24,000 bases of DNA from Candidatus Moraniibacteriota bacterium (GTDB lineage Bacteria; Patescibacteriota; Minisyncoccia; Moranbacterales; UBA1568), in assembly GCA_043743535.1 (NCBI GenBank), contig JAYTWI010000021.1, positions 1 through 24,000 of the forward strand. The letters run 5' to 3'. The translations under genes were made by a program, and so were the position numbers. Positions within the stretch are counted from its first letter, which is position 1. Every line of letters starts with the position of its first letter. Of this stretch, positions 1 through 24,000 are shown one piece after another. Under the pieces are notes generated by a model. That model was not told the DNA's origin and did no database searches. It saw only the letters and a program-made list of their open reading frames with translations.

Positions 1-2
1 GT

Positions 3-302
3 GACTGGGGTAAGCATGTGCCGCTCACCCCCTCTGGGGAAGATTGTTTCAATTATTGGGGGTATAAGGGGGCTGGCACTCGTGGCACGGCGATGGGGCA
101 TGGTTGCTTTGGTAGCCCGGAAGAAGCGGTGATAGCTGTGGGCAATCGTTTGACCGAGTTGGTGGCAATCCGTCAGGGGAGTGATCCTTCCAGTATGATT
201 ATTTGGAAATGTGGTTCGAGCTGTGCTACCCATAGTAAGGAAAGCGTGCGCAAGTGGATAAGTGACGTCGATATCTATTATCAAAAAATCGCTCAACAGT
301 AA
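3..302 (+). CDS. hypothetical Cys-rich protein, C-terminal part (5' end outside window)
   Basis: The frame is open from nt 3 (DWGKHV-PLTPSGEDCFNYWGYKG...) with no in-frame stop before the window edge. The track ORF 18..302 would need a GTG start. No family recognised. There is only a vague NxWGxKG...F.SPEEA resemblance to glucosaminidase-type wall hydrolases. Confidence 0.4.
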   Translation, partial: DWGKHVPLTPSGEDCFNYWGYKGAGTRGTAMGHGCFGSPEEAVIAVGNRLTELVAIRQGSDPSSMIIWKCGSSCATHSKESVRKWISDVDIYYQKIAQQ

Positions 303-367
303 ACTGACTCAAAGAACCAGAAGAAGAAACAGGTATTACGGGCGCCGAACTTGTCAGCTCCATTCCT

Positions 368-619
368 TTGGATATCTATCTCTTTGACTATCCGAAAGAA
401 GTGTTCGGTTATCGAAAAAGTATTTATAATCTTTGTTTCCTTGCTTTCTTACCAGCGGGACAAGAACCGAAAATAATGGAGCCTGAGAAGTGTAAAGAAA
501 TGCGTTTGGCTACTCCCGAAGAGGCTTTGACAATGATTGAGACGATACACCATGAAGGAACGGCCAGGCTGATCCAAAAATGGCAGTCTTTAGCAAAGAA
601 AAAAGAAGCAATGGCGTAG
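368..619 (+). CDS. hypothetical small protein (start uncertain: TTG 368 or ATG 476)
   Basis: Track ORF of 83 aa with no recognisable motif and no clear RBS. It is listed only because it is the sole sense ORF in this gap. Confidence 0.2.
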   Translation: MDIYLFDYPKEVFGYRKSIYNLCFLAFLPAGQEPKIMEPEKCKEMRLATPEEALTMIETIHHEGTARLIQKWQSLAKKKEAMA

Positions 620-917
620 CAATGCTTCTTTCGAAGTTCAATCTTTCTGGGCCAGGACCCAGAGGTGGCTCTCGGCGCTGCCGAAGTCTTTCTCGTTTTC
701 GGCAATCATCCAATTTATTTTAGTGAAACCAGAACGGAATTACTTTGATTTTATTTTGTAGCGCTATCCCGCAAAAATTCAAAAAAATCTGTGCGGATTC
801 CTCCTCAGACCCCACCCTCCGCGCGGACAAAATTCAAAAAAAATTAGTCTCGGTTTTGCGAAAACTATTTTCTAGGGATTTAGATTTTTGAAAAATCGAT
901 CCCGAATAGTTCTTTAT

Positions 918-957
918 AAAAAGAAAAAGTGGTGGTACGAGCGAGTCGTACCACCAC
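918..957 (-). terminator. rho-independent terminator of the MOSC gene
   Basis: Perfect 12-bp stem GTGGTGGTACGA/TCGTACCACCAC (929-940 / 946-957) with a 5-nt loop. On the minus strand it is followed by U5CU5 (plus-strand aaaaagaaaaa, 918-928). It starts 14 nt after the MOSC stop codon. Confidence 0.8.
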
Positions 958-971
958 CTGTCGAGCAACCC

Positions 972-1589
972 CTACTCGGGGTTGTAGATTCGCTGACGTG
1001 GAATTTTCGCGATGACTGTGTCGCCCGCGTGGATGTTGCCGGAGGCATAAATGCTCCCGACGATTCCACGCTTGCCGATGGCCGCCTTAGGGAAGAGACC
1101 CACGAGTCCAGAGATGTCCGGAAATTTCTCTTGGATCGCTTCACCCGGTCCTTGGCACGGCATGTTTTCCGACCACACCACCAGCACGGCTGTTCGGAGC
1201 TGCCTCTCGTCTTTGCAAAAGAACAACATCGTTCCGGTGGGAAGCTCGGTAAGCTTCGGGATGCCATTCAAGACCAAATTCTCGCCGAGGCAGCCGTGCG
1301 GAATTGGATTCGGAAGACCCATCGCTTGCGCGACTTTCGCGAGTTCCTCAATGGAAACAGCGGAAAACTCCCGATGGTTGGCAATCTCGATACCCTTGAG
1401 AAATCCAAAAGAGAGAAGTTCTTTCTCGCGGACGTCCGCGAGCCGTACCCCAGCGTGATTGTCGCCCCTGACGCCATGTCCGCGAATCAGTTGAATCTTC
1501 GGGACTGACATCGAAAGGATTGAGCCAAAGCTAGCCGCCACAAGGACAGCTTCGACTCGTCCTCTTAGTTCGAAAGCTGACTTTATCAT
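972..1589 (-). CDS. MOSC domain-containing protein (YiiM-like)
   Basis: Translation contains GHGVRGDNHAG, GENLVLNG and the conserved-Cys stretch NMPCQGPG, typical of MOSC domains. Start moved from track 1646 to ATG 1589, which sits 5 nt downstream of a perfect AGGAGG (plus-strand cctcct, 1595-1600). Hand counts show it is clearly GC-richer than its neighbours. Confidence 0.8.
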   Translation of the reverse strand: MIKSAFELRGRVEAVLVAASFGSILSMSVPKIQLIRGHGVRGDNHAGVRLADVREKELLSFGFLKGIEIANHREFSAVSIEELAKVAQAMGLPNPIPHGCLGENLVLNGIPKLTELPTGTMLFFCKDERQLRTAVLVVWSENMPCQGPGEAIQEKFPDISGLVGLFPKAAIGKRGIVGSIYASGNIHAGDTVIAKIPRQRIYNPE

Positions 1590-1631
1590 TTGATCCTCCT
1601 CGGTCGTGAATTGTTGGAACGAACCGATAGT

Positions 1632-1660
1632 AGTATAACTTGACAATATTAGTAAGTCAA
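1632..1660 (-). promoter_or_regulatory. sigma70-like promoter for the MOSC gene
   Basis: On the minus strand: TTGACT (plus 1655-1660), a 17-nt spacer, then TATACT (plus 1632-1637). It lies about 40 nt upstream of ATG 1589. Confidence 0.5.
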
Positions 1661-1865
1661 ACGAAAACAGGAACCCTTTTGAGTCTCTGCTTTCAAAAAA
1701 TCCTTATGAAAAAATTTCTTTTGCCTTTACAAAATATGGTTCGAGCCGATTTGTTCTCAGGTTCTTTGGTAGTTTTGGGTGTGCGCGGCGAGGACAGAAT
1801 TCCGTTTGAGCTATTTCAAGAATACACTGTCAAAATTGAAAATTGGAATCGGAAGAAAAAATGAA

Positions 1866-2254
1866 GAGGCTGGTTTTGAGATTGAGACTGTTTATGGTGA
1901 CTGTGATAGGAGCCTTTTCTTGGCAAATACTCTCGAACTAATCCATTCATATTCTCTACCCCTCCTTTTTGCCAAGAAGCATACGTATCACAGAAGTAGG
2001 AAGGTATTCCGAGAAACTTCCTTGTCTCCTGATGTAAGACATTTTCTGTTCCATTGTCTCGCGTGATGCTTCTACGAAGAAACGGGGGTAGGAGAGAAAG
2101 AGGTTTCTGAACCCTTCTTGGTTGTCGGTCTTTCTGTTGATGACTGAGTAGTCTCTTCCTAACTTTTCTGGGTAATCCAGGTCTTTTTCTTCTTCATACG
2201 TAGGTAGAGTTCAATACGTTCTCGTTCAAGAAAAGTCACTCGCTGTACAGGCAT
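1866..2254 (-). pseudogene. IS30-family transposase remnant (frameshifted, large internal deletion)
   Basis: Minus-strand pieces lie in three different frames. MPVQRVTFLERERIELYLRMKKKKTWITQKS* starts at 2254. LGRDYSVINRKTDN resembles the IS30 HTH LGRSxSTISRExxRN. ITRDNGTENVLHQETRKFLGIPSYFCDTYASWQKGGVENMNGLVREYLPRKG matches the DDE-domain end pattern IT.DNG.EF....YF..PY.SW.RG..EN.NGL.R.Y.PK. Only about 390 bp remain of a gene that is normally about 1 kb. Confidence 0.7.
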
Positions 2255-2452
2255 ATCTTTTTTGGCTTAGATGGGTTATGTACCATCCTACTCCAGAAAA
2301 GGGGCAATGGGTTTAGAATTCACCGAGTTTTTTGTTATACAGACGGCCGCGGCCTTTTCGGGTATAATGAAAGAGTGAATTTTCGAGTCTCTTGATGGTG
2401 TTTTTTGCAGCCTTCACTTATATATTGACAGTGATACGCTAACAGCTATTCT

Positions 2453-3388
2453 ATGACGTGGGTTTTGGTGGCGCTTCTCGGATATTTTTTCAATGCCGTT
2501 TCAGCGCTTTTTGATAAATTTCTTTTGTCTGATCGAATAGGAGCACCAGTCGTCTATGCTTTTTTCGTCTCCCTTTTCAGTCTGTTTGCACTTTTTTTTA
2601 TTCCGTTTGGTTTTCATTTTGGCGACTTTCGAAACTCGGGTCTCTTGGTGTTTTCCGGGATGCTTTTTATTTATGGGCTGGTGGCATTTTACTACGCGGT
2701 CAAAAACCACGAGGTTTCCCGGGTGGCACCGCTTCTCGGAACAGTAGTATCGCTCGTGGGCTTTGGGGCGGCATTTCTTCCGGGAAATATTGATGGCAAC
2801 ACGCTCAGCGTTTGGTCATTTTTGGCACTGGTTTTTCTCATCATTGGTGGTCTACTCATCTCTTTTGATTTACCATTGCGCAAAGGTGAAACGATTTCCA
2901 AACTCGTCTTGATCGCTGGCCTTTTCATCGGAGTTTCTGCTGTTTTATTGAAATATGGTTACGGGCAAACCAATTTCGTGAGTGGTGTGGTATGGCAGCG
3001 TTTCGGGATGTTTTTGGGGGGCTGTAGTCTCCTCCTCACACCCTCTTTTCGTCAGCAGATTTTTGACCAGTTGGCACATTTTTCTCAAAAGCCAGCCCGC
3101 GCCAGGAGTACGGGCTTGTTCTTTGTGCTCAATAAGGTATGTGCTGGAGTGGCAGCTTTTCTCATTTCTTACGCCACTTTCCACGGCTCTGTTTCCTTTG
3201 TCCAGGCTTTAGCCGGTATGCAGTATGTTTTCATTCTCCTCTTGGCCTTTCCTCTCGTGCGGTTGTATCCGGATATCTATCAGGAGAAGCTCTCCTTGTT
3301 TGACTGGTTACAAAAAGCCGGGGCGGTGGTGCTCATTGGAATCGGGCTGTGGCTTATGACTACTCATGGTATTAAAATACTTTTATGA
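2453..3388 (+). CDS. polytopic membrane protein, EamA/DMT-like
   Basis: 311 aa that are almost entirely hydrophobic helices (about 10 TM segments), arranged as two similar halves like drug/metabolite transporter proteins. The stop overlaps the next start (ATGA at 3385-3388). Confidence 0.55.
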   Translation: MTWVLVALLGYFFNAVSALFDKFLLSDRIGAPVVYAFFVSLFSLFALFFIPFGFHFGDFRNSGLLVFSGMLFIYGLVAFYYAVKNHEVSRVAPLLGTVVSLVGFGAAFLPGNIDGNTLSVWSFLALVFLIIGGLLISFDLPLRKGETISKLVLIAGLFIGVSAVLLKYGYGQTNFVSGVVWQRFGMFLGGCSLLLTPSFRQQIFDQLAHFSQKPARARSTGLFFVLNKVCAGVAAFLISYATFHGSVSFVQALAGMQYVFILLLAFPLVRLYPDIYQEKLSLFDWLQKAGAVVLIGIGLWLMTTHGIKILL

Positions 3389-4419
3389 TGAAGATGTATA
3401 CTTTTTTGAAAAAATTTTTCAAGTGGCTAGGGTACTCCCTTTTGGGGGTTTTAGGTCTCGTACTTCTTCTTTTTGGGTATTTTAATCTGCCAGGGCCAAC
3501 GCCGCGAGAAGACGTGTCTTTGGGGATGACTTTTTCCTCCCGTTACGCTACGGGGCTTGGGCTTGATTGGAAGGAAACCTATCTCGCGTTACTCGATGAT
3601 GTCGGCGTTAAAAAAATGCGCCTGCCAGTCTATTGGGACCTCGTAGAAAAAGACAAGGGAACCTATGATTATGCTGATGTAGATTGGCAAGTGGCTGAGG
3701 CGCACAAGCGTGGGGTGGACGTCATTTTGACGGTCGGCCTGAAGGTGCCACGTTGGCCAGAATGCCATATTCCGAATTGGGCTAATGAGAATGAAACCGT
3801 GCGTCGTAAGGGTATACTTCATTTTATTATAGAGACGGTAAAGCGGTATCAAAATGATCCGACGGTCAGTACCTGGCAGGTGGAGAATGAGCCCTTTCTC
3901 CCCTTTGGTATTTGTCCGGCTTTCGATGTTTCTCTTCTCGAACAAGAAGTGGCACTGGTGAAAGCGATGGATCCTACTCGGCCAGTTTTGCTGACAGACA
4001 GCGGCGAGCTTTCGCTGTGGTTGGGGGCTGCCAGTCGGGGTGACAAATTTGGGACGACGCTTTATCGTGATATTTATAGCAAAAAAGTGGGCGGTTATTT
4101 CACCTATCCGATTGGGCCGAATTTTTTCCGCTTCAAGGCTTGGCTGGTGAGAACTTTTACTCATCAGAATAATTTGATAGTGATTGAACTTCAGGCTGAA
4201 CCGTGGGCTAGCGGTTGGGTGGTGGACGTGCCACTTCTGGAACAATTTAAGACCATGAATGAAAACAAATTGCGCGACAATGTCCGTTATGCCAAGCAAG
4301 TGGGCTTTTCAGAAGTGTATTTGTGGGGTGGAGAGTGGTGGTATTGGATGAAGACTAAAAAGGATTATCCGGCCGTCTGGGAGGCGGGCAAAGAATTATT
4401 TCACGAACATGCACAGTAA
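3385..4419 (+). CDS. membrane-anchored glycoside hydrolase, clan GH-A (GH5/GH42-like TIM barrel)
   Basis: N-terminal TM helix (WLGYSLLGVLGLVLLLFGYF), then MRLPVYWDLVE...GVDVILTVG...WQVENEPF, where NEP is the catalytic acid/base motif of clan GH-A enzymes. Translationally coupled to the upstream membrane protein. Confidence 0.6.
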   Translation: MMKMYTFLKKFFKWLGYSLLGVLGLVLLLFGYFNLPGPTPREDVSLGMTFSSRYATGLGLDWKETYLALLDDVGVKKMRLPVYWDLVEKDKGTYDYADVDWQVAEAHKRGVDVILTVGLKVPRWPECHIPNWANENETVRRKGILHFIIETVKRYQNDPTVSTWQVENEPFLPFGICPAFDVSLLEQEVALVKAMDPTRPVLLTDSGELSLWLGAASRGDKFGTTLYRDIYSKKVGGYFTYPIGPNFFRFKAWLVRTFTHQNNLIVIELQAEPWASGWVVDVPLLEQFKTMNENKLRDNVRYAKQVGFSEVYLWGGEWWYWMKTKKDYPAVWEAGKELFHEHAQ

Positions 4420-4933
4420 GAGTCCGCCGTCCTTTATCTTGATCCTCCACAATATTCGCAGTGCCCACAACGTGGGGGCGATGTTCCGCACCGCCGATGG
4501 AGCAGGAGTGGCAGAAATTATCCTTTCGGGGTATACGCCAGTGCCGGCAAAAAAGGGCGCCCTCTATCTGACTGATGCTGATAAGGCTCTCCATAAGACG
4601 GCTCTGGGAGCTGAGTATATGGTGCCGTGGCGGAAGGTGGCTACGCCGGGACGGACGCTTACTCTTTTGAAGAAGTCAGGCTTTACGGTGGTAGCGCTCG
4701 AGCAGATGAAGGGAAGTGTTCCTTATCAGCAATACAAATCCAAAGGGCCCGTAGCACTTATTGTGGGGAACGAAGTAAGAGGGATTGATCAGAAAATTCT
4801 TAAGCAGTGTGACACGGTGCTCGAAATTCCGATGCGTGGTGCTAAGAACTCTCTCAATGTTTCGGTAGCTTGTGGCATTGCGCTCTATCAGATTACCGCT
4901 ACAATGAGAGAGGGTGGAATAAAAAATTCTTGA
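4409..4933 (+). CDS. SpoU/TrmH-family RNA 2'-O-methyltransferase
   Basis: Contains LILHNIRSAHNVGAMFRTADGAG, LIVGNEVRGI and EIPMRGAKNSLNVSVACGIALYQI, the three SPOUT motifs. Overlaps the GH gene end by 11 nt. Confidence 0.85.
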   Translation: MHSKSPPSFILILHNIRSAHNVGAMFRTADGAGVAEIILSGYTPVPAKKGALYLTDADKALHKTALGAEYMVPWRKVATPGRTLTLLKKSGFTVVALEQMKGSVPYQQYKSKGPVALIVGNEVRGIDQKILKQCDTVLEIPMRGAKNSLNVSVACGIALYQITATMREGGIKNS

Positions 4934-5667
4934 TGACAATAATGATCAAACGAAAAGAAAAACTAGCTATCTTCGACATCGACGGCACAATTTTTCGCAA
5001 GAATCTACACTTCGAATTGATTAATGAACTGTCTTGGATGAAGGTGTTTCCAGCCGTGGCACGTAATGAATTGGTCAAGATCTACACCAACTGGCTCGAG
5101 CACGAAGGCACCTACGAAGACTATCGCCAGGCTTTGGTCGCCCTCTATTCAGAACATATCAAGGGCTGCCCACAGTCCGAAGTTATCCGTGCGAGCAAAC
5201 TCCTCATACCTTTTCACGCCAAGCGCACCTACATCTTTGCTGAGCGGCTGATAAAGAAATTACGGGCGGAGAATTACCGGATGCTGGTCATTTCCGGTTC
5301 GCCCTTGGAAGTGGTGGAAGAGTATAATCGTCAGTACCTCAATTTTGATGCGGTCTTTGGGAGCATTTACGAAGTTGACAGTCATGGTTTGTACACGGGC
5401 GTGGCCTCTTTCGAACCCTCTAAGAATAAAGGACATTTGGTGGAACAGTACCTCTATGAACATAAGCTATCACTTGCTGAATCATATGGAATTGGTGATA
5501 CTGAGAGTGATAGCAGTTTTCTCAAGTTGGTGGAGCATCCCATTGCCTTCAATCCCAATATGAACCTGAAAGACGAGGCGCAGAAAAACGGCTGGCGGAT
5601 TATCGTGGAAAAAAAGGATGTGATTTATGAAATGACCGATACCTATCTTAATGAACCGATACTATGA
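4933..5667 (+). CDS. HAD-IB superfamily hydrolase (phosphoserine-phosphatase-like)
   Basis: Motif I FDIDGTIF (DxDxT), then SGS and GDTESD. Start moved from track 4870 to ATG 4933, which overlaps the SpoU stop (TGATG). Confidence 0.8.
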   Translation: MTIMIKRKEKLAIFDIDGTIFRKNLHFELINELSWMKVFPAVARNELVKIYTNWLEHEGTYEDYRQALVALYSEHIKGCPQSEVIRASKLLIPFHAKRTYIFAERLIKKLRAENYRMLVISGSPLEVVEEYNRQYLNFDAVFGSIYEVDSHGLYTGVASFEPSKNKGHLVEQYLYEHKLSLAESYGIGDTESDSSFLKLVEHPIAFNPNMNLKDEAQKNGWRIIVEKKDVIYEMTDTYLNEPIL

Positions 5668-5774
5668 ACCTTAATGCCTCGATCGACAAATTCATGCACG
5701 GGACGGCATGGTTATGGCTACCGTTTTACGCCCTCTTTCACTTGATCGAAAAGATTGGTGAGCGCAAGAAATAA
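5664..5774 (+). CDS. candidate 36-aa small membrane protein (below the ORF-track size cutoff)
   Basis: Its ATG overlaps the HAD stop as ATGA (5664-5667). Translation is MNLNASIDKFMHGTAWLWLPFYALFHLIEKIGERKK, with one hydrophobic helix and a basic tail. Confidence 0.25.
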   Translation: MNLNASIDKFMHGTAWLWLPFYALFHLIEKIGERKK

Positions 5775-5829
5775 CTTCTTCTCTTCTAGAGAACAGAAAT
5801 CCTCAAGTATTTTCTTAAGCCCTCTTCCT

Positions 5830-6234
5830 ATGTGCTTTCCGAAGCTTACCACACTACCATCGTTGTTTCTCTCTGCGACGACGCTCGTTTTTTGGCTTGG
5901 GCTCATTTTCTTTCTCTCTTCGCTCCCAGGCAATCCTACATCGTATGATCCGCCCCTCTGGTACTTTGTGGAACGCAAGAGCGCCCATATTTTTGAGTAC
6001 GGCGTGTTGATGCTCCTTACCTTGCGTTTTGTGAAAGAGTATTTTCATACTGAACGATTGGCAAAGCATCTTTTATTGGCGGCAGTATTTTCCTTAGCCT
6101 ATGGGGCAAGTGATGAATTACATCAGTTTTTCGTGCCCTACCGAGGCGCCCGCTTGACGGATATTCTGATTGACGGATTGGGGGCATTACTGATGACTAG
6201 TATCCTCTGGTTATGGGAAAAGCGTCGGGTATGA
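5830..6234 (+). CDS. VanZ-like family membrane protein
   Basis: Contains FVERKSAHIFEYGVL, AYGASDELHQFFVPYRGARLTDILIDGLGALL and TM helices. ATG 5830 is preferred over the track TTG 5755 because the protein then starts with a hydrophobic helix. Confidence 0.75.
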   Translation: MCFPKLTTLPSLFLSATTLVFWLGLIFFLSSLPGNPTSYDPPLWYFVERKSAHIFEYGVLMLLTLRFVKEYFHTERLAKHLLLAAVFSLAYGASDELHQFFVPYRGARLTDILIDGLGALLMTSILWLWEKRRV

Positions 6235-6322
6235 TGGGGCATTATTGAGCAATTTTTTGGAGAGTGTGATAAACTAATCAAAAGGTGTTTTAGTAGGATT
6301 TAATAAACGTAATAAACGTACT

Positions 6323-7177
6323 ATGGAGACAGGAGAAAAGTCGTGCTGCACAGAGGAAACGAGCGGGTTTGGGAGACGGTCTGCCACCTCAGTGGTGAAG
6401 ATTGTCGGGTTGTTAGTGTTGGGTGCAGTCTTGATAGTTGGTTTACTCAAGGACACCACCACTTTTGATAATACGGTAGTAGATGATACCATCTCCGTCA
6501 TTGGCCAGGGTAAGATGCCTATCAAGCCTGATGCGGCACTGATTAATCTAGGAGTGCTCACCATCAAAGCTGACTCACCGGAAGCGGCCATAATGCAGAC
6601 ATCAGAAAAATTGAGCAAAGTCGGCGTCGCCTTAGACGCGCTCGGTATTCCCAAGGAAAATCGTCAGATGACTGGTTACGCTGTCAGCCCACGCTATAAG
6701 GATCTAGCTTCTGCTAGTGATGGAACCAATCCTACGGCGAGCAAGCCAGCAAGCATAGATGGCTACACCTGTACCCAACAGATTACGGTGCGGGTACCCA
6801 ACATTGTCGATGACCCTGAAGCGGTGAACAAGGTGATCACGGCCGCTGCCAAAGAAGGCGTTAACCAAGTGGGCGAGGTAAAATTCATTGCGACCAATGT
6901 CGAGTCGGTCAAACAGGAAGCTCGTTTGCGAGCGGTAGCTAATGCTAAGGACAATGCCAAGAATATGGCTGATGTGGCCGGGGTGAAACTGGCGGGCATC
7001 ACTACCTGGAATGAGAGTGTTCTTTCCGAGCCTGGCCAAAACTACAATTCGAATTACTACGGATCACCTCCTCAGGGTGCCACGGTGCCGACTCCACCCT
7101 CGAGCATAGTGGTGTTACAACCCGGACAGCTCGATGTCGTCGTAGAGTTGAACGTGACGTACCGAGTGAAGAAATAA
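6323..7177 (+). CDS. SIMPL (DUF541/BP26-like) domain protein with N-terminal TM anchor
   Basis: After the TM segment: ISVIGQGKMPIKPDAALINLGV..., VESVKQEARLRAVANAKDNAKNMADVAGVKLAGI and LQPGQLDVVVELNVTYRV. This is the typical SIMPL-domain layout. Confidence 0.8.
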   Translation: METGEKSCCTEETSGFGRRSATSVVKIVGLLVLGAVLIVGLLKDTTTFDNTVVDDTISVIGQGKMPIKPDAALINLGVLTIKADSPEAAIMQTSEKLSKVGVALDALGIPKENRQMTGYAVSPRYKDLASASDGTNPTASKPASIDGYTCTQQITVRVPNIVDDPEAVNKVITAAAKEGVNQVGEVKFIATNVESVKQEARLRAVANAKDNAKNMADVAGVKLAGITTWNESVLSEPGQNYNSNYYGSPPQGATVPTPPSSIVVLQPGQLDVVVELNVTYRVKK

Positions 7178-7197
7178 TCGTACTTACTGAGAAACTT

Positions 7198-7224
7198 AAA
7201 AACCCGCCACCAGGGCGGGTTTTT
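7198..7224. terminator. bidirectional rho-independent terminator (SIMPL gene / rplT)
   Basis: AAAAA-CCCGCC-ACCAG-GGCGGG-TTTTT. The GC stem is 7203-7208 / 7214-7219, flanked by an A run on the left and a T run on the right. It lies between two convergent genes. Confidence 0.8.
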
Positions 7225-7249
7225 GTATGACGAGAATCCCTTTCGCTCA

Positions 7250-7594
7250 TTATCGAACCTTTTCCACGAACGTTTTGAAAGTCTCGGGATTTTCAGCAGC
7301 CATCTGTGAGAGCACCTTGCGATCGAGGGCGATATTCTTTTCACCCTGCAGAGCGATGAATGTCCGGTAAGCAATACCGTGCAAACGGAGCGCGGTGTTG
7401 AGACGGGTGATCCATAGACTGCGGAAGGTACGCTTCTTGGCACGGCGGTCGCGGTGGGCGTATTTACCGGCCTTGATGACAGCTTCTTTGGCCTTAGTAA
7501 ACAAATTTTTGCGACCCCAGCGGAAACCTTTAGCGGCTTTGAGGACGTTCTTATGGCGTTTCTTGGTCATGACGCCGCGCTTTACTCTCGTCAT
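7250..7594 (-). CDS. rplT: 50S ribosomal protein L20
   Basis: MTRVKRGVMTKKRHKNVLKAAKGFRWGRKNLFTKAKEAV...RRAKKRTFRSLWITRLNTA is unmistakable L20. It is the last gene of the infC-rpmI-rplT order. Confidence 0.97.
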   Translation of the reverse strand: MTRVKRGVMTKKRHKNVLKAAKGFRWGRKNLFTKAKEAVIKAGKYAHRDRRAKKRTFRSLWITRLNTALRLHGIAYRTFIALQGEKNIALDRKVLSQMAAENPETFKTFVEKVR

Positions 7595-7628
7595 ACGATT
7601 CTCTTATTCGGATTACTTGGGAAATACG

Positions 7629-7829
7629 TTAGATGGCGTAGGGCATGGCTTTTTGAATGTTTTTTTCTTCAGTGCGGAAAATGCCGTGATCTTTGCGCTT
7701 GGCCCTCGTGGCGGCGCCTGTATCGCGGGAATTGTAGTGGTTGTGGCCAGTGGAGCGGCGCAAGAGCTTGCCGGTACCAGTCACTTTTACTTTTTTGGAA
7801 ATAGACTTCCGGGTCTTCATCTTAGGCAT
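7629..7829 (-). CDS. rpmI: 50S ribosomal protein L35
   Basis: MPKMKTRKSISKKVKVTGTGKLLRRSTGHNH... is a typical L35 N-terminus. Its size (66 aa) and operon position also fit. Confidence 0.95.
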   Translation of the reverse strand: MPKMKTRKSISKKVKVTGTGKLLRRSTGHNHYNSRDTGAATRAKRKDHGIFRTEEKNIQKAMPYAI

Positions 7830-7853
7830 ACGATTGGCTTTATAATGGTGATG

Positions 7854-8402
7854 TTATTCTGGGACGATGAGGGCATTGAACCCCATCGGACCGCGTTTGA
7901 CTTCTTCTTCAAAGCGATGTGGAACGGTGATGCTTTTGATGAATTCTATCAGGCTCAATCTTGCTTTTTCCTGCATGGCCTTTTCGCGACCGCGCAACAC
8001 TATTTCGAATTTAACCTTATTGCCTTTGGTGAGGAATTTTTCTGCCTGAGTCTTTTTGAAGAGGAGGTCGTGACCAGCGGTGCGGAATCCGATACGGATG
8101 CCTTTGGTTTCCACTTTGCGTTGCTTGGCCTTCTGCTGCTGTTCCTGCTTGGCTTGACGGTACTGGAGCTTACCGTAGTCAGTAATCTTGCACACTGGCG
8201 GCTTGGCCAATGGGGACACTTCCACCAAGTCAGCTTCTTGTTCCTGAGCCAAGACAATGGCTGAGGCGGTGTCCATCAACCCACGGTTGCTTCCGTCTAG
8301 GTCAATAACCATCACTTGAGGAGCAAGAATCTTCTCGTTGGTACGCAGATGATCCTTCAGCTGCACTTTTGGTTTGGGGCGGTTGTGGCGTCTTCTTCTC
8401 AC
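7854..8402 (-). CDS. infC: translation initiation factor IF-3
   Basis: Contains TNEKILAPQVMVIDLDG...DLVEVSPLAKPPVCKITDYGKLQY and a C-domain KGNKVKFEIVLRGRE. The start is taken as GTG 8402 from the track. An in-frame ATA at 8412-8414 cannot be excluded, because infC often uses atypical starts. Confidence 0.92.
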   Translation of the reverse strand: MRRRRHNRPKPKVQLKDHLRTNEKILAPQVMVIDLDGSNRGLMDTASAIVLAQEQEADLVEVSPLAKPPVCKITDYGKLQYRQAKQEQQQKAKQRKVETKGIRIGFRTAGHDLLFKKTQAEKFLTKGNKVKFEIVLRGREKAMQEKARLSLIEFIKSITVPHRFEEEVKRGPMGFNALIVPE

Positions 8403-8421
8403 TTTTTTTCTTATTAAAAAA

Positions 8422-8823
8422 TGGTGGAGTTGATGGGAATTGCACCCATGTCCAGAGCAGTTTTTTCAAAATATTCTACAAGCGTAGTCAGCTTTGGGTA
8501 AATGCATGAGGTAGAAAGCAGACAAAATCCGCATACATTCTTTTCTTTGGCAATACGATCACAGAGGGTAAAGAAAAAGAAATACTCTGGTCACGTCTCG
8601 ATAATATGACACCGGAGATTCTTTATCGAGAATCAAGAGTCCGATGGCGACTCACAATTAAGCGAGTGCGAGAGCGAAAGAAGGAGCAAACGCTTGCGCG
8701 AATGCATTCTTTGCCTTGGTGATGAAGTTTGCATTTATCATCGTGAGAAGGATATTTACGACCATCTCCTCAAGGTCGGCTTGCCTATTTTGAAAGTACA
8801 GCCTGTCGAGTCTAAGCAACCCC
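8422..8823 (-). ncRNA. ssrA: tmRNA (transfer-messenger RNA)
   Basis: The minus strand starts GGGGUUGCUUAGACUCGACAGG (compare the conserved GGGGnUGAuUcuGGAUUCGACGGG). It ends GGACAUGGGUGCAAUUCCCAUCAACUCCACCA, which is a T-arm, then an acceptor 3' strand complementary to the 5' GGGGUUG with a G3-U70 pair, then an encoded CCA. It contains an internal tag frame and sits directly downstream of smpB. Length is 402 nt. Confidence 0.9.
8658..8732 (-). other. tmRNA tag-peptide reading frame (ANFITKAKNAFAQAFAPSFALALA, then stop)
   Basis: After ...GAUGAUAAAU the frame reads GCA AAC UUC AUC ACC AAG GCA AAG AAU GCA UUC GCG CAA GCG UUU GCU CCU UCU UUC GCU CUC GCA CUC GCU UAA. GCA AAC is also the E. coli resume sequence. 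The exact resume codon could be a later in-frame GCA. Confidence 0.6.
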
Positions 8824-8834
8824 ATTTTGGAAAA

Positions 8835-8862
8835 TTTTTCATTTCCAATTTTTCATTTCCAA
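8835..8862. repeat. perfect 14-bp tandem duplication (tttttcatttccaa x2)
   Basis: Units are 8835-8848 and 8849-8862, in the 72-bp spacer between the smpB stop and the ssrA 5' end. On the minus strand each unit carries TTGGAA, a possible -35 for ssrA. Confidence 0.85.
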
Positions 8863-8895
8863 TGTATTTGAAAAGGAAAAATTGTGAATGGAATA

Positions 8896-9339
8896 TTATC
8901 CTCGCATAGCACGCTCTATCCGACGCTTGGCTTCACGCTTGCCTATATCAGCCCGACGGTCATATTCTTTCTTGCCACGGCCTATCGCAAACTCTAGTTT
9001 GACAAGTTGCTTCTTAGTATACAACCGAATAGGGACGAGTGTCAAGCCTTCTGTGCGGTATTTTCCGATGAGAGAGCCGATTTCCCGTTTGCGTAACAGG
9101 AGCTTTCGTGGCCTACTATCTTCGTGCTTGGTGTCACGGTGGGCCTGGGCATAGCGAGGGATCAGAGCATTGGTCAAGTAGAGCTCACTTCCTTTGACCG
9201 TGACAAAGGCGCCTTTCAGGCTGGCATGGCCTGTTTTGACGCTTTTTACTTCAGCACCAGTCAATACCAAACCAGCCTCGAAGTGTCCTTCCAGAGCGTA
9301 ATCAAAAGTGGCTCGTTTGTTCCTGGCGATGGTTTTCAT
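8896..9339 (-). CDS. smpB: SsrA-binding protein SmpB
   Basis: MKTIARNKRATFDYALEGHFEAGLVLTGAEVKSVK...LLLRKREI...GRGKKEYDRR is canonical SmpB. Start moved from track 9408 to ATG 9339, the usual M..IA.NK.A..DY N-terminus. Confidence 0.93.
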   Translation of the reverse strand: MKTIARNKRATFDYALEGHFEAGLVLTGAEVKSVKTGHASLKGAFVTVKGSELYLTNALIPRYAQAHRDTKHEDSRPRKLLLRKREIGSLIGKYRTEGLTLVPIRLYTKKQLVKLEFAIGRGKKEYDRRADIGKREAKRRIERAMRG

Positions 9340-9401
9340 AGGCTTGTAGCACCCGTACTTTCCCACATTTGGCTCAAATAAGCAAGCAATTGCGAAAAGT
9401 A

Positions 9402-9430
9402 TTGACATAACAGGTTAGATATGCTATAAT
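9402..9430 (+). promoter_or_regulatory. consensus sigma70 promoter facing the GC-rich island
   Basis: TTGACA (9402-9407), a 17-nt spacer, then TATAAT (9425-9430), with a TGn extended -10 at 9422-9424. Both hexamers match the consensus exactly. The predicted transcription start is near 9437, about 225 nt upstream of ORF A. Confidence 0.6.
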
Positions 9431-9520
9431 TAAAAAATAATTTGAGGTGGTGAAATATCCCTTAAATTATGGAAATTGTTCTTTGATAAACGAGATTTAG
9501 CGAAAAAAATTCTCTTGTTC

Positions 9521-9627
9521 TCCTCTCTTCGTGAGTAGCACAGTGGATGTCTAAAAAGATTTCTAGTATGCTACTCATGTCGAGGAGCCCTTAATGCGGG
9601 GATCGCATTATTTCACGCTCACGGCCA
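9521..9627 (+). repeat. structured leader module, copy 1 (upstream of ORF A)
   Basis: About 92% identical to 10828-10934 (8 mismatches and 1 indel by hand), with 61 nt identical (9529-9589). P1 is CTCTTCG/CGAGGAG (9525-9531 / 9581-9587). P2 is TGAGTAGCA/TGCTACTCA (9532-9540 / 9569-9577), with a 28-nt loop and a TGT bulge. A second hairpin is AATGCG-GGGAT-CGCATT (9593-9609). Confidence 0.85.
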
Positions 9628-9661
9628 CAGGCCACGAGCAAGAAAAAACAGGAGAAAGAAA

Positions 9662-10660
9662 ATGGAAAGTCTTCAATATTCAGACGGAATCGGTTCCCGT
9701 GGACGGAACCCGTTTCTTCTCTTAGTGAAAGGAGATGAAGTTATCGTCTTCCGCGGACAGAGCATTCCCGGTGTGGTAGTGGTGCGAGGCACCGACTACA
9801 CCAAGAATGGTAAGTGGTCGCACACCACTTACCGGCTCCAGTTGGCGGACGGAATCCGCCACATCGTGGGACGGAATGGCTGGGAAACTAGTCGCTTCGT
9901 GGAAGGACTCGCTTTAGCGGTTGGTTGTGCTACGCCCGACACGTGGGCGGACACGGCCAAGGCGTTAGGGATTTCGGTTCCGAGCGCGATGGAGTTCTTG
10001 CGGAGCTGGAGGCAGCAGGAGGCCGAGAAGTTGGACGAGATCGAGCAGTCGTTGGCGAAACTCGAGGAAGTTTCCAAAAAGAAAACTGACTCGGTGATCG
10101 TCACGGTAAGCTTCGGCTCGCCGACCAATCACGCCGTGCGAGAAGGCTACTGGGAATCCCCCAAGTCTATCCCCGGCTACAACGCGGAGATTCGTAAGAT
10201 CGACGCGAGCGGAAGCTGGATCGAGGGGAACATCGTGGTTATCGGGATTTCCGGCACCGTTCTCTCTGTCAAGTACTCGTCCGGCATGCACGGCGGATAC
10301 TACGGAGTCTCCGTCGGGGTGATTCCGGGAACGGAAACCGAGATCCCGCCTTTCGAGACCGCCCGTGAAAAGGCGGCGACGGAAAGCGGACTGCCCAAGA
10401 ATCTCTTCCGAGCCTTCAACGGCGACGAGGAGCGAATTCGCGAGTTCATGGCAAAGGTCGCAAGACTGGATGCCGGAAAACTCGACGAGCACGAGTTCTC
10501 GTGCGGTCGGGCACGCAAGAGCGCGGAAGTGATTCGCGTCTCCGGCGACCTGGAATTCTTCCTCGGTGCTGATCCGTTGGAAGTTTGCGGGTATATCGAG
10601 GAGGTTCACTTCCCCTCGAACGCGCCCAAGACTTCCGACCCCCGAGGCCTCGTCGGCTAG
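9662..10660 (+). CDS. hypothetical protein, no recognisable family (ORF A, 332 aa)
   Basis: AGGAG at 9650-9654 lies 7 nt before ATG 9662. It is a long ORF in a GC-rich stretch with no signal peptide. A central coiled-coil-like segment reads WRQQEAEKLDEIEQSLAKLEEVSKKK. Confidence 0.6.
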   Translation: MESLQYSDGIGSRGRNPFLLLVKGDEVIVFRGQSIPGVVVVRGTDYTKNGKWSHTTYRLQLADGIRHIVGRNGWETSRFVEGLALAVGCATPDTWADTAKALGISVPSAMEFLRSWRQQEAEKLDEIEQSLAKLEEVSKKKTDSVIVTVSFGSPTNHAVREGYWESPKSIPGYNAEIRKIDASGSWIEGNIVVIGISGTVLSVKYSSGMHGGYYGVSVGVIPGTETEIPPFETAREKAATESGLPKNLFRAFNGDEERIREFMAKVARLDAGKLDEHEFSCGRARKSAEVIRVSGDLEFFLGADPLEVCGYIEEVHFPSNAPKTSDPRGLVG

Positions 10661-10751
10661 TGGTAACACCATGCTCGGCGACGCACTCCGCAAAGCCGAA
10701 CTCCGCTAGTCTCGTATTTCCAGCTTGAGGGTCTGGATTAACAAAACCCTC

Positions 10752-10802
10752 TCTGTTTCGGAATGTTTATTCCGACTGATGAGCTCAAAAGAGCGAAACA
10801 GA
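10752..10802 (+). ncRNA. type III hammerhead self-cleaving ribozyme motif
   Basis: 5'-UCUGU U^ UCGGAAU-GUUU-AUUCCGA CUGAUGA GCUC-AAAA-GAGC GAA ACAGA-3'. Helix III is 5 bp (10752-10756 / 10798-10802). Helix I is a 7-bp hairpin (10758-10764 / 10769-10775). Helix II is 4 bp (10783-10786 / 10791-10794). The cores CUGAUGA (10776-10782) and GAA (10795-10797), plus A15.1-U16.1 and G10.1-C11.1, are all present. The cleavage triplet is GUU, with the cut predicted after 10757. Confidence 0.8.
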
Positions 10803-10827
10803 TTGCACTTTGTAAAAAATAAGTTTT

Positions 10828-10934
10828 TCCTCTCCTCGTGAGTAGCACAGTGGATGTCTAAAAAGATTTCTAGTATGCTACTCATGTCGAGGAGCCTCGG
10901 TGCGGAGCACGCATAATTTCACGCTCACGGCCAA
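10828..10934 (+). repeat. structured leader module, copy 2 (upstream of ORF B)
   Basis: Same module as 9521-9627. P1 is CTCCTCG/CGAGGAG (10832-10838 / 10888-10894). P2 is 10839-10847 / 10876-10884. The one P1 difference from copy 1 (U to C) turns a G-U pair into G-C. The second hairpin keeps 5 pairs, including a G-U. Confidence 0.85.
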
Positions 10935-11055
10935 CCTACCCGCCACCCTCAAATTGCAGAGTGTTCGGATTCAAATGGGAACTTATGGAACGCTCGACAC
11001 AGTTCTTTCGATTCATCTATCGGCTCAGTTTCGAGCCAACAACTGGAGCAGCTCT

Positions 11056-11604
11056 ATGTCAAAGATTTCCGCTTCCTTTATTGCCGCTGTGGGTTTCTCA
11101 GCTATCTCTCTGGCGGCCTCCTCGGTCTGCGCGGCAAAAACAGAAAGCGCTCCGCTCTCGCCTGTCATCAGGGTGGAAGTCCAGGGGAAAGATATGATGT
11201 TGGCTCAAATGGGCAGGGACGGCGAGCCAATGATTCATGTCTTTGCTCGGTCTCCCAACCAAGCTGACGGCACCGAGCAGCTCTTTCGCAAGATCACTGC
11301 CGTGCTGCTGGGCAGTGGCTATCAGTGGAGGGGCAGCGACCAGTCGCTTGACAAAAACATTTGGTGCAAGGTCGAGACGACTTCCGTCCCGATGAAGGTA
11401 TCTTCGAAGGTATCTTCCCCGGCTGCCCTTGTGGCTGATGTCAGCTGCAACTTGAAAATCAGGGAAGGTAAATCGAACGACAAGACCCGCGTCATAAGGC
11501 TTGTCCAGTTTGGGTCTGGACCCAATCTCGACGACGGGGTGGCTCTGATTCCGGGGCTCATTGCCGAAGCCTACGCCGAAGCGCAACGGCTGACGGCGAA
11601 ATAG
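11056..11604 (+). CDS. hypothetical secreted or membrane-anchored protein (ORF B; alternative GTG start at 10900)
   Basis: GGAG at 11045-11048 lies 7 nt before ATG 11056. The N-terminus MSKISASFIAAVGFSAISLAASSVCA-AKT looks like a signal peptide. The frame is also open upstream to GTG 10900, inside the repeat module. Confidence 0.6.
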   Translation: MSKISASFIAAVGFSAISLAASSVCAAKTESAPLSPVIRVEVQGKDMMLAQMGRDGEPMIHVFARSPNQADGTEQLFRKITAVLLGSGYQWRGSDQSLDKNIWCKVETTSVPMKVSSKVSSPAALVADVSCNLKIREGKSNDKTRVIRLVQFGSGPNLDDGVALIPGLIAEAYAEAQRLTAK

Positions 11605-11636
11605 TAGGCGCAATCGCCAAATCGTCCAGCTAACCG

Positions 11637-11670
11637 CCGGGTACCACATGATGGTGCTCGGCTTTTTTCT
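11637..11670 (+). terminator. rho-independent terminator closing the island
   Basis: CCGGGUACCA (11637-11646), loop CAUGA, UGGUGCUCGG (11652-11661). This gives 10 pairs, including two G-U, followed by CUUUUUUCUUU. Confidence 0.8.
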
Positions 11671-11714
11671 TTGCATTTCTTTTTTTGTGCGCTAGGATTA
11701 GGGAGGATCAACCT

Positions 11715-12752
11715 ATGAGTGAATTAGCACATCAATTACGGAACCATTTGAATAAAGCCGAGGCTCTCGAACGTCTCAAACAAGAGCCTTTCCCACGGAG
11801 GGTTATTTCTTTCTACCGCTACGTCATCCTCGCCAACCCGCAGGCTTTGCGTGACGAGCTCTTTTCCGAGTGGGTGGAACTTGGAGTTTTGGGGCGGGTG
11901 TATCTGGCTACCGAAGGCATCAACGCCCAGATGAGTGTGCCTGAGTCGCAGTTTGAGAAATTTCAGGAACTTTTATATAAACGCAAAGAATGTACTGATG
12001 TGCCGTTTAAAGTCGGGGTGGAACAAAAAAAAGATGCTTTCTGGAAACTGACTATTAAAGTAAAGAAGCAGATTGTGGCTGATGGGCTCTCGCCTACGGA
12101 CTATGATGTCACCAATGTCGGGACACATTTGACCGCTCGACAGTGGAATGAACTGTCGGAGCAGTCAGGAACGGTGGTGGTCGACATGCGCAATAACTAT
12201 GAATCAGTCATCGGTCATTTTGAGGATGCACTCTGTTCCCCTGCCTATACTTTCAAAGAAGAACTGCCCATGGTGAAAGAAGCACTCAGGGGGCAAGAGG
12301 AGAAGAAAGTGCTCCTCTACTGCACTGGTGGCATTCGTTGTGAAAAAGCGAGCGCCTATCTGAAACACCATGGTTTTCAGAACGTCTATCAATTATACGG
12401 CGGTATCATCGACTACAAACACCAGATTGAGGCAGAGGGCTTGGAGTCAAAATTTAAGGGCAAAAATTTCGTCTTCGATGAGCGTCTAGGCGAGAGGATT
12501 ACCGAAGATGTACTGGCAAAATGCTATCAGTGTGACAGTGCTTGCGATGACTATACCAACTGTGCGAACCTTGAGTGTAACTTGCTCTTTATCCAGTGCA
12601 CGGACTGCAAAGAAAAATTTTCCGGATGTTGTAGTGTTAAGTGCCAGGCTGTTATAGTGTTGCCTGAAGCCGAACAGAGTAAGCGTCGGAAAGGGAAAGT
12701 GCTGTCCAAAAACTCCCAAGCTTTCAAGCAAAAAATCGCTGCCGCTCTATAA
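11715..12752 (+). CDS. trhO: rhodanese-domain tRNA uridine(34) hydroxylase TrhO (YceA/UPF0176 family)
   Basis: Colinear with E. coli YceA from memory: ISFYRY, GRVYLATEGINAQMSVP, VVDMRNNYESVIGHFE, LYCTGGIRCEKASAYLK, GKNFVFDERLGERI and the C-terminal Cys cluster. GGGAGG lies 8 nt before ATG 11715, which is preferred over track 11685. Confidence 0.88.
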   Translation: MSELAHQLRNHLNKAEALERLKQEPFPRRVISFYRYVILANPQALRDELFSEWVELGVLGRVYLATEGINAQMSVPESQFEKFQELLYKRKECTDVPFKVGVEQKKDAFWKLTIKVKKQIVADGLSPTDYDVTNVGTHLTARQWNELSEQSGTVVVDMRNNYESVIGHFEDALCSPAYTFKEELPMVKEALRGQEEKKVLLYCTGGIRCEKASAYLKHHGFQNVYQLYGGIIDYKHQIEAEGLESKFKGKNFVFDERLGERITEDVLAKCYQCDSACDDYTNCANLECNLLFIQCTDCKEKFSGCCSVKCQAVIVLPEAEQSKRRKGKVLSKNSQAFKQKIAAAL

Positions 12753-12853
12753 TTTTTCCTGAGCAGAAAACCATCGGTCGTGGTTTTCGCGCTCACTTCC
12801 AAAGGTAACGAGAGACAGAATAAAGAAACTTTCTTTTTTGGCTTAGTTCCGCT

Positions 12854-14581
12854 ATGATGGTCTATATGGATGAAAATATTCACGAAAAATTAGGACGCGA
12901 GATTGAACGAATAGCTAACGAGCTTATTGCTAGCAAAGTTGGCGAACACTATCTTGTTGCTGACTCAGTTGAACTTGTTGCTGACTCAGTTGAACGATCA
13001 TCAAACAAAATTTTTGGTGATTATACCAGTAATGTTGCTTTGCTTATTGCTGGTCGTCTGAGAATGTCTCCGCAAGACGTTGCGGCTCTCATGAGAGAGA
13101 AGTTTTCTCTTCCAGAAATTGAAAAGATCGAAGTGGCTGGTCCGGGCCATCTGAATTTTTTCTTGAGTCAGGAATTTTTTTCACGTACGGTGGAGGATAT
13201 TCTTGAACAGAAAAAACAGTACGGAAGTTCGTCTATAGGTATTGGAGAAAAAGTGAACAATGAATTTATTTCAGCCAATCCAACTGGACCACTTCATCTC
13301 GGGAATGCGCGTGGGGGATTTTATGGCGACGTACTTTCCAATGTCCTGCGTAAGATGGGTTACGAAGTGACGAATGAGTATTATGTGAATGACGCGGGGG
13401 AGCAAATTATAAAGTTAGCCCATAGCGTACTCAAAGACAATGAAGCAGTATACAAAGGTGATTATATTGATCAGATTGCTAATGAGCTTGCGGGAGAGAT
13501 CAAACAACGAATAGAAATTGTGAGGCCCTATAAAGATAGTGATGCTTTAGAGTATGTGATAAATTTTTTGTTTCCCATTGGTAGGGCGGTGACTGATAAG
13601 ATTTTGAGGAACTATATTGAACCGACAGTGAAAGAGAAAATGAGAGTTCATTTTGACAGTTGGGTGCGTGAAAGTTGGTTTTATAATAGTAGTAATCACA
13701 AATATAAAGGTCAGATCAGTAGAGCAATCAAAATCCTAATCGAAAAAGGCCTTACCTATAAAACGGATGACGGTGCTCTCTGGCTTAAAACAACGGACTT
13801 TGGTGATGATAAGGATCGAGTTTTAGTGAAACGCAAAGACCTTTATAAAAATAAGACCTATTTTGCTGCAGACTGTGGCTATCTGCTTTATAAAATTGAA
13901 AACAACTTTGATCTCTTAATAGAAACCTGGGGCGCAGATCATCATGGGTATATTAACCGTTTTAGGGCAGCGGCCGAGATGCTAGGTTTTAATCCAGAGA
14001 AAATTCGTTTCAATATAGTACAGTTGGTTAGACTTGTGAAAGATGGACAGGAGGTCCGGATGTCGAAGCGAGCCGGTAACGTGGTGACGATTGATGAACT
14101 TATCGAAAAAGTTGGGCATGATGTAGCGCGGTTCTTTTTCTTGATGTATGCCCCAGAAACGCATATGAACTTTGACCTCGGGCTGGCCGAAGAGCGTTCG
14201 CAGAAAAACCCGGTTTTCTATGTACAGTATGCTCATGCGCGTTTGTGCAGTATTTTACGCAAAGCAGAAGAAGAAAAAATTTCTTTCACTCAGTCTGATT
14301 TAGCGCTTCTGACGCACGAAAAAGAACGCGAGCTGATGCGGGAGCTATCATTTTTTCCCGAGTTGGTGGCGACTATCGCCTTAGAGTACACCGTGCACAA
14401 ACTGCCCCAGTATGCTATCCGACTTTCCGACAAATTCCATTCATTTTATGCTGCCTGCAAAGTGATCGACGCGGGGAACCCTGCCTTGACGGCAGCGCGG
14501 TTAGAGCTGATTGGGGCGACACGGATTGTTTTGGCAGAGACACTCATGCTTATGGGCATTGCCGCCCCGGAGAAAATGTAA
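12854..14581 (+). CDS. argS: arginine--tRNA ligase
   Basis: Contains SANPTGPLHLGNARGG (HIGH-type motif), GADHHGY, MSKRAGNVVTI (KMSK-type motif) and a C-terminal anticodon-binding domain ending in M. The start could be ATG 12854, 12857 or 12866. Confidence 0.95.
   Translation: MMVYMDENIHEKLGREIERIANELIASKVGEHYLVADSVELVADSVERSSNKIFGDYTSNVALLIAGRLRMSPQDVAALMREKFSLPEIEKIEVAGPGHLNFFLSQEFFSRTVEDILEQKKQYGSSSIGIGEKVNNEFISANPTGPLHLGNARGGFYGDVLSNVLRKMGYEVTNEYYVNDAGEQIIKLAHSVLKDNEAVYKGDYIDQIANELAGEIKQRIEIVRPYKDSDALEYVINFLFPIGRAVTDKILRNYIEPTVKEKMRVHFDSWVRESWFYNSSNHKYKGQISRAIKILIEKGLTYKTDDGALWLKTTDFGDDKDRVLVKRKDLYKNKTYFAADCGYLLYKIENNFDLLIETWGADHHGYINRFRAAAEMLGFNPEKIRFNIVQLVRLVKDGQEVRMSKRAGNVVTIDELIEKVGHDVARFFFLMYAPETHMNFDLGLAEERSQKNPVFYVQYAHARLCSILRKAEEEKISFTQSDLALLTHEKERELMRELSFFPELVATIALEYTVHKLPQYAIRLSDKFHSFYAACKVIDAGNPALTAARLELIGATRIVLAETLMLMGIAAPEKM
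12953..12994 (+). repeat. perfect in-frame 21-bp tandem duplication inside argS (LVADSVE x2)
   Basis: cttgttgctgactcagttgaa occurs at 12953-12973 and again at 12974-12994. Confidence 0.95.
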
Positions 14582-14601
14582 TACAAAAAAGATTTTTGAA
14601 A

Positions 14602-14757
14602 ATGATTTCACGCATACCGAGGAAATACCGCCACAAATATAAAAAGAAGCACAGCTGGGACGAGGAGCTAACTTTTTTTGTTTTCAAGTTGGTGACCACA
14701 ACTGTCCTCTTTTTCGTGGTAGCAGTGGGGGCAGATGTTTATCATTTGTTTCATTAA
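14602..14757 (+). CDS. candidate 51-aa small membrane protein (below the ORF-track cutoff)
   Basis: MISRIPRKYRHKYKKKHSWDEELTFFVFKLVTTTVLFFVVAVGADVYHLFH has a basic N-terminus and one TM helix. It fills the gap between argS and the phosphatase gene. Confidence 0.3.
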   Translation: MISRIPRKYRHKYKKKHSWDEELTFFVFKLVTTTVLFFVVAVGADVYHLFH

Positions 14758-14765
14758 GCAACAAT

Positions 14766-15335
14766 ATGGCTGAAACGATGACATTTTATCTGGTGCGGCA
14801 CGGTGAAGCGGAAAATAACGTTCGCCATATTTCTAGCAGCCTTCCTGAGAAAGAGAAGTATCCGCTGACCGAAAGTGGGCGACAAAAAGTTGCAGAAACA
14901 GCAGAGTATCTCAAAAAAGAAGAGATTGATGCGATGTTTTGTTCACCGTTGCTTCGTACCAAACAAACGGCAGAAATCATTGCCGAAGCCACCGGGCTGT
15001 CATTCTCAATCGATGAGCGCCTGCACGAAACTGGTATGGGTGTGTTCAATGGGAAAACACACGAAGGATTTATGAAAAAATATGGTGATCCGGTGCTTCG
15101 TATTAGCCCCGATTCTGCGGATGGGGTAGAAAGTTTTCTCGATATGCGCGGCCGCCTCACGGCTTTTTTGGCAGATATGCGAGAACAGTATCGGGGCAAA
15201 AAAGTGGTGGTGGTCTCACACGGTGATCCATTGGAACAACTCCATGGCATTCTTACGAACGAAAGTCCTGGTATTTCCGCTCGGGGTTGGTACCCGAAAA
15301 AAGGTGAAGCCACCAAAGTAGTGTGGGAAATATAA
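14766..15335 (+). CDS. histidine phosphatase family protein (phosphoglycerate-mutase-like)
   Basis: Contains LVRHGEAENN (RHG motif), SPLLRTKQTAE and VVVSHGDPL. Confidence 0.85.
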   Translation: MAETMTFYLVRHGEAENNVRHISSSLPEKEKYPLTESGRQKVAETAEYLKKEEIDAMFCSPLLRTKQTAEIIAEATGLSFSIDERLHETGMGVFNGKTHEGFMKKYGDPVLRISPDSADGVESFLDMRGRLTAFLADMREQYRGKKVVVVSHGDPLEQLHGILTNESPGISARGWYPKKGEATKVVWEI

Positions 15336-15339
15336 AATG

Positions 15340-15362
15340 GAGCGCAGTGAGCGCTCTTTTTT
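15340..15362 (+). terminator. rho-independent terminator
   Basis: GAGCGC-AGTGA-GCGCTC followed by TTTTTT, starting 5 nt after the phosphatase stop. Confidence 0.75.
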
Positions 15363-15446
15363 GGCGGAAAGGGTAATGAGAGGGACTTCCATTTTTCTTT
15401 GTTTCATGTTAAAGTTTCTGGCATCACAATAGCAGAGAGGATTGCG

Positions 15447-15689
15447 ATGAGAGGCGTATTTCTTATCATTGCCCTTTTCTTGGCCGCACACCGTTGGTTT
15501 GCTGACCATGAAGAATTGAAGATCGGTCTTTTTGTACAGGAACAAACGGCCAAAAAACGGCCAATATTCTGTAAGGAACTGATCAAGCATGAAGGACTGT
15601 GTCGTGACACCGCTTCGTTGTGGCGACTCGCGAACGAGTTCATCGCTGGTAACCAGACCCCGAAAAAAGGTGCGGTACCACCTCGCTAG
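15447..15689 (+). CDS. candidate 80-aa hypothetical protein with N-terminal hydrophobic segment
   Basis: GAGAGGA at 15435-15441 lies 5 nt before ATG 15447. Translation starts MRGVFLIIALFLAAHRW.... It is bracketed by two plus-strand terminators (15340-15362 and 15715-15752). No family recognised. Confidence 0.4.
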   Translation: MRGVFLIIALFLAAHRWFADHEELKIGLFVQEQTAKKRPIFCKELIKHEGLCRDTASLWRLANEFIAGNQTPKKGAVPPR

Positions 15690-15714
15690 CAGCAAGCAAA
15701 AATGACGTAACAAA

Positions 15715-15752
15715 GGCAGCCAAAGCAGCGACTTTGGATGCCTTTTTCTTTT
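15715..15752 (+). terminator. rho-independent terminator
   Basis: GGCAGCCAAAG (15715-15725), loop CAGCGA, CTTTGGATGCC (15732-15742). This is an 11-position stem with one mismatch, followed by TTTTTCTTTT. Confidence 0.8.
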
Positions 15753-15852
15753 GGTATCGTTCAAAGACTTAGTCGCCCAATACTTCTATAAGATTTCTAC
15801 TGTTTAAGGTTGGTCACAGATGTCGGCACTTGGTGGTAGTGGAGCGGTGGGG

Positions 15853-15881
15853 TTGATTCGGAGTCGTTTCCCTGCTATATT
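15853..15881 (+). promoter_or_regulatory. sigma70-like promoter of the T-box leader
   Basis: TTGATT (15853-15858), a 17-nt spacer, then TATATT (15876-15881). The predicted start is near 15888, just before the Stem I K-turn. Confidence 0.55.
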
Positions 15882-15892
15882 GCTTCTACAAA

Positions 15893-16068
15893 GGCATTGA
15901 TGAGGCTATCACCTCGGAGCCGCGGGAAGAACACTCGAGAGAGTCAGTAAAGCCCGCCGGGTAGGCCCGTAATAGCCAATGAACAAGGTTCGCCAGTGGG
16001 CGAATAAAGCGAGGTGGTACCACGTTTTCGAACGTCCTTAGCACGATTTTTGTGTTAGGGATTTTTTT
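15893..16068 (+). promoter_or_regulatory. T-box riboswitch (tRNA-Ile-sensing, transcription-termination type, ultrashort Stem I)
   Basis: Stem I is GGC-AUU-GA-UGAGG [CUAUCA] CCUCG-GA-GCC (15893-15921), a K-turn with AUC-A in the apical loop (15908-15911). Stem II is GCGGG/CCCGC (15922-15926 / 15953-15957) with a GAA/AGUA S-turn-like internal loop and an ACUC-GAGA-GAGU tip. An F-box-like CCGUAA follows. Stem III is UUCGCC-AGUG-GGCGAA (15989-16004). The antiterminator is GAGG-[UGGUACC]-ACGUU-UUCG-AACGU-CCUU (16011-16039). The competing terminator is CCUUAGCAC-GAUUUUU-GUGUUAGGG-A-U7 (16036-16068). Confidence 0.85.
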
Positions 16069-16126
16069 GTGTCTTGATTGTCACGGGGCTGTATTATTAT
16101 GTTGCTACGAATCTAAAGAATGTTGT

Positions 16127-16606
16127 ATGATCACACACGCGTACATTGATGGGGCTAACCTGCACAAAGGCGTGCAAGGACTGGGGTGGGAGCTAGATTA
16201 TGCACGTTTTTTTGTGTGGTTACGGGAGAAATATCATATTGAGCGAGCCTATCTTTTTATCGGACTGGTTGTCAAAAACAAAAACTTGTACACTAAGCTC
16301 CAGGAAGCTGGCTATACTTTGGTGTATAAAGAAATTACTTATGACGGCACTGGTAAGGTGAAAGGGAATTGTGATGCAGACTTGGTTCTAAAGGTGACGA
16401 GGGATTTCTATGAGAAGCATTTTGGCCAGGCGGTGCTGGTATCGAGTGACGGGGACTACGCCGGGCTGGTGCAGTTTCTCAAAGAGCAGCACGCTTTCCG
16501 CACGATAGTCTCGCCCAGCAATAATTGTTCTTTTTTACTCCGCAAACTGAATATCCCGATAGTGTATCTTGATACCAAAAGGGGTATTCTGAAGAAGCGA
16601 CCATAA
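16127..16606 (+). CDS. NYN-domain (LabA/DUF88-like, PIN-fold) putative RNase
   Basis: Contains MITHAYIDGANLHKG, KGNCDADLV and VLVSSDGDYAGLVQFL, the acidic-residue pattern of NYN domains. ATG 16127 is preferred over track GTG 16052, which lies inside the T-box terminator stem. Confidence 0.8.
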   Translation: MITHAYIDGANLHKGVQGLGWELDYARFFVWLREKYHIERAYLFIGLVVKNKNLYTKLQEAGYTLVYKEITYDGTGKVKGNCDADLVLKVTRDFYEKHFGQAVLVSSDGDYAGLVQFLKEQHAFRTIVSPSNNCSFLLRKLNIPIVYLDTKRGILKKRP

Positions 16607-16706
16607 AAAGAAAAAGCCCCCAACGGGGACGAACCTCGCCAGGGTCTTTCTCATAGTGATGCCCTTATTATACTCCTTATTATCATTAGCGTCAAGTATA
16701 AAATAT

Positions 16707-19628
16707 ATGTTCAAAAAAGTTGATGCCAAGGTGAGTTTTCCCAAAATGGAGGAGGAGATCCTCCGGTTTTGGAATGAACAAAATATTTTTCAGAAGTCCA
16801 TCGTAGGGCGGCCGGCGGACAAGCCGTATAGTTTCTATGATGGCCCGCCTTTTGCTACCGGGACGCCGCACTATGGGCACCTCGTGGCGAGCGCCATCAA
16901 AGACACCGTGCCCCGCTATTTCACGATGAAGGGTTACCGAGTGGAGCGCAAATGGGGCTGGGACTGTCACGGTCTGCCGATCGAGAATATTGCCGAAAAA
17001 GAACTGGGCATTTCACACAAGAAGGAAATTATCGAGATGGGCATAGCCAAGTTCAACGAAGTTTGCCGTTCTAAAGTTTTGGAATATGTGGCCGAATGGA
17101 AAAAAGTGATGGGTCGTTTCGGACGCTTCGCTGATATGGAGCATGCCTACGCTACGATGGACAAAAGCTATATGGAGAGTGTGTGGTGGGTGTTCAAAGA
17201 ATTGTGGGATCGGGGATTGGTCTACGAAAGTTATCGCACCATGCATATCTGTCCGCGTTGCGAGACGACACTGTCGCAGTCGGAAGTAGCTGAAGGGTAC
17301 AAAGACGTGAAGGATTTGGCGGTGACAGTCAAGTTTGAGCTGGTGGATGAACCTGGTACTTTTGTGCTGGCCTGGACGACCACGCCGTGGACTCTGCCGG
17401 GCAATGTCGCCTTGGCAGTGAACAAGGATGTTACCTATGTCATGATTGAAAAGAAAGATGGTGGAGTTGGTGAGTTGGTGCGGTTCATTGTGGCCAAGGA
17501 TCTTCTCAAGAATATTTTTGGCGAAGAAGGGTACGAAGTCATAGAGGAATACAAGGGAGCTAAGCTGGTTGGAAAGGCCTACAAACCACTCTTTGACTAC
17601 TACGCTAAGGATGAGAAATTAGAAAACCGCGAAAATGGTTGGAAGATTTATCATGCGGACTTTGTCACGACGGACATGGGCACGGGCATCGCCCATGAAG
17701 CGCCAGCTTTTGGTGAAGATGATATGCAACTGGGCAAGGCTAATGACTTGCCATGGGTACAGCACGTCAATATGGACGGCACGATGAAAGCGGAAGTGAC
17801 GGACTTTGCTGGGAGGGCAGTGAAATCTCAAGAAGACCCACAGGCGATGGACGTGGAGATTATCAAGTATCTGGCCAAAGCTGGGACACTTTTTGCCAAG
17901 GAAAAATATGAACACAGCTACCCGCATTGTTGGCGCTGTGATACCCCGCTTCTCAATTACGCTACTTCGTCGTGGTTTGTGAAGGTGACGGATATTAAAC
18001 CCAAGATGTTGGAACTGGCCAAGAATATCAACTGGTCGCCAGCGCATATCAAGGAGGGGCGATGGGGCAAGTGGCTGGAAGGTGCGCGGGACTGGTCTAT
18101 CAGTCGCCAGCGTTACTGGGCCTCGGTGATGCCAATATGGAAATGTGTGTGCGGTGAAATGAGAGTCTTTGGATCGGTAGCGGAACTGGAGGAGGCGAGT
18201 GGCCAGAAAGTGGAGGATTTGCACAAACATATTGTCGATCAAGTGACCGTGCCCTGTGCCAAGTGTGGCGAGACGATGAAACGTATTCCCGATGTGCTCG
18301 ATACCTGGTTTGATTCGGGCTCGATGCCGTATGCACAGGACCATTATCCTTTTGAGAACAAGGAGAAATTTGAGAAAACTTTTCCGGCCAATTTCATCGC
18401 CGAGGGAGTGGATCAAACCCGCGCCTGGTTTTACTACCAGCATGTCATCGGGACGGCCATCAAAGAGAGCAATGCTTTCCAGAATGTGGTGGTGAACGGT
18501 ATTGTGCTAGCGGAAGATGGCAAGAAGATGTCCAAGCGCCTCAAAAATTATCCTGACCCGATGGAAGTGATCAATAAGTATGGGGCGGATGCTCTTCGGC
18601 TGTATCTCCTTTCTTCACCCATCGTAGCGGCCGAGAACCTGAACTTTTCCGAACGAGAACTGGGGGAAATGTCACGCAATGTTTTCCGTATGCTGTGGAA
18701 TTCTTACTCATTTTTCGTTACCTACGCCAATATTGACAACTGGTCACCGAAAGAAAATGCTATCCCCTCGATCAATCTTTTGGATCGCTGGTTGCTTGCG
18801 GAGTTGCAGCTGTTGATAGCGGAGGTGGATGAAGCGATGAGTCACTACGAATTGAACCGTGCTACACGGGCTATTACCCCCTTCGTCGATAATCTCTCCA
18901 ACTGGTACATAAGGCGTAGTCGGAAGCGTTTCTGGAAGAGCGAAGACGACAGCGACAAAGAGCAGGCCTACCAAACGCTCTATACCGTTTTGGTTACTCT
19001 CTCCAAAGTGATGGCACCGTTTACGCCGTTTTTGGCTGAGGAAATTTACAAGAATCTCACTCAAGAGGAATCAGTACACTTAGCTGATTGGCCAGAAGCA
19101 GATAAAGATTTGATTGATGAAGAGTTGAGTCGACAGATGTCACTGGTTCGTGAATTAGTTAATGCTGGCTTACAACAAAGGGCAATTAATAAAATTAAAG
19201 TTCGACAACCACTACTTGATATAAGATGTGGAGAAAAATATAAAGAACTTTTTGAGCAAGGAGACCTATACTTTAAGTACATTGTTACAGAAGAACTGAA
19301 TATCGAAGGATTAAATCTGGATGGCAATCTTTCTAATGAGGAAATTGTGCTTAATACGGAAATTACTCCCGAGCTCAAACTGGAAGGCGAGGCACGGGAA
19401 ATCATCCGGGCGATCCAAGAGGGGCGGAAAAAGGCCGGTTTCAAGGTAGAAGACCGCATAACTTTGGGCTACCGTGGGAAAGAAAATGTGTTCGATAGAT
19501 TCCAAGAGATGATCGCTCATGAAGTCTTAGCGACGACTGTTGTACGAGGAACAATGTCTGATGCCGAATATTCTGAAACAGCTCGGATTGAAGGAGAAGA
19601 ATTTCTTTTCTCTTTGAGGAAGGTTTAA
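16707..19628 (+). CDS. ileS: isoleucine--tRNA ligase, type 2 (HYGH / KMSKR signature)
   Basis: Contains PPFATGTPHYGH, WDCHGLP, the CP1 editing region, WRCDTP and KMSKRLKNYPDP. There is no C-terminal Zn-finger extension. Start moved to ATG 16707 (MFKKVDAKVSFPKMEEEILRFW). No SD is visible. Confidence 0.96.
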   Translation: MFKKVDAKVSFPKMEEEILRFWNEQNIFQKSIVGRPADKPYSFYDGPPFATGTPHYGHLVASAIKDTVPRYFTMKGYRVERKWGWDCHGLPIENIAEKELGISHKKEIIEMGIAKFNEVCRSKVLEYVAEWKKVMGRFGRFADMEHAYATMDKSYMESVWWVFKELWDRGLVYESYRTMHICPRCETTLSQSEVAEGYKDVKDLAVTVKFELVDEPGTFVLAWTTTPWTLPGNVALAVNKDVTYVMIEKKDGGVGELVRFIVAKDLLKNIFGEEGYEVIEEYKGAKLVGKAYKPLFDYYAKDEKLENRENGWKIYHADFVTTDMGTGIAHEAPAFGEDDMQLGKANDLPWVQHVNMDGTMKAEVTDFAGRAVKSQEDPQAMDVEIIKYLAKAGTLFAKEKYEHSYPHCWRCDTPLLNYATSSWFVKVTDIKPKMLELAKNINWSPAHIKEGRWGKWLEGARDWSISRQRYWASVMPIWKCVCGEMRVFGSVAELEEASGQKVEDLHKHIVDQVTVPCAKCGETMKRIPDVLDTWFDSGSMPYAQDHYPFENKEKFEKTFPANFIAEGVDQTRAWFYYQHVIGTAIKESNAFQNVVVNGIVLAEDGKKMSKRLKNYPDPMEVINKYGADALRLYLLSSPIVAAENLNFSERELGEMSRNVFRMLWNSYSFFVTYANIDNWSPKENAIPSINLLDRWLLAELQLLIAEVDEAMSHYELNRATRAITPFVDNLSNWYIRRSRKRFWKSEDDSDKEQAYQTLYTVLVTLSKVMAPFTPFLAEEIYKNLTQEESVHLADWPEADKDLIDEELSRQMSLVRELVNAGLQQRAINKIKVRQPLLDIRCGEKYKELFEQGDLYFKYIVTEELNIEGLNLDGNLSNEEIVLNTEITPELKLEGEAREIIRAIQEGRKKAGFKVEDRITLGYRGKENVFDRFQEMIAHEVLATTVVRGTMSDAEYSETARIEGEEFLFSLRKV

Positions 19629-19631
19629 GAA

Positions 19632-20354
19632 ATGGAACTGCGCTATAATGCTATCGTGCTGAGAAAGAAAGAAGTGGGCGAGATGGATCGGCTGTATACT
19701 TTGTATACCGATACAGGTGGGAAATTGCAGGTGGTGGCCAAGGGGGTGCGCAAACCGGAAGCCAAACTGGCGGGGCAATTGGAGAACCTGACGCTTGTCC
19801 AGATCATCATCGCCAAAGGGCGCGGGGCGGGGCGAATTGCCGGGGCGGTGGCGGAGGAGAGTTTTCTTTTTGTGCGCCAGGAGCTTGATATCTACAAAAG
19901 GGTACTAGAGACGGTCAATATTTTTGAGCGCTTGGTAGGCTTCGAAGAAAAAGATGGAGCGCTCTTTGATCTGCTCGTCTTGTATCTGACCCTAGCCAAT
20001 GATTTGGCGCGTGAGCAAAAGAAGGAGAAACTACTGCTCCTTACCGAGGGGTTTTTGTTTCAGTTGTTCGCTCATCTAGGCTATGAGATCGAGACGGGGC
20101 TGTGTGCGGTGTCGGGGAAAAAGTTGGCCAAGGGCGACAAACATTTCTTTAGTCCCAGTGCAGGCGGGATGCTGCGCGGGGAACACAGTCATATGGCGGA
20201 AGGAGCCTTCCCTATCAGTGAGAATGCCATCAAACTCATTCGGTTATTTCTCCATAACAAATTGGAAGCCTTGCCAAAGATTGCGGTGCAAGCGAATGAA
20301 CTGCGGGAAACGCGTCAGGTAGCGACACGTTTTTTTCAGTGGATTGAAGGGTAA
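19632..20354 (+). CDS. recO: DNA repair protein RecO
   Basis: An N-terminal OB-fold pattern (AIVLRKKEVGEMDRLYTLYTDTGGKLQVVAKGVRK) is followed by a helical C-domain. It starts 4 nt after ileS. Confidence 0.88.
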   Translation: MELRYNAIVLRKKEVGEMDRLYTLYTDTGGKLQVVAKGVRKPEAKLAGQLENLTLVQIIIAKGRGAGRIAGAVAEESFLFVRQELDIYKRVLETVNIFERLVGFEEKDGALFDLLVLYLTLANDLAREQKKEKLLLLTEGFLFQLFAHLGYEIETGLCAVSGKKLAKGDKHFFSPSAGGMLRGEHSHMAEGAFPISENAIKLIRLFLHNKLEALPKIAVQANELRETRQVATRFFQWIEG

Positions 20355-20419
20355 AAACCAGAGAAAATTCCTTTCAGAAAGGAAAAGTGATAAAATAGAA
20401 GTACAAAATAAAATATACT

Positions 20420-22366
20420 ATGAGTTTGGAAGAACTGAACGATTCTTTGCATAGTCGCGATACTCATCTGGATCGCGCGCGCCAGACGGTTTCGTACGAG
20501 CCGGGAGGCCAGGAAAGAAACAACGCGCTCGATAATAAAGTGGAGGCTTTTCGTCATACCGAAACGTGGCAACCGGCTAGTGAAGAGGCTTCTCAATTAT
20601 CATCTCAAGGTGTCACGCTCGAAGCTAGAGCCTCTCACCATAAGCGTAAGCAGTGGTTGTTTTTCGTCGGTGGGCTGACTCTCCTTTTGCTCGTCGGTGG
20701 GCTGATTTACAAATTACGCTTGCCAGTGTTTAGTGATCAGAAAGTTGACATTCAGATTTCTGGTCCGCGCGACGTGGCTAGTGCCGAGCCTACCACCTTC
20801 ACCTTCACTTTCACCAACAACAACTTGATCGCCCTCAACAACACGATTCTGACCATCAATTATCCGGAAACGTTTCATCCGGAAGCGAGTACGACAGTAA
20901 AGCCCAACGCCACTTGGGTAGAGATCCCGCTTGCTACGCTTGCCATTCATTCTCAGAATAAAGTTACTTTGTCCGGAAAGTTCTATGGCTCCAAGGGTGA
21001 TCAGGTCATTATGCGGGCGACCCTTCGTTACACGCCGGACAAGGTGACAAGTATTCTCGAGAAGGAAACACGTATTACAGTCAACATCGCCTCCTCGCCA
21101 CTGTCTTTGGAAATTGAAGCGCCGCAGGAACTGGCAACCGGTCAGAATGTTGACTACGTTATTTCGTATAACAACACGGGAGACGTCAGTTTTTCCAATC
21201 TGCGGATTGAGGCTGTCTACCCAGCGGGCTTCGAGTTTTTGGAGGCAGATCCGCGGGCGACGGGTGGTAACGCTGTCTGGCGTATCGATGAGCTCGCTGC
21301 ACATAGCACGGGCAAGATCATTGTCCATGGTACGCTCACTGGTATACGAGATGAGCGGAAATCAGTGAGCGCCAAGATTGGCTTTTTGCAGGGGGATGGC
21401 AACTTCCTCTCGTACAGCGATAACGAGCGCAAAACAGCGATTGTCGCTTCACCGCTTTCTATTCGGCAAACCATCAATGGCTTGACCGATGCAAATGTTG
21501 GGTTGGGGGATTTCCTCGACTATGTAGTGCAGTACAAGAACGAAGGAGATATCGGACTGCGCGGGGCAGTTGTGACGGTGGAAATTAGCTCGCCCTATCT
21601 TGATTTTACGAAACTCAGTCTCAATCCCAAGGGGTCGTATGATCAGGCGCGTAATATGATGACCTGGAAAGCATCTGATGTCTCTGATCTGAAGCGGCTT
21701 GAGCCGGGGCAGGGTGGATCCGTTTCTTTTTCGTTGCCTATTGTTTCCGTGGTGGGAAATAATCAGAAAAATGAACGCGCGCCAGTTATTCGCTCGGTAG
21801 CCCGCATAGACAGTCCAGATATCCCGTCATCGCTCGGTTCTAATAAAATCATCGCGAGTAACATCATTGTGGCTAAGGTAAATACCTCGGTGGACGCCAC
21901 GCTTACAGGATTTTATGATGATGCGACACTCCCCAACACCGGACCTCTCCCACCGATAGTGGGACTAGAGACGAGCTATACGTTTCATCTGTCTCTGCAC
22001 AATACTTCGAGTGATATCGTAAGCACCCAAGTGAATATTTCGCTGCCGTCGGGTGTGCGCTATAGTGGCCAGTTTTCGCCCGCCCGGGAAAAAATACATT
22101 TCGATTCCCAGACCAATGAGCTGACCTGGGATGTCGAGACGTTCGGTGCCGGTAGTAGCCGTGAACTCATCTTTCAAGTGGCCGCCACCCCCAGTCTGAT
22201 CGATGTCGGAAAAGATTTGCAGCTGGTAAAATTGTTTGTTTTGAGTGGTAAGGATACAGCTACCGGGAAAGCGATTCGCCTTGAAAAAACTGGCAGAACG
22301 AGTAGTATGCTGAAAGACCCTAGAATCGGTACCGGCGGAGGGACGGTAGAGCCAGCAAATAATTGA
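20420..22366 (+). CDS. membrane-anchored surface protein with repeated DUF11/CARDB-like beta-sandwich domains
   Basis: A single TM helix (WLFFVGGLTLLLLVGGLIY) is followed by several repeats of the pattern G..v.Y.i.Y.N.Gd....n..i...yP.g..f, for example GQNVDYVISYNNTGDVSFSNLRIEAVYPAGFEF and GDFLDYVVQYKNEGDIGLRGAVVTVE. Confidence 0.65.
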   Translation: MSLEELNDSLHSRDTHLDRARQTVSYEPGGQERNNALDNKVEAFRHTETWQPASEEASQLSSQGVTLEARASHHKRKQWLFFVGGLTLLLLVGGLIYKLRLPVFSDQKVDIQISGPRDVASAEPTTFTFTFTNNNLIALNNTILTINYPETFHPEASTTVKPNATWVEIPLATLAIHSQNKVTLSGKFYGSKGDQVIMRATLRYTPDKVTSILEKETRITVNIASSPLSLEIEAPQELATGQNVDYVISYNNTGDVSFSNLRIEAVYPAGFEFLEADPRATGGNAVWRIDELAAHSTGKIIVHGTLTGIRDERKSVSAKIGFLQGDGNFLSYSDNERKTAIVASPLSIRQTINGLTDANVGLGDFLDYVVQYKNEGDIGLRGAVVTVEISSPYLDFTKLSLNPKGSYDQARNMMTWKASDVSDLKRLEPGQGGSVSFSLPIVSVVGNNQKNERAPVIRSVARIDSPDIPSSLGSNKIIASNIIVAKVNTSVDATLTGFYDDATLPNTGPLPPIVGLETSYTFHLSLHNTSSDIVSTQVNISLPSGVRYSGQFSPAREKIHFDSQTNELTWDVETFGAGSSRELIFQVAATPSLIDVGKDLQLVKLFVLSGKDTATGKAIRLEKTGRTSSMLKDPRIGTGGGTVEPANN

Positions 22367-22369
22367 ATT

Positions 22370-23485
22370 ATGGCTTTTGTTTACACAACGAGAAATGATG
22401 GCAGCCGGATCGGGCAGCTAGCCACCAGAAAAGGGAGTATCGCTACTCCCTTTTTCATGCCGGATGCTACCCGTGCTTCCGTACGGGGACTGGCCACAGC
22501 CGAGCTAGAAGGAGTAGGAGTCGAGGCCTTGGTCGTCAATACGTATCATTTGTTTTTGCAACCAGGCGAAGCTTTGATTAGGACGGCGGGCGATATCCAT
22601 ACCTTTATGGATTGGCCACATCCGGTACTGTCTGATTCAGGAGGGTATCAGATCTATTCGCTCATCCACAAGCACCCAGAAATGGGACGGATCACGGAAG
22701 AAGGAGCGGAATTCAAATCGGTGCTCGATGGTTCGAAGCATATGCTGACGCCGGAACGTTCTATTCAGATTCAGTTTGACTTGGGTGTTGATATGATGGT
22801 AGTGCTCGATGATCCACGCCCCAATGACGCTCCGGAAAAAGATATTGCGGAGGCAGTGGAACGAACCATTCGCTGGGCCAAGCGCTGCAGAGAAGAATAC
22901 GACCGGCAAGTAGCCGCGCGTGGTTTGACGGAAGAAACACGGCCGCTTCTCTTTGGGGTGGTACAGGGCGGGATGGTCAAGGAGTTGCGCAAACGTTGTA
23001 TCGACGGTCTTGTGGCATTTGATTTTGATGGTTATGGTTTCGGGGCTCGTCATGTGGATATAGAAGGACAATTTCTGGAAGAGATCATGCGCTACACAGC
23101 CGCCATTATTCCCGAAGACAAGATCCGCTTTGCCCTGGGGGTGGGGACGCCCGATGACATCGTACGTTGTCATGCTCTAGGCTGGGATATGTTTGACTGC
23201 GTTATTCCGACGCGCGAAGGCAGGCATGGTCGTTTGTTCGTTATGAAAGATGAACAGAAAATATCAAGGGGAGATTTTTACGAAACCATCAATATACATA
23301 ACGAGCAGTTCAAGGCAGACTTTACCCCGGTAGATATCAGTTGTGACTGTACGCTTTGCACACGCTATACCAAAAGCTATCTTCGCCACCTTTTTCGAGT
23401 AGGGGAACCATTGGCTCTCTGCTTGGCCTCCGAACACAACTTACGTTTCTATATCCGTGTTATGGCCAAGTTGCGCGCCACATAA
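22370..23485 (+). CDS. tgt: tRNA-guanine transglycosylase (queuine tRNA-ribosyltransferase)
   Basis: Contains FMPDAT, NTYHL, LSDSGGYQ, MVVLDD, FGVVQGG and the zinc site CDCTLCTRYTKSYLRHL. Confidence 0.93.
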   Translation: MAFVYTTRNDGSRIGQLATRKGSIATPFFMPDATRASVRGLATAELEGVGVEALVVNTYHLFLQPGEALIRTAGDIHTFMDWPHPVLSDSGGYQIYSLIHKHPEMGRITEEGAEFKSVLDGSKHMLTPERSIQIQFDLGVDMMVVLDDPRPNDAPEKDIAEAVERTIRWAKRCREEYDRQVAARGLTEETRPLLFGVVQGGMVKELRKRCIDGLVAFDFDGYGFGARHVDIEGQFLEEIMRYTAAIIPEDKIRFALGVGTPDDIVRCHALGWDMFDCVIPTREGRHGRLFVMKDEQKISRGDFYETINIHNEQFKADFTPVDISCDCTLCTRYTKSYLRHLFRVGEPLALCLASEHNLRFYIRVMAKLRAT

Positions 23486-23496
23486 ACAAAGAGAAA

Positions 23497-23529
23497 TGAA
23501 AAAACGCGGTCGTAGTATTCTACGTTCGC
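23497..23529 (-). terminator. terminator hairpin between convergent tgt and the Zn-ribbon gene (better U-run on the minus strand)
   Basis: GCGGTCGTAG-TATT-CTACGTTCGC (23506-23529), 10 positions with one mismatch. The plus-strand A run at 23499-23504 gives GUUUUUUC after the hairpin on the minus strand. Only UUU follows it on the plus strand. Confidence 0.55.
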
Positions 23530-23563
23530 GCTTTGGATCTATCGCCAGCGATGTTCAGTCGTG

Positions 23564-23821
23564 CTATGAGCAGGAATCGACCACCTTGGAATCGATAAAT
23601 CGGTGGCCGCACTTTGGACAGTGACACTCTGCCTCGAACCTGCACATGTCGACATCGATGCAAATAGGGTGTTGCGAAACGACTTTGGCTCTAGTCTTGC
23701 ACTTTGTGCAGTGGGGATAGCCCAATTCCTCAAGTTCTTTCCAGAACTGAGCGAACCACCCACTGATTTGGTGGCCAAGTCTTTGCCCGGCGGTTAAGAC
23801 CTGGTCGAAAAGCTTTTTCAT
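23564..23821 (-). CDS. hypothetical small zinc-ribbon-like protein (85 aa)
   Basis: AAGGAG lies 6 nt before ATG 23821, which is preferred over track 23899. It has paired Cys motifs: HCTKCK ... CHCPKCGH. Confidence 0.5.
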   Translation of the reverse strand: MKKLFDQVLTAGQRLGHQISGWFAQFWKELEELGYPHCTKCKTRAKVVSQHPICIDVDMCRFEAECHCPKCGHRFIDSKVVDSCS

Positions 23822-23859
23822 GGCGGTCTCCTTGGTAGGGTAGTCAGCTCGTCTGGTGT

Positions 23860-24000
23860 TTATGTTCGCAATAAAAACAGTACCAACGGGTGGGAGCAAG
23901 TGGCGAACACCCGATCTCCCTTATCAGGGTCATTCTTTTGCAAATTGAACACTTCTTTGGCGTGTCTCGCCTCATTAGCCAGAAGACAAGGCCTCCCACG
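23860..24000 (-). CDS. C-terminal end of an unidentified protein entering from the right window edge
   Basis: The minus-strand frame is open from nt 24000 to the TAA at 23860-23862 (...RGRPCLLANEARHAKEVFNLQKNDPDKGDRVFATCSHPLVLFLLRT). It ends 38 nt upstream of the Zn-ribbon gene. No family recognised. Confidence 0.3.
   Translation of the reverse strand, partial: RGRPCLLANEARHAKEVFNLQKNDPDKGDRVFATCSHPLVLFLLRT

Follow-up and report, generated by a model that had tools for sequence, protein, structure and literature searches.

Gene-flanking ribozymes and the locus in the window

Clustered hammerhead ribozymes that flank genes have been described in prophages and other bacterial mobile DNA, where tested examples cleaved in vitro, and were suggested to divide long transcripts into mRNAs of single genes or of operon length (Perreault et al. 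2011, PMC3088659). In the 24,000-nucleotide stretch of DNA analysed here (the window), a sense-strand hammerhead was found between a gene of uncharacterised function, ORF A, and the next cistron, within horizontally acquired DNA. As in the described elements, such hammerheads lie between co-oriented genes of variable identity. Unlike them, the host belongs to the Patescibacteria, the ribozyme is part of a fixed composite (a pseudoknot-like hairpin and a type III hammerhead, followed by a three-helix leader that runs up to a Shine-Dalgarno sequence), and the unit is tied to a single protein family that is uncharacterised. The copy in the window also differs in having a single ribozyme in place of multiple flanking ones, and no phage gene or integrase was found within the window. 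The sequence-only reading had recognised no described system in this locus. This holds for the leader module and ORF A, neither of which is in any curated family, but gene-flanking hammerheads in bacterial mobile elements had already been described (PMC3088659). The prophage hammerheads are the closest known arrangement, while the RNA motif and the protein family found here are undescribed.

The cassette, as we delimit it, comprises in order a promoter, a 5' hairpin, a three-helix module, ORF A, a pseudoknot-like hairpin, a type III hammerhead and a truncated second copy of the module (Table 1). With moderate confidence, we read it as a horizontally acquired expression cassette whose transcript is cut by the hammerhead into independent messages.

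Two engineered or viral arrangements are instructive in this respect. Insulators of the RiboJ type place a hammerhead-derived ribozyme and a hairpin before the ribosome binding site, and cleavage gives each downstream gene the same defined 5' end. The order of ribozyme, structured hairpin and Shine-Dalgarno sequence is the same here, but the unit is natural and larger (~110-145 nt, three helices), and its invariant single-stranded motifs suggest a further regulatory partner. In phage T7, RNase III sites between the cistrons of a polycistronic transcript leave protective hairpins on the products. The locus resembles these sites in having structured RNA between genes and protective hairpins on the predicted products, but the cut is attributed to a self-cleaving RNA and not to a host enzyme.

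Table 1 Features of the imported cassette and the adjoining resident DNA (coordinates are those of the window; L numbers denote comparison loci)
Feature	Position	Strand	Remarks
Imported cassette	9402-10933	+	~1.5 kb; between smpB and ORF B
Cassette promoter, TTGACA-17-TGcTATAAT	9402-9430	+	12/12 consensus match, extended -10
5'-terminal leader hairpin, AAUUUGAGG / CCUUAAAUU	9439-9468	+	A few nt past the predicted transcription start
Module copy 1, complete	9519-9661	+	P1 9530-9579, P2 9593-9609, P3 9617-9639, Shine-Dalgarno AGGAG 9650-9654
ORF A	9662-10660	+	332 aa; large uncharacterised family
Remnant of the ORF A family C-terminal tail, GNTMLGDALRKAELR and stop	10662-10709	+	+1 frame relative to ORF A
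Pseudoknot-like element	10720-10751	+	Directly 5' of ribozyme; helix A CCAG 10720-23/CUGG 10733-36, helix B GAGGG 10727-31/CCCUC 10747-51
Type III hammerhead	10750-10806	+	Stem III 10750-56/10799-10805, stem I 10758-64/10769-75, stem II 10783-86/10791-94
Module copy 2, truncated	10826-10933	+	P1, P2 and 5' half of P3 kept
Junction filler	10934-10991	+	Between cassette and resident DNA; no match in any fetched locus
Resident 5' UTR of ORF B	10992-11055	+	Hairpin 11022-11037; aligns with the stretch 5' of the ORF B homologue in L093 (4746-4805)
ORF B	11056-11604	+	182 aa, start ATG 11056
Intrinsic terminator	11636-11670	+	11-pair stem 11636-11662, then TTTTTTCTTT T-run

RNA structures of the intercistronic unit

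The hammerhead is a conserved, strand-specific RNA structure and is complete, as had been claimed from the letters, with the core and all three helices present. The core consists of CUGAUGA (10776-10782) and GAAA (10796-10799), position 17 is U10757 (H, not G), and the A15.1-U16.1 pair is invariant in 19 relatives. Cleavage is predicted after U17, between 10757 and 10758. The match to Rfam RF00008 (39.8 bits, E = 1.5e-6 in a 2.5-kb search) did not reach the gathering score (48.5), which is a curated cut-off and not a structural requirement; the short loops of the ribozyme reduce its Rfam score, and a model built from the relatives scored it at 72.6 bits. Stems I and II are loop-capped and stem III is open in both the Rfam alignment and the MFE fold. 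Among the 19 relatives, 97.4% of cells were paired and 13 of 16 pairs showed compensatory change around an invariant core, in an alignment fitted to the model. All 25 hammerhead matches, in 20 loci, were on the ORF A strand, and 10 of the 15 relatives with at least 70% identity had one downstream of ORF A. The cleavage triplet in the window is GUU, as opposed to the more usual GUC; a GUU triplet can be cleaved, usually more slowly than GUC. Helices A and B of the pseudoknot-like element directly upstream are also able to pair in L003, L005, L020, L039 and L045 through differing sequences; these helices were judged by eye, and the MAFFT alignment lost their register.

A type III hammerhead, direct repeats around a ~1.3 kb unit and relatives with ribozymes on both sides are all shared with retrozymes and viroid-like circular RNAs, from which the locus differs in that one repeat copy adjoins a ribozyme, the copies contain a bacterial promoter and the unit is protein-coding. 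The corresponding explanation, in which RNA cut at flanking hammerheads is ligated by RtcB or the ribozyme into a circular protein-coding RNA that is the functional or mobile form, is in our view very improbable. Hammerheads do flank ORF A or a gene block on either side in some loci (L020 at 140 and 1559; L034 at 2815, 3760 and 6426; L003 at 3644 and 5072), many ORF A homologues are on contigs of 1.1-1.5 kb, and the spacing of the repeats (1307 nt) looks like a unit length. However, the window contains one hammerhead, as compared to two or three in L003, L020 and L034, and repeat copy 1 is preceded by the promoter and not by a ribozyme. Homology between cassettes includes the promoter, which indicates that the copies spread as DNA. 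In L003 the stem III strands of the two ribozymes, as read from the matches, would not pair across the junction. The short ORF A contigs begin in the P1 hairpin and end at varied points in the ribozyme, and therefore represent assembly breaks; the ~1.2-kb contigs L088, L098 and L099 were rejected as circles for this reason. The two module copies differ from each other, so the repeat is not an assembly artefact. No circular or RNA-derived copies were found among the examined contigs, and circular products from clustered bacterial hammerheads had been sought earlier and none found (Perreault et al. 2011, PMC3088659). An RNA replicon of Obelisk or viroid type was also rejected, as was a circular contig, since host genes flank the unit and the copies include the promoter.

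The module is likewise a conserved, strand-specific RNA structure. P1 is a long hairpin, P3 carries a 2x2 A/C internal loop and is flanked by invariant CACG motifs, and both P1 and P3 have apical parts of variable length and sequence. The many G-U pairs restrict the structure to the sense strand. Compared to shuffled sequence, both copies had a far better fold (z = -5.3 and -3.9), and model R1 scored copy 1 at 151 bits and copy 2 at 98 bits. Across 27 copies, 93.4% of cells were paired, 20 of 31 pairs showed compensatory change and the covariation score was 0.349, compared to at most 0.08 in slid controls, again in an alignment fitted to the model. A permissive Rfam 15 scan of 9300-11800 returned only Hammerhead_3 and two chance-level matches (E at least 1), with none for the module. 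The two copies form a direct repeat of 97% identity over 9518-9589 and 10825-10896 (spacing 1307) and of 88% over 9595-9627 and 10901-10933, and copy 2 lacks the 3' half of P3, the second CACG pair and the Shine-Dalgarno sequence.

Thirteen of the 18 relatives with at least 70% identity have the module upstream of ORF A, which bears out the co-occurrence that was to be checked. Copy 2 leads into a second gene, ORF C, in five loci (L012, L014, L022, L036 and L045), and in L011 the module precedes a small membrane-like ORF. In the window, the downstream cistron that began with copy 2 is lost, and copy 2 itself is truncated. Hammerhead and module form a composite intercistronic unit in 13 loci, where the ribozyme ends 20-30 nt before the module. 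A presence of the module in phages was considered and rejected: 68 IMG/VR loci with the CACG/P3 pattern were coding-sequence coincidences, and none matched the model.

P1, a hairpin of ~20 bp whose internal loops are small and symmetric, has a shape typical of RNase III substrates. That P1 is a processing site of the T7 kind, with the host enzyme responsible for the main processing, is nevertheless so improbable as to be nearly negligible, as a fully conserved hammerhead 20-30 nt upstream in 13 loci would then be redundant, and P1 is conserved in sequence and not in shape alone. The conservation of the module goes well past the needs of a simple stabilising hairpin, so it may have another role. 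It could be the RNA partner of ORF A, as an autoregulatory operator or as the guide or scaffold RNA of a ribonucleoprotein, with the hammerhead mainly releasing or defining that RNA. The tight linkage of the module to close ORF A relatives is consistent with this, as are the variable tips of P1 and P3, the single-stranded, invariant CACG motifs and the 2x2 loop, which have the look of a recognition surface, and the lack of a known fold in ORF A. The explanation is doubtful, since ORF C and the L011 ORF, too, have the module in front of them, its variable loops have by inspection no complementarity to the cassette flanks, and nucleic-acid binding by ORF A is putative.

Cassette boundaries and the resident gene

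The flanking genes are the tmRNA gene, smpB and a trhO-like gene, as originally read, and Candidatus Moranbacteria proteins are present in the SmpB homologue cluster; the host of the cassette is a Moranbacteria-like CPR bacterium. In the Moranbacteria relatives L089-L092 the gap between smpB and trhO is ~360 nt and empty. In the closest relative (L093), the ORF B homologue adjoins smpB and has its own promoter, and the cassette is absent. This comparison shows that the cassette was inserted between smpB and ORF B, a resident gene for a secreted protein. The opposite polarity, with L093 as a deletion derivative of the window layout, is unlikely; the spacer of its promoter matches that of the cassette promoter at 5 of 13 bases. 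Integration at the 3' end of ssrA was also rejected, as the cassette is on the far side of smpB and not at the tmRNA 3' end.

Homology across the Patescibacteria sets both limits. The left edge coincides with the promoter (L014, L005, L022 and L045), for which a perfect TTGACA-17-TATAAT had been noted and which also has a TG upstream of the -10 element. The right edge, at 10933, is inside module copy 2. Between these limits the window is 79.6% identical in nucleotide sequence to L014 (2738-4294), and members of the cassette family among the Patescibacteria share 76-85%. A Saccharibacteria genome (L005) shares the promoter, leader, ORF A and hammerhead and contains half a module; homology breaks inside the module there too, at ~4940. 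The 5' hairpin, which would be placed close behind the -10 element, is kept through pairing-preserving changes in L005, L013, L014, L022 and L030, as judged by eye.

These breaks could also indicate that the module is a DNA-level recombination site resembling attC, at which arrays swap cargo genes, and that the hammerhead is incidental. The genes that follow the module do vary (ORF C, the membrane-like ORF of L011, resident DNA in the window), and large serine recombinases are found near ORF A relatives, if only distant ones. However, the window and L005 breakpoints are at different module positions, as expected of decay and not of site-specific exchange, and high conservation of the module sequence sets it apart from attC sites, in which it is the structure that is conserved. 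Its G-U pairs would be A-C mismatches on the opposite strand, it is always sense-oriented between ribozyme and Shine-Dalgarno sequence, and the window has no integrase. A role as an attC-like site therefore seems quite improbable.

The GC-rich import proposed from the letters is supported by composition and by the empty gap in L089-L092. ORF A has 58.3% GC (GC3 71%), and the richest 1-kb stretch of the window starts at 9701, with a GC of 0.589 compared to a mean of 0.478 (sd 0.034). Synonymous codon usage, in which a deviation had also been sought, was merely marginally atypical. The import is smaller than the self-contained two-gene ORFan island that had been described: it ends at 10933, ORF A is in a large family, and ORF B is resident. 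The island has no integrase or transposase, in agreement with the first reading, and no mobility gene is in or near the cassette. An element of the IS110 bridge-RNA or TnpB omega-RNA type was rejected, as transposase domains are absent. A sequence that flanks cassettes in other loci ("Repeat X") was located at a single place in the window, 738-899, which is 8.5 kb distant, and is thus outside this insertion.

ORF B is a lineage-specific resident gene outside the cassette, which was inserted upstream of it. It has a single homologue cluster (P0122, 51% identity) and no match in curated protein families (Pfam, NCBIfam, PHROGs, PADLOC), among PDB sequences or among PDB/BFVD folds. Both its ATG start and its signal-peptide-like N-terminus were read from the sequence as first reported. 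The claim that each gene is preceded by the same module stood in part: the repeat is real and both copies fold, but copy 2 is truncated and ORF B keeps its own 5' UTR, in common with L093, so that it is not functionally preceded by the module. The strong terminator is present and closes the transcription unit as its predicted boundary.

The cassette in the window is partly decayed. The second leader is cut inside P3, the original downstream gene is gone, and the C-terminal tail of ORF A is out of frame. The tail remnant was recognised from an alignment with relatives that end in ...GGNTMLGDALRKAGLR and from the reading of L005, and the Logan contig L088 is identical in sequence at this point. 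With the second leader cut and the downstream gene gone, ORF B is left with no promoter of its own, and its mRNA is probably the 3' product released by the ribozyme.

ORF A family and proposed transcript processing

ORF A was described as an ORFan, but its homologues form 175 clusters at 90% identity and, at 50%, 625 representative clusters, mostly from Patescibacteria, including Kaiser-, Sacchari- and Uhrbacteria MAGs. The statement that it has no recognisable domain was confirmed by profile and structure searches, which gave no match in Pfam, NCBIfam, PHROGs or PADLOC, no fold match in PDB or BFVD, and none by PDB sequence profile. Its AF2 model (pLDDT 93.8) contains two beta-rich domains and a helical C-terminal domain. 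A dN/dS of ~0.2 (range 0.14-0.35) shows purifying selection on ORF A, which is thus a genuine protein. The long antisense ORFs are shadow ORFs; an overlapping antisense gene was rejected, as these ORFs share codon boundaries with ORF A, and TTA, CTA and TCA codons number 0-4 in ORF A and its relatives. ORF A was not found in phage or plasmid collections. Four IMG/VR contigs encode relatives of ~50% identity, and the ribozyme and module are absent there. Recurrent neighbours in other loci include Csx3-like proteins, the P-loop domain of Csx3-AAA proteins and a DHH/DHHA1-like phosphoesterase, which hint at oligonucleotide or RNA-end metabolism, or at defence or counter-defence.

For the horizontally acquired expression cassette, we infer the following sequence of events from these features. 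A single transcript would start near 9437 and end at the terminator. Hammerhead self-cleavage at 10757/10758 is the most likely mechanism by which it would be divided. The upstream ORF A mRNA would then have a terminal hairpin or pseudoknot bearing a 2',3'-cyclic phosphate, and the downstream RNA would begin with a 5'-OH, followed by ribozyme stems I and II and then the long P1 hairpin. Each cistron would thus become an independent message with protected ends. The invariant CACG/P3 region just before the Shine-Dalgarno sequence, in a leader that the cistrons share, would set or regulate translation.

A broader and rather unlikely possibility is that hammerhead, module and ORF A together form a new type of ribonucleoprotein cassette in Patescibacteria. 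The ribozyme-made ends (5'-OH and 2',3'-cyclic phosphate) and the CACG/P3 surface would be read by ORF A or by Csx3-like, P-loop kinase-like or DHH-like partners, and would serve the sensing or repair of RNA ends, mRNAs that are circular or re-ligated, or anti-defence signalling, beyond the trimming of mRNA; the promoter-bearing unit would spread among CPR classes without a recombinase.

The role of the hundreds of hammerheads in bacterial mobile DNA has been puzzling since 2011. In this case the ribozyme is locked into a conserved composite, with a 3'-end hairpin before it and a three-helix leader to the ribosome binding site after it, that recurs between different genes. This composite provides a concrete, testable model of ribozyme-driven maturation of operon mRNA, and a natural counterpart of synthetic "insulator" parts. 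Two undescribed items are added to the Patescibacteria, namely a strongly covarying RNA motif and a protein family of more than 600 clusters whose confidently predicted fold had no match in the searched libraries. Furthermore, a small promoter-bearing cassette is shown to move between CPR classes and, probably, to take over the expression of a resident gene.

Boundaries of the imported cassette

Ordinary housekeeping genes make up the remainder of the window, and the cassette is flanked by the tmRNA gene, smpB, a trhO-like rhodanese gene and argS. Because the SmpB protein groups with Candidatus Moranbacteria proteins (in a cluster at 90% identity or more), the host is a CPR/Patescibacteria bacterium. 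In four related contigs (L089-L092), smpB and the trhO-like gene are divergent neighbours with a gap of about 360 nt, and the contigs carry neither ORF A, the 332-aa gene of the cassette, nor ORF B, the 182-aa gene 3' of it. The closest relative is contig L093, whose smpB DNA is 90% identical to that of the window. There, an ORF B homologue with its own promoter and 5' UTR directly adjoins smpB, and the locus contains no ORF A, ribozyme or module. Together with the resident homology that restarts in the window at 10992 (TCGACACAGTT...), this arrangement shows that ORF B is a lineage-specific resident gene and that the import is smaller than the whole region, rather than the two-gene unit proposed in the sequence-only reading. 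This homologue, the only one of ORF B (protein cluster P0122), has 51% identity.

The imported unit extends from 9402 to 10933, as set by homology with cassettes of unrelated genomes. It is 79.6% identical to positions 2738-4294 of locus L014 across 1567 nt, and the cassettes of L005, L012, L022 and L045 show a similar pattern. On the left, the homology begins at the -35 box in all of these comparisons, and the true start of smpB is probably the ATG at 9339 (MKTIARNK...), about 62 nt from this edge. The segment 10934-10991 had no match in any retrieved locus. The perfect promoter and the terminator described from the sequence are both present. ORF A has a GC content of 58.3% (GC3 71%), and the 1-kb stretch from 9701 is the GC maximum of the window (0.589 versus a mean of 0.478, sd 0.034), so the compositional anomaly stands for GC, but synonymous codon usage was only marginally atypical. 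The long antisense ORFs opposite ORF A are shadow ORFs, as had been read.

Features of the window and of comparison loci
Feature	Location	Strand	Remarks
tmRNA	8422-8823	minus	Rfam tmRNA model, 115 bits, full length
smpB	8896-9408	minus	mechanical ORF; 170 aa versus 147 aa in relatives
Cassette promoter	9402-9430		12/12 consensus positions; TG-extended -10
Hairpin	9439-9468		conserved; predicted 5' end of primary transcript
P1	9530-9579		long hairpin of module
P2	9593-9609		module helix
P3	9617-9639		module helix; invariant CAC/ACG internal loop
ORF A	9662-10660		332 aa; no match in the curated family databases
Hammerhead_3	10750-10804		Rfam, 39.8 bits, E = 1.5e-6; below gathering score (48.5)
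ORF B	11056-11604		lineage-specific resident gene
Terminator	11636-11662		3' of ORF B
ORF C (partner gene)	L012 1482-2402; L014 4326-5246; L022; L036; L045; L001 941-2815		examples; none in window
Csx3-like ORFs and 189-aa ORF	L100-L107 (e.g. L100 1322-3623); L001 700-1095, 6093-6443		directly upstream of ORF A

Several other features of the window were observed. ARAGORN missed the tmRNA, though the Rfam model recovers it. At 8829-8901, between ssrA and smpB, a 14-nt tandem, AATTTTTCATTTCC, occurs in two copies (8833-8860) within a 34-nt inverted repeat. A MOSC-domain protein gene (972-1646, minus strand) is a second GC-rich gene (53.8% GC, GC3 61%). It may be another import, and has a terminator and a strong promoter-like site of its own. 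It adjoins an AT-rich palindromic repeat (738-899) about 76-83% identical to sequences flanking ORF A cassettes elsewhere (L014 800-1328 and 5351-5477, L011, L012, L036, and L005), which may be a MITE-like or landing-pad repeat common to CPR genomes.

The ORF A protein family

ORF A had been called an ORFan, a description that fails: a word-indexed search returned 175 clusters of homologues, many 70-85% identical, and an exhaustive profile search returned 625 representative clusters at E <=1e-3 (436 at <=1e-10). Where a source organism is named, it belongs to the Patescibacteria (Kaiser-, Sacchari- and Uhrbacteria), and metagenomic contigs with a source in their name are mostly from groundwater (Hainich) or sediment. 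The dN/dS ratios, 0.14-0.26 against eleven relatives (at least 70% protein identity) and 0.28-0.35 against two more distant ones, show that ORF A is a genuine gene on which purifying selection acts. Searches with ORF A and ORF B gave no match to a Pfam, PHROG, NCBIfam or PADLOC family, in agreement with the earlier finding of no recognisable domain, and none of 120 ORF A family members scanned contained a meaningful Pfam domain. The confident AlphaFold model of ORF A (pLDDT 93.8) matched nothing in PDB or BFVD by Foldseek, and a profile search against PDB sequences likewise found nothing.

The conserved core of the family is the first ~225 residues, and many members consist of this core alone or of the first ~135 residues alone. 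The family C-terminus is a conserved tail (...GNTxLGDALRKAGLR), which in the window is coded at 10662-10709 in the +1 frame beyond the ORF A stop, indicating that this copy lost its tail by a frameshift in the linker. The independent assembly L088 shares the window sequence at this region. Variant architectures also occur (L081 1411-3795; protein cluster P0091): in one, a protein of 794 aa has a C-terminal part corresponding to the second half of ORF A, and another has a duplicated N-terminal domain.

Hammerhead ribozyme and leader module

The RNA features that define a type III hammerhead are present in the window, with predicted cleavage after U10757. The Rfam score falls short of the gathering threshold. 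With a model built from relatives, 20 loci yielded 25 hammerheads, each lying on the same strand as ORF A. An alignment of 19 distinct sequences has an invariant core, pairing in 97.4% of cells and compensatory changes at 13 of 16 pairs; its covariation score of 0.82 compares with <=0.12 for slid partners. Immediately 5' of the ribozyme, a pseudoknot-like element keeps its pairing, as judged by eye, despite different sequences.

The repeated structured module was also confirmed. Its two copies (9518-9627 and 10825-10933, spacing 1307) share blocks 97% and 88% identical, and both fold far more strongly than shuffled controls. Among 27 copies, 93.4% of cells are paired, with compensatory changes in 20 of 31 pairs; the covariation score is 0.349 versus <=0.08 in slid controls, although fitting the alignment to the model biases these figures towards the structure. 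Because many pairs are G-U, the structure is limited to the sense strand and hence to the RNA. P3 is bordered by invariant CACG motifs and ends 10 nt upstream of the Shine-Dalgarno sequence; the extreme conservation of this region suggests that an additional factor reads it. The module has no Rfam family.

These RNA elements are genuine and move as a group. Among ORF A relatives of at least 70% identity, the module is upstream in 13 of 18 and the hammerhead downstream in 10 of 15; below 55% identity these counts are 1 of 22 and 1 of 16. In 13 loci, 20-30 nt separate the 3' end of the hammerhead from the module that follows it. The second module precedes the conserved gene ORF C in L012, L014, L022, L036 and L045 and a small membrane-like ORF in L011, and in L034 ORF A and a MoxR-type ATPase pair are separated by three hammerheads. 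In the window, module copy 2 had been read as the counterpart of copy 1 ahead of ORF B, yet it ends within P3 at 10933 and is the stump of a lost downstream cistron, not a leader evolved for ORF B.

Gene neighbourhoods and proposed processing

In 11 loci ORF A has ORF C on its upstream or downstream side. It has no Pfam match, but its AlphaFold model (pLDDT 93.1) matches DHH/DHHA1 phosphoesterases, with the GdpP catalytic domain as the top match (E = 9.8e-5, probability 1.0) and PAP phosphatase, RecJ2 and NrnA among the others. In many cases a P-loop domain with homology to the AAA portion of Csx3-AAA proteins is either joined to it, as in the L001 fusion, or encoded next to it. Small Csx3-like ORFs (weak PF09620 matches) lie beside ORF A in several loci, with a hammerhead between the two genes in L100-L102 and L105. 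These neighbours in other loci weakly suggest a role in oligonucleotide or RNA-end metabolism or in (counter-)defence.

The members of a distant ORF A subfamily (52-61% identity; L008, L028, L048, L049) lie in a block of ~6 kb that resembles an integrative element: it also encodes one or two large serine recombinases, a MerR-like protein and a protein of ~165-300 aa. In L036, a serine recombinase adjoins an ORF A fragment much closer to that of the window (82% identity). In L003, L005, L016, L022, L023 and L040, tRNA genes are found no more than a few hundred nt from the ends of cassettes, including tRNA-Thr 130 nt past the L005 cassette and tRNA-Ser ~100 nt past the second L003 hammerhead; the window counterpart is smpB/ssrA.

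The comparisons establish the anatomy, insertion, conservation and strand specificity of the cassette, from which we infer how its transcript would work. A single transcript from the consensus promoter would be cleaved by the hammerhead, leaving an upstream product with a structured 3' element terminating in a cyclic phosphate and a downstream product whose 5'-OH end leads into ribozyme stems and P1. The cistrons would thereby become separate messages with protected ends and an identical leader ahead of each ribosome-binding site. Since ORF B in the window has lost the promoter present in L093, and no other promoter-like site lies ahead of it, its expression probably depends on the 3' product that the ribozyme would release.

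The closest described arrangement is that of hammerheads flanking genes in bacterial mobile DNA, although the window lacks their multi-ribozyme or phage/integrase context. For clustered hammerheads in prophages, the same cutting of a transcript into separate messages has been proposed; the examples that were assayed self-cleaved in vitro, and neither circular nor spliced products were found (PMC3088659). Comparison with retrozyme-like, integron-like and Obelisk-like elements gave no fit. Full-text literature searches pairing hammerhead or self-cleaving ribozymes with Patescibacteria/CPR terms yielded no description of the element. The cassette represents a genuine, widespread composite unit, probably for RNA processing, whose leader motif and protein family are both undescribed; the copy in the window is partly decayed and has probably taken over the expression of a resident gene.

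Follow-up and report, generated by a model that had tools for sequence, protein, structure and literature searches.

The window analysed here (the whole stretch of 24,000 nucleotides) holds, beside smpB, a GC-rich insertion of ~1.6 kb, and we recognise it as an insertion because a syntenic relative (locus L067) shows the empty site: there smpB is followed directly, across a 181-nt intergenic region, by a homologue of ORF-B, without ORF-A, without the leader discussed below and without the ribozyme. Read from 5′ to 3′, the island consists of a promoter, boxB- and boxA-like signals, a first leader, ORF-A, a pseudoknot-like element, a hammerhead ribozyme and a truncated second leader (Table 1). 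ORF-A is 58% GC, against a window mean of 48%; across hosts it is 58-64% GC and its flanks are 34-52% GC, and the islands occupy differing gene neighbourhoods. Both known island ends lie within a second leader, at 10934 (in P4) in the window and within P2 in L006. The second copy of the leader in the window is the truncated end of the island, accidentally joined to the resident ORF-B.

The promoter is conserved 5′ of the leaders that stand first in their arrays (L006, L015, L021, L044), and its spacer is of the island type. The boxB-like stem-loop preserves its pairing through sequence change (GAGG/CCUU against GGGG/CCUC in alignment A7), and the boxA-like motifs sit 3′ of this covarying stem-loop, just as the boxA of the E. 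coli rrn operons, UGCUCUUUA, lies 3′ of a boxB stem-loop (PMC2724277). The window's UGUUCUUUG agrees with the E. coli rrn sequence at 7/9 positions, as does the AGCUCUUUG of L021 and L029 (whose GCUCUUU core agrees at 7/7), with the proviso that the consensus may not be the host's; judged from the letters, this is a resemblance only. The boxB/boxA part precedes only the first leader of an array, and none is found before copy 2. Between ORF-A and ORF-B there is no promoter-like site, and the sole terminator lies 3′ of ORF-B.

ORF-A has 175 homologues and 624 representative clusters and is modelled by AF2 with a pLDDT of 86.5; searches of Pfam, PHROG, PADLOC and NCBIfam gave no match, and neither an RNA-binding fold nor a structural relative is detectable. 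The family's conserved C-terminal tail is found in the +1 frame, at 10662-10709. A distant relative on a viral contig of 67% GC was set aside, having neither leader nor ribozyme. ORF-B has a single homologue, P0122, which adjoins smpB in L067, and no homologue in any array locus. Among the genes that accompany ORF-A in the arrays are matches to Csx23, Csx3/Crn3 and a DHH "CorA-associated" hydrolase, and one ORF-A N-domain is fused to Cas_VVA1548. Readings of the locus as an IS200/IS605-type end, a DGR, a retron or a CRISPR array were rejected, there being no matching genes or tandem arrays in the window.

Table 1. Features of the island and its surroundings (window coordinates)
Feature	Position	Strand	Remarks
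Inserted or replaced segment (island), compared with L067	about 9390-10996	+	junctions in alignment A8
Sigma-70-type promoter, TTGACA-17 nt-TATAAT	9402-9430	+	TG before -10; 12/12 consensus match
boxB-like stem-loop, AAUUUGAGG ... CCUUAAAUU	9439-9468	+	alignment A7
boxA-like motif, UGUUCUUUGAUAA	9477-9489	+	invariant block in A7; GCUCUUUGAUA in L021 and L029
Leader copy 1, complete	9517-9642	+	model R1, 141 bits; covariation; single-sequence folds
Copy 1 P1	9525-9530/9582-9587	+	
Copy 1 P2 hairpin	9531-9578	+	
Copy 1 H2	9592-9598/9604-9610	+	
Copy 1 P4a	9617-9620/9636-9639	+	AC/AC internal loop
Copy 1 P4b	9623-9626/9630-9633	+	
True Shine-Dalgarno (SD), AGGAG	9650-9654	+	outside every conserved helix; unpaired in folds
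ORF-A start AUG	9662-9664	+	
ORF-A	9662-10709	+	332 aa, stop at 10660; orphan protein family of Patescibacteria
Candidate H-type pseudoknot	10720-10751	+	just 5′ of ribozyme; CCAG 10720-23/CUGG 10733-36 and GAGGG 10727-31/CCCUC 10747-51
Type III hammerhead ribozyme	10750-10804	+	between ORF-A and copy 2; missed by the original prediction
Hammerhead stem III	10752-56/10798-802	+	
Predicted cleavage site	after U10757	+	non-G nucleotide, as hammerheads require
Hammerhead stem I	10758-64/10769-75	+	
Hammerhead core CUGAUGA	10776-82	+	
Hammerhead stem II	10783-86/10791-94	+	
Hammerhead core GAA	10795-97	+	
Leader copy 2, 3′-truncated at 10934	10824-10934	+	model R1, 89.5 bits; alignments
Copy 2 P1	10832-37/10889-94	+	
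Copy 2 P2	10838-10885	+	
Copy 2 H2	about 10898-10916	+	
Copy 2 P4, 5′ half only	10923-10932	+	
ORF-B	11056-11604	+	resident gene, signal-peptide-like N-terminus, now 3′ of island
Intrinsic-terminator-like hairpin	11636-11662	+	11-bp stem, then T-run; ends transcription unit

A structured leader and its family

The original prediction started from a duplication, and the duplication is real: 61 nt are exactly identical between 9529-9589 and 10836-10896 (two matches in the window, none in 100 dinucleotide-preserving shuffles), and over the full 107 nt the two copies agree in 98 of 108 aligned columns. The homologous leader is longer than the 107 nt then proposed, copy 1 reaching 9642. Copy 2 is without the 3′ strand of P4 and without an SD; in relatives, the second leader runs on into P4, an SD and then another gene. 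That the genes behind the two copies are unrelated, as had been said, is correct but has a trivial cause in the window, where the insertion put ORF-B behind a truncated leader.

Both copies fold as P1 plus P2, with z = -6.2 and -7.1 and no shuffle equalling them. Folding is more stable on the plus strand (-31.9 kcal/mol) than on the minus strand (-23.5 kcal/mol). P1 has 6 bp and is stacked on a P2 of 20 bp with bulges of 1-3 nt, and the U9528/C10835 difference does exchange a U.G for a C-G pair in P1. What had been taken for a 28-nt loop is mostly base-paired (UGGAUGUCU with AGAUUUCUA, G.U pairs included), so that P2 is better described as a stem of ~20 bp with small bulges and an apical loop of 4-5 nt. 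The "direct repeat" GAUGUCUA/GAUUUCUA noticed within it consists merely of the two strands of this imperfect helix.

A model search in Patescibacteria found 24 strong copies of the leader, all on the plus strand, at 16 loci, a tally that covers ORF-A-linked leaders, the loci having all been collected through ORF-A homology. In an alignment fitted to the structural model, which favours pairing, 92.3% of cells are paired, both sides change in 30 of 40 pairs and none of 500 shuffles does as well, while slid controls are 35-50% paired. The covariation backs helices P1, P2 and H2 as well as a newly recognised one, P4, and in L004 and L010 P1 and P2 are retained despite an almost wholly different sequence. 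With its many G.U pairs, its covariation and its better plus-strand fold, the module is a plus-strand RNA structure, as had been argued.

The leader is also fixed in its place. Among 22 distinct leaders, P4 ends 3-7 nt before the SD, and the SD in turn lies mostly 5-8 nt before the AUG; P4 is kept even in ORF-A leaders that are without P1, P2 and H2 (L002, L005, L020, L041). Inside helices that otherwise covary, some nucleotides are invariant: in P2 the basal sequence GUGAGUAGC/GCUACUCAU, and in P4 the AC/AC internal loop with UUCAC and CA(A/C)G beside it. This suggests a specific binding partner, something for which a pure stabiliser would have no use.

No Rfam 15 family reaches its gathering threshold over 9517-9642 or 10824-10934, and at E up to 5 there are noise-level matches only (IS128 at 9422-9525 and the mgtC leader at 9639-9694, at ~18-19 bits), both of which merely touch the edges of copy 1. 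The exact 24-nt loop pattern is absent from the representative genomes and viral contigs searched. The P4 pattern has 11 matches in viral contigs, which we attribute to chance (GC-rich coding sequence, no SD, model scores of at most 18 bits). Several other ideas were tried and dropped: that the P2 loop (ACAGUGGAUGUCU) mimics the 5′ end of 23S rRNA (ACGGUGGAUGCCU), since this stretch varies freely among homologues; that the hairpin is a single-strand promoter, since the stem is too short for -35 and -10 elements; and that GAGGAG pairs with the CCCUCUCU tract 5′ of the ribozyme, a match of five pairs in six, with a mismatch, judged by eye and unconvincing.

A hammerhead ribozyme at the gene boundary

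The hammerhead has the three-helix topology of its class: loops close stems I and II, and stem III is left open. Every core nucleotide is present in the alignment to RF00008, the A10798-U10756 pair included, and the core columns are invariant or nearly so among 18 sequences. The RF00008 score in a 2.4-kb search is 39.8 bits (E = 1.5e-6), under the gathering cut-off of 48.5 bits, and it is lowered because the loops are short. In a MAFFT alignment naive to structure, stems I, II and III are 99%, 97% and 92% paired, and 12 of 16 pairs are altered on both sides. Hammerheads stand behind ORF-A homologues in more than 20 loci. One contig, from SRR23617269, stops 3 nt short of the predicted cleavage site. 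The candidate pseudoknot is kept in close relatives, where 69-89% of its cells are paired with little covariation.

The order leader, gene, ribozyme, leader, gene recurs in seven loci (L012, L013, L015, L021, L044, L003, L033). L033 has, besides, hammerhead cassettes without a leader, so the leader is not required for processing by the ribozyme. In L004, L019 and L033 a unit of ~1.4 kb lies between two type III hammerheads. Nothing relevant came from literature searches that paired hammerheads with Patescibacteria, with the candidate phyla radiation or with Csx3.

What the leader may do

What, then, could such a leader be for? The original prediction held that P1 hides GAGGAG, an SD-like site of a short ORF beginning at AUG 9594 or GUG 10900, and that an alternative helix (9529-9535/9618-9624), triggered by a ligand or protein, frees it. 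There is something to this in one GAGGAG-type subfamily (15 of 23 copies), where an AUG or GUG does follow 5-7 nt after GAGGAG, and the two strands of the alternative helix are complementary in 88% of cells, whereas slid controls give 31-50%. Other subfamilies keep the same fold with neither GAGGAG nor a start codon: the GAGGAG strand becomes GUGGC, GGGUGGC, CAGC or AUCUUGG, the 5′ strand compensating, and at the positions of the supposed starts stand GCC, CCG, GTC, TCG or nothing. Both supposed starts lie inside the 5′ strand of H2, where changes are compensatory and non-synonymous, and the small ORF conserves neither its length nor its frame, including its frame relative to the downstream gene. 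The true start is AUG 9662, and its SD, AGGAG, lies in no conserved helix. The alternative helix, UCGUGAG/CUCACGG, shows no covariation that stands out from shuffles (77/500 and 80/500 do as well), and its 3′ strand, which persists in leaders without P2, is fully accounted for by the covarying P4. Nor does the leader look like a riboswitch, with no multi-helix junction of conserved unpaired nucleotides, no Rfam match, and downstream genes (ORF-A, ORF-C, a Csx23-like gene and a 500-aa ORF) that share no common function. The comparative data have already gone most of the way to refuting the occlusion switch, which we regard as very improbable.

We argue instead, with a probability of roughly 60%, that hammerhead-delimited cassettes moving between Patescibacteria genomes have the module as their conserved, structured 5′ leader, the front end of their mRNAs. 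The leader's most likely role would be to provide both a 5′ end structure and a translation platform for mRNAs that the ribozyme releases. A single transcript would run from the promoter to the terminator-like hairpin, and the hammerhead, as predicted from its sequence, would cut it after U10757, freeing an ORF-A mRNA that ends in a 2′,3′-cyclic phosphate just past the pseudoknot; to go by the sequence and the family to which the ribozyme belongs, the downstream RNA would begin with a 5′-OH. The leader could then serve as the standard front end of every released mRNA. Its P1-P2 hairpin (~26 bp, bulged) and H2 may form a structure that protects the 5′ end or directs its processing, perhaps as a substrate of an RNase III-type enzyme (P1 and P2 together do supply the two or so turns of mostly double-stranded RNA that are the least such a substrate needs), and P4, constantly 3-7 nt 5′ of the SD, may set up the ribosome-binding region. 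Copy 2, a relic without the P4 3′ half and the SD, would be at most a 5′ hairpin for the ORF-B message.

The invariant nucleotides amid covarying helices, the presence of the same leader ahead of at least four unrelated genes and the way in which P4 abuts the ribosome-binding site are also what one would see if the leader were an operator for a shared RNA-binding protein acting in trans (encoded by the host or by a cassette, ORF-A for instance) that controls the translation or decay of the cassettes together. We hold this to be unlikely, with no candidate binding protein identified, ORF-A having no detectable RNA-binding fold or structural relative, and the basal P2 sequence altered in L004 and L010. 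An operator is compatible with the front-end reading, which it may extend instead of displacing. A different idea moves the function to DNA, making the module a cassette junction, either a recombination site folded in single-stranded DNA as in attC or a portable homology block for homologous recombination. The module has an attC-like anatomy (outer helix, unpaired spacer, bulged inner helix, variable-length tip), it lies between mobile cassettes of foreign base composition, the two known island ends each interrupt a second leader, and the 61 identical nt suggest recent conversion or duplication. Against this, the module ends in CUCUUC ... GAGGAG and has no GTTRRRY/RYYYAAC core sites; integrases and recombinases are missing from the window, none of whose ORFs is an integrase, and from most loci (near one locus there is a weak rve match, below threshold); truncation points vary between islands; the module always faces the same way and keeps its distance from the SD and start codon; and H2 and P4, for which an attC-like model has no use, also show G.U pairs and covariation. 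A DNA junction is, on balance, improbable.

The CRISPR flavour of the partner genes and of the Cas_VVA1548 fusion invites one further thought, that P4 and its 3′ flank (a hairpin, then ACGRGCA) mimic a type III CRISPR repeat and act as a Cas6-type processing site or an RNA decoy. Staphylococcal type III-A crRNAs begin with ACGAGAAC (PMC5389561), and P4 is followed by ACGAGCAA; the apparent likeness is just 6 of 8 nt, at E up to 5 the leader has no match among the Rfam CRISPR-DR families, and neither a CRISPR array in any fetched locus nor cas genes in the window were found. Such mimicry strikes us as barely credible. Only slightly less far-fetched is a larger scheme, in which the genes of the arrays disrupt type III CRISPR signalling by cyclic oligoadenylates or tap into it, hammerheads free the genes, RNAs with two ribozymes are circularised and the leader (P4-ACGRGCA) recruits or decoys Cas6/Csm-type proteins; were it true, the duplicated module would be a new class of RNA element joining ribozyme processing to CRISPR biology. 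More modestly, the arrays are repeatedly linked to accessory proteins of type III CRISPR systems, a hint of a role in defence or counter-defence that, if confirmed, would make the family considerably more important.

Relation to known systems

That hammerheads can flank genes in bacteria has been known since 2011, and their purpose is still unclear. The cassette family offers a compact and well-defined example: its promoter is strong, boxA-like signals accompany it, ribozymes mark the gene boundaries and covariation-backed standard leaders stand at the gene starts. With an empty site and dozens of natural variants at hand for comparison, the end requirements of ribozyme-cut bacterial mRNAs become directly testable. 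The little-studied Patescibacteria gain a structured RNA not described before, together with a large family of orphan proteins.

Riboswitches and leaders that sequester ribosome-binding sites are, like the module, conserved RNA structures 5′ of a gene, on its coding strand and near a start codon; the module differs in having no conserved junction or pocket, a free SD and no link to gene function, the SD and start once claimed for it being confined to one subfamily. The leaders of lambda (nutL/N) and of rRNA operons, in which boxB and boxA precede a hairpin that RNase III processes, have the same order of promoter, stem-loop, boxA-like element (UGUUCUUUG/GCUCUUUGA), long imperfect hairpin and SD, a likeness read here from sequence alone, with 7-8 of 9 boxA nucleotides matching. 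In the early region of phage T7, related hairpins with internal loops lie between unrelated genes on one polycistronic transcript, where RNase III cuts them and leaves stable ends; the cassette arrays differ in that a self-cleaving ribozyme is already there to do the cutting.

Integron cassettes, too, are small, mostly single-gene, promoterless and co-oriented units behind one promoter, set apart by repeats that form imperfect hairpins with variable tips. The present arrays have neither attC core sites nor an integron integrase, their repeat stands 5′ of each gene as an RNA structure whose distance from the SD is fixed, and it is the ribozyme that forms the unit boundary. The units of L004, L019 and L033 resemble retrozymes and viroid-like circular RNAs in their paired hammerheads, whose stem III strands could join the ends, but the cassettes are chromosomal DNA whose proteins look ordinary and include neither a reverse transcriptase nor a replicase, and in the window no unit is excisable because it has one ribozyme only.

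In the prophage-like hammerhead clusters of Perreault et al. (2011), a type III hammerhead likewise lies between varied co-oriented genes in a mobile region. Here the hosts are Patescibacteria, the cassettes sit amid housekeeping genes with no phage genes nearby, and the ribozyme is followed by a structured leader of ~125 nt that, as far as we have found, is undescribed with such clusters. In those clusters several hammerheads flank single genes, and it was suggested that they break long transcripts up into mRNAs of gene length (PMC3088659); this is the role that we, too, propose for the ribozyme of the cassettes.

Genes and signals between smpB and the rhodanese gene

The window covers housekeeping genes of a Patescibacteria genome, and the region of interest is followed by genes for a TrhO-like rhodanese, ArgRS, IleRS, RecO and TGT. 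Between smpB and the rhodanese gene, where GC content is 55–59% (vs. 40–50% in the flanks), there stand in order a promoter, a first copy of a structured leader, ORF-A (an orphan cassette gene), a second leader copy, ORF-B (a resident gene) and a terminator-like hairpin. No promoter-like site was found between ORF-A and ORF-B; one promoter and one terminator surround the two genes, and a hammerhead ribozyme stands at the cassette boundary.

Features of the window, leader helices and partner genes (L numbers are fetched loci)
Feature	Location	Strand	Detail
tmRNA gene	8422–8823	−	Rfam 115 bits, full length
smpB	8896–9408	−	
Promoter	9402–9430		perfect sigma-70-type
Leader copy 1	9517–9642	+	covariance model 141 bits
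ORF-A	9662–10660		
Type III hammerhead	10750–10804		Rfam model; directly before copy 2
Leader copy 2	10824–10946	+	covariance model 89.5 bits
ORF-B	11056–11604		most likely extent; signal-peptide-like start
Terminator-like hairpin	11636–11662		
P1	leader		6 bp
P2	leader		20 bp, variable-length tip
H2	leader		6–7 bp
P4	leader		GCYC-AC-(variable hairpin)-AC-GRGC, from conserved UUCACGCYCACGG and CCACGRGCA motifs
Second array gene	L013, L015, L021, L044		orphan ORF, ~307 aa
Second array gene	L012		Csx23-like protein
Second array gene	L003		~500-aa ORF
Csx23	L012 1370–1756		PADLOC, 1.3e-22
Csx3/Crn3	L004 3223–3573 and 524–871		PADLOC, 5e-23
DHH "CorA-associated" family	L033 8533–9768		PADLOC, 8e-54

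ORF-A is a member of a large family without annotation; it has 175 close homologues (labelled Patescibacteria where named), and a profile search gave 624 representative clusters. A distant relative of the ORF-A N-terminal and middle domains (52% identity over residues 4–220) is encoded on a viral contig of 67% GC (IMGVR_UViG_3300042340_000394), with no leader and no hammerhead, so the domain also occurs outside Patescibacteria. The window's ORF-A stops at 10660, and the family's conserved C-terminal tail (GNTMLGDALRKAELR*) lies in the +1 frame at 10662–10709, which implies a frameshift or premature stop close to where the gene finishes (10658–10709), whether from decay, through recoding or as a sequencing error.

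Some smaller observations belong here. ARAGORN reported no tRNA or tmRNA in the whole 24 kb; the tmRNA gene, found by Rfam, has a long insertion in its tag region. The ArgRS ORF holds a perfect 21-nt tandem duplication (12953–12994; CTTGTTGCTGACTCAGTTGAA twice) so that the heptapeptide LVADSVE occurs twice close to the N-terminus. In SRR23617269, a Logan contig of 1182 nt matches window 9573–10754 exactly; it starts inside the P2 3′ strand and stops 3 nt short of the predicted cleavage site. Many ORF-A homologues come from contigs 1.1–1.3 kb long. Contigs may end in this way because the assembly graph branches where leader and ribozyme sequences are conserved or, should the library be a metatranscriptome, because RNA molecules really end there.

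A structured leader and a hammerhead at the cassette boundary

The original prediction began with a duplication, and the duplication is real: the 61-nt repeat (9529–9589 = 10836–10896) has no mismatches, 100 dinucleotide-preserving shuffles of the window yielded no match at all, and the 107-nt copies are the same in 98 of 108 aligned columns. Both copies fold into the proposed outer helix P1 and long inner hairpin P2 (z-scores −6.2 and −7.1). The hairpin survives and its supposed 28-nt loop does not, since most of that loop is paired (UGGAUGUCU with AGAUUUCUA, G·U pairs included), so P2 is a stem of ~20 bp interrupted by small bulges, and what was read as a "direct repeat" in the loop is the pair of strands of that helix.

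What, then, is this RNA? It is a leader of ~125 nt, found repeatedly 5′ of ORF-A homologues and once more between the hammerhead and a second, different gene. A covariance model built from 13 copies gave 24 strong plus-strand matches at 16 of the fetched loci; a search of Rfam gave no matching family. In the alignment, which was fitted to the covariance model and so favors pairing, the paired fraction of cells is 92.3% and changes on both sides occur in 30 of 40 pairs, values reached by 0 of 500 shuffles, and controls with slid pairing fall to 35–50%. Single-sequence folds reproduce the helices, and two divergent copies (L004 and L010) retain P1 and P2 despite almost wholly different sequence. 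Missed in the original prediction was P4, which ends 3–7 nt (median 4.5; 22 distinct leaders) before the real Shine–Dalgarno sequence and is retained even by ORF-A leaders with no P1, P2 or H2. The leader is an RNA structured on the plus strand and held at a fixed distance from the Shine–Dalgarno sequence: G·U pairs are frequent in P1 and P2, and copy 1 folds better on the plus strand (−31.9 vs. −23.5 kcal/mol), which together place the structure in the coding-strand RNA, as had been proposed. P4 alone carries no strand signal, because its invariant AC/AC loop becomes tandem G·U pairs on the other strand. In all leaders (in the window, at 9617–9639), this symmetric internal loop lies between covarying helices, and the minus-strand hairpin is the more stable (−18.6 vs. 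−12.9 kcal/mol).

The original prediction was right, then, about RNA structure. Its further step, a riboswitch-like element in which P1 hides a ribosome-binding site, is not supported. The GAGGAG taken for that site is the P1 3′ strand of one subfamily only, replaced elsewhere by GUGGC, GGGUGGC, CAGC or AUCUUGG, each matched by a compensating 5′ strand. The AUG or GUG that it was thought to serve lies in the H2 5′ strand and is GCC, CCG, GTC, TCG or missing elsewhere; H2 differences between copies are compensatory while altering the would-be peptide, and the small ORF varies in frame relative to the downstream gene. The real Shine–Dalgarno sequence is unpaired. As for the alternative helix said to compete with P1 and P2, its complementarity does recur (88% of cells), but its covariation is no better than in shuffles (77 of 500 for pairing, 80 of 500 for covariation score); its 3′ partner is part of the covarying P4, and it persists where P2 is absent or different in sequence. 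We consider the switch a less likely explanation.

Just 3′ of the genes of ORF-A relatives, a CUGAUGA...GAAA motif appears repeatedly in the fetched loci. In the window, the Rfam type III hammerhead model aligns end to end with all core nucleotides present, scoring 39.8 bits (E = 1.5e-6, 2.4 kb searched), short of the curated cut-off of 48.5 bits. The element follows an ORF-A homologue at >20 loci; in a plain MAFFT alignment (n = 18), stems I, II and III are 99%, 97% and 92% paired, 12 of 16 pairs are changed on both sides, and slid controls drop to 38–46%. On this comparative evidence, we accept a hammerhead with predicted cleavage after U10757. Directly 5′ of it lies a candidate H-type pseudoknot (10720–10751; CCAG/CUGG interleaved with GAGGG/CCCUC), conserved in close relatives with little covariation; after cleavage it would lie at the ORF-A mRNA 3′ end. 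L033 appears, by eye, to have the same topology in other sequence.

Insertion, mobility and a possible mechanism

Why should ORF-B follow a leader? The one ORF-B homologue among 5.8 billion proteins is encoded by a contig (L067) that shares synteny with the window (HAD hydrolase, SIMPL, then smpB); there, the homologue comes next after smpB, and the 181-nt spacer between them holds a promoter of its own. That contig has no ORF-A and no leader, and its spacer contains no hammerhead motif. Alignment with the window runs up to ~9389 and resumes from 10997, implying an insertion or replacement of ~1.6 kb. The island comprises an island-type promoter, boxB/boxA-like signals, leader 1, ORF-A, the hammerhead and the initial 111 nt of another leader. 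In relatives, this second leader continues into the P4 3′ half, a Shine–Dalgarno sequence and another cassette gene; here it is cut off inside P4 at 10934. This truncation and the empty site indicate that copy 2 precedes ORF-B by an accident of insertion, and its place there does not speak for shared regulation. A similar island (L006) lies among other genes, before prfB, with its second leader cut earlier, inside P2. The 62 nt at 10935–10996 separate the truncated leader from the upstream region of the resident ORF-B and have no match in the leader family or in L067. The cassette has a mobile origin, and from sequence we mark it as horizontally mobile because of the GC contrast (ORF-A 58–64%, host flanks 34–52%) and the ~80% identity of ORF-A proteins between MAGs labelled Kaiserbacteria and Saccharibacteria.

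How might such a unit work? The transcript would be cut after U10757, leaving an ORF-A message that ends just past the pseudoknot-like element with a cyclic phosphate and a downstream RNA that starts with a 5′-OH and the ribozyme hairpins, followed by the leader. We suggest that the leader gives every released mRNA a uniform 5′ end, with the P1–P2 duplex (~26 bp) as a protective or processing element, possibly an RNase III-type substrate, and P4 organizing the ribosome-binding region. The main rival complements this scheme: the invariant P2 bases and the P4 AC/AC loop suggest additional recognition of the leader by a specific partner. Cassette recombination acting on DNA is less likely, and so is mimicry of a CRISPR repeat; searches of the window and of every fetched locus turned up neither cas genes nor CRISPR arrays.

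Arrays and their precedents

Ahead of the first leader of an array stand a conserved promoter, a stem-loop that covaries and GYUCUUUGAUAA, a boxA-like sequence (in E. coli, the rrn boxA reads UGCUCUUUA and comes after a boxB stem-loop; PMC2724277). The order from there on is leader, ORF-A, pseudoknot-like element, hammerhead, leader and second gene. L033 adds further hammerhead-separated genes without this leader, including an AAA ATPase and the DHH hydrolase of the "CorA-associated" CRISPR accessory family; L004 has Csx3-like genes, and in one protein (P0263) an ORF-A N-domain is joined to Cas_VVA1548. At L004, L019 and L033, type III hammerheads lie on both sides of ORF-A (1419 nt apart in L019), so that the released RNA would begin and end with complementary strands of stem III, the layout that allows circularization in viroid-like RNAs and retrozymes.

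In the library searched, which covers only part of the subscription journals, we found no paper linking hammerheads to Patescibacteria or the candidate phyla radiation. The closest precedent is that of Perreault et al. (2011), in whose prophage-like regions multiple hammerheads flank single genes of varying identity, with processing into gene-length mRNAs proposed (PMC3088659). Gene clusters punctuated by ribozymes are already known, and the hammerhead here adds a new member to an established class. What is new is a conserved leader, backed by covariation, behind each ribozyme, together with boxA-like signals at the front, the occurrence in Patescibacteria, where an empty site is documented, and the repeated company of proteins resembling type III CRISPR accessory factors.

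Follow-up and report, generated by a model that had tools for sequence, protein, structure and literature searches.

The segment 10752-10802 of the window (the whole 24,000-nt stretch of DNA that was analysed) belongs, on the evidence of its sequence, to a compact subtype of the type III hammerhead ribozymes; it is a genuine example and is predicted to be self-cleaving. It lies in the spacer between two open reading frames, ORF A and ORF B, and dozens of other genomes, as well as phages, carry relatives of it. The hammerhead is probably the 3'-terminal RNA element of an acquired ORF A unit, in which cleavage would supply the ORF A mRNA with its 3' end and free the downstream message. The element is of a known kind; its host group and gene context are new.

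The hammerhead motif in the window

The motif was resolved into the following parts.

10752-10802, + strand: type III hammerhead ribozyme (sequence reading, Rfam, folding, covariation, shuffles)
10752-10756 with 10798-10802, + strand: helix III, five Watson-Crick pairs (UCUGU / ACAGA)
10756, + strand: U16.1, which pairs with A15.1 (A10798)
10757, + strand: H17, here U17 (GUU triplet); cleavage site predicted at U10757/U10758
10758-10775, + strand: helix I, UCGGAAU-GUUU-AUUCCGA, 10758-10764 with 10769-10775, seven Watson-Crick pairs
10776-10782, + strand: core C3-A9, CUGAUGA
10783-10794, + strand: helix II, GCUC-AAAA-GAGC, 10783-10786 with 10791-10794, four pairs, closed by G10.1-C11.1
10795-10797, + strand: G12-A14, GAA

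Read directly from the sequence, no invariant core position is altered and none of the 16 pairs is broken; loops cap helices I and II and helix III is open, which is the type III topology. The original prediction had placed the invariant core in type III order, with a GUU triplet and a predicted cleavage site at 10757/10758, and was right to the base. It had also counted 5, 7 and 4 pairs in helices III, I and II and a spacer of 395 nt; direct reading gave the same pair counts, and the spacer runs from the ORF A stop at 10660 to the ORF B ATG at 11056. The MFE fold of the 51-mer (-16.5 kcal/mol, z = -3.3) was shown to be the hammerhead structure, in which helix III runs on into the core, and all three helices are kept in the MFE fold of the 400-nt spacer context. 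A hammerhead descriptor of our own found one match in the window. With loose helix minima, dinucleotide shuffles yielded a mean of 0.0275 matches per shuffle; at the observed helix lengths no match occurred in 400 dinucleotide shuffles of the window, which bears out the claim that a chance origin is very unlikely.

The Rfam model RF00008 (clan CL00010), which had been suggested as a check, gave a divided result. The window hammerhead matches the full model length (positions 1-54) with E = 1.8e-7 (301 nt scanned), and its score of 39.8 bits lies below the gathering score of 48.5 bits, one half of what the original prediction had set against itself. The hammerhead is consequently not listed in a window-wide Rfam scan at the gathering threshold, a limit that curators set for annotation and not a test of biochemistry. 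Because none of the hammerheads in 20 related loci (Patescibacteria and phage) reached 48.5 bits in a gathering-threshold scan, the low score is taken to reflect the RF00008 cut-off and not a defective motif. Routine annotation misses the subtype for the same reason. The core is identical to that of RF00008 (CUGAUGA, GAA, A15.1-U16.1, H17 not G), whereas the stem II loop has 4 nt here and ~8 nt in the model consensus.

A GUU triplet (H17 = U) is allowed and is usually slower than GUC. Fast hammerhead cleavage at physiological Mg2+ requires a tertiary contact between loop I and loop II. Since loop I in the window reads UGUUUA and not the UGUGUA that is usual in the family, this contact could be weakened in the window hammerhead.

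Related ribozymes in Patescibacteria and phages

Among the 62 ORF A loci with enough downstream sequence, a co-oriented hammerhead was found downstream of the ORF A homologue in 24, mostly starting 36-90 nt past the stop codon. When ORF A loci totalling 413 kb were searched with a covariance model built from 17 relatives, 33 matches were obtained, each on the same strand as ORF A. With the same kind of model the window was found to hold a single hammerhead copy, with no second predicted cleavage site and none on the other strand. Compensatory changes on both sides were observed at 13 of the 16 pairs, covering all three helices, with 98.1% of cells paired, in a set gathered in part with a descriptor demanding short helices and in an alignment (A4) fitted to the model. 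Slid-register controls of the alignment were paired in 33-46% of cells only, and the covariation score was reached by 0 of 500 shuffles. Helix I in the relatives is paired across all 7 bp although the descriptor demanded only 4. Judged from these alignments, the structure of the hammerhead family is under purifying selection.

The relatives define a compact subtype with a 7-bp stem I and a UGUGUA-like loop, a 4-bp stem II with a GAAA or AAAA loop, and a 4-6-bp stem III; the two loops are conserved while the stems covary. The family consensus is CUGU(C/U)-6/7 bp-UGUGUA-6/7 bp-CUGAUGA-GUCC-GAAA-GGAC-GAAAC. In two alignments built from descriptor matches, of 17 and 23 sequences, CUGAUGA does not vary, and pair 15.1-16.1 is U-A in all 27 sequences with letters there. 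At H17 almost every relative examined has C or U; A turns up in a few phage copies, and G was never seen. One relative (L032:1850-1904) carries a GUC triplet.

What lies 3' of the ribozyme varies. An ORF with a Shine-Dalgarno sequence follows at +63 to +282 in ~18 loci, and in four others (L003, L012, L059, L028) the ribozyme is followed by an intrinsic terminator without a further ORF. As a bare terminator follows in several relatives, the conserved partner of the ribozyme is the 3' end of the upstream gene and not the downstream ORF. Three loci (L003, L030, L044) carry 2-3 hammerhead copies in all, lying on both sides of ORF A. About 60% of the ORF A loci are without a hammerhead, and the ORF A gene therefore does not need one. 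Degenerate copies also occur: in L002 the flanks are kept and CUGAUGA is lost, and in L055 core deletions lie beside a broken ORF A. An Rfam scan at the gathering threshold of 19 ORF A loci without a hammerhead found tRNAs only and no other ribozyme class. In Uhrbacteria-type loci a second, unrelated conserved RNA was seen at the same position after ORF A paralogues; it has no Rfam match at E <= 10 except a spurious one to SCARNA7.

The same hammerhead subtype was found in 12 phage contigs related to Flavobacterium phages, with 3-4 copies per ~10 kb, co-oriented and placed between genes. A plain hairpin abuts helix III in these copies (>=8 bp in 69%), and there is no leader. The phage contigs have no proteins or leader in common with the island in the window. 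In IMG/VR, only two contigs encode an N-terminal ORF A-like domain, both without a ribozyme. A phage origin of the island was considered and rejected, with no nucleotide match to 50,697 phage records and no phage gene recognised in the unit.

The acquired unit and the RNA structures around the ribozyme

The genes, signals and RNA structures around the ribozyme are as follows.

9402-9430, + strand: sigma-70-type promoter (TTGACA, 17 nt, TATAAT, with TG before the -10), 12/12 consensus match
~9436-10993, + strand: insertion relative to the sister genome L085, with one gene only, ORF A
9518-9661, + strand: leader copy 1, a direct repeat of 10825-10933, conserved in relatives
9662-10660, + strand: ORF A, 332 aa, conserved Patescibacteria family, function unassigned
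10727-10751, + strand: hairpin P0 (GAGGGU / ACCCUC), ending one base before helix III; present in the spacer MFE fold
10825-10933, + strand: leader copy 2, 88-97% identical to copy 1
11056-11604, + strand: ORF B, 182 aa, with a signal-peptide-like N-terminus; resident gene 3' of the insertion
11636-11672, + strand: intrinsic terminator, 11-bp stem with 7 G-C pairs, then TTTTTTCTTT

The insertion was delimited by comparison with L085, in which 1-4670 corresponds to window 4724-9386 (84.5% nucleotide identity) and 4749-4870 to window 10994-11115, so that only ~10 nt of L085 stand against 1558 nt of the window; the stretch with the promoter, 9387-9435, has been replaced or has diverged. At the syntenic site L085 has no ORF A, ribozyme or leader. 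On this comparison the ~1.6-kb unit between smpB and ORF B is horizontally acquired, in the order promoter, leader, ORF A, hairpin P0, hammerhead and partial leader. Homology of the unit with other ORF A islands (L024, L025, L055, L007, L032, L033) starts approximately at the -35 hexamer. The original prediction had spoken of two island genes, which does not hold for ORF B. Its sole homologue (P0122, 51% identity) follows smpB directly in L085, so that ORF B is a resident gene and the insertion carries ORF A only. Integration directed by tmRNA was rejected, as the island lies on the 5' side of ssrA, beyond smpB, and not at the tmRNA 3' end.

ORF A has 175 homologues (50-85% identity); no Pfam domain was found among the 120 of these that were listed, and ORF A itself has no Pfam, PHROG, PADLOC or NCBIfam match. 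Foldseek searches of PDB and BFVD with its AF2 model (pLDDT 88.9) found nothing at E <= 0.001. An HTH-like segment in ORF A has weak matches only (HTH_10, E = 0.035; LacI headpiece, E = 0.84). In the window the C-terminal tail is frameshifted and encoded in the +1 frame at 10662-10709, and the copy may therefore be decaying. For the cargo proteins found in relatives, the MYQFATLDP family among them, neither Pfam nor the PDB sequences gave a match.

By consensus scans, one promoter (9402-9430) and one terminator (11636-11672) bracket ORF A and ORF B, and no terminator was found between the two genes. We infer that ORF A and ORF B are co-transcribed from the island promoter. The promoter that ORF B has in the sister genome is gone from the window, where ORF B seems to rely on transcripts running on from the island promoter. 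The original prediction had a complete hammerhead placed such that its cleavage would sever an ORF A-ORF B co-transcript, and this is upheld by the conserved position and orientation, the compensatory changes in three helices, and the single promoter and terminator bracketing both genes.

Hairpin P0 has counterparts in the relatives. A hairpin of at least 6 bp ending at the edge of helix III was found in 77% of related ribozymes vs 17% of control positions in a position-restricted control, and these hairpins have at least 9 different stem sequences. P0 may be part of an H-type pseudoknot, in which CCAG (10720-10723) would pair with CUGG (10733-10736) in the P0 loop. One or two compensatory variants were seen for this pairing; per-sequence shuffle controls were not discriminating, and the pseudoknot is therefore retained as a possibility only. 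In L044 the loop of P0 reads UCUCAC, which is also the sequence of the 3' strand of stem I, so that an alternative pairing is possible.

The leader occurs twice in the window. Copy 1 consists of a long bulged hairpin (~9525-9584), a 6-bp hairpin and a conserved motif, AUUUCACGCUCACGG, with a third hairpin, followed by an A-rich stretch and the ORF A Shine-Dalgarno sequence. Copy 2 has the first two hairpins and the conserved motif, UUUCACGCUCACGG, is without the third hairpin and the Shine-Dalgarno part, and loses homology to other leaders at ~10933. The leader is present in many loci; 16 aligned copies are conserved, with compensatory changes at 11 of the 36 predicted pairs. Copy 1 has no Rfam match at the gathering threshold and copy 2 none at E <= 10. 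In relatives the three-hairpin leader often follows the hammerhead on its 3' side.

Proposed function, alternatives and known systems

In the proposed mechanism, transcription from 9402-9430 would read through to the terminator at 11636-11672, and the ribozyme would fold and cleave between U10757 and U10758. The ORF A message would then end in a 2',3'-cyclic phosphate six nt past the P0 hairpin/pseudoknot, with P0 as its 3' protective cap. The RNA 3' of the cut would carry a 5'-OH, with the folded body of the ribozyme at its head, and then leader hairpins and ORF B. The inserted unit would thereby be insulated from the downstream sequence and, as cleavage would give two RNAs, the ORF A and ORF B messages could differ in stability and translation. 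We infer catalysis, co-transcription and the effect on mRNA fate from sequence. The upstream gene is constant across the family and the 3' content is variable (leader and cistron, bare terminator, or host gene), which points to upstream 3'-end formation as the selected function. The same role has been proposed for gene-flanking hammerheads of bacteria and phages (PMC3088659; PMC6765202).

Could the ribozyme be real and have no role here, as a hitch-hiking or decaying relic of the mobile unit whose cleavage is neutral for ORF A and ORF B? This is unlikely. The frameshifted C-terminus of ORF A, the truncated second leader copy, the degenerate copies in L002 and L055 and the ~60% of ORF A loci without a ribozyme would all fit decay. 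Every core position and 16/16 pairs are nevertheless intact in the window, the family structure is under purifying selection as judged above, and ORF B has lost its promoter and apparently depends on read-through, so that processing would have consequences. The probability that the motif is a chance match without ribozyme function is negligible: the Rfam score below the gathering threshold is set against 0/400 shuffles at the observed helix lengths and E = 1.8e-7, and the idea is refuted by the 33 co-oriented relatives with compensatory changes.

A regulated switch, in which cleavage or the fate of its products is modulated by the ORF A protein, the P0 pseudoknot or a leader-bound factor in feedback control, is quite unlikely. 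The weakly matching HTH-like segment in ORF A, the same leader preceding both ORF A and the following gene, structures flanking the ribozyme that are more elaborate than simple caps, and the alternative pairing of the L044 P0 loop with stem I would be in keeping with control. That pairing has no covariation support outside one lineage, however, the evidence for the P0 pseudoknot is weak, the phage relatives have a plain hairpin and no leader, and no match to a ligand-binding RNA family was found. It is very improbable that the element has an RNA-level life cycle, in which unit-length RNA would be cut out and then made circular or copied by reverse transcription, in the manner of viroids, satellite RNAs and retrozymes. 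The ribozymes that flank ORF A in L003, L030 and L044 would release a gene-length RNA, the 5'-OH and 2',3'-cyclic phosphate ends are substrates of RtcB-type ligases, and circular products are mentioned as a possibility by Perreault et al. (PMC3088659). In contrast, only one copy was found in the window, with nothing on the opposite strand; the sampled neighbouring genes of relatives include no reverse transcriptase or replicase; and the element sits in the DNA as an insertion with definite ends and a promoter of its own.

The preferred reading, formation of the ORF A mRNA 3' end, can be compared with known systems. Bacterial and prophage hammerheads have been described that flank single genes or short gene blocks, and processing of long transcripts into gene-length mRNAs was proposed as their role (Perreault et al., 2011; PMC3088659). 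In the present family, too, co-oriented ribozymes are placed between genes of mobile or phage DNA with neighbours that are not constant, and L003, L030, L044 and the phage contigs have exactly the gene-flanking arrangement. The window hammerhead differs from the described ones in its Patescibacteria host, its tie to one conserved uncharacterised gene family, its 5'-abutting hairpin/pseudoknot, the conserved three-hairpin leader that often lies on the 3' side, and its single copy in the window. HDV-like ribozymes of the R2 and L1Tc retrotransposons cut the element RNA from a host co-transcript (PMC6765202). There, as here, a mobile insertion has an edge ribozyme that would separate its own RNA from a host transcript; the ribozyme class differs, and the ribozyme is at the 5' edge there vs the 3' edge here. 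R2 and L1Tc are eukaryotic retroelements with reverse transcriptase, and none was found among the neighbouring genes examined here. The hammerheads of viroids, satellites and retrozymes are so placed that a unit-length RNA is released, from two copies or from a multimeric or circular template, mostly outside protein-coding operons; the window hammerhead, in contrast, is a single copy in integrated DNA with promoter and terminator.

By sequence, the 5' part of RiboJ (CUGUC-ACCGGA-UGUGCUU-UCCGGU-CUGAUGA-GUCC...) has the same architecture as the family consensus, and the stem lengths of the family match the sTRSV-type design. RiboJ, a synthetic insulator derived from the sTRSV (+) hammerhead and attributed to Lou et al. 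in 2012 (cited in PMC6263354), is reportedly a hammerhead followed by a hairpin 5' of the RBS that removes variable upstream RNA and standardises downstream expression. The order that occurs naturally here, with ribozyme, leader hairpins and RBS, would on paper work in the same way. RiboJ is engineered and sTRSV is a circular satellite RNA with rolling-circle processing, whereas the window element is chromosomal DNA in a bacterial operon.

In full-text searches that paired hammerheads with Patescibacteria or with the candidate phyla radiation, no relevant paper came up. Hundreds of bacterial and phage hammerheads are known, and reviews suggest polycistronic mRNA processing as their possible role (PMC6765202). 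The present family is an unusually clean comparative case, with a near-fixed distance past one gene, a frequent upstream hairpin and variable downstream content. The finding also draws attention to a mobile unit, with its protein family, that is widespread among Patescibacteria and uncharacterised. A more speculative reading, to which we give a modest chance, is that hairpin/pseudoknot, hammerhead and leader form the junction module of undescribed, Patescibacteria-wide, promoter-carrying mobile units, with ORF A as a nucleic-acid-binding or mobility factor. If so, the mRNA of the unit would owe a defined and protected 3' end to the ribozyme, which would also provide any downstream gene, cargo or host, with a standardised 5' leader; the unit could then settle between a host gene and the promoter of that gene and leave the gene expressed. 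ORF A might instead be a ribozyme- or leader-associated protein, and the RNA of the Uhrbacteria-type loci could stand in for the hammerhead functionally and may itself be a self-cleaving RNA that has gone unrecognised.

Hammerhead motif in the ORF A-ORF B spacer

The window resembles a Patescibacteria (CPR) chromosome, encoding IF-3, tmRNA, SmpB, a rhodanese-family protein, ArgRS, IleRS and other housekeeping genes; its G+C content is ~45-50%, and that of the stretch 9500-11600 is ~55%. The ORF A stop codon ends at 10660 and ORF B starts at 11056, leaving the 395-nt spacer of the original prediction. Within it, 10752-10802 (+) reads UCUGU-U-UCGGAAUGUUUAUUCCGA-CUGAUGA-GCUCAAAAGAGC-GAA-ACAGA. 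Read directly, this is a complete type III hammerhead motif, as first described in every detail, and a hairpin (P0) precedes it:

10727-10751 (+), hairpin P0, GAGGGU/ACCCUC, ending one base short of helix III
10752-10756 / 10798-10802 (+), helix III, 5 pairs including U16.1-A15.1
U10757 (+), H17
10758-10775 (+), helix I hairpin, 7 Watson-Crick pairs, GUUU loop
10776-10782 (+), C3-A9 core, CUGAUGA
10783-10794 (+), helix II, 4 pairs, G10.1-C11.1 closing, AAAA loop
10795-10797 (+), G12-A14, GAA

At minimum free energy, the 51-mer folds into the hammerhead secondary structure, its helix III extending into the core (-16.5 kcal/mol, z = -3.3), and the whole-spacer fold retains all three helices. A purpose-written hammerhead descriptor matched the window once. 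Dinucleotide shuffles gave a mean of 0.0275 matches per shuffle under loose helix minima; at the observed helix lengths, 0 of 400 shuffles matched, in line with the claim that the motif is very unlikely by chance.

The original prediction had proposed scoring by Rfam, with a sub-threshold score as half of its named refutation. At the gathering threshold, the sole match in the window was a tmRNA at 8422-8823 (-). With E-value reporting, RF00008 (Hammerhead_3) matched 10750-10804 over the whole model (E = 1.8e-7), at 39.8 bits against a gathering score of 48.5 bits. This shortfall does not refute the motif here because related hammerheads go likewise unreported: in 20 loci with several dozen clear relatives, phage copies included, Rfam reported none at the gathering threshold. 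The ribozyme subtype as a whole falls below the curated cut-off; its stem II loop is short (4 nt), unlike that of the RF00008 consensus. The tmRNA is full-length by Rfam (115 bits), with a long tag-region insertion in the alignment, and ARAGORN reported no tmRNA or tRNA in the whole window; it may be an unusual tmRNA.

Conservation in ORF A loci and phages

A search with ORF A (9662-10660, 332 aa) found 175 homologues, 50-85% identical (alignment A1), many on short contigs and all named ones from Patescibacteria MAGs. The protein has no match in Pfam, PHROG, PADLOC or NCBIfam, and no Pfam domain was found among the 120 homologues listed. Foldseek found nothing similar to its confident AlphaFold model (pLDDT 88.9) in PDB or BFVD at E <= 0.001.

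Relatives of ORF A were collected at 69 loci from genome and metagenome collections, plus 2 from viral contigs. The descriptor found 29 strict type III hammerheads in these 413 kb, searched on both strands, and all 29 lie on the ORF A strand. A covariance model (R1) built from 17 of them gave 33 matches, all co-oriented with ORF A and including variants missed by the descriptor. In the model-based alignment (A4), pairing holds in 98.1% of cells, and compensatory changes occur at 13 of the 16 pairs. These figures are to be read knowing that a helix-requiring descriptor supplied part of the set and that A4 was itself fitted to the model. Even so, the helices pair over lengths far above the descriptor's imposed minima, the covariation score was reached by 0 of 500 shuffles, sliding the partner by 1-3 columns lowers pairing to 33-46%, and a MAFFT alignment gives the same covariation picture. 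A chance match is thus rejected by conservation, co-orientation and compensatory changes across relatives, which mark the motif as a selected RNA structure. The window element is almost certainly a true hammerhead under selection, and this copy very probably cleaves itself.

Stem I varies freely among relatives (UCGGAA/UUCCGA, GGUAAG/CUUACC, GUGAGA/UCUCAC, UGCAGA/UCUGCA), and the loops are conserved, loop I as UGUGUA-like sequence and loop II as GAAA or AAAA; this pattern would be expected were the loops making tertiary contact. Among the hammerheads examined, H17 is nearly always C or U; a few phage copies have A, and none has G. In 62 loci, at least 400 nt of sequence lie beyond the ORF A homologue; 24 of these have a ribozyme within 1 kb, usually starting 36-90 nt past the homologue's stop codon. 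Some copies deviate. L002:1189-1310 keeps the P0 region and ...CGAAACAGA and has lost CUGAUGA; L055:1900-1952 has single-base core deletions, which may be homopolymer sequencing errors, beside a multiply frameshifted ORF A; and L003b (L003:3750-3804) and L009:5353-5407 have non-canonical 10.1-11.1 pairs (C/A and U/U).

The subtype also occurs in phages. An exact-pattern scan of IMG/VR yielded 12 contigs (L072-L083) whose replication genes resemble those of Flavobacterium podophages. R1 gave 34 matches in them (3-4 per ~10 kb, co-oriented, intergenic), none at the RF00008 gathering score and typically a few tens of nt before the next gene start. No protein or leader is common to these contigs and the Patescibacteria unit. 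A strong hairpin abuts helix III before each phage ribozyme, often a near-identical GGUGUCU-UCAA-AGACACY, and has at least 8 bp in 69%. Among the related ribozymes of the ORF A loci, a hairpin of at least 6 bp exactly abuts helix III in 77%, vs 17% of control positions, with at least nine different stem sequences. Because phage ribozymes have the same pair, a stable hairpin followed by a type III hammerhead is a general design beyond this locus. A possible H-type pseudoknot joins CCAG (10720-10723) to CUGG in the P0 loop, and one or two variants of it are compensatory (ACAG/CUGU in L003); controls did not separate this pairing from chance.

The inserted unit and its leader

The unit is bounded by comparison with L085, the contig with the sole ORF B homologue. 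Over 4.7 kb it has 84.5% identity to window 4724-9386; it shares the gene order HAD hydrolase, VanZ, SIMPL, L20, L35, IF-3, SmpB, and represents a sister genome. The features concerned are:

9402-9430 (+), perfect sigma-70 promoter with extended -10
9518-9661 (+), leader copy 1, before ORF A
10825-10933 (+), leader copy 2, after the ribozyme
11636-11672 (+), strong intrinsic terminator

In L085, the ORF B homologue directly follows smpB. Local alignment places L085 4738 opposite window 9435 and L085 4749 opposite window 10994, so that 1558 nt of the window stand against ~10 nt of L085. Homology with other ORF A islands begins at about the -35 hexamer (9402), and the window's promoter has the island-type spacer, unlike that of L085. 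These boundaries define an acquired unit of promoter, leader, ORF A, P0, hammerhead and partial leader; window 10934-10993 (60 nt) matches neither the island family nor L085. Loss of the unit in L085 is a possible reverse history with identical boundaries. Of the "two island genes" originally proposed, ORF A belongs to the unit and ORF B (signal-peptide-like start, single homologue) is resident. As read from the sequence, the unit lies between smpB and ORF B and has displaced ORF B's own promoter, apparently leaving ORF B reliant on island-promoter read-through; cleavage at the predicted site 10757/10758 would then have consequences. Relative to L085, the 1558-nt unit is inserted just downstream of a promoter. 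The island promoter and L085's native ORF B promoter (within L085:4620-4870) have TTGAC...ATATGCTA(A/T)AAT in common and differ in their spacers, a hint that promoter-like sequence is where the unit inserts or recombines. The window's unit adjoins smpB and ssrA; tRNA genes adjoin the downstream end of the units in L003 (5218-5443) and L007 (5072-5144), and one lies ~1.3 kb downstream in L032 (3205-3364). ORF A units may prefer insertion near small-RNA genes.

A leader of ~110-145 nt precedes both ORF A and the gene behind the ribozyme, in the latter place starting ~20 nt past the ribozyme. In order, it comprises a long bulged hairpin, a 6-bp hairpin, the invariant motif AUUUCACGCUCACGG together with hairpin three, and finally an A-rich segment holding a Shine-Dalgarno sequence. 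It is conserved in many loci (e.g. L021-L025, L032, L033, L040, L044-L046, L050, L055, L065), with compensatory changes at 11 of 36 predicted pairs; copy 2 matched nothing in Rfam at E <= 10. The leader may serve in protein binding, in translation or in mRNA stability.

Proposed role and related loci

With one promoter, one terminator and nothing terminator-like between ORF A and ORF B, the hammerhead sits, as predicted, where cleavage would sever their co-transcript. What follows the ribozyme varies: a Shine-Dalgarno-led ORF at +63 to +282 (~18 loci), an intrinsic terminator without a further ORF (L003, L012, L059, L028) or, in the window, a host gene. What precedes it is constant, namely a stop codon 36-90 nt away and the abutting hairpin. 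Since the downstream side varies and the upstream side does not, formation of the 3' end of the upstream message is the best-supported reading. Self-cleavage would leave a hairpin or pseudoknot plus six nucleotides with a 2',3'-cyclic phosphate terminus, and would free a downstream RNA with a 5'-OH and folded 5' end. Such a 3' end should resist 3' exonucleases and tailing. On paper, the unit works like the synthetic insulator RiboJ, whose sTRSV-derived sequence (CUGUC-ACCGGA-UGUGCUU-UCCGGU-CUGAUGA-GUCC...) agrees with it in stem lengths and closely resembles it in loop I.

We consider 3'-end formation and cistron separation the probable selected function, with modest confidence. Less probably, the window ribozyme might be a neutral relic, as the degenerate copies in L002 and L055 would suggest, along with the frameshifted ORF A of the window: within 10658-10711, directly after the stop at 10658-10660, the +1 frame encodes the C-terminal tail that the family conserves (GNTMLGDALRKAELR, then stop), through either a truncating frameshift or an assembly error. 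Where a gene has a ribozyme on each side, as in L003, L030 and L044, a circularisable RNA of unit length could be released; the window, with its single copy, does not allow this. As a further less probable alternative, the ribozyme might be a regulated switch in which P0, the leader or the ORF A protein takes part.

The element is a canonical type III hammerhead of a known category, the gene-flanking ribozymes of mobile DNA, and will not itself surprise a specialist. For gene-flanking hammerheads of bacteria and phages, the role favoured here has been proposed and is undemonstrated (PMC3088659; PMC6765202). No relevant paper turned up in full-text literature searches combining hammerhead with Patescibacteria or candidate phyla radiation. 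The host group, the close tie to a single conserved but uncharacterised gene family, and the combination of abutting hairpin, hammerhead and conserved leader appear previously undescribed. The comparative pattern makes the open question of bacterial hammerhead purpose experimentally simple to address.

In Uhrbacteria-type loci, a different conserved structured RNA, with no hammerhead, follows an ORF A paralogue:

L013:4808-4985, L014:2089-2266, L015:4811-4988, L016:4817-4994, L038:5060-5240, L006:5063-5180, Uhrbacteria-type 3' RNA

It contains the hairpin CCAUGC-ACGGAUC-GCAUGG inside CCUCC/GGAGG, then a terminator-like hairpin, and a possible pseudoknot between loop GGAUC and downstream GAUCC that covaries as GGGUC/GACCC. 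It has no Rfam match and, because it occupies the ribozyme's position, is a candidate for an equivalent function.

Genes recurring behind ribozyme and leader include a ~306-aa family starting MYQFATLDPRNIP (L022:1482-2402, L024:5326-6246, L033, L046, L003:887-1882), with no Pfam or PDB-sequence match, and a small membrane protein (MFNSLLFEIV..., L021 and L065). At L044:4914-6801, an AAA_5 ATPase and a 354-aa partner have hammerheads on both flanks. In L003, a Csx3-domain protein (Pfam Cas_csx3, 3265-3573) and a similar-looking small ORF (524-871) both lie upstream of ribozymes. Four tandem small hydrophobic proteins (L033:6-1451), ~2.5 kb upstream of an ORF A unit, resemble VirB2/TrbC-type pilins by eye only; if the likeness is right, some ORF A units may sit in conjugative elements.

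Follow-up and report, generated by a model that had tools for sequence, protein, structure and literature searches.

The closest described systems to the locus analysed here are the Class III, or 'ultrashort', T-box riboswitches, which are defined by a short Stem I that lacks the double T-loop platform and displays the specifier in an apical loop of 5–6 nt, and which also possess an essential K-turn, a Stem II S-turn and a pseudoknot. Their target is ileS, their hosts are Actinobacteria, and they regulate translation. The original prediction had described ultrashort Stem I ileS T-boxes in these same terms, actinobacterial and translational, and the literature searched says so as well, with one paper stating that Classes III and IV 'mostly' regulate translation. 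Reviews hold that transcriptional T-boxes 'generally require' a long Stem I, and that contact with the tRNA elbow lets the tRNA be captured faster, ahead of the polymerase's arrival at the terminator. In terms of distribution, the TBDB applied its short-Stem-I model to Actinobacteria and to truncated Rfam-model hits only, and older surveys include ileS T-boxes in Deinococcus and Dehalococcoides. No mention of T-boxes in Patescibacteria (Candidate Phyla Radiation, CPR) was found in the literature searched, which also covered Saccharibacteria and Parcubacteria.

The window, i.e. the whole stretch of 24,000 nt of DNA that was analysed, contains an element at 15888–16068 (+) that is confirmed as a T-box leader (Table 1). 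A permissive Rfam search matched the T-box model RF00230 to positions 15888–16042 (+) with 56 bits and an E value of 1.3e-11 locally, or 6.1e-10 when scored over the whole 24-kb window, so that the Rfam comparison suggested with the original prediction returned a significant match, though one under the gathering score. At the curated gathering score of 93 no T-box is called in the window, because just 6 nt stand in place of 76 Stem I model positions; apart from Stem I the alignment runs end to end, retaining the K-turn, Stem II, the IIA hairpin, Stem III and the T-box core. The leader, ~180 nt in length, folds better than 200 of 200 shuffles (z –4.3), and a reading of positions 15600–16400 located all of the predicted structural elements where they had been placed. 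The element is very probably a functional T-box riboswitch for tRNA-Ile(GAU), predicted to govern transcription read-through into an NYN-domain gene and ileS. Weak Rfam matches near the leader (ctRNA_p42d and NsiR1) were dismissed as just terminator hairpins.

Table 1. Coordinates of the T-box leader and its downstream genes in the window.
Feature	Position	Strand	Remarks
Promoter-like site TTGATT-17-TATATT	15853–15881	+	TG ahead of the –10 hexamer; predicted start ~15888
Stem I	15893–15921	+	K-turn, 5-bp helix and apical loop; RF00230 alignment and family alignment
K-turn	GGC 15893–15895, AUU 15896–15898, GA 15899–15900, with GA 15917–15918 and GCC 15919–15921	+	Read from sequence
Stem I 5-bp helix	UGAGG 15901–15905 with CCUCG 15912–15916	+	Read from sequence
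Stem I apical loop CUAUCA	15906–15911	+	Specifier AUC 15908–15910; conserved purine A 15911
Stem II	15922–15957	+	Proximal 5-bp helix; S-turn strands; distal 4-bp helix with GAGA loop; both helices covary
Stem II S-turn strands	AAGAA 15927–15931, AGUAAA 15946–15951	+	Near-invariant in the family
Stem IIA/B pseudoknot	15958–15977	+	Loop GGC pairs with GCC 15975–15977; covariation
F-box-like CCGUAA	15967–15972	+	Part of the IIA/B pseudoknot
Discriminator entry	15985–16008	+	Conserved AAG (RAG) 15985–15987; flanking adenines 16006–16008; motif known from literature
Stem III hairpin	15989–16004	+	6 bp, loop AGUG
Antiterminator	16011–16039	+	A1 16011–16014 with 16036–16039; A2 16022–16026 with 16031–16035
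T-box bulge UGGUACC	16015–16021	+	7 nt, between A1 and A2
Intrinsic terminator	16034–16068	+	Hairpin 16034–16062, 11–13 pairs including G-U, 3-nt loop; U7 16062–16068
NYN-domain gene, 159 aa	16127–16606	+	First gene 3′ of the leader; Pfam; same call in an independent assembly
ileS, type 2 (eukaryote-like) isoleucyl-tRNA synthetase	16707–19628	+	Matches the AUC specifier; start agrees with an independent gene call

The window leader shares with Class I T-boxes (Bacillus subtilis tyrS type; RF00230) the K-turn, Stem II, IIA/B, Stem III and the 14-nt T-box sequence, as well as a mutually exclusive antiterminator and terminator and a default-off logic. It departs from Class I in the design of Stem I, which there is long, with an internal Specifier Loop, AG bulge and distal loop, whereas in the window it is a 5-bp hairpin. 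The decoding features are those of the Class III ileS T-boxes of Mycobacterium tuberculosis, M. smegmatis and Nocardia farcinica: a short Stem I without platform, a basal K-turn, AUC plus purine in a 5–6 nt apical loop, a Stem II S-turn purine string, a IIA/B pseudoknot and a UGGN bulge, with ileS as the target, which in the window is of the eukaryote-like type. Unlike in Class III, the antiterminator is overlapped by an intrinsic terminator, which forms the expression platform in place of a Shine-Dalgarno sequestrator, the host belongs to CPR/Patescibacteria and not to Actinobacteria, and an NYN-domain gene lies between leader and ileS. Class IV T-boxes, with an intermediate Stem I (Actinomyces odontolyticus), are approached by two of the relatives described below (L002 and L101), which keep a small distal hairpin in this 'intermediate' layout, carry AUC-A in a side bulge and have no platform; both differ from the window leader, whose specifier occupies a true terminal loop, and both also end in terminators. 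The window element is a T-box and so is not categorically new. What is new, and well supported, is that a Class III decoding module is joined to an intrinsic terminator, a variant kept across CPR and missed by standard annotation. It adds a tRNA-sensing riboswitch to the Candidate Phyla Radiation, where few regulators are known.

Conservation was evaluated across ileS loci of CPR bacteria. The sequence GGTGGTACCRCG occurs upstream of the gene, on the ileS strand, in 12 of 80 loci. Decoding domains were aligned with MAFFT, the T-box structure was written onto the alignment, and a covariance model (R1; 96 positions, 21 pairs) was built that covers the decoding domain only, with expression platforms examined sequence by sequence. 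R1 finds the decoding domain upstream of ileS, again on the ileS strand, in 27 of the 80 CPR loci (E < 0.02), and these matches include Moran-, Magasanik-, Peregrini- and Saccharibacteria. When 25 members were aligned with the model as guide, standard pairs made up 94.6% of cells, compared to 66% in shuffles and ≤46% when the partners are slid by 1–3 columns, and 18 of the 21 pairs show changes on both sides; the four core pairs of Stem I are 100% paired in the 25 sequences, all with changes on both sides. The same pairs were already visible in the raw MAFFT alignment, made without any fitting to the structure. The specifier AUC is invariant on the 3′ side of the Stem I loop (25/25 members), and where this terminal loop measures 5–7 nt (23/25), AUC is followed by A in 22 of the 23. 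The Rfam T-box gathering score was not reached by any of 16 scanned family members, 15 of which belong to the overlapping-terminator group described below.

A metagenome scan was useful mainly as a control, and less for finding members. Its search pattern comprised the discriminator core only (AGGTGGTACCACG...GTCCTTA), with Stem I left free, and it returned 120 T-boxes, nearly all with the long-Stem-I signature AGAGA...GGUGNAA. The only compact strong matches of R1 in this set were L141 (Moranbacteria-like, 80 bits) and L101; R1 matches in L156 and L179 fall in leaders with a canonical long Stem I. A regular expression for the platform (AG bulge plus distal loop) matched 95 of 113 control T-boxes, and was used qualitatively only, giving nine spurious matches among the 25 family members that fall inside the K-turn and the T-box.

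The K-turn and 5-bp Stem I with the loop CUAUCA, which places AUC and a purine in a terminal loop, are present as predicted, and they are conserved and covarying in the 25 aligned relatives. The C-stem pairs of the K-turn covary and the GA dinucleotides are kept in most members, and the specifier AUC with its purine A stands upstream of ileS, its matching gene. Elements of a distal platform, in which an AG bulge and distal loop form the double T-loop, are missing from the window Stem I, which consists of 5 bp and a 6-nt loop; the expected lack of a platform is thus matched both by the Rfam alignment, which deletes the region, and by promoters that adjoin the K-turn. The start of the element did require revision, as the position originally proposed (15853) is that of the –35 hexamer of the promoter-like site, and the RNA is predicted to begin at ~15888, 5 nt 5′ of the K-turn. 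The promoter-like site was recorded as ending 6 nt upstream of the K-turn; its end lies at 15881, the Rfam match starts at 15888, and the K-turn starts at 15893. Given this proximity, no long Stem I is hidden upstream of the window leader. In most relatives, promoter-like hexamers are likewise found 3–17 nt upstream of the R1 model start, several of them matching 10–12 of 12 positions, and the short Stem I is therefore the real 5′ end of these leaders.

The same evidence bears on whether a conventional long Stem I could be built with sequence upstream of 15888, such that a different codon would reside in an internal Specifier Loop. We found no support for such a fold in the window leader, which had been named at the outset as an outcome that would overturn the prediction, and we consider it barely credible. 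The promoter-like sites end 3–17 nt upstream of the K-turn in the window and in most relatives, 76 Stem I positions are deleted from the Rfam alignment, AUC is the sole invariant part of a loop in which adjacent bases vary, and the synthetase downstream is IleRS in every locus. A further hairpin, observed upstream of the leader at 15710–15754 (+), is followed by a U-tract and accounts for the weak ctRNA_p42d match (27 bits); it is probably the terminator of the upstream transcription unit.

Downstream of Stem I, the predicted Stem II S-turn and F-box-like CCGUAA are both present: the S-turn strands (AAGAA and GUAGAA-type) are near-invariant in the family, and the IIA/B pseudoknot that contains the F-box covaries. 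The IIB pairing does so through at least seven versions, namely GGC/GCC, AGC/GCU, UUGAU/AUCAA, GCGC/GCGC, GCGA/UCGC, CCAG/CUGG and CCG/CGG. These patterns, together with those of Stem I, make it very unlikely that the element is a decaying, non-functional T-box remnant that has lost most of Stem I and persists as a constitutive attenuator. Decay would be in keeping with the Rfam score under the gathering threshold, with the reduced genomes of CPR, and with a few relatives (L034 and L041) that seem to be without the Stem I hairpin and AUC. It does not sit well with a short Stem I that different CPR phyla have kept, each of its pairs showing compensatory changes and AUC staying invariant, nor with an intact S-turn, pseudoknot and T-box core, and the same minimal architecture is functional in Actinobacteria. 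Two kinds of variation in the decoding domain were observed among the relatives. In L034 (2745–2816) and L041 (2635–2728), Stem II, IIA/B and the T-box core are kept and the Stem I hairpin and AUC are seemingly absent. In L003 (2484–2599), L055 (1554–1672) and L074 (2756–2890), an extra hairpin of ~15–25 nt separates the 3′ strand of the C-stem from the 3′ GA of the K-turn, which converts the base of Stem I to a three-way junction.

The unconstrained minimum free energy (MFE) fold of the whole leader contains no Stem I: UAUCACCUC, comprising the Stem I loop and 3′ strand, pairs with GAGGUGGUA in the T-box core. The T-box fold therefore relies on the order of co-transcriptional folding and on the covariation evidence. 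The two segments (15907–15915 and 16011–16019) are perfectly complementary, and by eye an AUCAC/GUGGU complementarity can be seen again in relatives because AUCA resembles the tRNA 3′ end ACCA. The complementarity of Stem I loop and T-box core may be a coincidence or an alternative off-state pairing.

The conserved T-box sequence of the window leader is AGGUGGUACCACG, and the canonical 7-nt bulge UGGUACC (UGGNACC in general form) is found as proposed between A1 and A2. Of the terminator originally described, the hairpin and the U7 were borne out and the 9-bp stem was not, the stem having 11–13 pairs including G-U. The 5′ arm of the terminator includes the 3′ strands of A2 and A1 (common segment 16034–16039), and within it the CCUU said to be common to antiterminator and terminator lies at 16036–16039; the terminator hairpin and U-tract are thus mutually exclusive with the antiterminator. 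When the decoding domain was kept constant, energy evaluation gave –51.5 kcal/mol for the terminator state and –40.3 kcal/mol for the antiterminator state. The terminator is therefore the stabler by ~11 kcal/mol, and the default state would be off, as in canonical T-boxes.

Corresponding platforms occur in 16 leaders, including the window and the Moranbacteria-like loci, each with a U-tract after a hairpin of –11 to –21 kcal/mol whose 5′ arm starts inside the 3′ strand of the antiterminator; the terminator stem sequences differ among these genomes. From the U-tract to the next start codon in the window (16127) there are 58 nt, which leaves no ribosome-binding site sequestered, and the hairpin itself is free of Shine-Dalgarno-like sequence; together these features argue for transcription attenuation and not for Shine-Dalgarno sequestration of the actinobacterial kind. 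All experimentally studied ultrashort-Stem-I ileS T-boxes regulate translation, and a translational T-box as in Actinobacteria would make the 3′ hairpin a sequestrator of the ribosome-binding site and the U-run incidental. We regard this reading as highly improbable in view of the U7 directly 3′ of the hairpin, the distance to the start codon at 16127, the lack of a Shine-Dalgarno-like sequence in the hairpin, and the retention of hairpin and U-tract in 16 of 16 leaders of the class at variable distance to the next gene.

The transcriptional mechanism that we infer, from the binding of tRNA and the distinction between its charged and uncharged forms to termination, would proceed as follows. 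A transcript beginning ~5 nt upstream of the K-turn would show AUC in the apical loop of the 5-bp Stem I, where the anticodon of tRNA-Ile would pair with it. The K-turn and IIA/B pseudoknot would then set the Stem II S-turn purines against the codon–anticodon duplex, an arrangement that may substitute for the absent elbow-binding platform, as in actinobacterial ileS T-boxes. The 3′ ACCA of an uncharged tRNA would pair with UGGU of the bulge and stabilise the antiterminator, permitting read-through by RNA polymerase; with the tRNA charged or absent, the stabler terminator (16034–16062 plus U7) would form and transcription would stop. The host tRNA-Ile is assumed to possess the anticodon GAU and the discriminator A73; a search of the window and 71 CPR-related loci (the CPR ileS loci plus L101, L141 and L201) yielded no tRNA-Ile gene. 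That search gave only tRNA-Ala and tRNA-Arg.

The view that transcriptional T-boxes need an elbow-binding platform would count against a transcriptional reading of the window leader. Published rate constants suggest that co-transcriptional sensing without a platform is kinetically plausible: the short-Stem-I T-box of N. farcinica has a ka of ~1.2 per nM per h, or ~0.3 per µM per s, and the glyQS T-box has ~0.5 per µM per s with the platform and 0.024 per µM per s without it. The CPR family thus offers a test of the kinetic argument advanced in reviews, in which a long Stem I serves fast capture and the short one of Actinobacteria an equilibrium translational switch. In vivo tests are feasible, since some Saccharibacteria can now be cultivated and transformed, and the length of ~180 nt would suit a compact transcriptional tRNA sensor for engineering.

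A different organization of the expression platform was observed in other CPR ileS leaders. Ten of them (L024, L029, L030, L033, L034, L037, L038, L041, L072 and L080) are without a Stem III hairpin, and their MFE fold is a single long hairpin: an extra basal helix, continuing into the U-tract, carries A1, the UGGUACC bulge and A2 on top. This basal helix has its 5′ strand where Stem III would normally be, flanked by the conserved AAG and AA. As folded, the antiterminator of these ten leaders is therefore nested inside the terminator and does not compete with it. L046 and L048 have instead a small separate hairpin followed by U6. Only tentatively, and with some doubt, can these observations be generalized to Patescibacteria as a group using platform-less (Class III-type) transcriptional T-boxes, with a second version in Magasanikbacteria, Saccharimonadia and others that has a nested antiterminator and no Stem III. 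If this were true, contact with the tRNA elbow would not be needed for kinetic, co-transcriptional sensing, and the nested antiterminator would represent a switching logic not described for T-boxes.

The window host was placed by its isoleucyl-tRNA synthetase. The nearest IleRS loci in GTDB genomes, at 74–80% identity, come from Candidatus Moranbacteria and other Patescibacteria MAGs (several of these loci carry other labels in third-party (TPA) assembly records), and the host is therefore a CPR bacterium, Moranbacteria-like, in agreement with the expectation of a genome neither firmicute nor actinobacterial. The window IleRS scores ~790 bits with the 8c8v/1ile group, compared with 337 bits for S. 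aureus 1ffy. The gene argS and a histidine phosphatase gene are encoded upstream of the leader and recO 3′ of ileS, and an independent Logan assembly (run SRR23617269) has identical gene order and gene starts. A mechanical ORF from GTG 16052 was rejected, as it overlaps the terminator; the NYN start at ATG 16127 is backed by the Pfam alignment and the independent gene call.

Control of ileS by the window leader requires read-through across the NYN gene. Within the spacer between NYN gene and ileS (16607–16706), neither a terminator nor a promoter-like site was found on the + strand, and an internal promoter of another type could conceivably be present. It is nevertheless unlikely that the T-box now controls mainly the inserted NYN gene, with ileS transcribed from its own promoter in this 100-nt spacer. 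The NYN gene does separate leader and ileS here and is absent in the closest relatives, L001 and L141, and an orphan minus-strand terminator-like hairpin at 16616–16630 suggests past rearrangement. The spacer is, however, free of + strand promoter-like and terminator-like sites, and seven other leaders of this class hold unrelated small genes in the same slot yet keep the Ile specifier, which argues that ileS remains the selected target. In these seven loci (L003, L007, L055, L060, L066, L070 and L079), the genes between T-box terminator and ileS encode a NUDIX protein, an HD_4-type HD-domain protein, a weak nucleoside deoxyribosyltransferase-like match, a membrane protein and ORFs without a Pfam match. 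The gap from T-box to ileS looks like a recurrent insertion site. The minus-strand hairpin in the window spacer consists of GTCCCCGTTGGGGGC then TTTTTCTTTT; no minus-strand gene ends there, and it may be a relic of the insertion.

Two further RNA features were observed elsewhere in the window. A tmRNA gene (115 bits) is located at 8422–8823 (–), and in L141, the Moranbacteria-like metagenome contig, a tmRNA also lies a few kb from the ileS T-box. In addition, the type III hammerhead ribozyme model RF00008 has a sub-threshold match at 10750–10804 (+), with 39.8 bits where the gathering score is 48.5 (window-wide E 1.5e-5). This match falls in an intergenic gap between an ORF that ends at 10660 and the next ORF start at 10900, and its catalytic core (CUGAUGAG...CGAAAC) is intact, with the cleavage triplet GUU.
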